From contig OX597815.1 in NCBI GenBank assembly GCA_951406725.2, forward strand, positions 13,640,001 through 13,704,000: a stretch of DNA of 64,000 nt. The letters run 5' to 3'. How positions within the stretch are numbered: the first letter of the stretch is position 1; each line of letters opens with the position of its first letter. The notes beneath the pieces are model-generated. The model ran no database searches and was not told where the DNA came from. It saw only the letters and a list, made by a program, of their open reading frames with translations. Of the stretch, positions 1 through 64,000 are shown piece by piece. This DNA is from Octopus vulgaris. Its lineage: Eukaryota. The translations under genes were made by a program, and so were the position numbers.

Positions 1-37
1 TGATTTCAATAACAATAAATAAATAAATGTAAATAAA

Positions 38-423
38 GGCGCAGGAGTGGCTGTGTGGTAAGTAACTTGCCTACCAACCACATGGTTCTGGGTTCAGTCC
101 CACTGCGTGGCATCTTGGGCAAGTGTCTTCTACTATAGCTTCGGGCCGACCAATGCCTTGTGAGTGGATTTGGTAGACGGAAACTGAAAGAAGCCTGTCG
201 TATATATGGATATATATATATATATATGTATGTGTATGTATATGTTTGTGTGTCTGTGTTTGTCCCTCTAGCATTGCTTGACAACCGATGTTGGTTCGGC
301 AAAAGAGACCGATAGAATAAGTACTGGGCTTACAAAGAATAAGTCCCGGGGGTCGATTTGCTCGATTAAAGGCGGTGCTCCAGCATGGCCGCAGTCAAAT
401 GACTGACACAAGTAAAAGAGTAA
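38..423 (+). mobile_element. tRNA-derived SINE, family 1 (internal (TA)n/(TG)n tract)
   Basis: A-box TGGCTGTGTGG and B-box GGTTCAGTCC, then CTTGGGCAAGT, an internal microsatellite, and a tail ...GGCCGCAGTCAAATGACTGA...GTAAAAGAG. Six further full copies in the window. Flanked by an imperfect TAAATAAATAAATGTA direct repeat. Confidence 0.9.
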
Positions 424-451
424 ATAAATAAATGTATAAATAAGTAGGATA

Positions 452-960
452 TTCGGTTTAGAAAATGTGCCAAAGCAACCTCGAAAAGAAGAAAACTATT
501 TAAGAGTAACAATATCGCACTAGATAAAAAAGATGAAAGAAGAGAATTAGACCCAAACTAGACATACAAATACTTAGGAACCAATGGAATACAAACGGTG
601 CAACATAAACAGATGAAAGAGAAGGAAAGAAGGAAAGAAGGCGAGTTTGATTAGTACTTAGAACCGAACTAAAAACAAGATAACGGGTAAAATTATTCTA
701 GTGGTCCTGTATAAATTGGTTACAATATTCTTAATTGGACACTAATTGAACTAACAAAACCAGACAAGAAAACAAGAAAAATTGACAGAAGTCAGAATGA
801 GTTATTCAGAATCTGACATAGAATGTTTATATTTGCTACGAATTGCAGGCAGTAGGTACTTTTTACAACTAGACAATTACTATAAATTATGCAACTTAAG
901 GATTATAGAAATATGTAAAGCAGAAGCAAGGTAAACTTATACAAACAACCACAAAGCAAC
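452..960 (+). mobile_element. Decayed R4/Dong-like non-LTR retrotransposon fragment (RT C-terminal part)
   Basis: Frameshifted translation gives FGLE-CAKAT...RELDPN*TYKYLG...ILNWTLIELTK.DKKTRK...SDI, the post-RT motif order of R4/Dong elements. Confidence 0.65.
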
Positions 961-1016
961 AACAAATCAATCATCCTCTCAATCATCTATATAGATAGAT
1001 GTATAGATATATTTAT

Positions 1017-1021
1017 AGATG

Positions 1022-1057
<36 letters not shown>

Positions 1058-1130
1058 CATACATACATACATACATACATACATACATACATACATACAT
1101 ACATACATACATACATACATACATACATAG
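1017..1130. repeat. Compound (TAGA)n/(TACA)n microsatellite
   Basis: Directly visible. Confidence 0.95.
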
Positions 1131-1450
1131 ATATGTTGACGCAAGGAAGATTCAATCGATGTAAAGTAATATATATATTCGTCCTGTTCTATTCTTATTT
1201 GTGTAACATCGTCCGTTTTTCCGTCCTTGTTTTGTATACATTCGAGGCTTTCTTCCAAGGAATCTAATGCGCTTGGCTTAGATATTCCTTTGGGGCTGGC
1301 CAGATTGGAGCAATCTCAAGATTAATCAGCCGAAATTGCGAGGATGATCCGGTTCTTGACTGAAGATTGAAGGCTTCGAATGTCCCGTCCGTGTTTTTTT
1401 GTATCGTTTTCTAAATGCTTTGCCTTCTTGTCCCAGTTTGTATTTATATA

Positions 1451-1507
<57 letters not shown>

Positions 1508-1577
1508 GCCATGCTGAAGCTGAAATTTACAAGATTTTGTCATTCTCTATTTTCTCGTATTCCTTTTCTCTTATTCC

Positions 1578-1614
1578 GTTCTGTTGTGGAGCGTAGGCTC
1601 GAAACATAAAAAGA
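1578..1614 (+). ncRNA. Degenerate variant minimal hammerhead motif in a short PLE-like repeat
   Basis: CTGTTGTGGA-GCGTAGGCTC-GAAA-CA-TA. Homologous to the minus-strand copy at 27121-27156, including about 80 nt downstream. Confidence 0.45.
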
Positions 1615-2067
1615 CTATTTCATTTTCCCTAGCCTGGAACTAATACTCTTGCTTGTTGTTCTTACAACTGTCTTCGTTTTTTTCTTTTATATAAAGTTCA
1701 ACAATGTGCGTGTTGGTGCAAGGAATATTCAATCATTGTATGAGGTTATATATACTCATACACACATGATGATAATCCTCTCTTTTATACGTTGTTATAA
1801 TTGGTTATGACACGTATGAAACGTTGGTGTTTGTCCCGAAAGGAAATCATACATATAACCGATTTGTTATAATCTCTCATTCGCTTATTTTTGCATGTGT
1901 CTAGAATTCATACAATATTTATGAAAAGAAAGACGATTTATCATATACTTGGGATAAATTTTCCTAAAGATTTTAGATATCATCTGAATAAGAGTCAAAA
2001 CGTATGAAAATAGTATTTCATTTAAACAATATTTTATTCAAACAATATATATATAGCGGTCGAGTGT

Positions 2068-2117
2068 TCGCGACTGACGATGGGCAGAAATATCCCGAAA
2101 CCGAGACGATCTCGCGA
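2068..2117 (+). ncRNA. Type I hammerhead ribozyme motif (slightly degenerate)
   Basis: TCGCGA-CTGACGA-t-GGG(cagaaatat)CCC-GAAA-ccgagacg-ATC-TCGCGA. Stem I is the self-complementary TCGCGA; stem III has a mismatch. Confidence 0.6.
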
Positions 2118-4310
2118 TCCCATTGTTTGGTAGAGGATGGTAAAGGTTCGATCCCCTATTTAGAATCTATACAGGGTACAGTTTGCACTAATAACTAGCC
2201 CGCTGAAGTTCTGCCCGGGGTTAAAACGGTAGCAACATCGAACAGCCATATTAATGTGGCGATATACGTGGTCTGATCAATAAGTATCCTGACTGTGTTG
2301 CCAAGCTAATGTACCGTCTCTTTTTGGCAATCAAATTCTAAATGCTGCGGTATAGCTTCTTAATATACTACGAAAAATAATCTCAGGACTTTGATTACAT
2401 AGTCACCACCATGCTGAAACTTCAGATTTCGAACAATCCCTGTGTAATAGCAGCTTTCTAGGGTTCCCAATTATCCAGAGGGGTTCATAAGAATGGATTT
2501 CAAAATGCATGTCTGTTCGACAGGAAACAATTATAGACCTGGAATTCTCTTAATCCGTGCTTCTCAGTATGCTAAATAGTAGAAATTCACCAAAGTAACA
2601 TATTCTCTCAAAACACATTATGCACACACACGAAACTCATTAGATATATATTAGATATATCATGATACGCTTCAAACAACCATCTAGTATTCGCATTCCG
2701 TTTGACAATATACGAAATACACAGTAAATGACCTTGACTATATAACCCGAGTTCTTATATAACATTTCGTACCTTAGCCTTTCTTCTCTAATCATAATGT
2801 TCAATTTGGTTTTCTTCTATAATCATAATATTTAATTTGGTTTTTGTTAATGGGGTACATTCACGATGCAATTATCCGCAAACGCAAAATTAGAATCATT
2901 CTAAATTTATACACAATCGTATCCTAAAGTGATACACATACATACAAAATCGTTCTACTGTGATTTACTACTTAATTTTTACATATCAAAAATCATCACA
3001 GTGTAGATGTATAGATATAACATTTAACGTCTTAGATATAACTTAGATTTAAGTGTTGGTGCATTTTGATACGGCAGAGAAAATACTAATTCCACAATAG
3101 CCAAGTTGTGGAACAAAATATGTCATCAAAACGCCTACACTCAGGAGTCTCACAACCGATTATATGTATGAGGGTCTTTGTGGGAGGTTAACGTGTTTTA
3201 CTCCATCTTTGGTTCCTGAAATGTATTTATTAATATAAACAAGCACAGTTTACCTCTAGAAGACAAAATTTCTCACTGATGTTAATATAGTAGCCTACTA
3301 AAAATTAATAATGTTAAGGTCGTGTATTCTTGCCATGAAAACGATTCCCAAGTTACATAGTACAACGCACAGCACACATTTATTTAACGTATACTCAACA
3401 GCAAACGAGCACTATAGTATTTTTTCCTTAACGTAACATTTAATGCCCCTCCCATCAAAAAGGTAAAATCTCTCAATCTTTCACTTCTGTCTGATGTTTG
3501 CTGTATGTGTAGAATTCTACTGAATTAGCAGAGTTAAAAATGCACGAAACCACCACATGAAAACCCTACTTCTTAGAAACAACAGGTAAAAGAGATTATT
3601 TGGGAAGGAACTTCCCCGCTTTCCAAAGAGATAAAAGTGAAAGATTAGTGTGTAGCGTTTTGAAAGTAGTCATGTGATGGGTAAAATTCTTAAAGATTCG
3701 TACACTATTTTTCTGCAGGGATTACAAGGAAAAACATTTCAAGAAAGTGATAAATAAATTTGGTGCGGAGAGGGAGAAAATAAAAATATTCAGAGCGTGT
3801 TTCGTGGGTGAAAACCTAATCTCCTGTATCGCAAACATAGGAATCGGAGGAAAGTTAGGAAAAAAATAAGGAGTGGTGAGCGGAAATGCCACCTCAGCCA
3901 TGCTGGGAAGAAGAGATAAATGAAAAGGATTTCTTCGAAAACTCCCTTTTAAGTTTATATCGAAGATTCGATTTTTCAATAGGTTCATAACAAACAGAAA
4001 TTACACAATAGCTGTACATTTGTAAGAACGAGTTGTTCAGTCAAAAATATAGTTTATTTGGTAGACAGATAAGAAGCAGCTTTCTTTATTATAATACAGA
4101 TGTGACTAATTCGGAGAAACATTACTTTCATTATTCACACATTGTCACTCTCGTAATCCAACACTTTGTAATTGTGGTTCAAATTGAAAGTGTGAAATTA
4201 TTTTCACTTTTAATGAAAGTTGGTCATTGCAGAAAAGTGTATTTCAAATAATTATAGTTGATTGTTGATATAACGTAGAAAATATGTAAATGAAATTAAC
4301 GTTTGACATA

Positions 4311-4520
4311 CTTTTACTCTTTTACTTGTTTCAGTCATTTGACTGCGGCCAGGCTGGAGCACCGCCTTTAATCGAGCAACTTATTCTTTTGTAAGCCCAG
4401 TACTTATTCTATCGGTCTCTTTTGTCGAACCGCTAAGTAACGGAGACATAAACACACCAGCATCGGTTTTCAAGCAATGCTAGAGGAACAAACACAGACA
4501 CACAAACACACACACACACA

Positions 4521-4587
<67 letters not shown>

Positions 4588-4770
4588 GTATGTATATATA
4601 TATATACGACGGGCTTCTTTCAGTTTCCATCTACCAAATCCACTCACAAGGATTTGGTTGGCCCGAGGCTATAGTAGAAGACACTTGCCCAAAGTGCCAC
4701 GCAGTGGGACTGAACCCGGAACCATGTGGTTGGTAAAGAAGCTACTTACCACACAGCCACTCCTGCGCCT
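4311..4770 (-). mobile_element. SINE family 1 copy
   Basis: Reverse-complement match to 38-423. Confidence 0.92.
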
Positions 4771-4774
4771 CCTG

Positions 4775-5072
4775 CATGTGTAATTGATTTGGTTGTTCTG
4801 ATCTTAACATCAGTTGGTAAGTATTGAAGTAATCTGCCGAAATCGTTTTTGTTTGTAATTGACTCACCTGTTGCAGGTTCAATCTGTGGAATATTGAAAT
4901 GATACTCATCATGTCCATTCCACAGAATAAGAGGGTACTGGAGAGCATCATAAGAGGAATGAGTCTGTGAAACACGTTTAAGGTTGTTATCTCGAACACG
5001 AGAATATCATGATTTTCATAGGGATCACCAACCATAAGGATAGCTACTTCATTAGACGTGGGCTCATTAAAA
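4775..5072 (-). mobile_element. Helitron Rep/helicase pseudogene fragment
   Basis: Frameshifted translation FNEPTSNEVAILMVGD...RDNNLKRVSQTHSSYDALQYPLILWNGHDEYHFNI...YQLMLR matches the Helitron RepHel N-terminal pattern (PT.NEVA; H.SYDALQYPL). Confidence 0.8.
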
Positions 5073-5135
5073 TAGCATAAAATGTACTTTGCTATAGTTC
5101 GCTATAGATGTAACGAACGCAGGCACACACACATA

Positions 5136-5462
5136 AGAAGCACTCCGTCAGTTACGACGACGAGGGTCCCCGCTGATATGATCAATGGAACAGCCTGCTC
5201 GTGAAATTAACGTGCAAGTGGCTGAGCACTCCACAGACACGTGTACCCCTAACGTAGTTCTCGGGGAGATTCAGCGTGACACAGAGAGTGACAAGGCCGG
5301 CCCTTTGAAATACAGGTACTACTCATTTTTGCCAGCTTAGTGGACTGGAGCAACATGAAATAAAGTGTTTTTCTCAAGGACACAACGCGTCGCCGGGAAT
5401 TGAACTCACGACCTTACAATCGTGAGCCGAATGCCCTAACCACTAAGCCACGCGCCTTCACT
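5136..5462 (-). mobile_element. tRNA-derived SINE, family 2 (head A + tail X)
   Basis: Head GGCGCGTGGCTTAGTGGTTAGGGC...GAGTTCAATTCCC. Its 3' ~185 nt are shared with 46022-46410. 14-bp TSD GGCACAC(A/T)CACATA at 5122 and 5463. Confidence 0.88.
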
Positions 5463-5726
5463 GGCACACTCACATACACTTACTTACACATACACACTCA
5501 TAGAATTGACAATATTGAAATCAGCCAGACGTAGAAACATGAAGTTCAAGTGAAACGACATATAGTCTATATAGGGGCAAAAAATCCTTTCTAATTCATA
5601 GTTTTGCTATAAAAAATGTGGAAAGTTCCAATTTAGCAAAATTTACTATGCGTTACCAATGTAACAAAATACGAAAAGTCAACATCTATGTGGAACATTT
5701 ACTAAATGTTGTAAAATTCACGATTG

Positions 5727-6065
5727 TTAGTTAGTTAGTTAATCTGGCTCAAAAGCAAATAGCAAGGCCATGTAGGAGGACATGGAGTTAAGTACAGGGT
5801 GGTGTTCATGTAAAGAGTTCAGGCCACTTGAGGTCAAGGGAGACTTTGAACAAAGCGGTCGTCGGCATCTTCACCATCTCGTCTGGCAGCTTGTTCCACG
5901 GATCCGCAACCCGGACGGAGAAAGCTCCTCTCCTTCGATTGAGATGAAATCGTCGCAGGTAGAGCTTTTTGGAATGACCCCGCAGCCGATGCCCTGGAGC
6001 AGGAGTGAAGAACAGCTCTTTCGATTGAATGAATGTCACGGCAAAGACAGTGTACGTCCAAGAAA
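5727..6065 (-). mobile_element. 5'-truncated CR1-like LINE (ORF2 C-terminus, 3'UTR and (TAAC)n tail)
   Basis: ORF 5806-6039 LRGHSKKL...AFSVRVADPWNKLP...LFKVSLD is the canonical CR1-clade C-terminus. A short tandem-repeat tail starts at 5727. Confidence 0.85.
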
Positions 6066-6674
6066 ATTCAGCAGGGATAATTTTAATTTTTTTATAGAAA
6101 AATAATTTATTTTACAATTTTGAAACGAACGCCAAAGGAATTTGCCGCTGTTGTGAAAGTTAATTCAAAACATTTGCTGAAGGGTCTGTGTAGCAAGATA
6201 CAAATTAATTTGACATTACTAAATTTTTAAAACTGTGTAACGTTGCAGGCTGTAGAATAATTAATGACTAACGCAGGTAAAAAAGGTTGTGCGACGTTGA
6301 TACTCACAGTGATGGAAAAGCATAGCAGGAATAATATCAACATTATCTTGAAACTCGTTAGAAGGAGTGGAATAACATTTCTGTAATTATATTGAAAGAT
6401 CCAATTTCCGGATTTGTTTTAATAGCCAGAATTTTTTTTTTTTTTCAGACACGTTTGCGAGTATTATGAGTGCTGTCAAATCAGCCAAATTTTTGTGTTG
6501 CTAGTACTTGAAAGTGGACGCTATTTTCCGTTTAAAATGTGATAGTTTCCTTGGTAACGATAATCTTAAATTCGGCATCTCGATTTTGGAAAGCATGAGA
6601 GACATGTGTACACACACACATACACACACACACGCATACACACACCAAGACACACACACAAACACACACGCACG

Positions 6675-6712
<38 letters not shown>

Positions 6713-6884
6713 GAAACAATGCATTGTCTAAAGATGAATAGGGTACATGTTTTTTTTTAATTTTCCTTTGATTTCTGAATTACTATTACTTGGCGGTTTG
6801 AGTCCTGGCTGCTCTTTCTAGTGGGTCGAATGGCCTATTTCAGGCCGTTCCTCAATTGTTGTTGAATATATATATATATATTTG

Positions 6885-6916
<32 letters not shown>

Positions 6917-6922
6917 TATAAA

Positions 6923-7068
6923 AGCGCAGGCGTAGCTGTTTGATGAGGAGATCAGCTTCCAACCACATATCTCCGCCGTCAATCCCACGGCCTGTCAACT
7001 TGCCATGTGTGTGTCGTTTAATTTAGCCTCAAGCTGACCAACGTTTTGTGAGTGGATTTTGCAGACAG

Positions 7069-7070
<2 letters not shown>
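6923..7070 (+). mobile_element. Old diverged SINE family 1 head
   Basis: GCGCAGGCGTAGCTG...CCAACCACAT...TTGTGAGTGGATTT aligns to the family 1 head. Confidence 0.65.
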
Positions 7071-7118
<48 letters not shown>

Positions 7119-7710
7119 ACACACACATAAAATTCCTAAAGGGATTTTATTAACATCTTCGTTCAACTCCTTTCATTTATTTATTCATCCATAACACACA
7201 AATTACTGCACATTAAACCGGAGTTTCTACCTTTGGATAGATCGCTTCAACAGAGTTTCTGTCGAGAATTTGCTACCCTGGTAACGGTTCATTGAATTTT
7301 CCGTGATAATGGTAAACATAGGATAATTCATTCACCCATCGAAATATATATATATATATAGTGTGTGTGTGTGCGCGCGATTGTGAGGGCGTGCGCGTCC
7401 GTGCCTGTGTATGTATATTTCACTGTTTGCACATAAGTCATAGACCTGAGATTTAATTAGTTTCGGAATACTGAGCACGTTGGTATTGACTACCACCTTA
7501 ATGGTAAGATACAAGAACCCATCATGTTCGGTGATTTGAAGGGGTGTTGTCTTGCCCGTTTTGTGACATTCATGTGTTTTTTTAAACACTCGTTGTTTTT
7601 AGGGATTTTTCTACAGACGTAATCCTGCACAAAATTCGGCGTATGTGCCCTCAATAAATCAATAATCCTTACATTACTAGAAATGCTCTGAATTCTAAAT
7701 TATATCTCTC

Positions 7711-8480
7711 TCTATATATAAACCGCAGTTTGTCTGTCTGTGTGTCTGTCAGGTTGTACACTCACTCTGACCACGGCTTTCAACCGATTCTGATGAAACT
7801 TGACACACACATAGCCCAATGTCATAATTCAAAACTAACGCAGCGAAAATTTTGAAATGTCCCCCCAGTTCTGAAAATAAATCGATAAATTCGACATGGG
7901 TCCGAGAATCTAAGCTTTTTAAATGCAACACATTTTCTACAGATTGTCTAGGGGACGCAACTCGACCTTTTTAACTTTCGGAACACGTGGGGTAAGTATC
8001 CCAAAATGTATAAAAATGTACAAAAACGGCATAAAAGCGGGACAGCAACGAAAAAGTCAAAAGTGACCAAACTGAACAAACGAATGGAAAAGGTTTTTTG
8101 ATGCATACGACAAAAGCGGTTTATAATAAACCAAGAGTTTGCAAGTAGCGTCCGAGGACCCTTAGGGTACGTCAAAAATTTAAGATAAAACGTTTGGGGT
8201 GGTAGTTATAAAGAAAGTGTAAACAAAAAAAGTATTCGAATAACTTGCGGCTGCAGCAGCTATTATTAGTTGGGGGTAAAGTCTCGAATGTAATTTCTTC
8301 CTGGTAGGAATTGGTTGGGTTGAATTATCGATAGCTGTTTGATAGTTATTTGGGAGTGAAGAGAAAACATTGCAATCTACACATGCGCCTTCGTTCCCTA
8401 GAGGGAAAGGACTAGATTGGGATTAGACGTTGCCTACTAGGGGCTCTTACATACCCGGGCAACGCCGGTCTATGCTGCTA

Positions 8481-8481
<1 letters not shown>
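7711..8481 (+). mobile_element. Non-autonomous Helitron
   Basis: 5' TCTATATATAAA followed by a (TGTC)-rich tract; 3' hairpin CCCGGGCAACGCCGG then CTAG, followed by T. Confidence 0.85.
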
Positions 8482-8541
<60 letters not shown>

Positions 8542-8572
8542 CAAAATAAGCGACAAGAAAACTTCGGTAATT

Positions 8573-8656
8573 TGGTACGATCGTTTCACGCTACATCATT
8601 TTATTAAATGATGTAAGTATTACAACAGTTTTAAAGTGTTGAGCAATCATCAGCCA
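8573..8656 (-). ncRNA. Type I hammerhead with intact core and branched 59-nt stem II
   Basis: TGG-CTGATGA-[TTGCT, hairpin CAACA/TGTTG, hairpin ACATCATTT/AAATGATGT, AGCGT]-GAAA-CGATCG-TA-CCA. Confidence 0.7.
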
Positions 8657-10153
8657 TTAATAGAGGCGTTCCATTCATACATAATTTTCAAATCAATTAA
8701 TAACATTATAGAGAAGGTAGATATATAGACAAATATGTCGATTTAAATTTTAAGAACATTTAGGTAGTAGAGTTTCTCAACTGACTGAAGAATATTCAGA
8801 ATATTCAGCACTGAAACTCTTACATGTCTAGAAATATCTGTGTGTGCACATACTTTTATGTATGTATATTTACACCTACGTATATTAGCGTGTACGTCAT
8901 CGTGGCGTGCACGTGAAATATATGTATTTTCTTAATCATAAGTTCGTTCGCTGATATGATTAGATACATTCACACTTACCGCATTTAAAAAACTTCTTTT
9001 TTTTATTATTTAATGTGTTCAATGGAATTTACTTACAACGGTATTTCATATCTATACGAAGGAATTATAATATACAATACACTGCAGGACAAAGAGTATT
9101 TCTTGTTCTGGAGCTATATGACAAAATACAATAGCCGATTATCCCTGTGAACACTGTTGTATACAATACTCGTAGCAGCACTGGGGAAATATATATATAT
9201 TCATATTGCAGAGAACCATTATAGAAATGCACTTATTTCTTTTTGTTTTTTACCACAATCACAACATTCTTATTTTGGCTTTACATATACACCTATCTTT
9301 TTTTTTCTTTTTGTACTTTTAAGACAAGTGATATGTTATTATCTCTCACGATATTATACAGCTATTGCTTGAAAAATAAAAGTGGCGTAATTTAATGATT
9401 GAAAAATTGTCCCAGTGTAATAAACCGTTGAATGAAGAATTATACAGAAAGCTAAAGAGTGTTCTTCAATAAATTGCCAATGTTTTATTTAATAGAATTT
9501 ATATTCTCGGAATTAAAAAAAAAAATACTGTGCTAAATACAAATTTTATTTCATGTGGGTTATTCTTTTATTATATTCTAAAATCTTAACGGAATTTATT
9601 TAATATAATAATGGCTATTTATATTTTTCCAAAATATTCTGTGAATTTCACGTAACAAGTCTTATCACCTGTGTACAGAATAATATAGCATGCTTGTTAC
9701 ACTTCATATCTACCTGAAACCATACATCCACGCCCACATTGTACTGATTCTACAGCTAAATTTTGAAATGTGAGAAAATCATATGTAATATAGTGATGGG
9801 TATATTTTGTTCAAATCATCACAAGTCAGTAAACGTCCATTAAATTTTCAGGATAAATAACAATTAATGAAAGCTTTTTGTGAGCTATAACGCAAATGTG
9901 TAATATCCTTAGTATGACAAGAAATCATGGAACAACGTACACCCTAAAAGCAAGCAATGTCACCGAAAAACCATCAATATAGTTCAAAGTGGCCTAAAAC
10001 ACCAGATTAAGCTAACTGAAAAATTCTACTGCTATTTTCACTCTGGTATCGTATTGTCCAATTGTTGTCAAGGGAATATTATTTTTTGATGGCTCCCATA
10101 CGTTTAAGAATAGATATACACATAAACATGTTCATAAATACATTCATGCATAC

Positions 10154-10207
<54 letters not shown>

Positions 10208-10220
10208 ATAAATATATGCA

Positions 10221-10255
<35 letters not shown>

Positions 10256-10426
10256 GTGTATATATATATATATGTATATATATATACACACATATATATC
10301 AGCATTCATACGCCTGTAACTGCATATGTATACGTATGTACAAACATATAGAAATGTATATTTTCACGTGTAAATACATACATATACAGACACATATACA
10401 CACACATATGTATATATATATTTCTC

Positions 10427-10471
<45 letters not shown>

Positions 10472-11129
10472 ACATATTTATATATATATATTTGTACGTA
10501 TTTATGTGTGAGTCTGTATCTGTGTATCTGTATATTAATCTGTATTCTCTGAGTTTGCGTGTATGCGTATGAGAAAGTTTATAATGCAAAAATCGTTCTG
10601 TACGCTCCAGACGATTATAGACCTGAGTTAGAATGAAACACGATAATGCACACCATTTCACAATATATAAATATACTCTTGTGCTGTAAATTGCCTATTC
10701 TTTGCGCTGCTTCTGATATATCAGCCATGTTTTAACATTTATCAAATTAATGGCAATATGCATAGTTATTCGCCTGATGTGAATTATGATGCATGTTATC
10801 TATAGTTATATATTGTTTCTTTACGGTTTTATGGTACTTGTAGTTTAGAAAACTCCCATCAGAACTAAAATAAGTTTTCTACTGCTTAGTAACTATGCAA
10901 CTTGTGCAATGTTGCCTAGAAAGTTTTATTAAGAATACAATATGTTTTAAACAAGTAAATTTAGTGTGGATTTCAGTGTTATCATTTTCATGGTATGCTA
11001 GTGAATAACCCCAAAAAACACATAAGATACATCTGAACATGAACATAGAAGAATATATGTGGGTGCCTGATGCCATATATACTCGAAATATATATGTGTA
11101 TGCATTTATATATATATATATATATATAT

Positions 11130-11183
<54 letters not shown>

Positions 11184-11301
11184 GTATATCTCTCTTCTTT
11201 CTCTCTCTATCTATCCATCTGTATATATATATGCATTTATATTTATGGATATTGATTTATATATATATACAAATACACATGTATACCCATCAGAAAGGAT
11301 A

Positions 11302-11357
<56 letters not shown>

Positions 11358-11477
11358 CATGCATATTTACATATATATACATATATATATAATGTATGCA
11401 CATATATATGTGTAATTTATACATACGTACATATATATAAAGTGAGTTGGGAAGAAACAGATAAATAGAAACGTAAG

Positions 11478-11553
<76 letters not shown>

Positions 11554-12489
11554 CAAACACACAATTAGACTGACAGGTATATAGATGCATGATTATATAA
11601 TGCTATTTACTATTGAATTGACCTTCATAAACTCCAAACCATAAAGACTAATGGTATTTTCTATATATATATATACTGTAGAATGAATTATTCTTTGCCA
11701 TTGTGTGGTCGGTACCATATTAAATACTATAAACAGATTATTTTGGTCTTAATTTCCGCATTCTTTCACAATGCGTTTGATTTTCTGTTTTTAATAAATA
11801 TATGGAACTATTTTATCCTTGGCTTTCCATTATTGTTGTTGTTGTAGTTGTCTTCACCTTTATAGTTGTTGTTCCTGTTGTTGTTGTTGTTATTAGTATT
11901 CTTATTATTATAGTCACCATTATCATCATTATTATCATCATCGTCATTGCCACCATCAGCATTATTATTAACGTAGAAAAGACTGTAAGCGTCTACGTTC
12001 CGTAAGTCGCCTCAGATATACATATTCCTCCTACAAATCTAACAGTTATACTATACAATTGTCAGTGACTTTAATCACTAAGGGAGGCAATGCTGCATTT
12101 TCCAGTATTCTCTAGGAGAATAACATTTTCTTGAACGTCACTTAGCTTGTAGTTTGAAGACAGGGTATCACTGAATAGTAAAGCAGAAGAACCAACGCAG
12201 TAATACAGGTAAAGCTGTCATCTGTCACAAGAACGTTACTCATCAAGGCCCAAATGTGACCTTATACACTTAGTTTTCTTCGGAGAAACTTATAGCACAC
12301 AATTGGATGCTAATTCTATGAAAACCAGTTTTGTTTTGTAGTAACAAACCAATGATGCTAAATATGAACTCGTATAGCAAACAACTATGACGACGGGGAA
12401 AACAACAACTTCAATAAAAAGACGACAAAATAATACCAACAATATTGGTAACAATACCATAATCGAGAAAAAGATATACTGCAATGGAT

Positions 12490-12730
12490 GATGATCATCA
12501 TCATTGTTCGACCGTGGTCGAGACAATGGAATTTACCATGCTACGCCAGACTTTCAGCTCTACAACAATGTCCAGCAAACTGGACTCTCCTACCTTTCAC
12601 AAGAGATGACACAGGTGGTAGTTTCCCATATATTTGCATTTTGGTTGGATGGCGCTTCCACGAGAGATTTTGAGCTCTCATAAGGAGGCGAGTGTAAGTT
12701 CCATCCAACCGCCTCTCAAGCTTCTAGATG
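12490..12730 (-). mobile_element. RTE-like LINE 3' end with internal deletion
   Basis: Homologous to 16757-17090, with a (TGA)n tail; about 140 nt are missing relative to that copy. Confidence 0.8.
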
Positions 12731-12941
12731 GTAGAAAATACATCCATAAGAGCAACCACAAAACAGCTGGGCCTGTGAGTAAAAAGTGTAACAAAACATG
12801 ACACCAATATCATCCCTTGCAGTATGGAAACGGAAAACAATAAGTTAAAATTTATAGATGGAACAAGAACAGTGAAGAAAATATCAACCTCAACAGTGAC
12901 AATAGCAAATTCAAAGATGGCACAATCAAAATCTAGCACGT

Positions 12942-13171
12942 TTCTTTATTGTCCACAAGGGGCTAAACACAGAGAGGACAAACAAGGACAAACAAAGGGA
13001 TTAAGTTGATTACATCGATCCTAGTGCGTAACTGATAATTTATTTATCGACCTCGAAATGATGAAAGGCAAAGTCGACCTCGGCGGAATTTGAACTCAGA
13101 ACTTAACGGCAGACGTAATACGAATATGCATTTCGCCCGGCGCGCTAACGTTTCTGCCAGCTCGCCGTCTT
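12942..13171 (-). mobile_element. tRNA-derived SINE, family 3
   Basis: GGCGAGCTGGCAGAAACGTTAGC...GAGTTCAAATTCC...GGTCGACTTTGCCTTTCATC, a central block I recall as resembling the Meta-SINE domain. 14-bp TSD AAAAT(C/A)TAGCACGT. Confidence 0.88.
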
Positions 13172-14439
13172 AAAATATAGCACGTATGCAAAAGCCGTCT
13201 GCACATGGATTTACCATACGCTTGAGATGTGCAAATTTGAGTCATAGGAACTCTGATATAATGTAGAAGCGATAGAAGAATGACATTAAGTAATGGTAGC
13301 GATATTTGAAAATGTATACGGAGCAAAACTTTTACTAATGCAATAAGAAAAATGCATCAAGGCGTGTTAAATAAAATTTAGCACCTGCGAAAAATGAAGC
13401 AAGTTGTGGTAATATTCCAAAACGAAGTAGAAGCGTTGAAGCAATCGAATAACGCATTTGCCTCTAAAAACTTAAAAATATGTTCTAAATGTATCGTCAC
13501 TCTCCCCAACTCTTAATACACAATGTGACATTGAGCTTTGGGTGATAATGTTTGTATATCATTAAAGATGAACATAGGTGAGATTTATGTTTTACTGAGG
13601 AAATAATGATAGCCAACAATATATTTGCAAAAGCACTGTAGGAAGTGCAAGCTGTGAGATGTGTCTCGATCATTTCTTTCATACAAAACACAAAGAATGC
13701 TTTGTCCGTGTTATGAGGATTTCATTAAAACTCTATAGAAGAAAAATTAATATTGTTGAATAGGTATGGTGCAGCGTAGAAACAATATTACATTAGCATG
13801 TGCATCATAGGTGGTTCCAAGCGCATGTGTAGTAATATTTTGTAGAAAGTTGCCACACTATATACAAGTATTGTCGATCTCGAACTTTGAAGCCTTTTAT
13901 AGTCTTGAGAGATTACCGGAAAAGGAGATAAAGCTTTGAGCTAAGTTTAATTGAGAAGTTCGTATGCAATATCACATGAGTGGTAATTCTAGGGAAATTG
14001 AGAGCATCACATAGTCTAATTTACAAGCTTGCTTCATGCCACTATTTTTCATTTGTATGTGTGCAGATGTCCACTGTCTGAAGCGGAAAACAAGCTGTGT
14101 GAATGGGGAAGGGGTGACAGATTGATTCAATGACGCAAATATGGGAAATTATTAAGAATTTTAGCATAAATTAGTGCTAAAATATGTGATTTTAACAAGC
14201 GGTTGGAATTTGTCATCAGCAGGCAGTTGGACGAAGGAATCTATGTGATTTCCGCAGATCTCCTTGTTTCAATTTCTAATTCATACAAAATATCATAGCA
14301 CCATTTCAAAAAAAAACCTGCTCTCAGAGTAGGGCTTTTCAAAGTTTTTTTGTTTTTTTTTTTACCTAGGACTAACCGACTCTGCGTAGCGTCGGCTTTG
14401 GTCCCAGTTTCAATAGCTTAAACTTATTATGGCGGCGTC

Positions 14440-15320
14440 TCTTTAGGCTTTAGTGATCCGCTCTCAGCCCGTTAGCATGCCCTATATCATCTTGCTTATC
14501 CAACTCATATCAGGAAATAGAAAAATCATAATGACATTCAATGTTACGCCGCAGGTATTGCCTTTTTGTATTTTCTTTCAAGTGGTTGTATGTACTTCCA
14601 TCAGCCTCAAGTATTTCTAGGTATTTCTAGCTGGATTGAGGTTGGATTGCTTTTATCATCTCATCATTTGGCAAAACTATGACTTCTGTCCTGACAAGAT
14701 TTACTCGTCTTGTCACCATCGTAGCACATTTTGTGAGGCCGAATCCATCTTAATATCACCGGAGAAAATCTGCACAGACTGGACTAGGCTGTCCAGATCT
14801 GCCTCACGTTTTGTGAACAACCTCAAGTTCTCCATGAATAGCAAGTGATTCGGTTTTCCATTACCCCTTCCCAGCTCATATCTCAGCTTTGTTCTCCGCA
14901 GTATTTTACTCCGGGGGATCATTCCCAGCACAAAGATCAGTGGGGACACACTGTCCACTAGAAGATTCCTCTCCCAGTTTTCCCCCTTTCCTAATACATA
15001 AAACCCGGCTGTCAATTACGTTCTGCACCATTTCATACTTTTCCATATAAGGATACTCATGTTCTCTGCTACTCCATACCTTTCATTGTTCTTATTATTC
15101 GGGAGTGTGGTACAATATCGCATGCTTTTCGATAGTCAACCCATGCCATGTTCAGGTTTGTGTGTCTTCTCTTGCAGTTTCTGACAGTAGATTATCGATT
15201 AAGAGCTGATCCTTCGTCCCGCTGCTCATCTTTTAGAACACTTTCTGTTCAATAGGTAGCAGCGAAAGTTTTCCCAAGTCTCTATATAGTTAGCCGGCCA
15301 AAGTACCAGACTTTAGTTTC
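14440..15320 (-). mobile_element. Decayed R4/Dong-like LINE RT fragment
   Basis: GTKDQLLID...NLNMAWVDYRK...DSVSPLIFVL...NHLLFMENLRLF (degenerate HLLFMDDLKLF). Abuts a (TTA)n array. Confidence 0.8.
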
Positions 15321-15336
15321 TAAATTATTACTTTAT

Positions 15337-15736
<400 letters not shown>

Positions 15737-16732
15737 AAGGGTAGCGAAGGGATATATTAGTTGTTGTTGTAATCGCTACCGAACTGTCATGAATTTGATG
15801 TTGGTGCTCCTGACAGCTCGCAAAATTCTTGAAAAGTTTACCGTTCAAGGCCTATGAAAAGCTTTTCTTCTTCTTTTTGTTAATACAAAGCAGACCGTTC
15901 TGAATGTTTCTTTTAGCCAAAATAACCAATGAAGGATGGTTATTTTTGACATTTTCTTCTCTTCGGAGATTTCTAAAGAATATCGTCAACAACATCAACA
16001 ATGATATCATCTTCCAATATCACACAAAATGCCGAACAATCAGAAACAGACATTTTCCATGAAATAAATGAACAAAAAAATGTTTCTATGACACAACATA
16101 CATGCGATTCAAATAGTGACATAATGAAATAAGGAAGTAACCCTTTGCTAAAGCAGCAACATTATCACACAAGTAATATCCCACTGACATAGAAAAATGT
16201 TAATATGCATAGTTCAGCAAAAAATTCGCTCTGTAAGGTAAGGTTTTGTGAATAAGCATGATGTAATTTTTCTTTTCTGTTATTAAGGCACAAGAAAGAA
16301 ACTAAGCATGAATATTTGCATCGTTAAAGACTCCTGAGGAATGGCTTCTGTGTACCGACGAAGTAATATTTTCATGTTACGCAAGATGATGTATGGAATT
16401 ACATTACCTCAATTTGAGAGAGTAAAATGTGCGGGCGTGTGCGTTTGTCTTATTCAAGAATGCGGGCGAAGAAAGAGTAGGATTTGAACATGCGATAAAT
16501 CAGCATATTCCAAAGCTCTCCCTAGTGATACGTGTAGAAGGATTTGTCACGAGACTAGTAATACAGAGCAGGAATCTGAGTTGGCGCACTGTGTGTGTCT
16601 ATGTGTGTGTAGAGGGATCAGAATTAGTTTGTGAGCATTTTGCCCTTAGAAACACCGTAAACAGAAAAAAAGAAAATAAGCAGAAGTAACATCACCTGTA
16701 GATGATTCTAGTTTTAGCATCTCTCTCTCCCC

Positions 16733-16756
<24 letters not shown>

Positions 16757-16773
<17 letters not shown>

Positions 16774-17090
16774 CCGCCTTCTCTACAATGCAAATATATG
16801 GGAAACTACCACCTGCGTCATCTCTTGTGAAAGGTGGGAGAGTCCAGTTTGCTGGACATTGATGTAGAGCTGAAAAAGAAGTAAGTTCTACTCTCCTCCT
16901 CTGGAAGCCATCTACTCGCAATACCAGAGGGCGCACACTCTCCTACCCTGATGTAATCTCCAGGGATACAGGCATCCAGCAACAGGACCTCCGTAATGCC
17001 ATGACGGACCGTGAGGTCTGGCGTAGCATGGTAAATTCCATTGTCTCGACCACGGTCGAACAATGAATAATGAATGATGATGAAGATGGT
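16757..17090 (+). mobile_element. RTE-like LINE 3' end
   Basis: IYGKLPP...RVQFAGH*CRA...LLLWKP...RGR..SYPDVISRDTG...LRNAMTDREVWRSMV, then a TGA-rich tail. Confidence 0.82.
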
Positions 17091-19236
17091 GAAAATTGAT
17101 CAAGAGAGGAATCAACGACAGATAGTACCTATTTCCTTATTACGAGGAACCCAGCCTCTCTATCCAGAAGCAACAAAACACAGCAGCTTTATTTCATCAA
17201 ATAGTACCACTCTATCGTCTTGCGTCAAGGAGTTCGCTGTAAATCGGAGATAGAAATGAAACATTAGTGGGAAAACTGTTGTGATACACAACACTTTTAG
17301 AATAATAATGAAATTATTTTATACAGTGCTCAGGTGCACCCCAGCAGCTTTGTATTACTGTGCTGTAGGTTGTTTTTATCCTTGTCATTAATATCATTGT
17401 AGTGTTTGAAGTTACTGCTGAGATGGATATATCTTACAATGAACACAAGGAAATTCGCTCTTGTTCAATGCCATTCAATTCATGTGAATGGGTATCGAAT
17501 GTTTCATCCTAATTATCACTACAGAACGTGCATTCATTATTGATCACGTGTTTCAGCATTCACAGAATAAATATAATTCAATAGAGGGAGATGATTAAAT
17601 GTTGATATAGTGGGTCTCACACCTTCAGTCTAGAAAAATGTAGTGTCCCCTTCCTACGCCATACACCAATAACTACTCGCAGTCCTTTGTTCCTGGTAGT
17701 TTGTCTTTACTTCAATCGTCAGCTACAAAGTATTCCTGAGGAATACTAACTGCACTCTGAGACCTACAAGGGCGATCAAAGTAATTATTTCCTCCAAGTC
17801 AGACTAAAAAACAATCTTTCTGTTTGACCTTCGTTTTTTTTTAATCTCTATACTGCCCTTAACTAAGTGAAATCTATTCACGTTCCAATCCTTCCACGGG
17901 GCATACAAGTATTTTGGTCGCAAGTAATACATCAGAGACAAACTATTTTCGTCATACGTCTCTCTCAATCAATGAAAGTCAACCTCATCATCAATCTATC
18001 AATTACAAACGGGCAAATATTCATTTATAATGTCATCATCACCTCCTAGAAATACCTCCGTGCATTATTTTGCCTAATTAAAGTAATCAATATTACGCAT
18101 ACGTAAACCGACTGTATCGAATTCGTTATCGAGTAGCAAAAACAACATACATGCAAGGTTCACCTTATTCTTACATCAATACGGGATCTATTTTTGGAAT
18201 ACAAACTTAATAAAATTTGAACACATGCAATCATTCCGATGGAATTAAGTATTTAACGATGCATAATTGTTCTAAATGGAAGTCAAATGAAATCCAAGTC
18301 ACGCATCATTAAAGTAAAAAAAAATCGTGTTTATGATAAATTTCAATTGTTACACTATTCGGCAACGATCGAGTGAATAAAATATACGTGATCCAATAAT
18401 CATTTATAGTAAATTGAATAATAAAAGCCCAATGAAATTTTCTCACACACTCCGTTCACAAGAGAATAATTACCACTCAAGTAACGTTGTGGTCTCTTGA
18501 AGAAAAGAAGAAACAACTAGAAATTGAAACCTTCAGAATGCATTTCCTTATCAATGTGAAGGATTGCTAATCACTTTTGACGATGTTAGAAAAATATTAT
18601 TTTCTTGGAAAATAACCGTATGGTCATTTGGAAAACTGATTTATGCTGGATCAGATGAATCTACGTTTCCTAGGAGACTTCAAATACAGTTGCAGGATGG
18701 TTTTTACACATCAACGTCTTCGGAGATTATATGTCGTTTTCGAGAGTCAGACTCTAAGTCGTATAACACACACCTCACAAGCAAGGACACAATGCGATGA
18801 TGCAAGAATGCAGAATGCATTTCTTTAGTACTGCTTTAGAATAAAAGATGTACTAATGCCGTACAAGGACCATCAGAGATCTTAGTTAACTGGCCAGGAA
18901 AGTCTTATCTCTACGATGCGGGCGCCTTTATCCGAGATTCGAGACAGGAATACGCAAACTTGGTAAAATAAATGAGGATATTTCCGGTTGAGTTGTTTTC
19001 GCTCTCAATGAGGGACACCGAATAGTTTAGAAATGTCCAGGGTTGACATAATAGCACATATACTATACATAAATCAGATTCTAAAACCGTGATATTGACG
19101 CCCTTATCTGTATAAATAAAAACAAAACAATTCTTTATATTTAATGTTGGATATCGACAGCATATAAACCATGTTAGCAATGCGATTTAAATACTGTTGG
19201 ATTTTTCTCATACACTGAAAAAATTTTCCGAGTGGG

Positions 19237-19284
19237 CGTTTATTTACACCTATGATATTATAATATTATAGGTGTAAATAAACG
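19237..19284. repeat. 48-bp spacerless palindrome
   Basis: CGTTTATTTACACCTATGATATTA / TAATATTATAGGTGTAAATAAACG, one mismatch. Confidence 0.9.
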
Positions 19285-19426
19285 AAAGCAACGTGGGCAC
19301 ACTTCTGGTATTTTAAATGAAATTTGCAAGAAAGAACACGAAAGCACGAAACAATAGTCCTTTACCAACATTCAGTTTCTCAATATTGATACTTTGATAT
19401 TTTGGAGACTCGCATTTGAGGATAAA

Positions 19427-19626
19427 TACTCTTACTCTTTTACTCTTTTACTTGTTTCAGTCATTTGACTGCGGCCATGCTGGAGCACCGCCTTTAGTCG
19501 AGCAAATCGACCCCGGAACTTATTCTTTGTAAGCCCAGTACTTATTCTATCGGGGTCTTTTGCCGAACCGCTAAGTGACGGGGACGTAAACACACCAGCA
19601 TCGGTTGTCAAGCAATGCTAGGGGGA

Positions 19627-19682
<56 letters not shown>

Positions 19683-19846
19683 CATATATACGACAGGCTT
19701 CTTTCAGTTTCCGTCTACCAAATCCACTCACAAGGCATTGGTCGGCCCGGGGCTATAGCAGAAGACAGTTGCCCAAGATGCCACGCAGTGGGACTAAACC
19801 CGGAACCATGTGGTTGCTTAGCAAGCTACGTACCACACAGCCACTC
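19427..19846 (-). mobile_element. SINE family 1 copy
   Basis: Reverse-complement match to 38-423. Confidence 0.92.
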
Positions 19847-20640
19847 GGAGAAAAAAGACAACGCGAAGACGTGGCATATGCAAAGTATTAATAAGTCGCT
19901 CATTGAAGAAAGAAATGGTGTTTTACATTTCGCGCAAAGCGATTCATCAGAAACAGTAGACAGAGGAAATTCAACAGAAAAGGAAGATGGAGGAAAAATA
20001 TCGCCAACAATCCACATGGAGCTGCATTACACACTATTGCAGATTATTTGTACATTTATGTAAGTAACTAATGAGTATTTTTTCTACGCCTTGTTACGCA
20101 TTTTTATTCCATCTAATATTTGAACATTTTATGTCATTGGCAGTGATCGGGTTCGCAGCTATTACATCATCCTCAAAGACTATTTCACCTATATTTCAAT
20201 AAAGGAAAGGAATTGGTAAACAAAAAAAAAAACGCTATAGGTTTAGGCTGCATACCAATAAAATTAGGGTTCGTGTGAAAGGAGGCCATGCCGTAAATAC
20301 CAGTTTTATAAAGGATCGATTTTGGCCCCCTATTATATACTTGAGAAGGAGCCCCAGAATAGCAAAGCCCCAATGAGTGAAACGCAGTGAAGAATGAAAC
20401 AATATATACACAGTGTTATGTTTTCGTGTATGTATATTTCAGTGAGTGCTTGTAGATGTATATGCGTCTATATATGTATATAATGTTCACCTACTTAATA
20501 AAAGAGAAATCGATTTTAGCATCTATAATGTATTGTCTACATTTCTTGATTTACCGTCTACTCAATCCACGATTTTGATATATAACATGAGTGTACATAC
20601 ACTTACATATTCACAGACATACACACATATATGTATACAT

Positions 20641-20698
<58 letters not shown>

Positions 20699-20745
20699 GT
20701 GTGTGTGTATATATATATGTATATATATGTGTATATATATATATG

Positions 20746-20872
<127 letters not shown>

Positions 20873-21576
20873 CGTTATGTATCGTAACCTTGGATTCAGA
20901 ACGCTGTAAATCAAGAACTGTAGACAATATATTTTAGATGCTGAAATCGATTTCTTTTGTGTGAGGAAAAATGTATAGCATCCAGCATATATACACATAC
21001 ACACTCTCTCACTATTTATATCATACACACATGCATGCATACATACGTACCGACGTACATTATTGGCATACGTATATATTTATATTACACAGAAACACAC
21101 ACGTGCATATGTGTGTGAGGTGCATGTATGTATGTTTATATGACTATTCTATGTTACAGTGTAATATAAATATATATATATATATATATATACATACATA
21201 AGTATGCATTGAATGTATGTCTATGTATATATGTATATATGTTTTTCATGTATGTATATGTGTATAATTTGTTTCCTCTCTTGTAAATTACAAAATATTT
21301 CTGAATCAGTTTGTACGAAAAAAGTTATAATATCAGAACTTTAATATTGGCCGTCGGCACATGACAAGCATTCACATTATCCTAATATTCAACGTCGAGA
21401 AATATTTAAGATATAGATATACGCTATCTTCTATTGGTTCATTGTTATTGGTCTCTAATAATATAAGAAATCTTCAATAGTTTGTTTCGTTTGTGGTTAA
21501 TATGACGATGTGAATTTATCGAGTCGCAACAATAAGTTACTCTAAAATCTGTAATGTTCACAATTTTTTATATACA

Positions 21577-21802
21577 CTTTTACTCTTGTACTTGTTTCAT
21601 TTATTAGACTGCGGTTACTGGAACACCGCCTTCCGTCGAGAAAATCGACGCCAGTACTTATTCTTTGTAAGCCTAGTACTTATTCCGTCGGTCTCTTTGA
21701 CCTAACCCCTAAGTTACGGGAACATAAACACACCAGCATCCGTTGTCAAGCGATGTTGGCGGGGACAAACACAGGCACATCAAAACACGCACATACACAC
21801 AT

Positions 21803-21848
<46 letters not shown>

Positions 21849-22199
21849 GTGTGCGTGTGTGTGTGTGTGTGTAAATATATGTACATATATGTAAATATAT
21901 GTAAATATATGTACATATACATATATACGATGTGCTTATTTCAGTTTATGTCTACTAAATCCACTCACAAGGCTTTAGTAGGCCCGAGGCTATAGTGGAG
22001 GACATTTGCCCAAGGTGCCACGCAGTGCGATTGAACCCGGAATCATTTGGTTGGTAAGCAAACTACTTACCACAGAGCCACTCCTGCGCCTGCGTACCAC
22101 ACAGCCACTCCTGCGCCTGCGTACCACACAGCCACTCCTGCGCCTGCGTACCACACAGCCACTCCTGCGCCTGCTTAACACACAGCCACTCCTGTGCGT
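21577..22199 (-). mobile_element. SINE family 1 copy with five tandem copies of its 27-bp 5' end
   Basis: More diverged body; ACCACACAGCCACTCCTGCGCCTGCGT repeated at 22069-22199. Confidence 0.9.
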
Positions 22200-22682
22200 A
22201 AATATATGAATTATTTAAGAGAGATTGGAAAATATCATGTCGAAGCTTTACTTAGAAAATTATAACGCTGCCATTCAATATTTGCTTGAATTATGCTCAG
22301 TGTGCAACGGGTACTTACTCACCTGATAGTATGTACCCTACTTTCGTACATTCTGTTACGTGCTTATATAGTCGTGAGGAAAGTTAGTCAACCACATGTG
22401 CATTTCACAATGTGACACCAAGGAACATCTAGGATATATGTATCAGAGAATCTGGTGGACTGGCTACACTAGCTCTAAATTGTACTTCACTTGCTTCAAA
22501 TTAACAGTCAGAGAAAACGTCAATCAATTCGATTTCTCTAGGACATAACGAATCGCCGCATCTACGAATTGAGCCAGCGACCTAAACACTGAGCAAGGCG
22601 GGCAACAACAATATTATCATTTCGGAACAATAATAATGTTGAACTGAGTTTCAGTCGTATATAAAAATATATATATATATTA

Positions 22683-23196
22683 CTATCAGTATCGCCCGGC
22701 GTTGCTCGGGTTTGTAAGGGAAATAACTATATAAGCATTTTTAGAGAGTTACTTCCCTTATAGATGCCAATTCGGGCTTTCTTAGCCATTTCTGTTTTGG
22801 TGTCTTCAAGCCATGAAGTCGTTGTTCTAAAAGAACGCTGGTCTCCTTGACAACGCTTTACGACGTTGATTTCCTTACACTCCCTTCCCCACAGCTTCAC
22901 GAGGGAGGGAAGAAGGGGGAGAAGCAACACAGGTGCAGGTGTGACCATGGACGCCAACTCCGCAGCCATCGACACACGAAAAATTATGCATTAAAATGGA
23001 ATAAGAAATGATGTTAAATTATTTTTAAAATCGTAGACTCATCGTAGACGCGCGCTAATACTCAGACGGGATCGATATGAATCACGACTATACGATACCC
23101 GAATTTGGTTAAACTGCACCGCAAAATGTGGGAGTAGTTAGGAATCAAAATCGAAGGGGACAGACACTCACACAACTACAGTTTTATATATATAGA
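22683..23196 (-). mobile_element. Non-autonomous Helitron
   Basis: Minus strand starts TCTATATATATAAAA and ends with hairpin CCCGAGCAACGCCGGG then ATAG (a CTAG variant). Same terminal design as 7711-8481. Confidence 0.8.
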
Positions 23197-23200
23197 TATT

Positions 23201-23554
23201 GTGGAGGCGCGTGGCTTAGTTGTTAGGGTGTCAGCACCATGATCGTAAGATTGTGGTTTCGATTCCTGGACCGGGCGACGCGTTGTGTTCTTGAGCAAAA
23301 CACTTCATTTCACATTGCTCCAGTCCACTCAGCTTGAGGGCGGCAAGCTGGCAGAAACGTTAGCATGCAGGGCGATATGCTTAGCGGTATTTTGTCTGCC
23401 GTTACATTCTGAGTTCAAATTCCGCAGAGGTTGACTTTCGGGGTCGATAAATTAAGTACCAGTTACGCACTGGCGTCGATGTAATCGACTTAATCCGTTT
23501 GTCTGTCCTTGTTTGTCCCCTTTGTGTTTAGCCCCTTGTGGGTAGTAAAGAAAT
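23201..23554 (+). mobile_element. Chimeric SINE: family 2 head A (23201-23336) fused to a family 3 copy (23337-23554)
   Basis: First part aligns to the head of 5136-5462; second part aligns to 12942-13171 and 61816-62046. Confidence 0.82.
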
Positions 23555-23570
23555 ATATATATATATATAT

Positions 23571-23830
23571 ATTATATAAAATCTGTTCGGTGTGTGTGTA
23601 TGTGTGTGTGCGTGTGTGTCTTCTTGGATCTCGGGCATCCTCCATCCAATTGCGCTCAAATTTGACATGTAGATACCGACGGTATCAGGGCACGTACAAG
23701 TCTTGAAAACATTACAAAAATCGATTTCGGGTGAGAATGCGATCGATAAAGCCCTGGGAAATCGTTTTCTTTGGTTACAGAATCGATTATATGGCGCTGA
23801 TAGGAGTTGCCTCCCTTAACACCAAGCATA
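23571..23830 (+). mobile_element. Probable Helitron 5' fragment
   Basis: TATATAAAA plus (TG)n plus CCAATTGCGCTCAAATTTGACA, similar to the 5' part of 7711-8481. No 3' end found. Confidence 0.45.
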
Positions 23831-24675
23831 CATATTTCATACACAGTCGATCATTTTTCTTTCTTTTACTTTTTCAACTACTGCTGAGGGCCAAACAAAG
23901 CCATCAACAAAGCACAGGGGCAGTCATAGAAAGTCGTGAGTTTGGACCTCACCTCTCTTTGCTTTTTCGCACGGACAACTGTATGTGGGCTGTTCGAGGG
24001 TTGGTTGTTCGACAAACCTTTACAACTACGCTCCAGACGAACTAACGAGGAATGTGGTTTACAATGCTGCGCTCCACTTGTTTTCCATCCCTTTGAACAT
24101 CCCTTAAAGTAAGTTAGCTTTAAATTAGTTACTTAGTTCCCTAGGTTGTTACTTGTCATCAAAATTCGCCACAAATTGATTTTCTTCATGTTTTATCGGA
24201 TAAAATTATTATTGTCCCAGGTACGTTCTAATAAATTCATTATGCTTTTCCATCTAGATTTACCTCCAGCAAACCCATTTGCATGCATCGTTTTTGTCCT
24301 GCTTTTCTTCCGTCAACCAATACATAACTGCACCTTCCATTTTTTTGTTGTTTTTGTACTGCTTAAAGGCACGTTTCTTTCCTGCCAAGCTTACTGTTTA
24401 AACTATGTTTGTGTTCTCCCAGTCAACAGCCTTATCATTACCGGTACTTTAAACTCTTCGGTTGCATATTTGTGTGAATAAAACCGTTTTTCTTTGGAAT
24501 AGGAAAAAATGTCTATCTTTATTTCTTCTTTTGCTGGTGTCTCAAATTTAGGTTAAATCAGTGTTTCTCAAAGAGGAGGCCTATGGGACTGTCGGACAAG
24601 TGGTTTTGAGAAACTTTGGCTTAAATGATTGACAACTCGGCATCGTCCATTGGACTGAGGGGGCGTTTTGCTCGT

Positions 24676-24732
<57 letters not shown>

Positions 24733-25613
24733 CATGTACACACATGTACAGACGCACGCACTCACACACGCACACACATATAAAGAAAATTTATATGTGG
24801 TTATATATAGTTATGAGAGATAATGGTGTCAATAAGACCCAAAGGTGTCAGGTAATGGTGAGTAAGTGCTATGGACAGATCATAGTTAAGCTCCAAGTTC
24901 GGTGATTATGCGAAGAAGGAGATTTTAAAACATTTATAAATCTGTGAAGATTTTAGAACATTTATAAATAGAAGTTCTTATAGGTATTTCCAGGATATTT
25001 ATTATATCCCATTTATATATTATACATGTTCCTACACACTCAAAGTGAAAATACTTTCTCTGTAGCTCGCAAAAGATAAATTCTTCTTACAGATAAGGAT
25101 TACGAAAACACAGTGAAGAACAGCGAAACAGGGGACTCGCAGACCGATGAAGTCATTCATATCACGACCCTTTGTATTTTCACACGCACTGTCTATAAAG
25201 AGAATTTCACTTTCGAAACATGTACAGAAAGACGGTTTTTTCATCTCCTCAGTGTGAATACACGCACTAAGTATACACGTACAAAGCTTTGGTACAATAT
25301 ACTTTAATAGCTATAATATAAATTTTACCGATATATGTGTGCATATAAGAGAAGTATAAATATATGTTCTAGCTTCCAAAGTTGTTGACTGTGTATATCG
25401 ATTTTACATACTTGTAGGATGTCTCTATGCCTATTTGATACCTATTATTATATTTATTATACGTGTACATATTTATCTTTGAACTTAATTATGTATAATT
25501 ATGACTTCGTATACACATATGTATGTATGTGAGCACACAAATATACACATATATTTATATGTGTGTATGTGTATGTATGCATGTATACACACACAGGCAT
25601 GTACATTTAATCA

Positions 25614-25649
<36 letters not shown>

Positions 25650-26199
25650 TATATGTATATATGTATATATGTATATATAAATATATATATATATATGCAT
25701 ATATGTAGATATTAATGTGTATAATATGTATGAGTGTTTGTCTATATACGTGTGTGTATTCTTATTAATCTTAGGTATATATACGAAGCATATGTCGATG
25801 CACATTCATATAGAAAATTTGTGTATTTAATTGCATATATTTTTCTGTTATATTTTTGTTTATTTAAATTTATTCAAACAAGTTATTTTATACATATCTA
25901 TATGGGTCAAATGGCTACATACGCGTCTATTGATACATAATAGCGCTTTTAATCCTTCTAGCCATTAATTGAAACCTAAATGGCGTTTGATTTCTGTTCT
26001 TGTTTACGATTGCTGAAAAGATATAATAATTTCATGTTAGCGGACCTAAATCTAATTATCGAAAGTGTACACATAAGTGGCTGTCTGGATACCATATCAA
26101 AGTTCAAGGCACGATAGTGATTTTAATATATTTTACGGAATTTTTATGGTTATTTTATGATTATTTTACGCCTATATTAAAATTAAATACGTAATTATT

Positions 26200-26548
26200 T
26201 AATATTGCTTTCAAATTTTGACACAAGGTCACCATATTCGGCAGTCAATTCGGTATGTCAATTACATCGATTCCAGTGCACAAGTGGTCCTTATTTAATC
26301 GACTCCTCATGAATAAAAGTATAAGTTGACCGCGACGGAATTTGAAATCCGAATGTACATTCGAAAGAAATAACCTTTCCATTGTAGGCAGAAGGTCTAA
26401 AATTTTGGGGGAAAGGATTAAGTCGATTACATTGAGCCTTTCGCCCGGTGTGTTAAAGATCCTGGCTGCTCGCTGCCTTAAAATAGAAAGAAATAACGCT
26501 AAACATTTTCTGCAGTGTTCTAACGCTTCTGCTAGCTCGCCCCCTTAA
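26200..26548 (-). mobile_element. Degenerate, nested SINE family 3 remnants
   Basis: TTAAGTCGATTACAT...; TAACGCTTCTGCTAGCTCGCC; CGGAATTTGAA. Confidence 0.6.
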
Positions 26549-27120
26549 GTAATTATTTAATATTATGTATGTCCCTGTGTGTGTGTGTGCGCGTACAGTC
26601 ATACCTATAATAATGAAAAACCACTGACTTGGATATTATGAAGTTAATGGTCATATATAATATTCATTGACCATATAATATAATAGGAATGCATTTCCTA
26701 TTATAAATTACGCAAGCCGGAAAGCTACGTATTAAATGATTTCAAAATATCGCTATTGTGTTTGACATCGTTATTACAACTGATGCGGCACGATGCCAGT
26801 AAAAAATAGTTGGGCTTGACTCCACTTATACCGATAATCTAAGAACGATTTTGAGTAGTTTGTTATGTTTGTCAAGACGAAAGTTCTGGTACTGTGAACT
26901 GTTTCTTTGCGTAACAGGATTGTCCAGACATATTGATGCATAAATAATACATACACGTACATATGCAAACAAGCAAACACACATACACGCATATGTAATT
27001 ATGTATGTATGCATGCATGTATATACATAGGGAATGTTTACGAAAAAAAACAAAAGACGAAGATAGGTGGTGTACAAAACAAACAGATGTATTAATATAA
27101 CGCTCAGGAATAGAAAACGT

Positions 27121-27156
27121 CTTTTACGTTTCGAGCCTACGCTCTTCTACAGAAAG
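27121..27156 (-). ncRNA. Variant minimal hammerhead motif (expanded CUGA box)
   Basis: CTTT-CTGTAGAAGA-GCGTAGGCTC-GAAA-CG-TA-AAAG. Stem I is CTTT/AAAG and stem III is the palindromic ACGT typical of dimeric PLE hammerheads. Confidence 0.55.
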
Positions 27157-27709
27157 GGACACAGAAAAAACAAGGAGAGAGAAAAAAAGTGTTTGTAATG
27201 GCTAACGTTCTATCATGGCGACTAGTGCCGGACAGAGGGGTCAGACAGGAGAATATGTATGTAAGTATGTATGTATGTATGTATGTATGTATGTATGTAT
27301 GTATGTATGTATGTATGTATGTATGTGCAGCTTTGTACGTTTTATGTTATTCCCATGCATATAGCTGCATGTATGTATATATGTATATATTATATTTTTG
27401 GATGTATGTATATATGTATGTATGTGGGTATGTATGTACGTATGTGGATATATATATGTGCGTATCTAATTTAATGAAATTCAGTTGTCACTTTACGATG
27501 ACCTTTTTGTCATTACATCTACAGAAAGTCCTACGGTGATGGGAAAATAGTGACGTATGTGGACCTAACCAGATGCAAGTATACTGCATGTCGCAACTTT
27601 CCTCCGTCATCTATGCTTTAGACCAAACAGATTTTCGACGGGACTAAAGAGGTATATGTGAGGTCATGCACAGGAAGTCAGAAATCCTGTTGACAACATG
27701 AAAGCAGAA

Positions 27710-27881
27710 GACGGCAGGAGTGGCTGTGTGGTAAGTAGCTTGCTAACCAACCACATGGTTCCGGGTTCAGTCCCACTGCGTGGCATCTTGGGCAAGTGTC
27801 TTCTGCTATAGCCCCGGGCCGACCAATGCCTTGTGAGTGGATTTTGTACACGGAAACTGAAAGAAGCCTGTCGTATATATG

Positions 27882-27931
<50 letters not shown>

Positions 27932-28145
27932 GGGGGAGTTTGTGTGTCTGTATTTGTCCCCCTAGCATTGCTTGACAACTGATGCTGGTGTGTTTACGTC
28001 CCCGTCACTTAGCGGTTCGGCAAAAGAGACCGATAGAATAAGTACTGTGCTTACAAAGAATAAGTCCCGGGGTCGATTTGATCGACTAAAAGCGGTACTC
28101 CAGCATGGCCGCAGTCAAATGACTGAAACAAGTAAAAGAGTAAAA
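27710..28145 (+). mobile_element. SINE family 1 copy
   Basis: Matches 38-423. Confidence 0.92.
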
Positions 28146-29380
28146 ATAAAGAGAGAGTATAATCACGATGTGCGTATGCATATTTATATCGCAGTGTTTG
28201 TTTACATCAAAGCGCCCTACACTTTCAGTTTGGGTGAACTTAAGCAGACATTTGGTATCTGACTATTTCAATATACTCTCAATATCTCCCTATTCCCATA
28301 TTTCACTTAATTTACTATTTGAACTTCCGTTTAGTATATTCTGATTCCTTGGTTAGGGACACTCTCGAAGCTGGAGAATTTCTCCTTTCATTGTTCTCAT
28401 GGAGACCACTGCACGAAATCTAAAACAACAAAATCTGAACACTTTTGGCAAAGCACAGCGTACCTTCACTCGAGAATCGCCACGTTTCCTGAAACTGTGG
28501 TGACATCTTGGTGAAAGGTAATCTACGAATAAATTACGCAACATTGTTTCCTATAAAACATTGAAATCTTAATAGGATGTACATTTCTTTAATTCTTAAT
28601 TTAGAATAACAAGATGTATACACACACACACACACGCACACACACAAGAGATATTAGAATGTAAATTTTCTATTCGAAAATTTTATGTATTTTATTATCT
28701 ACTGCATTAAATAATAAAAAAAAAATAGAATCCAATATATATTTATTGTTTCCTATCTGTCATATTCAAACAATATTTACGTATATATACTCAACAAGAT
28801 TCTTGAGATTTGCTAATTCTTCAAGGATTCTGTCGTCGTTGTGAAATGTAAAGTGGAAAATGCTGCAATTTGAAAACTTTTTGCATTACATTCATTTGCA
28901 TGTTAAAATATAATTTTATGTTAGAAATCCAGAATTATAAATTTTTCTTAACTCACATATCCATAGGAAACGTAGAAGATTATATCACATTCATACATTT
29001 CTCGCTTGAAATATCATCTTAGATGAAATCAAATGGCATAATTTCACCATTTTCCCTCTCTTTCCCCAAAATTTTTCCTCATAACAATCTGAAATAGAAA
29101 TTAAGTGAACTACTGCATATGACACTTTCAAGAAATTATTGTCAATCGTCGGCACTCTACGTGATGTGGTTTTGAAAATAGCTAAATCAAAATTAATGGA
29201 CTGACTTATTAAATCAATATTAGTTTGAAATATGAAATGAGTCATAAAACCAGACAGGTATAAGTTAATGTATACATATTGAGAAATGACATGTGCTTCA
29301 GTCAAAAGTAGCTTCATATGCCCACACAAGCACACAAATACACACGCATGCACACGTGCATACATACATATGTATATATA

Positions 29381-30487
29381 TTAGGTTGTCCGGAAAGTTC
29401 GTGTTGATTTATAGTAGCTTACATTTCGACTTATTTTAAACATATTTGAATCCATAAAATAGGATTTGACTACACCTCCATTTAGAGCACAGTTTAAGCT
29501 ATCTTTTCGTGGGAGAATGTTTATTTCCCTATAATCTGCATTATTTTTGTAACCCTTTAAATTGGAAGATAAGGAACTTCATTTTCCGCTATTGATGCTT
29601 TTCTGTTTCCGTAAAGAGAAAAATGCCTCTCAAGCAACCAAAGAAATATGCGCAGTTTACGGTGATGTTTCGTCATCCGAAAGAACTGTACGGAAGTGGT
29701 TCACAATGTTCCGAGCTGGAGATTGTAGCCTTATTGATAAAGAGCGATTAGGCAGACCATCCACAACAGATGATGATGAAGTTATTGAGAATAACCCGCA
29801 TTACACAACCCGAGAATTGGTAGAAAGCCTCAACCTATCAAAATCCGTCGTTCATGAGCACCTGGTAAAGCTTCGGTACACAAATCGCTACGATATTTGT
29901 GTACCACATGAGTTGAGTGAGAAGAACCTTTTGGATTGCATTTCCATCTGCGATTCGCTTTTTAAAAGCAAATTGTGACAGGTGATGAGAAATGGATTAT
30001 CTACCGAAATGTTCAGAGAAAGTGATCCTGGAGTAAGCGACGTGAGCCACCCTTAGCCACCCCATAAGCAGGTCCTCACCCTAAAAAATCTTGCTTTTTG
30101 TCTGGTGCGAAAGGAATTCTGTACTATCAGCTTCTCCCAAGTAATCAGACAATTAATCTGGGAATTACAGCACACACACAAGAGAAACGTCTGGAATTGG
30201 TCAACAGGACGGGTGTTATTTTCCACCTTTTCTTTGGGAACCAAACAAAAATATTTGCAGATAGGCTGGGATGTGTTATCCCATCATCCATATTCACCAG
30301 ATATTGCTCTTTCGGATTTCCACTTATTCAGGTCCCTGTAGAATAGCCTTAATGGTAAAAATTTCAATTCTTTGGCTGACGTAAAAAGATACCTTGATGA
30401 ATTCTTTGCCATGAAACTACCTCAATTCTGGGAAGAGGGTATTTTCAAGTTAAAGGAAAGATGGAGATACATTGTGCAACGAAATGG

Positions 30488-30492
<5 letters not shown>
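29381..30492 (+). mobile_element. Mariner (Tc1/mariner) transposon, pseudogenised, right end lost
   Basis: TA plus a TIR-like TTAGGTTGTCCGGAAAGTTC; HTH region (TVRKWF..FR.GD.SL.D..R.GRP), CVPHEL (WVPHEL), IVTGDEKW, HHPYSPDIALSDFHLFRSL. Frameshifts and stops; ends in (TA)n. Confidence 0.93.
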
Positions 30493-30543
<51 letters not shown>

Positions 30544-30737
30544 GGATGTACGTACCTATCTATTTTTCACTATTCCTTGTTCTACCTAGCCATTTATATA
30601 TGTTGATAGATAGACTGAGATATAGATGTATGTACACATTCATGTGTACATGAACATACATAATTTTCAGTAAACTACATGCGTATGTTTCCTTGATAAA
30701 ACTTTCAATGTAACTATATAGCATCCATACATACTTT

Positions 30738-30773
<36 letters not shown>

Positions 30774-30855
30774 GCAAGGAAAAATTGTAAAAATGCAGAA
30801 TGCTCGGTGCGGTCAACACAGCCCCACCATTTATTGATCTATATTTATTGAGAGG

Positions 30856-32227
30856 GTGGTGAGATCTCGAATAACCCAATTTCTGGAAAGCAACAGACGG
30901 CTGATCTCTAACCAACATGGGTTCCGTAATGGAAGGGACTGCCTAACGCAGCTCCTGCATCACTTTGATGACAGTTTGAGAGCTTTGGGAGAGGGCTCCA
31001 ACACCGATGTCATCTACCTTGATTTCAGTAAGGCCTTCGACAGGGTCGATCACAATATCCTATTGAAAAAACTATCCAACATTGGTGTCTCTGGAAAGTT
31101 ACTGAAATGGATCAAGTGTTTCCTGACAGACAGATCTCAACATGTTGTAGTTGAAGGGGTAAAATCAAGCCCAGTCAAAGTCAGGGCCCCCTTCTTTTCA
31201 TCATTTACATTAATGACATTAATGACATCATCAAGCACAGCAACATAAAAATCTTTGCAGATGATTCCAAGCTACAGAAGGTCATAAATGAGGCGAGTGA
31301 CCGGACATGCCTTCAGTCAGATCTACTGGCTGTTATCCAATGGGCAGAAAAAAACAATATGCTGCTGAACGAGGATAAATTTGAGTTAATCCACTTTGGA
31401 TAAGAGGATGCCCTGAACCTCCCATACTCCAACAACCTCCAACAACCCTGAACCTCCAACAACATCAGAGACTTGGGAGTAATTGTGGACAACAACATAA
31501 GCTGGGCCACTCATATAAACACCAAAGTTGACATGACCCGCAGAATGTGTTCCTGGATTCTCAGAACTTTCCAGTCGAGAGATATCCACACCATTATCCT
31601 TCTCTTCTCCACTTTTGCCCGACCCCACCTTGAATACTGTTGTCCACTGTGGTCTCCCCACACAATAAAAGGTATCATAAAAGTTGAAGCACCTCAAAGG
31701 GCAATCACAAAAAAGATACATGGCATGACAGGCCTCGACTATTGGGGTCGACTAGAAAAGCTAAAGCTTTATTCTCTCCAACGTCGTCGTGAGCGCTACA
31801 TCATCTGCATGATGTGGAAAATATTCCATCAGCATTGCCCAAATGATGTTGGCATCACCTTTAAGGTACATCCAAGGCTTGGGCCCCGTGCCATCCGCCC
31901 AAAATAAAAATCGCACTCTCATCTCATAACAACAATACGGTACAATTATTTCACCTCAATTGGCCCCGCTCTCTTTAACATTACACCAAAACACATTAAA
32001 ACAGAAACTGACCCTATAGGGTTCAAGAAGTCTCTGGACAGATTTCTTCAAGAAATCCCGGATAAACCCCCTACACCCGGATATGTCTCTGTAAACAATA
32101 ACTCTCTACTTGAGTGGGCCATAGTGCCCAAATTCTGACTTGAAAGACTTCACCAGGTGGTGCTATTAAGTTAGACATGACCTGGGCCAATAATGGCCGA
32201 AACCTATCAAAGTATCAAAGTATCAAA

Positions 32228-32230
<3 letters not shown>
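30856..32230 (+). mobile_element. 5'-truncated CR1-like LINE (RT to 3' end), relatively young
   Basis: NQHGFRNGRDCLTQLL, DVIYLDFSKAFDRVDH, IFADDSKL, RPHLEYCCPLWSP, LYSLQRRRER. The GVPQG motif is deleted. (TATCAAAG)3 tail. Confidence 0.93.
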
Positions 32231-32278
<48 letters not shown>

Positions 32279-32294
32279 TATATATATATATGTT

Positions 32295-32590
32295 CTTTCA
32301 TTCTTTTGTTCTTTTACTTGTGACAGACATTTGACTGCGGTCATGCTGCCCGTTGTATAATGTGTGTATTTGTCTGTGTGTCTATAATTGTCACCCCATC
32401 ACCGATTCACCAACGGTGTTGGTGTGTTTAACTCCATGTATGTCAGCAGCTCGGCATAAAAGACTGATAGAATAAGTACAAGTTTTTTAAAAAAATAACA
32501 AGTCTGGGGTCGATTTATTCAACTAAAATCCTTCAAGGCACTGCTGCATCATGGTCGTAGTCAAATGACAAACATATAACAAAACCAAAG
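32295..32590. mobile_element. Degenerate SINE family 1 tail fragments in both orientations
   Basis: TTTTACTTG...TTTGACTGCGG (minus), followed by GATAGAATAAGTAC...GGGGTCGATTT...GTCAAATGAC (plus). Confidence 0.6.
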
Positions 32591-32816
32591 AATATGTATG
32601 TATGTATATATACCATGTGTGTGTATGTATGTGTGAATGTGTGTGTATACATGTGTGTTTGTGTTTGTGTAAGTATAATAAGTATGAAATGAACAGCTTC
32701 AAACAATGCAAAAAGTTTAAAAGACCTTTATATGTCAGGTGCAGCGGCTTATTTTCAGAAGAATACGGTCAAAGAAATGTGTATTTACATAGATACTACC
32801 ATTTGGGATAGCCCGT

Positions 32817-33123
32817 TTTTCACTTTGACCGGCAGATCTTTAAAATAATTTCTTTGTAACTAAACAATTTTAAGCTTCGTGTACTGGTAGTGCTGTTGAC
32901 AAAATACGGCAGATATTGTATTCACCTCAACAGACGTCATTGAGTGGTTGCAATTGCCGAAATGCAAGAAATTAAACAAGAAATAGCTTACAAACTACAG
33001 AATTTCCTCAAGAAAGTCAAGAGAAAAAGATGTTTTATGTGACACATTCTACCAGTATACGAAGTTTAAAAGTGTTTAGTTACAAAGGAATTATTTTAAA
33101 AAATCTGCCGGTCAAAGTGATCC
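32817..33123. mobile_element. MITE with ~70-bp TIRs and 8-bp TSD (Merlin- or Mutator-like)
   Basis: TIRs at 32821-32890 and 33049-33119 (CACTTTGACCGGCAGAT...); direct repeat TAGCCCGT at 32809 and 33124; right terminus reads GGATCAC on the reverse strand. Confidence 0.8.
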
Positions 33124-34088
33124 TAGCCCGTTGCTTATGCAAGCAGAAGCAGCTCACTAAACGCCGTGGAAATTGTTGCCGTAGAGGTGACATTGAGGAC
33201 GGTGGTAATCGAGATAGGGTAGTGTGGGTGTAGGTTGAAAGCAGTGGAGATAAATCCTGTTGTGTTAATGGCAGTCGCACTTGGTGTTGTCTACATCGGT
33301 GTAGTTGGCGAAGATGGTAGTGGTAAGTGCCGTGGCAGTAATACATGATAGCTAGGCAACGTGGTTGATAGATGGTGGTCAGCAACAAACATATGTCGCC
33401 GCGGCAGACAATAGCGGTGTTGCAGAATATATTGTTGATAGATAACAACAGTATTAGCTGCCTGGGTTTCGAGGGTGTTGGTCGTGGTTGCAGTGATATA
33501 GGACGTGTCTTGTAACACATATACAGGAGGCACCGATGCAACTTCAATCGTGTATTGATTTTTCGATTTAAGTCGGTCGATCAGGAACGCTTATTTGATA
33601 CGGATATTTCCCATGTTCCTCCCCGAGGAATTTTTGGCTTTCATTCATTATTCTACTTTTGAACAAAACTGCTCATCTCTCTCTCTTTCTTTCTTTCTCT
33701 CTCTCTCTCGCTCTCGCTCTCTCTCTCTGTATGTATGTTTGTATATATATATATAGACAATTAAATTAAGCAGCAGTTTAGCGATGTATCGCGAAAACGG
33801 AAAACTATAATTGTCATTGAATATATATGTGTGTTAGCATGGCCGCAGTCAAATGACTGAAACCACTAACAGAATATATATACATATACATACATATATA
33901 TATATATATATAATAAATATTAGGGAATAAATCCAAATTTACAGGGAAAAAAATCAGATTTAGGATTAAATCCAATTTTATAGTAAAATATTATATAATA
34001 TTATTAGAGACAAAACCACTATTTTGCAAAACAAACAAGGAAAGACTTAATCAATACATAAAATTTTAATAAAAAGTCAAAAAAACCG

Positions 34089-34131
34089 CCACTACAATTG
34101 TTTCTTGTCCTGATCGACAACCTTCAGGTGG
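34089..34131 (-). ncRNA. Type I hammerhead, core-mutant copy (CUGAAGG, A9G)
   Basis: Reverse complement of 34164-34206 except at position 34121. Confidence 0.85.
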
Positions 34132-34163
34132 ACTTCCTAATTTGAAACTGACTTATTGGAAGT

Positions 34164-34206
34164 CCACCTGAAGATTGTCGATCAGGACAAGAAACAATTG
34201 TAGTGG
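34164..34206 (+). ncRNA. Type I hammerhead ribozyme, intact core
   Basis: CCAC-CTGAAGA-TTGTC(GATCAG)GACAA-GAAA-CAATTG-TA-GTGG. Predicted GUA cleavage after 34202; palindromic stem/loop III. Confidence 0.92.
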
Positions 34207-34291
34207 CGGTTTTTTTGACTTTTTATTAAAATTTTATGTATTGATTAAGTCTTTCCTTGTTTGTTTTGCAAAATAGTGGTTTTGTCTCTAA

Positions 34292-34383
<92 letters not shown>

Positions 34384-34424
34384 AGAGAGAGAGAGAGTGA
34401 GAGAGGTACATATACACAATGTGT

Positions 34425-34568
34425 TTTTTCAATTTCATCTTTGAAATCCACTGACAAGTATTTGGTAGGCCAGAGACTATAGTTGAAAGCACTTGCCCAA
34501 GGTGTCAAGCAATGAGATTGAATTGGGAGCCATGTGGTTGAAAATCAAGTATCTTACTACACAGTCAT
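34425..34568 (-). mobile_element. Old diverged SINE family 1 head
   Basis: AAATCCACTGACAAG...CACTTGCCCAAGGTG...CCATGTGGTTG...CTTACTACACAGTCA. Confidence 0.65.
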
Positions 34569-34999
34569 GTATGTGTGTGTGTGTATGGTCATTTACACGG
34601 ATGTTTAGATTTAATATGATAAATGTTTACATGCCCGTTGAGTGGTAAGAGAGATAACAAATTAAATACATTTTCTTTCGGTCGCATGTCTACATCATAA
34701 ATTAAATCATTAAAGAAAGGAGTGAGGAATCATGACTATGAGAAATATGAAACGTGTGTGAAATCTGTTACGCCTTATTTGATATGTCGGTAAATGGAAT
34801 TAGGGAAACAGGGTTTTTTGCTGAAGAAAGAGAGCGACAAGTTGGGCTTAGGATTTGCAGGTATGTAGGTGTGTGTCGAAAGCACTTTTGGATTTTGAAT
34901 GTTTATGTGTGTTATTTAAAGAGAGAGCGCGTATGTGCTGGTTATATTCTATCGAATGTGTATGGTACGGTAAGAGAGGAGTAGTGCATCGGTGTTCGT

Positions 35000-35620
35000 G
35001 GTTTGTGTGTGTGTGTCTGTGTGCACGAATGTATGCGTGTGTATTCGTATACATTTGATTTCGTTTTACGTGTGAAGGATGGGTGCTGCGCTGCTGAAGT
35101 TAATGTCTTGTTGTCACGATGTTCACGTGTTTTTCTGGGGTTTTTTTTCGAAATTAACACGTGTGTATAGGATTTTGTATGAGCAGTTTGTGCTTTTTCG
35201 TATGTGTGTCTTACGGATATGATGCGTGTGTGTTTGTATGAGATAATAATGATGGGGGCTATGTAATAAGTTTTGTGAGCGCATTGCACTGTGCGCATGT
35301 ATATATAGATGCATAGTTCGGTTGCTATTTGAGAACGTTTAATGTGTATCTTTATGTTCCGTTTATTGAGAATGTTTAATGTGTATTTTTATGTTCCGTT
35401 TGGAGTTTGAGGTGCATTCTGTATAACGTATTATTTAAATGTGCGTATACGATGATTAGCAGCTCAGTATGTGTATGTTCTTTGTGAATCAGAACATATG
35501 CGTTTGTGTGTCTTTCTTATACTTGCATCATGGATTTCATTTGCTTGTGTATGTGAATTTTTAGGTGTAGATAAGAGTCTTGGTGTCAGTGATAAAGCGT
35601 GATAATTCTTTGTGTTTATT
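35000..35620 (-). mobile_element. Possible highly decayed Penelope GIY-YIG fragment
   Basis: Weak I/VY..TV.C..KTYYI...HTRI-like pattern in ORF 34942-35298; A/C-rich strand as in the other PLE remnants here. Confidence 0.3.
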
Positions 35621-35656
<36 letters not shown>

Positions 35657-36617
35657 TGTTGCTTTTAGTTCTGTCTGTGTTATCTGTGTCATCGGAATAT
35701 GTGTGTGCGGATATGTGAGGTGATTAAAACGAGGATTATATGGGGGTGTTTATAGTTTATGTATATTTATATAAGTATATTATTCTGTAGAGTAAAGGAA
35801 CTTTTTTTAATTATAAGTATTCTGAATCAACTACGAGAAACTATGTAACTTGCGTCGTGTTACACTTCGTGTTTGCTAAAATACTAAATAATATGGAGAA
35901 GTCCAGTGCACATGAAATATATCAACTCTGCTCGAACAATGCAATCAATGAAATAAATTTCACTTATTAATTCACTCAAACATACTTAATACAAGTTCTT
36001 ATGGTCAAGAAACAGCGAATTGTTAATAGTCGAGAAATATTGCAAAGCAGATGAATAATTCTTATAGTGGCTCTTGCGAAGTACTCAGTCATATGCCTGT
36101 AAGCAGTGTCAAATGGAGCACTAGATATAGATAGAGACATTTTTCTATGGCTAGGACAAGAAGGTGGTTGATTACAACACTGTGACGGTTGTGCGTTCAC
36201 TGCAATAATATAGCAGAGAGTAGAAAGTGTTTGTGTGTATATGTCAGTATATGGCGTGTATGTATATGTATGTATACACACAAATAAATGCGTGTGTATT
36301 TGTTAGTATATGAGCAAGTAAGTTTATATATATATTAATACATAAATATATGTATTTATATATATATATATATATATGTGTGTATATATATATACATATA
36401 TATAATAAATATTTAATGCAAACTTATACACACACGCTTATATATATAATTATATATATATATATATTTATTTATTTATTTACATGCAAACATCTATCAA
36501 GCATCTATATATACGTACGTATATGTATATATACATACACACACATACATATATATATATACACGAATTTATAAATAAGTGTATATACATGCATACATGT
36601 ATATATATGTATATATA

Positions 36618-36682
<65 letters not shown>

Positions 36683-36733
36683 GTGTATATATATATACAT
36701 ATATATATATATATGTGTTTTATATATATATAT

Positions 36734-36829
<96 letters not shown>

Positions 36830-37344
36830 ACTCTTAGAAAATGTGATATGTTAAGGTAGCGAGAAGTCAAATGGCTTCAACATTCTATGATGGATTAGTT
36901 TCCTGCATGAAAAGAGTTTGAAAACGATGATATATGAGATATGCTCTGGTTCAATATCCTGCACATATGAAAGCAAACACACGGTTGTCTAAAAAAAAAG
37001 TGCTGTTACTCTCCAATACTATGTTGATATTATCAACAATTTCCGATACTATTAATAAATGTGTAACTAATATATATTTAATTAGCATAATTTACACAGA
37101 TATTTGCTCGATTCAGGCCGATATATACATACAAAATATCTCAACAGATAGAGTGAAAGTGCACCTATATTGAATATCAATATAACTTCATATAATGTAC
37201 GCAAAAAAAAACTAGTTGAATGCGAAAATATTTATTACTTAAACTTGGCGTATGCATCTGTATAGATACTTATATATGCGTGTTTGTCTATAAGTGATAT
37301 GTTTTGAGTATTCTTCCATTTTTCCATGAGTAGGTTTTCACGGC

Positions 37345-37402
<58 letters not shown>

Positions 37403-37559
37403 GGACAGTGACAAAGAGTCGGGTGAATAGTTTGAAATATATAACTTATGATTGTGTAATCAAACTTTACATCGGCATTTTTAAGCGTATGGTTAAGAGG
37501 GATTTAAATATCATTGTTATGACCATCATTATCATAATCTTCACCATCATCAACATTCA

Positions 37560-38200
<641 letters not shown>

Positions 38201-38252
38201 ATGCGTAGAATGTACTGAATATATTGTCAAATATATATCGTTGAGCGAACGA

Positions 38253-38301
<49 letters not shown>

Positions 38302-39291
38302 TTCTAAATATGCATTTATATCTAAGAATTTAAGTACCTTCTTGGAAAACATCGATATGATTTCAGCCTATTCCATTAACGTTACATCGTCGTAATAATG
38401 TACACTTAAGAAGCGTAACGAAAACCTCCAAGTGGGAGAATCTTTTACTAGATTCAAATGCAAAATGCCCAAGTTTCTTCAGTTTAACTATTCCGTATCA
38501 ACTTAAAACATTTTCTTATTTACTTAATGTGCGAACGTAATTTGTGATAGAGATGAGTGGAATTTTAAAAGTACTACATTTATTAGTACAATAATAGATA
38601 GATATCTAAAACCACACTTTGTATATTTATCTTTGAAGAGAGCACCGGATATGCCCCAATGGAAATATGAAAGTAGATTTCAATCAGTTTACGAAAAAGA
38701 AACAAGAAGAATAATTCCTAGCGCTACTTAAAAGTTATAGCCGTGCTATGAAACGAATTAAAATTTTACATTGTGAGAGAAATTTAAACATCAAATTATG
38801 AATGCATTAAGATATAATCGAAAACCAGCTGCGAAAAATATAATGGTGAGTAAACTGATTTTTAATAGCTAATAGAGGCATTTGTGAAATTTGCGAGTGT
38901 GTATATTATATATATATATACACTCTCCTATTACACACACATCACTCAAACGCGCACACACACACACACATATATATATTGAATGATTAATTATCTCTAG
39001 GTTTCTTTCTCCGTAAGTTTGTCGATAGTATTCAGAATATCCATTCTATGCTCTGATATTTTAGCTATTTAATTATGTGTGATACAGTGAAATGGTCTCG
39101 TTGCAGAATGTTACTGGTATGCCGAAGTTTTAGCTGCCGTTTCTATCACGCCCCATTGCTGTTAATATTTGTTTCTTAGTCATATGGCTCTAAATTTTAC
39201 GATAATTTATGCATTCTGTCTGAAAACATGTGTCTAGTAATCCCGAAGTTTGTAACAAAAAATTGACGGGGTTTGTAAAGAAATGTAAAGT

Positions 39292-39457
39292 AGGCGCAGG
39301 AGTGGCTGCGTGGTAAGTAGCTTGTTTACCAGCCACATGGTTCCGGGTTCAGTCCCACTGCGTGGCATCTTTGGCGAGTGTCTTCTACTATAGTCTCGGG
39401 CCGACCAAAGCCTTGTGAGTGGATTTGGTAGACGGAAACTGAAAGAAGCCCGTCGTA

Positions 39458-39501
<44 letters not shown>

Positions 39502-39722
39502 TGTGTGTGTTTGTGCGTCTGTGTTTGTCCCCCTTAGCATTGCTTGACAACCGATGCTGGTGTGTTTATGTCCCCGTTACTTAGCGGTTCGGCAAAAGAG
39601 ACCGATAGAATAAGTACTGGGCTTACAAAAGAATAAGTCCCGGGGTCGAGTTGCTCGATTAAAAGGCGGTGCTCCAGCATGGCCGCAGTCGAGTGACTGG
39701 AACAAGTAAAAGAGAGAGTAAA
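39292..39722 (+). mobile_element. SINE family 1 copy
   Basis: Matches 38-423. Confidence 0.92.
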
Positions 39723-40483
39723 TACTGAAATATTTAACCCAAACAGTCCAATGAAAGTATCATCAAAATTTCTGATATAATCTTAAAGTAAGATATGATG
39801 TGGGAAAATACATAACCCATCAAATTTATTTTATTACTCTACTGTTATTGCGTCGAGTTCGGCCATATTTTGTTCGGCCATATTTTGGTAACACGCTGAA
39901 TCATTATCACGCTTGGCCAAAATGCTTAGCGACATTTCGTCTGTCTATACGTTTTCAGGTCAAAATCCTTCGTGGTTTATTTTGCTATTCATCCGTTCAG
40001 CGTCGGTAAGATAACTGTCTGTGGAGTACCGCGGTCGATCTAATTATACTATGAAAGACGTTACTTGTCCAAAGCAACATATACTTGGATTTTCTACATA
40101 GAAAGACGTTGCAATGGAACATCTTAATCCCGCAGCCAAAACTGAAACAATGCTCTCCGTTTCAATACCACAATAATATTTGCTGTATCTTTATGTTACT
40201 CTAAACATGTTTCTCCTACAGCTGGTTATAAGGATCATCACTTTATTTAAGTTGTGTCTCACCATGTAGGTTTCTGTCTTTCATCAACATACGGTTGCAG
40301 AACCTAGAAGCATGTACCGTCTAAACAGGCACATGGATTAATTTAATACAAGATGTGAACAAATCAGTAACGATTTTATGATAATAGAGTCTGAAGCATT
40401 CAAAAAATTCAGGCATTCTAAAGCTGGTATGCAAAAATAATCATTTTTTGCTACTATTAGAAATATCACTGAATGGATTCGTC

Positions 40484-40562
<79 letters not shown>

Positions 40563-40945
40563 CTCTTTCCCTCCGCTCTCATTCATACTCTCTCTACGTG
40601 TCGGAGTAACTCTCACACTTCTGATAATGAGCGTAATCACGTACTTTTTTTTACAACTTAACTACGTATCAGAATAAATAATTATTTATATTAAGTTTAT
40701 ATAGTACATGTGAAGTGATTAATTTTTATCTTGTAATCCATGTTCCCTACTTTCACACAATTGCATTGCACATAAATTGATTTGGATATAACGAGATTAA
40801 TTATAAATAATCGATAATTGATTCGCAGAGCCACTTAATTCAGTACTGTATTCCCAATTTTCAATACGCTTGCAGAATTATATATTGACCTACTTGAATT
40901 TATACACACACACACACGCACTCATACAGACATACATACACATGC

Positions 40946-41003
<58 letters not shown>

Positions 41004-41098
41004 AAATTAGAGACAAAACCACTATTATGCAAATCAAACAAAGAAAGACTTAAGCCAATACATAAAATAATTTATAAATTAAAATTTAACAAATGAAT

Positions 41099-41150
41099 AA
41101 CCACTACGATCGTTTCGTGTCAGCACATCTTAGACATTCTGCAGGTGGTT
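41099..41150 (-). ncRNA. Type I hammerhead, core-mutant (CUGCAGA), in a solo PLE arm at 40998-41180
   Basis: AACCAC-CTGCAGA-aTGTC(taagatgtgct)GACAc-GAAA-CGATCG-TA-GTGGTT. Flank TTAGAGACAAAACCACTATT is shared with the 33992-34303 arms. Confidence 0.8.
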
Positions 41151-41177
41151 TCTAAACCTTCTTAGCGAGTTATAAAC

Positions 41178-41208
<31 letters not shown>

Positions 41209-41263
41209 AGTTACATAATACATAATGTACATATGCATGGTTATATATATATATACACATATA

Positions 41264-41663
<400 letters not shown>

Positions 41664-43494
41664 TGTTGTATCTGGGGAGAGTCAATATATGTAACGGTAC
41701 TATCAGGAGCAGCCGTTACTAGATTTCCTAAGAATGAACAATTGAAACTTTAGATATTACTCAACCGTCTGTTCACATGATCTAGTCTTATGGGGCCCTG
41801 GCAATTGGCTTCACTTGAGCAATCCGTCTTTCTTTTATCAATCTAATCACATGTCTACGTTACTGGAGATGCAATTTCTCAGTACGCAGGAGTAGCTGCT
41901 CAAATAGGAGACCTTCCTACATCTCCAAGCTACGCTCCCAGACCAGAAATGTTACTACAGAGAATGTTCGTAGGAACCCCATTTCTTTTGTATTCGCAAA
42001 TGTACGCTTTCGGTTCACTCCTGAAAGTTCATAGCCGAATTGAAGACTTTATCAATCTCTCCTCTTTTGCAGAATGAATGCTAGAGCTGACGACTCATTA
42101 GTGTTCCAGCATTTGCAATTATAGCATCTAGTTTAGCATCCTTGCCTTCCATCATTCGCCAGTACGTCACCGGTATACTTCAAGTTCTCGACTTGCCTCA
42201 TGTGATCTTCCACTAACTTGCAGAGTGCACTGAGATGAATTTCTTGACATAGCAAATGTCTCAGTCTTTGTACTTGCAGCACTTTGTAGTGGAACCATTC
42301 AGTGAAAGTTAGAAATCCTCCGCAAATATCAGCCAACTGATTTTGTAACCAGTGTCTGTGATACAACTTCCACAAAGACTGTGAATATCAATCCATATTG
42401 TAAACATTATTAAAGGCTCGCGGGGAGGGGTAACACTGCCAAAGTCAAATAACCACGTTGAAATGTTTCAATATGTTATCATTATCTCGAAGGCATCAAG
42501 GTCTTTGAGACTTTGAGGCAACCAGAAGTTGCCCATTAATCGTAGATTGCAACGAATCCCTCTACAGCATGTCCATCATAAGCGGTCATATTGGATTTTC
42601 TAGGTCTGCAAATGTAGGAGTACGTTGTTGGCAATATTCCCAATGTTTCTAGAACTCCTGCTATTGAATGATTATCTTGCCACCGGTCGCGTTGCGTGCA
42701 AGAAGGAAACCACAATATTCTTTACCACGAATTGAGATTAACAGTTTCCCTGTATGCCTACGCTTACATTTCTTTTCTATAGACTTTTCTGAGGAAGCTG
42801 AAGAAGCACCTTTTTCAGAAACTTGGATTGTCACCAAAGATTGGAGTTACTTTGTTACCTTTTCAGAAGTGCACTCACCTGCATGTATAAATCAACTGGA
42901 GAATTTATTCGCTATTTAAGACCTTTGATCACCTCTACGACTTTAGCCTTAATGGAGTTAGTCTTCATGCTGGTACAGGTAGATAATGCACGGTCGGTAG
43001 AATATTAGCTTCTTGTACCAATATCGAAGAATCAAGTCTCTTCCACGCGCTTTTCCATTCTGGAGTATCTGGATCACAGTTGCAAGAGTTTCACCATCGG
43101 TGTTGTATGTCGTGGAGTTAATGCAAGAACAATAATGTTTTCAGATTTCTTCCAGCCACAGAGCATCTTGTGAAACATGTATTGAATAATCCATATTGTT
43201 ATTGCTTTTTCTTTTGTCTTGCTCGGTTTCGTTTAGGTTGTCTTGCTAAACTTTTGTTGAGGACATTTCTTAGTAGTAAGACCATAGTGGAACTATTTCT
43301 AGCATAAGGGTGTCCACATAGTGGTTTCCCTCTAATATGTATATAATACAATTTTACTGAACCTTCAGTTTCTTTTATATGCTAGACTACTGGTGTGAAA
43401 TCGATATCAATTAAATTAATATCCAATTTCTCACCCTCATTTTAAATTTATATATATTCCTTTATACAAATATTTAAATAACGAATATACCTAC

Positions 43495-43556
<62 letters not shown>

Positions 43557-43830
43557 GGCAATAACAAAATGGAAAGCATCAAGGGGTGATATATCAGCTT
43601 TGATCCCCTTTATTTTCATATTGACGTATAAATTAAGGGTAAAACAACTTTTTACCCTCACCCTCACCTATTTATTACATTCAGTAGCGTAATTGCCATG
43701 GCATGCAATGAGGAAACAATTATATATTAATAATTGGTTATTCTACCAGCAGTATATTGGATAGATATTATCCCATACTTGGTTGGATTCACAACCTCTA
43801 ACTCACTTTGAATTATATATGTGAATATAT

Positions 43831-44188
43831 ACTCTTTTACTCTTTTACTTGTTTCAGTCATTTGACTGCGGCCATGCTGGAGCACCACCTTTAATCAGAG
43901 CAACTCGATTATGACGGGGACATAATGACGGGGACATAAACACACCAGCATCGGTTGTCAAGCAATGCTAGGGGGACAAACACAGACACACAGACACACA
44001 CGCACATATATATATACATATATACGACGGGCTTCTTTCAGTTTCCGTCTACCGAATCCACTCGCAAGGCTTTGGTCGGCCCGAGGGTATAGTAGAAGAC
44101 ACTTGCCCAAGGTGCCACGCAGTGGGACTGAACTCGGAACCATGTGGTTGGTAAGCAAGCTACTTACCACACAGCCACTCCTGCGCCT
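43831..44188 (-). mobile_element. SINE family 1 copy with internal deletion and a 14-bp duplication
   Basis: ATGACGGGGACATA occurs twice at the deletion junction. Confidence 0.9.
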
Positions 44189-44221
44189 ATATTTTATATA
44201 TTTTATATTTTATCTAGTTTC

Positions 44222-44438
<217 letters not shown>

Positions 44439-46021
44439 TTTCATTGTTCACATATCCGGCTTTACTTCGAAATATTTTATTTCTCAAGAATTCGCTTACT
44501 CATATTTCACATCATTTCCATTTTGACATTTAAATTACTATTTATAATTCGGTTTGCGTTTTAGTAAATACGTTTGCGAACGCGTCGATAACCCCCTAGG
44601 CTCCCGCATAAAGCGATAAAAAGTTCTCTTAATAAGAACAGGTAGTGCATGATTATAGCGAGGACATTTTACTGAAACAAATGCAGAATTCTTCAATTAT
44701 ACATAGAAAAAGAAAAAAAGTTCATAGAGGAAGCGAAAAGTTGAAAAGATTTTTCTATCGAATTGTAAATGCAATTATGCACTTTGTCAGATCAAAATTT
44801 GCATAAAATATTTCGGTTTTTCCTTTCTTACATAAGATTATTCAATGTCATTACACCATTAAAACTCGCATTTGGAAATTAAAACAATTAATTTCACGAA
44901 AATTTATATTACACGATACAGCGGCATATAAAGATAAAAATTGTAATGACAGTTATATCACTTCTATCTTATGTTGCAAATAGTATAAACTTTAACACCT
45001 TGAATTCGGTGCTCTGTGTCACTTATTTTATATGGTAATTGAGAAAACTCTGAAATTGTGATATTTCTATCCTTATGAAACGTCGCAATAAATTTAGCCA
45101 CTCAAGAATTTGAAAAATACTGAAGCCCACTTATTGTTTTCCTATTGAAATCCAACAAAAAGTTTACCTGATAGGAAAACAGCATTTTCTATGTTAATAT
45201 TATAATTTACATACTTTTCTTATGATGTTTCGGAAGGAGTAAGCCATTGTAGTTTTATTTTCCTCAGAACTTTCTTTGGCCTATAAATATCAATATTTTG
45301 TAATAATATTAGTGACTTATTAACTATTCACAAATCTTACAAGCAGGAACAACATTAAGAATAAGAAAACAATTTTATTTCAAAATAGGAGAAAACGTTC
45401 TTAAATTCAAAATACGAGGATTAAATATTTTAAAATGAATTTTGCATACAATGAAATTTTAGCTCAAAGAAAATACGATATAAATGCTTTAAGGAAAAGC
45501 AAAACTTGAGGATATATTAATTTGGTATTTTACACTACAGGAGAGCATAATCTATAGAGTGAATTGTTCTGGTAGGCTGAATCTTAACTCTCTAAGGTTT
45601 TTGATGGTTTTCCTTGTAGAACGTGATTTAATAGTTAGAAAATTATCGTATTTTAAACCAAAGAAATTGTGAAAAGTAGTACTACAACGGGGTATCAATT
45701 GGAATCGTCACCTGGAAATTATTGCATAGGCATGCCAAAACAAGTCTGAAGCCCACTGCCTAGCACTAAAACTTGAGATACCTGATCACAACCTTAGGAA
45801 GCGGTATTACATATTATAAACTGTGTTGAATGTTTACAATTATTAATTCACTTCATAATGTAAATAAGGTGAATACTACAGTTTTTTTTCAGTTTTCTCG
45901 CTTATCATTTGAAAGTCAAACAACCACAATTCAAAGAGTTAGTTTTGATAGTTAATGACTTAGAACAGTAAGTTTATAATGTGTGCTATAGTATGTATGC
46001 CAAGTCTATTTTCGAACATTG

Positions 46022-46410
46022 TTGGAAGCACTCTGTCGGTTTCGATGATGATGATTCTGGTTGATCCGAATCAACGGAACAGCCTGCCTGCTCATGAAAT
46101 TAACGTGTAAGTGGCTGAGCACTCCACAGACACGTGTACCCTTAACGTAGTTCTCGGGGATATTCAGCGTGACACAGAGAGTGACAAGGCCGGCCCCTTG
46201 AAATACAGGTACAACAGAAACAGGAAGTAAGAGTGAGAGAAAGTTGTGGTGAAAGAGTACAGCAGGGATCACCACCATCCCCTGCCGGAGCCTCGTGGAG
46301 CTTTTAGGTGTTTTCGCTCAATAAACACTCACAACGCCCGGTCTGGGAATCGAAACCGCGATCCTATGACCGCGAGTCCGCTGCCCTAACCACTGGGCCA
46401 TTGCGCCTCC
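46022..46410 (-). mobile_element. tRNA-derived SINE (head B + tail X)
   Basis: Head GGAGGCGCAATGGCCCAGTGGTTAGGGC...GGTTTCGATTCCC is shared with 62138; tail is shared with 5136. 13-bp TSD TTTTCGAACATTG. Confidence 0.9.
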
Positions 46411-48419
46411 TTTTTCGAACATTGAAATTAATACAACTACATACTTTGAAATTACTCGCGCCTGTTTCAATGGCATACTGATCAAGAAAAATGGTTTTAT
46501 GTAAGAAAGGATATGTTGAGATATTTTATTTAATTTTTTATTTAAACGAACTTAAATACAACTAAATTTACAAACCAACATGATGTTGTCGGAGCATAAG
46601 AGGCCTTCCTTTTAATGTTTTTATTCATTGTGCACTTATTTCGTAAGACTTTATATGATTTTTTAATTGAAAACTTGAATATAAAGAATTTAAGATGGTT
46701 TCTTTTCCTTTTTCTTTCATATAATTCGGCACAGTGAAGACAGAAAACACATCTACAGTTTTAGATTTGAAATGTGTCAGACACGAACAATGGGAGTCGT
46801 GTAGCCTCTGAAATATAAATGATAATGGTTGGATTTCTGTGCCATCGACATGATATCTGATTTATTTTATGTTATATTTTACTAAACATAGCTCTAAGTA
46901 GTGTGCTGCGTTCAACGTATTCATTCTACCGTTAATCGTATTAAGTTCAAAGCAACAACAATAAAAAAAGTGTTGATTCAAATTACAACACAAGCCTTAG
47001 TAATTTTCAGAGATAACAAAATATTGAACATAATATTTTAACACTTACTACGTCAGCTAAACTTACGCCATATGTTCATTACAACACACGCAAAAAGAGA
47101 AGATACAATTACAATACAAAAATATTAATATATGTGCGTAAATATGTGTGAGTACATATATAAAATATATACAAAATATGTTGTGTGTGTGTCTGTGTGT
47201 TTGTGTGTGTGTGTGCGTGTGTAAGAATATCAGCAACGGCTGGGACTCCGGCAACGACAACAACGACGCTGAGTTAACGCTGAGTAAACGAAACAAAAGT
47301 TGGTGTGGCTACCATATCCGAAACACAGACACGGAAATGTGTCGGTTAAACTGCGCCCCCATTTGAGCAAGGTCTGAACAATATTAAGCCCTCTTTTCGT
47401 TATCGGATTGGAGCAACATAACCCTAACACCACATGTCTCGCCAGCCGCGAATGTCGCCTAAATGAGGCTTGAACTCCCTAGATAATTAAATAGAAGCTC
47501 CTTAAGAAACCAGGGCTTTTATAAATCGGAAAAACGATCTAAGCTTTGCTTGGCGGATATGACAAGAATGCTTAAAATCTCGCTCGAACAAGGGAACGTT
47601 TTAAAGTCCAAGAATGAAATATTAAGACCATGCCTACATCTAAAGCTATTTTGACTTCACTCTTGGAATTTCCCATTCATTGAAAAGTTCTATCAAAATT
47701 CCTTCGCATATCAGTATGACCGATGTAATAGGGAACACAGCCCCGCCCGCTGCGCAGACAAGTATGTTTTTGCGTACAAAACCAACTGACTGCTACGTTT
47801 TTCTTCTTCCGGTTTCGCCAAATTTGTTAAGAGTTTTATACGCGAGAAATAATGGTTACTCTATGGCCGGCTATAATTTTAACGTCGTAAACAATACATT
47901 ACTGCTATAGAGCTTGCTTCTTTTTCAGACATATGAACGATTGATGATATAAATATACATGAAAGAAGGTTTGAAAATTCAATTTTAAATATGTTTATTC
48001 ACTTGACCGATTTTCCTTTTTTTAGAAAAAGATTGTCAAAAGTAAAAGGTAAAGCTTTATATGAGCTATTTATAAGTATTGGTTATCTCAAAAGTATTAA
48101 AATACAGATATACATTCTTTGATAATAATAAGAAAATGTTTAAAACAGTTTACCACATAGTATTTAAGAAAGTCATCAGAATAGGACTCCAAAAAGTATT
48201 TTGAGTTCAATAATAAAATCATGTTTGTTTGGTAGTATATATATATACACAGAAGGAGATATATTTAAGAATTTACAAAAATTGTAGAGGAATAACTGAC
48301 TTGTCTTTCTGACATTTTCTCTTGTGTGTAGCTAATCTTTAAAGTTACATCGTTAAACCGTCTTTCATGTATATTTCCACTTGTGCAGTACCTTACAACT
48401 TTACTTTGTTATATATTTA

Positions 48420-48754
48420 TATATATTATTGTGTGTATATTCGTTTTGCAAGATTATTGATATGAATTCGTGTGTTGAAATAGGTATTGTTGTATTTGGG
48501 GATAGTTATGTTGCCAGTTTAGCCAATGGAAACACGTTCTATATATTTGGTGTTCACTTGCTTAGGCTTTATTTCACAGTAATTGTATTTCGGTCAGAGT
48601 TCTTTCGTCACACTTCTGTAACCTCATACAGTGCGACGAAAGAATTCTGACCGCCCAAATACAATTAATATGAAATAAACCTGAAGCAAGTGAGCACCAG
48701 ATATATAGTGCGCATTTTTATTGGCTAAAGTGGCAATATTACCATCCCCAAATT

Positions 48755-48757
<3 letters not shown>
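48420..48757. mobile_element. Diverged Penelope-like foldback unit centred on a hammerhead
   Basis: Imperfect arms at 48490-48614 and 48630-48757 with a 15-nt spacer. Arm sequence is homologous to the PLE 3' end at 56880-57040. Confidence 0.8.
48595..48633 (-). ncRNA. Degenerate hammerhead (CUGUAUGA)
   Basis: CA-CTGTATGA-g-GTTAC(agaagt)GTGAC-GAAA-GAAC-TC-TG. Confidence 0.6.
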
Positions 48758-48797
<40 letters not shown>

Positions 48798-48888
48798 CAT
48801 ACACACACACACACATATATATATATATAGAGAGAGAGAGAGAAAAGAGAGAGAAGGAGAGAGAGGAGATAGATAGATAAATATATAT

Positions 48889-48965
<77 letters not shown>

Positions 48966-49239
48966 CAGGTAAAGAAAGACAGATCGGGAGTTTTCATGCA
49001 AGGGAGAATGGAATGAGAGCTAAGTTATAAATTTCCATCTGTTCTCGGAAATCTCGCATCTTGAGTTATTTATATAGGTTTGAACCTGAAGAATTTGCTA
49101 TAATTCTATATCTATCTCTCTATCTATCTATTTCTCTCTTTACCTATCCGTGTATCTGTATATAGACGTGTGCTTGTGTGAGCGTGAGTGTGTGCGGAAG
49201 TGTGTGTAGGTGAATGTGTGTGGTTGCATTTATTTGCTA

Positions 49240-49308
<69 letters not shown>

Positions 49309-49326
49309 GTATACACAAACATACTT

Positions 49327-49384
<58 letters not shown>

Positions 49385-49386
49385 GC

Positions 49387-49431
<45 letters not shown>

Positions 49432-49532
49432 TATATATGGATACACAAACATACTTACATACATATATATATATAACGAGGTTTTTCACGCTGACTACTG
49501 ATAATTTCTTTTAAAGATTTTATCCTCAATTG

Positions 49533-49570
<38 letters not shown>

Positions 49571-51127
49571 TGTGTGTCTGTGTGTGTATGTGTGTGTATA
49601 GAAATTTGGCGTCTGAGTGATATATCTTTGAAATTATAATAAATTGTGTATATATATTATATTTTGACAATTGCTGACAAATAATGACAATACAATATGA
49701 GTCTTCGCTATATTTTTTTAGATTCATATCTATTATTCCAGTCAAAGTTTAACATCTGAATAGCAAACCATAGTTCTAAAATGATTAATGTTTTGTCGCT
49801 GTCTCAGTCTCTCTTTCTCGCAGAAACACATATACATGCAGTATATATGAGACCCATGTCTATATCATATATTGTCTGCGATAATATAATTAGATTCTTC
49901 ATTTGAATAATGCCACAATCCAGTTATGAACTTTATGAGCGCAATGGTTTATTTAGAAATCAAATATATTTTTACGTAACGACTTATATCAACGGCGATC
50001 ACCAGGCTGTATGACCCCTGAGTAATATTAAAGGACGAAAACCAGCTGTTATTCGTCTACAAGCTGGCAGGTGGTGTATCCCACATTGTATAAATATACA
50101 AAACACTAATATAACGGATTATGGACTCATACACAGAGAGGCTCCGTTCATTTTGTTTCGTTTGTTTGATCCCCATGCTAACTTAACCGCTTCTTGACTC
50201 TGGAATATTTCGATCACATCTACTTTTGACTCAGAAAGACATTTTTCTCCCAGTAGACTTACAATAGTATTTATATTGTATGATCATTGCTTAATTTGAG
50301 GGTGTGATGAGTTGTTATTTTCCGCGAGTAAAGTGATAGACAAGGTGCTCCCAAATGGAATAATATAAATGTTTCTAGCTAAAGTAGTATATTTCAAACT
50401 AAAGTTTTGATTGCTTGGGGTGGATGCCATGAAATTGGTCACAGTACAAAAATGTTACTTTAAATTAGAAACCATAAAAGGACGAAAGGCAAAACTCTCC
50501 ACGCCACGATTTAAGTGTACACCACAAAGAACTCTGATTAAATGCCATCTTTTTACGCCCCAAGGAAATTTTGCATTCCATCATATAACGCTGTATATTT
50601 GTATATCACAATTATGATGTATAGTGTACATGTTATAATAAAAATACTAAAATATTTTCCTACACTATAAATGCTACCAGGTAATTTGAAGACCACCTTA
50701 ATTTATTCGGCACAAACCATGAACATCAACACAAATAAAATGCTAACCACTAGATATTTTACTAACAAATATTCAACAGAAAGATGCGTGGTTGTGTAAT
50801 AGCACAAGCAACGTCTGTAGCATTGAAAGTAGTTTAGAATAGAATTATCCAGTTTAAGTAATACATTTCGCTATAATAAATCTCTCAAATTGTAAGTATA
50901 TAAAGAGTAGCTGAGAGAGACTATTTTACGAAGTATAGTATTAAGATTTCAATATATGCGAGATAGTGAAGCAAATTACAAAGCATTTATGTATTATTTG
51001 TGTGAATGTGTATATGAGTTTGTGTAAAAATATACACACCTATGTAAACGTTCTTACTTATATGCAGTTAGGTAAATATATATATATATATATATATGTA
51101 TGTATATATTTATATATATATATATAT

Positions 51128-51194
<67 letters not shown>

Positions 51195-51252
51195 TATGCA
51201 TGTGTGTGTGTGTGTATACACGCACACACATGTACACACGCCGAAAGCGATA

Positions 51253-51305
<53 letters not shown>

Positions 51306-51490
51306 CATATGTATATATATATTCGGCGAAGAAAATGGCAACTCCAGCAAGCGTGCTTTTTGAGGGTGGTGATAGTTGGACAGCCTGTGGGACAAAAAGT
51401 ATGACCTTCAAAGTGCGCTAGAATTCGTGTAGTCAACGGCCATTCAACAACATGTTTGTGGACACGTGTGTGTGTGTGTGTATGCGTGTG

Positions 51491-51530
<40 letters not shown>

Positions 51531-51649
51531 AGATACTGTATTTCAAACTGTAAGTGTGTATAATGTATATATTGTGTTAAATTTTATATATTGTATCTCA
51601 ACTTTTAATAAGTCTTATTTTGTTTTACTATTTTCTTTGTATCATAAAT

Positions 51650-54600
51650 AGATTAGGGGTGGATGGGGCTCCTTTGTTTACCCAAGTCGTGGCGAAGGCA
51701 GACTATCTAGGACAAGGTAACTCTAAATGTAAATACTTCACTGCTGCCTTCTAGCTAGCCTTTGATTAGGCAAAGACGAGGAGCTCATTCTGATATAAAG
51801 CCAGCGACTGAAAACGCGCCCAATGATGTGGACTTGCTCTTGTTTTTGGATCATGCTTTGTAGTTTAGAGAGTGGGAATGGTTTCTGTACAAAAGTTATC
51901 CGCACTTTAAAAATCATGAAGCACAGGTATTGCTGTTGAGGAAAACGAAATGATCGTCTTGTAAAACGAAATGGTCGAAGCCTTAAAAACGCACATCTAA
52001 ACAATAAAAGTTGATATTGATACTGAAGCAAATAGCAAAAAGGAACGGCAACAGTTAGTTCTGTGGCTTGGCTCAGCAGGTGTAACAGGGAAAAACAACC
52101 TGGATCCGTTTGTCATCCTACAACTGTGATTAAATTTGGGTTTAGATGTAAGGCTATGAATATAGGATGTTGGAATGTTTATTAGACTTTATTAGATAAT
52201 GATTGTCTGAATGTTGGTCCAAAGAGAAGATACGCGCTTGTCGCGAAAGAGTTACAGCGACATGATATGGATGTTGTAGCATTAGCCGAAACAGGAATTC
52301 ATACAAAAAAAAAAAATTGTAGAAAGATCTGCAGGATATCATTTATTTCGGAACGCTTGAGAAGAGATCTATAAGCGACAATCACGAGTGGATGTTGCAA
52401 TCAAAACCACTCTGGTTAAAATACTTGAGGAACTGCCATATGGTCATTCTGATTGTTTGATGTCTTTAATTTTTCCGTTAAAAAATGTTTCTATGCAACT
52501 CTTATACGTACATATGCTCCAACTATGAATTCATCATATGATGATAAACTTGCTTTCTAACTATCACTTACAGAGATTGTATGCAGTATCCCTCTTGATG
52601 ACAGAGTTGTCAATTTAAGTGATTTTAATGCTCACGTTGGTGAAAATTTGGAGACCTGGGGCGGCTTAAGAAGGCATTAGATGGGGAGTTCCAACAGTAA
52701 TGGTTTACTACTATTAAAAATGTGCGTAAATATTTATTTGTGTCTCAAGAACACAATGTTTCAACTAAAAAATAAGTATAAAATTTTGTGAATGCACACT
52801 TTGTTTCTAAGAAATGGTATATTATAGATTACATTCTTACTAGGACACGAGATACTAGATACTTTGCTATTGTACGTATGATGCGTAATGTAGAGTGCTG
52901 GCCCGACTATAGGCTTTTGTTTGCTAAGGTGCATTTTTTTGTAAACCCTAAGGTTAGAGAAAATAATGACAAGTTACTCAAACGGAATGATGTCAATAAA
53001 CTTAAGATAATATCAGTGCACAATGAGTTTGTGAGTGAGATAAATAATTTGTCCTATGATATAAGTTGGAAATCATTCTAAGAAAGAGTATATGAGGTTT
53101 GCTGTAAAAAAGCACCAAGATTGGTTTGACGATAATGATTGAGAAGTAAGTCCCATCTTAGAGGAAACGCGAAAGGCATTTAACATGTTGCAAAGTGTTG
53201 TCATGAAACGAACCGGAGAGTGGCTACACATTTCAAGGCAGTAAAAGCAAAAGTGCAGAGGAAGATGGAAAATTGGTTGAGTGATATATGCGACGAAATG
53301 CACGAAGCCTCAAATACTAACAATTCCAAAGTTTTTTTTTTTACTTTCTCTTGTAAAACGTTTGTGGACCAGCTTCGTCAACGTTTGTGTCACTTCGGAG
53401 CAAGGATGGCGCAGAATTATCAATAAATTCTAAAGACATTGTTGGGAGATGAAAACAGTATTTTGATGAGTTGCTGATAAGACCCACTTAATTTTACCTC
53501 TCTTTTCTTGATAACATAACTTGGAGGCCAAGAGAACATCTTTTATCAGACATTCCAAACCTGGCTGAAATAAAAGCGGCAATCAGGAAATTGGACAATG
53601 GAAAGAACCCTGGTATGGATGGACTAGATTCAGAGATATATAATTATAGTGGTGATCATCTCTGTACAATATCCACAGATACGATTCAGAGAGTTTGACA
53701 TAGTGACGATCTTCCTCCGGATTGGCGTGATGCAACAATGTAGATACTGTATAAATGAAAATGTGGAAATAAAAGCGGCAATCAGGAAATTGGACAATGG
53801 AAAGAAGCCTGGTATGGATGGACTAGATTCAGAGATATATAATTATAGTGGTGATCATCTCTGTACAATATCCACAGATACGATTCAGAGAGTTTGACAT
53901 AGTGACGATCTTCCTCCGGATTGGCGTGATGCAACAATGTAGATACTGTATAAATGAAAATGTGGAAATAAAAGCGGCAATCAGGAAATTGGACAATGGA
54001 AAGAAGCCTGGTATGGATGGACTAGATTCAGAGATATATAATTATAGTGGTGATCATCTCTGTACAATATCCACAGATACGATTCAGAGAGTTTGACATA
54101 GTGACGATCTTCCTCCGGATTGGCGTGATGCAACAATGTAGATACTGTATAAATGAAAATGTGGAAATAAAAGCGGCAATCAGGAAATTGGACAATGGAA
54201 AGAAGCCTGGTATGGATGGACTAGATTCAGAGATATATAATTATAGTGGTGATCATCTCTGTACAATATCCACAGATACGATTCAGAGAGTTTGACATAG
54301 TGACGATCTTCCTCCGGATTGGCGTGATGCAACAATGTAGATACTGTATAAATGAAAAGGTGGAAAGGATGCCTGTAAAAATTATGGCGGCATCTGTCTG
54401 TTAGCTGTTGCTGGAGAGGTCCTTTGTAGGGTAATGCTGGACAGATTGCTTCTGCGCATTACTGTTGAAGTTCTACCAAAATTGCAATGTGGGTTTAAGG
54501 ATAGTAGGGGTGCTATGGATATAATATTTTCAGCCAGACAGCTGCAAGAGAAGGGCATCGAACATCATATCGACTTATAGCAGGTTTTCATTGTTCTAAC

Positions 54601-56043
54601 GAAAGCGTTTGATTCTGTCAATAGAGTTGCACTTAGGAAGATCCCGAAAACGCTTGGATGCCCTGAAAAACTTGTGAGAAGGCTTAGACAAATTCATGAC
54701 AAGATGGAAGTGAAAGTCGATTTTGGAATTATCTTATCATAGCCAATTTCTTTACAATATGGTGCAAAACAAGGAGATATTTCTGCTCCTACTACACTGT
54801 TTGCTATGTATTTTGCAGTAGTCGTTCAAGTAGTTTTTGAAGATTGCATTGGAGAGGATCTATATAAGATATAGGACAACGAAAAAAAACTGTTCAGTCC
54901 TAAAAGACTCTATGCTAAAACGAAAGTTCAACACTCCAACCTCACTAAGTTTCTGTATGCAGATGATTGAGTCCTGATTGCACATTCGCAGAAAGATATG
55001 CATCGCAAGCTGAATGCGATTTCTGCAGCATGTGCAGCATTGGGTCTAACGATGAATCTGAAAAATGTACCAGACTGCTCCCTCCAAGATGTATGTGGAC
55101 CCTTTTATAAATATGAATGTTCAAATGTTGGAGACTGTGTCTAGATTCATTTATTTAGCACGTAAATTGAGCCCAGCTGGCCTTGATGATGAAGTTTCAT
55201 ATAGAATCAGCATGGCTAGTAATGATTTTGTTAGGCTTGATATGTGTCTGTGGACACGACATAATATATTTTCACAAATTAAAGTTAAGGTATATAACAT
55301 GTGCGTCCCACAATCTTTGCTATGTGGAAATGAGGCATGGATTATTTAGCTTAGGTATGTAAGGCAACTAAATCGATACCATCTATAATGAGAAAAATTT
55401 GGTGGCTAACGTGGAAATAGTCATTAGTAATGTGAAGGTGGTTGAGAGGATTGGCAGTAGTATTATAAAGTTAATGATCCTGAAAAGACTTTTCAGGTGG
55501 AGCGGGACATATGGTAAGGATAAGCGATAAGAGACTGCCCAAGCAACTACTGTATGGTGATCTGGAAGACGGCAGGAGACCAGCGCTTAAACCTAAACTA
55601 AGGTTTAAGGATTGCCTTTAAAATGCTCTCATATAGACAGGAATTGGCAGTTGGTTATTTGGGAGAGAGAGGCAGAAGACCGGGATGGATCGTGGAAGAC
55701 AGTGCCTAGTGGTTGTTTGAAGAGAAAGAAGTGTTAGAGAAGTAAGAGGGGGCTTAGAAGGAAGGAAACTGTGGAGAGTGAGGGAGTGTTGATTTGTGGG
55801 ACTGTTTGGGTTTTTGGGGAGGAGTTATTTGAGTCGTGAAGGTCTGGTTAGCCATCAAAAATCTCACAGGAATCGGCCGATGATAAACGGTGATGTGGTT
55901 ATTAGAATTCACAACAGAATTTGTGCAAAATGTGGAATGGTAAGCCTCTCAGTTGGAGGTATGAAAAGACGTTAAGAGAGTGCAAATTGTGGCACCTATT
56001 TCTCCTGCCGGCCAGGACAGTTGGCTTAACAGTCAAATAAGAG
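51650..56043 (+). mobile_element. Near full-length decayed RTE-clade LINE (APE endonuclease, RT, C-terminal C2H2-like fingers)
   Basis: MNIGCWNV, VALAETG, TYAPT, DFNAHVG, IDYIL; EIKAAIRKL..GK.PG.DG, QCGF...RGAMDIIF.ARQLQEK, LTKAFDSVNR, GAKQGD, FLYADD; RLPKQLLYGDL..G.R...KPKLRFKD. Many stops and frameshifts. Confidence 0.93.
53567..54362 (+). repeat. 199-bp tandem repeat x4 inside the RTE LINE
   Basis: Units start at 53567, 53766, 53965 and 54164; I saw only two differences among them. Confidence 0.95.
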
Positions 56044-56129
56044 CATCACATGGCATCAATAATGACTCATTTCGGTAAGACATTTTGGCAATGGCTTTTC
56101 TCGTACACACACATACACACACATTATAA

Positions 56130-57045
56130 TTCTGTAATTTTTCTGATTGTTGCATCTGTTCTATGTGTGGAGTACTTAAGAAGGAAGGAGCTCTTCGATT
56201 GTGTACCAACACGCCGAGCAGGAACACAGGGGATCAATCAACAACATAGAGGTTAAAATATTGTTCACACATAGAACAGATGCAACAATCAGACAAATTA
56301 CAGAAGCTACACACATAATAGAAGATAAATCTAGCCTGAATAGGAAACTGGAATGAAACACTAGCACACACCACAACATATGACAGAAGAGTATCCCCAT
56401 AAACTGGTTACAATAGAAAAAAAACCGAAAACATAATAAATAAAATACACAGATAAATAAACTAATAGAAATGAATAACTGTATAGGTTTTCTTTTTTAA
56501 TTTAAAAGATTGTTTTTAATTTTTTAAATTTGCTTTTTAATTTATTAATTAAAAATTTTTTTTAATGTTTTATTATTATTATTATTGTTAATACTAGTAT
56601 TGTTGTTATACATACATACATACATACAAGCATACGTAATAATAATAATAACGATGATAAAAATAAGTGGATAAAATAAACAAAAACGAAAACAAATTAC
56701 ACGAACGTATATAAACAGAAGATACAAATATGACAGGCATTCCTCCACACATACATACACACTATCTAAACATAGACGCACATAGAGATATACGCATGCG
56801 CAAATGAAGACACATACAATAGAAATACAAAAGGCCTGACGGTTAGTAAGGAGAGACATAAATAAGAAAAAAGAAAGCAAAGGACCACTGTTGCGGTCAC
56901 AGGAGTGTGACGAAAGAACTCTGGCCGAAATAAGATTAAGATTAATGTAAAAAATAAATAACACTGAAGCAAAGTAACACCAAATATATAGTGCGTGTGT
57001 TTTTATTGGCTAAACTGGCAAAATGACCATTCGTATATCCAGCAA
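56130..57045 (+). mobile_element. 5'-truncated Penelope-like element with a short 5' inversion
   Basis: IVYQHAEQEHRGSINNIEVKILFTHRTDATIRQITEA...LNRKLE* is the GIY-YIG C-terminus, homologous to 61440-61600. 56130-56169 is an inverted copy of 56266-56305. 3' hammerhead at 56882. Confidence 0.8.
56882..56926 (+). ncRNA. Degenerate hammerhead in a PLE 3' repeat
   Basis: CCA-CTGTTGC-g-GTCAC(AGGAGT)GTGAC-GAAA-GAAC-TC-TGG. Stems intact, core mutated. Confidence 0.65.
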
Positions 57046-57187
57046 TATATTCATATATGTATAAAATATATATATATATATTTATATATGTATGTATGTA
57101 TACATATATACATATATACACATATACATGCATACATATATATATATATACATAAATATATATACATGTATACATATACATACATAT

Positions 57188-57228
<41 letters not shown>

Positions 57229-58758
57229 TAAAAGGAATTCCGACCTTCTCTGATTTTTCCGTTTTATTTACAATCTTATAATGATATAAGATAATATAAT
57301 AAAATAAAATAAAATAATAGAATGTTAAATGTTCATTTTGATTGAACTAGTACTTTCATGCATTAAATTCTGCACTTTTCAGGTTCATGTAGTTGTGGTG
57401 ACAGTCATGCTTCACAATTTTTGACTATAGCGAGATGATTGAATCTGTGCTTTAAATAGAGTTGGGTAGGCTCCAGATGCTAGGTTTTGCAAACTGTATT
57501 CTGAACAATTAGTGTATAGTATCACTCAATTACTTTAGCTGATCGGTTGGTTGAGCTGATTGGTTTAGGCGACACGCTTTGTTGGACATGTCAAGAGTCC
57601 TGTATCTTGACCCTGGCCGAAGCAACAATTGTTGGGCTATTTTTAGAAATGTTGTAAATAGCCTTTGTCAGAGATTTTTATATTTTTATATTTCAATTGT
57701 CATCATCATCATTGTCAGCACCTTAATTATTGTTGCTAGTGGTGATGGTGGTGGCAATATTTATATTATACATGCGATTCGACGTGGGAACAACATGTTG
57801 CTTCTCTTTCTAATTTTCAGATTCGATGCCCATTGAAACCAGTCAATACATCTCGGTCTACGGCGTGTGGGTCACCCTAAAATTCCTCATTACTCGCTAC
57901 CTGAGAAGGGCCAGCTCATTTCCTATCACTAACCTTACAATTAGTCCCCACGTGCACTATTGCTACACACCTTTTATACCTGTTTCTCCCCTTCCCACAC
58001 CACTGCCATATATCATCCTCGTTACTTTACGTTATTTTCTTCCATATGTTATATTTTCTATTTGTTACAACCTTTTATGCATTACTTTCTAAATAGTAAA
58101 TTCACTTTCCTTCCACCGTTGTTTTGATTTCTAATGTATGGTTTTACCACAGTTTTCTACAGTGCACGTTCCTACTCAAATCTCTTTTGGAGTCAAGTGT
58201 CCTCCGTATGGAGGAAAAGTAAAAAAAAAATATCTTTTTTAATATTATTGTTGCATTTGTAAAATCTCAGAAAATATTTTAAAATTCACATGTTTGTCAA
58301 ATTATTTTGTTATATTTGTCTGTCTATCCAACTGTAAACATTTTAAATATTTCACTAACTTTTTGTTATAACTTGGTAAAAGGGTACATATTTTGCCAAA
58401 AATTGCTAAATTTGTTCCCACAGTATTCTTTATCCACAACCAGAATCGTAGACTTCACTATTCTTGGACAATCCATCAAATTCCCCGGATTTTCAATCAA
58501 GCATGTAACATTTTTTCAAGTATCTTTTTTTTTCTTATCAGTCCTAGAGGACAGGCACTTTATTTTCCAACACGTGGAAATTTGTATCAAGTTCCTTTGC
58601 ACTTCTATGCATCATACTTTAAAAAATGTTCCATTTACCATTTCTCCAACATTTCTAAACACATTACATCAAGCCTCTCCAGATTTTTCGCCAGCGTTTT
58701 GCAATCTAAAATATAACTTCTCTTCACTCACACAAAACCTAAGTTTCCTACTCCTCTC

Positions 58759-58824
<66 letters not shown>

Positions 58825-59013
58825 ACATTATATATAAGGGCTTAGTAAAATAAATTACTTTGCCACATACTGAACTCATTAGAAATAGCAGCTAAAGAAA
58901 TTTCTTCAGGTATTTCTAATACTTAAAGAAGATCTCTCTCAGATAGTGTTTGCCTAAACCAACTCACAAAGGTATGGGGGAAAAAACATTAAAAATCAAG
59001 TGCAAAGGTTATT

Positions 59014-59065
59014 TGAGAACGTACGTTTCTAGATTAGTCAATTCGACATTTCTTTCGTCAGCTCA
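59014..59065 (-). ncRNA. Type I hammerhead ribozyme, intact core
   Basis: TGAG-CTGACGA-aAGA(aatGTCgaattGACtaa)TCTa-GAAA-CGTACG-TT-CTCA. GUU cleavage triplet; palindromic stem III. Confidence 0.85.
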
Positions 59066-59184
59066 GAATTCCTTGAATCGGATTTGGGAACACTGAAAGT
59101 CGGGAGCATACCCTTTCGGCTTCTCATCAGCCGAAAGGGTATGCTCCCGACTTTCAGTGTTCCCAAATCCGATTCAAGGAATTC

Positions 59185-59236
59185 TGAGCTCACGAAAGAA
59201 ATGTCGAATTGACTAATCTAGAAACGTACGTTCTCA
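59185..59236 (+). ncRNA. Type I hammerhead, core-mutant copy (CUCACGA, G5C)
   Basis: Reverse complement of 59014-59065 except at position 59191. Confidence 0.82.
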
Positions 59237-61815
59237 AATAACCTTTGCACTTGATTTTTAATGTTTTTTCCCCATACCTTTGTGAGTTGGTTTAGGCAAA
59301 CACTATCTGAGAGAGATCTTCTTTAAGTATTAGAAATACCTGAAGAAATTTCTTTAGCTGCTATTTCTAATGAGTTCAGTATGTGGCAAAGTAATTTATT
59401 TTACTAAGCCCTTATATATAATGTAATATTTTGAATTCGCCTAAAATGGTCCCTTTACATACTGAATACTTGATGAAATTGATTAATAATTAATTAATTT
59501 TACCCTCAATTGTTGAAATTATATATATACATATATATATATCTATCTTAATCTCAGTCACTCTACTTTTCTCTCTGGTAGCTTTTAACAGTGCTTTTTA
59601 TGGTAATTCGTTTTCTCCTACTTCTCTACTCTCCCAGAACTCGGAGATTTCCTTTTATTTTCGCGTCTTTGATTTCATACCTTCATTTCAAGCAAAAGTG
59701 TGTCTCACTCATACATTTGCATAATTTTCAACCTCACCTTCCACGTTCCTTTTCCTTTTTGCCTGACTCTTTCATGCGCTCAGACTTCTTCACACCAGCG
59801 CTCTCTTCACACTGCACAAGAATCTAAACATCATTCTTCCATATGCTCACAGAATACTCGCATACCCTCCAATACTTGCACAAAATCTTTGCACGTTTGT
59901 GAACGTTTTCCGACGACCCAACATACAAATCCGGAAAAATGCCATCTATATCGCAGAAAGTACACAAACATATTAACGAAGAAATTCTCAATGAAGTAAA
60001 AGAATCAACAATAAATGTTCCAACCTAATAGAAAAACTAAGCAAATTTCAGGATTTCCTGCAAAACACGATAGAAAAGAGGAAGAGAATTATTTGACAAA
60101 CACTCAATACACAAACAACATTGAAGTTGTTTGCAAAAATATCCAGGCAAACGTCCAAACATGTTGAGTAGAATATAATTCACATCGTGCAAGAATATCC
60201 GCAAATAATCCCAAGTCATCTCTCCAAAAGAGAGACGGACGCGATATATTTGGTTTAAAATCTCTCATAAGGATATTTAAATTGTGGAATATATTCAGAA
60301 ACAAGAAGAAAGCAGAAAATTTCAAACACTATATAACCTAAATACAATTGACCTTACTGGAAAAAGTACACATCAAACCGACACCCGAAGAACCAGAACA
60401 ACAGATAATTGTATGTCAAATATTATGTGGAGCTAGAAAGCAAAGTGATATTGAGACTTATAGAATACACTAACGAATAAATATACAATGTCAGAGACCA
60501 ACAACTGAAACTGGAAATTTCAAAAGGGGAAAATCGACCAAAAACTGCAAGATTGAGATGATAGTGTCTAGAAACAAGAATGGGAAAGCGATGAACTGAT
60601 TTCTTTACATAGAAATGAAACAAACGAACAGTGGCTCACCTCGTATGAAGAACAATTCAGTAAAGAATACGCAACAAACCTAGACCGACTCTTAAAAACA
60701 GGATAATCAAAAATCTCTACTGCGACCCTTACTCTCTAACAACAGAGATAGACTAACAAATGGGTAAAACAGGATCTCAACACAAAAGTACGACGGTAAT
60801 TTCGGACAAGAATTGTCAAATCATATGGAACAATCGTATAAAATTAGTAGGAAAAAATACCATGCACTAAAACATACTGCAATAATTTCACAGGAAGCCA
60901 ACATCACATGATATGAAATAATTTTAGAGAACATAAAAAAATCCACAACCAAATGGAGAACAATAATTTCGAATGACACCAAGATTGCAGGATAAGGAAA
61001 ACATTCAGAGAACACAATAACATGTTGAATGCTGAAATACGCTGAAATTATACAAACAATAATTTAAGAAAAAGCAAGTAGATTGTAAACAAATGTGACT
61101 CCAATCGTAAGAACTGATTTTTAGACATAAACCAGAAAGACAGAGACACAAGCTAGCTTCCACGGATTAAAGTAGTAGAAAAGCCTAGTGCCCGTATAAA
61201 CTCCCAGACCTGTAAAACATATCCCTTCCATAAGTCCCCATGTAAGGAGAACAGTTGTATTGTATGCAGGAAGAACCGAAGGGTTAACTGTAAGGTTAGG
61301 AGTAGTGTATAGTATATAGCTTACGATGTCCTGAGGGACGGTGCAAAAGCATGATAACTACTTACATTGGAGAGACAGCACGCAGCATAGGAAAACATAT
61401 AGGTGAGCACTGGTGAGAGGTCAAAGAAGCGAAATGCTCGTCAGTGGTCCATTAACATGCTCAAGCAGAACATAGATACTCAGTCAATAGCATAACGGTC
61501 AAAGTATTATCAACGCATAGAACTGATACGACACTTAGACAGTTCAGAGACGCCGCACTCAGAGCAATAGGCAGACCGAGCCTCAAACGAAAGCACGAAT
61601 GAAACAAGAACACCCACTGCGACATAACACAACATGACGACAAAAGACTAAAGATTGAAGGGAGAAACAGAAGAAACATTCTGATACAAACAGCGTAATA
61701 GACATACAATAGACATATATGCATATACCTATGATAAATATGAAAAAAAATTAGAAACGAAAGAAATCTGTATGAAGAGAACGGATGCAAAGAACATAGG
61801 AAGCGAACTCATATA

Positions 61816-62046
61816 TATTTCTTTACTACCCACAAGGGGCTAAACACAGAGGGGACAAACAAGGAGAGACAAACGGATTAAGTCGATTACATCGACCCCA
61901 GTGCGTAACTGCTACTTAATTTATCGACCTCGAAAGGATGGAAGGCAAAGTCGACCTCGGCGGAATTTGAACTCGGAACGTAACGACAGACGAAATACGG
62001 TTACGCAGGTCGCCCGGCGTGCTAACGTTTCTGCCAGCTCGCCTAT
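61816..62046 (-). mobile_element. SINE family 3 copy
   Basis: Matches 12942-13171; perfect 16-bp TSD GAAGCGAACTCATATA at 61800 and 62047. Confidence 0.92.
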
Positions 62047-62137
62047 GAAGCGAACTCATATAGACACACAAACACACATACGGTTACAACAATACCAACA
62101 ACACGACTAATAGCAATGGCAACAACAGCAACAGCAA

Positions 62138-62504
62138 GTGGAGGCCCAATGGCCCATTGGTTAGGGCAGCGAACTCGCGGTCGGAGGATCGCGGTTTCGA
62201 TTCCCAGACCGGCCGTTGTGTGTGTTTATTGAGAGAAAACACCTAAAGCTCCACGAGGCTCGGACAGGGGGTGGTGGCGACCCCTGTTGTACTCTTTCGC
62301 TCCAACTTACCCTCACTCTTTCTTCCTGTTTCTTGTCCCCGACTTCCTACGCAACCGCTGAGCCTGGATGCGCATTCAACCATCAGTCGATGCTCTCGGT
62401 GTCGGGGTTGACCTGCTTTCTCTTCTGTGGGTCTTACAAATAGCAAAGGACCACGTTTCGGACTTCTCCCATCTTGCGAGCTCTGGGACGAAGAGCGTTC
62501 GCCC
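62138..62504 (+). mobile_element. tRNA-derived SINE (head B + different tail Y)
   Basis: First ~195 nt align to the head of 46022-46410, then an unrelated 3' part. CAACAGCAACA direct repeats flank it. Confidence 0.85.
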
Positions 62505-62663
62505 AACAGCAACATCAACAGCATCTATCACGATGGTAGCAGCATGGGTGAACACACAAACACAACGAGGTACAAGAAAGGTACATAAAGTCAGTGTAAA
62601 GGGCAGCAGCAGAGCCAACGGTGTAGGGGAGGGTCATAGTGCTTCTAAAAACAATGACACTAG

Positions 62664-62704
<41 letters not shown>

Positions 62705-62817
62705 CAAATGTACATACACACACGCATACAAACACAGACACATGTGCATGTATGGATACACATCATAGAAGAACAGAATGGAATAAGCAGAGTAAGTTTA
62801 CACACAAAGACGGCAAG

Positions 62818-62862
62818 TGTTACTGAGGAGGTCATAGATGTGTGACGAACGATTTCTAGACA
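62818..62862 (+). ncRNA. Degenerate hammerhead in a PLE 3' repeat
   Basis: TA-CTGAGGA-g-GTCAT(AGATGT)GTGAC-GAAC-GATT-TC-TA. Same family as 56882 and 48595. Confidence 0.65.
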
Positions 62863-64000
62863 ATAGACATGAGTTAGAATAAGAACAGTAATAAACGAGT
62901 GAAAAACGAACATATAATGCGTGTGTTAATTTGACACACACACACACACTCACTTTCATTTGTGTAGGTTTGCTGGTACACACCATTGTTGTGAGCCTAA
63001 GGTTATTTACTTCCATTTCCCCGAACCTCACGCTCTACTTATTAATGATAGGTGTTATCAACTCTTTGTTTGTGTTCCTTGACGTCGTGGGGATTCATGT
63101 TTTACATTAGATTAAAATTTGTATGAATCATTTTTTAATAGATAAACATCGATGTCTCATAGAAATGTAATGTATTTTTCCAAAGCTCTCGACCCTAAAC
63201 GCCTCACCTGTTACTGTTACAATATTGTATCCTTACTCTATATTTCATTCAGAATTCGGTAGTATCCAGCGGCGTCCAACACCCAAATCACATTTTAGAG
63301 CTTTCTTTACCGATAGTCTATAGAAACTAGAGCCAGCACTGGAAGTTACGACGTTTCATATAACGAAGACGTCAAAGCAAGCTATGCGATCGTAAATAGA
63401 ACACTAGGTAATGGTTGTATGTTCAAGCTGATGTAACCTGGACGGATACCTTTCGGGACTTACGGCCTTCGATGCTGATCTACAGAAATACACTCTGGGC
63501 ATAGGAAGTTCATCAATTTTTCCAAGTCTTTATTTTTCCGAAAGAGTACAGCGATTTCGGTATCCGTTGAGGTTTAAATTTGTTCAACTTGTTGTTGTCG
63601 CAGATGTGCCCGAAGTTTCACGTTTCCGGAAATTCTGCATTCGTTCATCCACGTAAAATTATGTTCTCGATTGTGATTCGGGTAATAATTATTAGGAAAT
63701 TAGTTATTAGAGTTCTCTCATAGTAGGTCATGACATCATAAATATTAATAAGTATATTTATAGAGTGCTTTGGTGAATTCTTACCGTGAACATCTAATTA
63801 TACTTCACCCAATGTCAATGTATGAGTAATGAATATTTGCATTCCGTTTCGCAGTTTGTACTGTGATAGTAGCACATTTTATTTCGTTTTTGGTGGGGAA
63901 GTTTATTATGATTGTGTATTTGACTTATTTTCATCCTTTATTTACAGATTGGTTGGTAGTTATTTTTGCCTATGTTGACTGACAACTTCTTAATATCTTT

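Follow-up and report, generated by a model that had tools for sequence, protein, structure and literature searches.

A minimal hammerhead motif in an inverted repeat of Octopus vulgaris as the probable ribozyme of a truncated Penelope-like element

The window analysed here, a stretch of 64,000 nucleotides of Octopus vulgaris DNA (contig OX597815.1, positions 13,640,001 to 13,704,000), carries a minimal type I hammerhead motif at 34164..34206 on the forward strand. The motif lies in the right arm (34158..34303, forward strand) of an inverted repeat whose left arm occupies 33992..34137 on the reverse strand. The arms are 146 nt long, are 99% identical and flank a 20-nt spacer (34138..34157, forward strand). 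The single base that distinguishes them, 34121, falls within a second hammerhead copy in the left arm (34089..34131, reverse strand), where it replaces core A9 with G. Ribozyme sense points outward in both arms, so that the arms stand head to head with their 3' ends outward and the spacer forms the junction. Together with 34131-37 and 34158-64, the spacer forms a 7-bp hairpin.

The right arm resembles the 5'-truncated, pLTR-like 3' end of an element, and its short 3' end runs into a (TA)n tract that appears to be the right target flank (34304..34381). The left arm alone continues into an 80-nt tail (33912..33991, reverse strand), beyond which lies the left flank, a TA-rich microsatellite (33876..33911, start approximate). 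No second copy of the tail was found within the window; it is deeply covered in four of four sequencing runs and is hence family sequence. No target-site duplication was readable inside the (TA)n tract.

Other repeats surround the locus. A SINE-like family, whose members span about 430 nt and contain an internal microsatellite, is present in at least seven copies at 80-96% identity plus decayed pieces (37-420, 4327-4775, 19453-19846, 21578-22091, 27714-28145, 39289-39714, 43850-44211 and 34424-34567), the last of these directly to the right of the hammerhead palindrome. A MITE-like 72-nt inverted repeat (32820-32890 and 33049-33120, 92% identity, about 160 nt apart) lies 0.8 kb to its left. 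Near-identical pieces of one further repeat occur at 12510-12640 and 16787-17057 (42 nt at 100% and 89 nt at 97%), the former without about 140 nt that are present in the latter.

The motif at 34164..34206 has the CUGANGA, GAAA and NUH core elements and three helices and is open at stem I, as expected of type I. Stem I has 4 bp (CCAC at 34164-67 with GUGG at 34203-06). The core strand CUGAAGA (34168-74) leads into stem II, which has 5 Watson-Crick bp (UUGUC at 34175-79 with GACAA at 34186-90) and a 6-nt loop and whose closing pair is U10.1-A11.1. GAA at 34191-93 and A15.1 at 34194 follow. Stem III is the palindrome CAAUUG (34195-200), 8 nt long when A15.1 and U16.1 are counted (34194-34201), and is followed by a GUA site. 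An earlier sequence-only reading had described the 4-bp stem I, CUGAAGA, the 5-bp stem II, GAAA, CAAUUG and GUA, and each was found where it had been placed. The cleavage position had also been rightly predicted: A17 of the GUA site is 34202, and the predicted cut falls at 34202/34203.

Motifs were sought with a descriptor that demanded an exact core, 4 bp or more in stem I, 3 bp or more in stem II and full palindromic symmetry of stem III. Two motifs in the window matched this exact-core descriptor, and all 300 local dinucleotide shuffles were empty. When a single core mismatch was tolerated, the window gave six motifs and the 100 shuffles examined gave none. The hammerhead motif at 34164..34206 is real and not a product of chance.

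The same reading had called the motif canonical and the best candidate for activity. The first term does not fit: the canonical metazoan type I hammerhead has a 6-bp helix I, a 4-bp helix II and G10.1-C11.1, whereas helix I here has 4 bp, helix II has 5 bp and the pair at 10.1-11.1 is U-A. Rfam searches of 34140-34280 found no hammerhead model at E<=10 and three weak unrelated matches, and across the whole window there was no hammerhead model among the matches listed (150 of 281). A microRNA reading was rejected, the mir-3938 and mir-361 matches over 34103-34192 being far below the gathering score and reflecting the perfect hairpin. In computed secondary-structure folds, loop 1 of the motif is undefined and no contact between loops 1 and 2 is evident. 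The second term holds in a relative sense, as two of the six window motifs have an exact core and the one at 34164 surpasses the other in stem II and possesses a GUA site, but not as a forecast of good activity, given U10.1-A11.1 and the low probability of the active fold. Cleavage rate is lowered both by a U-A pair at 10.1-11.1 and by A9G. PMC3088659 gives this general backing only, its relevant passage ranking pair 10.1-11.1 as the most conserved after 15.1-16.1. In PLE motifs, according to an excerpt of PMC4209133, G10.1-C11.1 is highly conserved; an excerpt of PMC544870 gives no effect size for this pair.

Further hammerhead-like motifs and palindromes are present in the window. A second hammerhead palindrome, at 58820-59520, belongs to an unrelated family and follows the same plan, with arms that measure about 297 nt, a spacer of 7 nt, TA flanks and a tail of about 90 nt on the right arm only. 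Its left motif (59065-59014, reverse strand) has an exact core, an A10.1/A11.1 mismatch and a GUU site, and its right motif (59185-59236) carries G5C at 59191. An older palindrome at 48491-48756, with arms 79-82% alike, ends in (TA)n and has a decayed hammerhead-like core near its centre; a solo relative of it occupies 56886-57030. A solo hammerhead-like motif at 57387-57343 (reverse strand) carries G8A, has 5 bp in each of stems I and II and a stem III formed by a 6-nt palindrome, and is followed by a T-rich stretch and then TA repeats. Another, at 2068-2117 (forward strand) after a short TA tract, has exact CUGACGA and GAAA, G10.1-C11.1 and a broken stem III.

The family itself has a solo diverged copy in the window at about 41000..41180 (reverse strand; outer limits approximate), 77% identical over 139 nt and lying between TA-rich tracts. 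Its hammerhead (41150-41099, reverse strand) keeps stem I and has a different stem II and A6C. In this copy the palindrome is preserved by a double change, from CAAUUG to CGAUCG.

Beyond the window, the right arm or part of it is contained in 21 of 24 listed sequencing runs from 10 studies under four organism labels, one of which may be the source of the sequence itself. Contig records were placed on the left arm, tail and spacer in four of four runs (2651, 1345, 1971 and 25 records). In the three large runs, summed depth was about 1e6 near 34011-34028, 3e3-4e4 at 34128-34136 and below 400 at 34146-34154, and in all four runs depth was 5- to 17-fold lower directly past 34137. Contig depth is no copy number, and stem II divergence between subfamilies may add to the fall, but the polarity is that of a 3'-anchored, 5'-truncated repeat. 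Depth across 34092, checked for clustering of 5' ends at the cleavage site, declines gradually, and contigs cannot show RNA ends. Among the runs listed as containing the right arm, none is on record as an RNA run; one run (X6) is RNA by guess only, and its 25 records were not counted as evidence of expression. Pattern scans for the family hammerhead and, separately, for a conserved tail motif returned no loci in metagenome, genome and viral contig collections.

Loose ends running into TA repeats were seen at 33992 (16 records in run X2), at 34003 (19, 25, 19 and 3 records) and at 33916 (7 records in run X9). Those at 33992 and 34003 and those at 33916 indicate two 3' ends for the family, one without and one with the tail. 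Six joints were listed; in three of them, the spacer is preceded by some or all of 34131-37 but not by the left arm of this locus. The joint sides, at 20-23 letters, are weak. We infer that the spacer and its 7-bp hairpin are native to the element and lie directly upstream of its hammerhead, with separate inverted junctions at this point in other loci. No listed contig spans the whole examined stretch, and the exact junction is thus without independent confirmation.

The records also indicate how the stem III palindrome varies. CGAUUG, a variant at 34099, accounts for 53%, 0.3%, 36% and 24% of depth in runs X2, X7, X9 and X6. As CAAUUG, CGAUUG and CGAUCG can each pair with themselves, these variants support past selection on a dimer helix in the family. 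At 34074, 73-96% of family depth has a letter other than that of the locus. Both arms of the locus agree there and hence derive from one minority lineage.

We consider it highly probable that the hammerhead belongs to the pLTR of a PLE family of high copy number, as its ribozyme motif, and that the locus is one young, heavily 5'-truncated insertion of two 3' ends joined head to head. The hammerhead sits close to the 3' end of an interspersed repeat that is truncated at its 5' side, with the proviso that the depth gradient may partly reflect divergence, and the inverted copy stands head to head in an AT-rich, (TA)n target with a tail of 80 nt on one arm. Features of this kind have been described for PLEs. 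Excerpts of PMC4209133 identify pairs of minimal hammerheads, placed on opposite strands at distances of 100-700 bp, as truncated PLE remnants, and report a small palindromic helix III in PLEs of fly, rotifer, shrimp and mosquito. Inverted pLTRs, mostly head to head, with an optional tail on one arm and junction palindromes are described in part of PMC3846280, and inverted 5'-truncated copies with tails and a (TA)n bias in part of PMC8557442. An octopus genome is described as having recently active Penelope families in PMC13282606, an excerpt of which does not mention ribozymes.

It is by architecture that the family would be linked to an autonomous PLE. Pfam searches of the window, run on 23 frames of at least 100 aa and 128 of 186 fragments of at least 62 aa, detected neither a PLE reverse transcriptase nor a GIY-YIG domain. 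The two sets overlap slightly and leave out SINE and microsatellite frames, tandem duplicates and frames already scanned. The absence of a PLE reading frame from the window is expected for a 5'-truncated stump. Coding remnants of other kinds are present: a mariner transposase remnant at 29553-30650 (HTH_48 at 29553-29978, E 2e-15) is followed by a broken reverse transcriptase, LINE-like by eye, at 30838-31904 (RVT_1 at 30838-31400, E 2.7e-11). At 53567-54366, four tandem copies (99% identity, period about 199 nt) lie inside a decayed LINE-like reverse transcriptase remnant and represent either a recent amplification or an assembly artefact.

The starting point for a mechanism is what is observed at the locus: two near-identical arms whose 3' ends lie outward in TA repeats, one of them 80 nt longer. 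A PLE protein could have primed cDNA synthesis at the AT-rich target from two RT start sites, one giving the short end and the other the tailed end. The strands would then have been joined, or one of them folded back, through the 7-bp hairpin upstream of the ribozyme, leaving the 20-nt spacer. A fold-back copy of the right arm cannot supply the 80 extra nucleotides of the left arm, which leaves two candidate routes: either both target strands were primed and the products joined through the 7-nt complementarity, or fold-back was followed by trimming. In vitro, as set out in part of PMC11167929, both strands of AT-rich DNA are cleaved and extended by a PLE protein, which begins at two RNA sites that mark the limits of the tail.

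The closest counterparts of the motif are the metazoan PLE pLTR hammerheads of the minimal type I with a small palindromic helix III (Cervera and de la Pena 2014, PMC4209133). With these it shares the exact core, a 4-bp helix I, the palindromic 15.2-16.2 and loop 3 region and the dimer-type design, and the pairing of hammerheads on opposite strands is like that of the truncated PLE remnants in the same work. It differs from the motifs described there in having U10.1-A11.1 rather than G10.1-C11.1, in having no extra nucleotide after position 9 and before 10.1, and in a helix II of 5 bp rather than 7-8. The insertion is like the inverted-pLTR insertions of endonuclease-positive PLEs, as described by Arkhipova 2013 (PMC3846280) and Craig 2021 (PMC8557442), in its head-to-head 5'-truncated copy, one-arm tail, small junction palindrome, (TA)n target and lack of a readable target-site duplication. 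It is unlike them in that its tail measures 80 nt as against 30-40 and no reading frame is left. The longer tail and the U10.1-A11.1 pair, set against published tails and the conserved G10.1-C11.1, may be counted as points against a PLE origin. For PAc Poseidon of Anolis, the sections of Frangieh 2024 (PMC11167929) that bear on this point describe two RT start sites, which would explain two 3' ends, as well as AT-rich targets and priming of both strands. There the reading frame starts inside the hammerhead, whereas here no obvious start follows the motif when the sequence alone is inspected by eye. Penelope/Poseidon, Neptune, Nematis and Hydra are candidate clades for the family.

Among the alternatives, the family might be a non-autonomous hammerhead element, either a non-LTR retrozyme monomer or a SINE-like PLE derivative, mobile as a short unit in palindromic or monomeric form. 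It is very abundant, and the 5- to 17-fold drop looks as if many copies end or diverge past 34137; in addition, an excerpt of a preprint reports retrozymes to be PLE derivatives (bioRxiv 10.64898/2026.07.22.740005). Non-LTR retrozymes, as described by Cervera and de la Pena 2020 (PMC7229834), are likewise non-coding and low in GC, with a type I hammerhead, high copy number and a length of 150-400 nt. However, those elements form direct tandem arrays with canonical loop-loop contacts, whereas the window contains no tandem array and its copies are two inverted arms and one solo copy. The listed joints also vary between records, which argues against one fixed palindromic unit. We regard a short mobile unit as unlikely. 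A non-LTR retrozyme at the locus was rejected for want of a direct tandem repeat of the unit there or elsewhere in the window. A MITE or fold-back DNA transposon was rejected on the 80-nt asymmetry of the ends, the existence of a solo single-arm copy and the lack of a readable target-site duplication.

Folding calculations bear on what the PLE hammerhead could do. In the folding model, the bare 43-mer adopts the active monomer fold with P=0.013, and within its own arm this falls to 2e-4. For two 43-mers, the double hammerhead is the minimum-energy fold (−22.2 kcal/mol, as against −13.2 kcal/mol for two monomers); with 6-nt flanks, an alternative beats it by 2 kcal/mol. The short helix I, the 8-nt palindrome that allows a double hammerhead and the compensatory variants are those of the minimal, dimeric PLE type. 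The proposal that this is a PLE-type hammerhead whose palindromic stem III suits it to dimers was thus borne out, both by the co-fold and by the palindrome kept in the relative. As the second copy at the locus is on the opposite strand, no tandem dimer can form in cis, and a dimer must form in trans. The folds and the literature together suggest that the monomer would cut poorly or not at all and would need a second molecule, through the 8-bp stem III, and probably the PLE protein. A comparable PLE motif is reported, in an excerpt of PMC4209133, to show no monomer cleavage and low dimer cleavage, and part of PMC11167929 describes a PLE hammerhead whose cleavage depends on the presence of protein and which insertion in vitro does not need.

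It had also been proposed that the palindrome could silence its own ribozyme through the antisense arm. Thermodynamically this is upheld: within the full palindrome, 73.8 kcal/mol separate the active fold from the ensemble, and its probability in a read-through transcript is about 1e-52. By computation, any transcript that includes the left arm would form a duplex of about 146 bp that excludes the ribozyme fold, and a start at 34120, 44 nt upstream, would already block stem I. As a function the idea is not supported, as head-to-head arms are the usual PLE product; self-silencing is probably a by-product of the inverted geometry, and self-pairing follows from that geometry automatically. One version would make the locus a functional switch, in which read-through turns the ribozyme off and transcripts started in the spacer leave it on. 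The energies do run in this direction: relative to the ensemble, the active fold is 73.8 kcal/mol higher in the full palindrome, 24 kcal/mol higher for a transcript started at 34120 and 5 kcal/mol higher in the right arm alone. Any inverted copy, however, would give the same silencing, and the arms are near-identical and hence young, with no time for selection and no sign of it. There is no same-strand partner at the locus, the arrangement is a known product of PLE insertion (in the relevant parts of PMC3846280 and PMC8557442), and the active fold remains rare when the antisense arm is absent (P 2e-4). Such a switch is very unlikely. As a PLE remnant, the copy at 34164 is most likely a passenger. 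Were it transcribed, the folding model makes 146-bp duplex RNA a likelier effect of read-through than cleavage; antisense small RNAs against Penelope families are described in part of PMC3846280.

That the palindrome is an assembly artefact (a fold-back chimera) or a fold-back duplication after insertion is scarcely credible, for although near-perfect inverted repeats beside microsatellites are hard to assemble and listed contigs leave the junction unspanned, the left arm carries 80 nt of family sequence that are absent from the right arm and for which the right arm cannot have been the template, the two arms are not identical at 34121, and two other palindromes in the window follow the same plan, one of them decayed to 79-82%.

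The base at which the arms differ lies in the catalytic core. The sole arm-to-arm difference in 146 nt (34121/34174) is A9G, in the long-tailed arm. At the 58820-59520 palindrome, which is likewise young, the sole internal arm-to-arm substitution in about 297 nt (59059/59191) is G5C, again in the long-tailed arm; the outer end of those arms also shows a single indel and a single mismatch. Given a core of 11 positions, both substitutions would fall there by chance with a joint probability of 0.003-0.005, a value that is post hoc and based on n=2. For 34121 the four runs list no other letter. Such a missing entry proves nothing in itself, but it speaks against a simple private mutation and suggests that G9 may be common in the family. 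The two arms might have been copied from two RNA templates, with ribozyme activity deciding which template survived; in a variant of this idea, G9 would be the majority state, a lineage with a dead ribozyme would have been amplified massively, and the intact arm would be the exception. We hold this to be doubtful. Literature searches, one of them on twin priming, showed no title on an asymmetry of core mutations between arms, with most subscription journals outside their coverage.

As it stands, the locus is a further instance of a retrotransposon ribozyme class that is known and very abundant, inserted in a geometry described before. The role of the hammerhead in PLE mobilisation is called "still unclear" in a passage of PMC8557442. 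Were the asymmetry between arms to hold across the genome, an unequal pairing of an intact with a dead hammerhead would be preserved in head-to-head insertions, and sequence by itself would report on the activity of hammerheads in vivo during PLE transposition. Young palindromes would then, if the asymmetry is general, provide an internally controlled test of the role of the hammerhead in PLE mobilisation, drawn from genome sequence alone.
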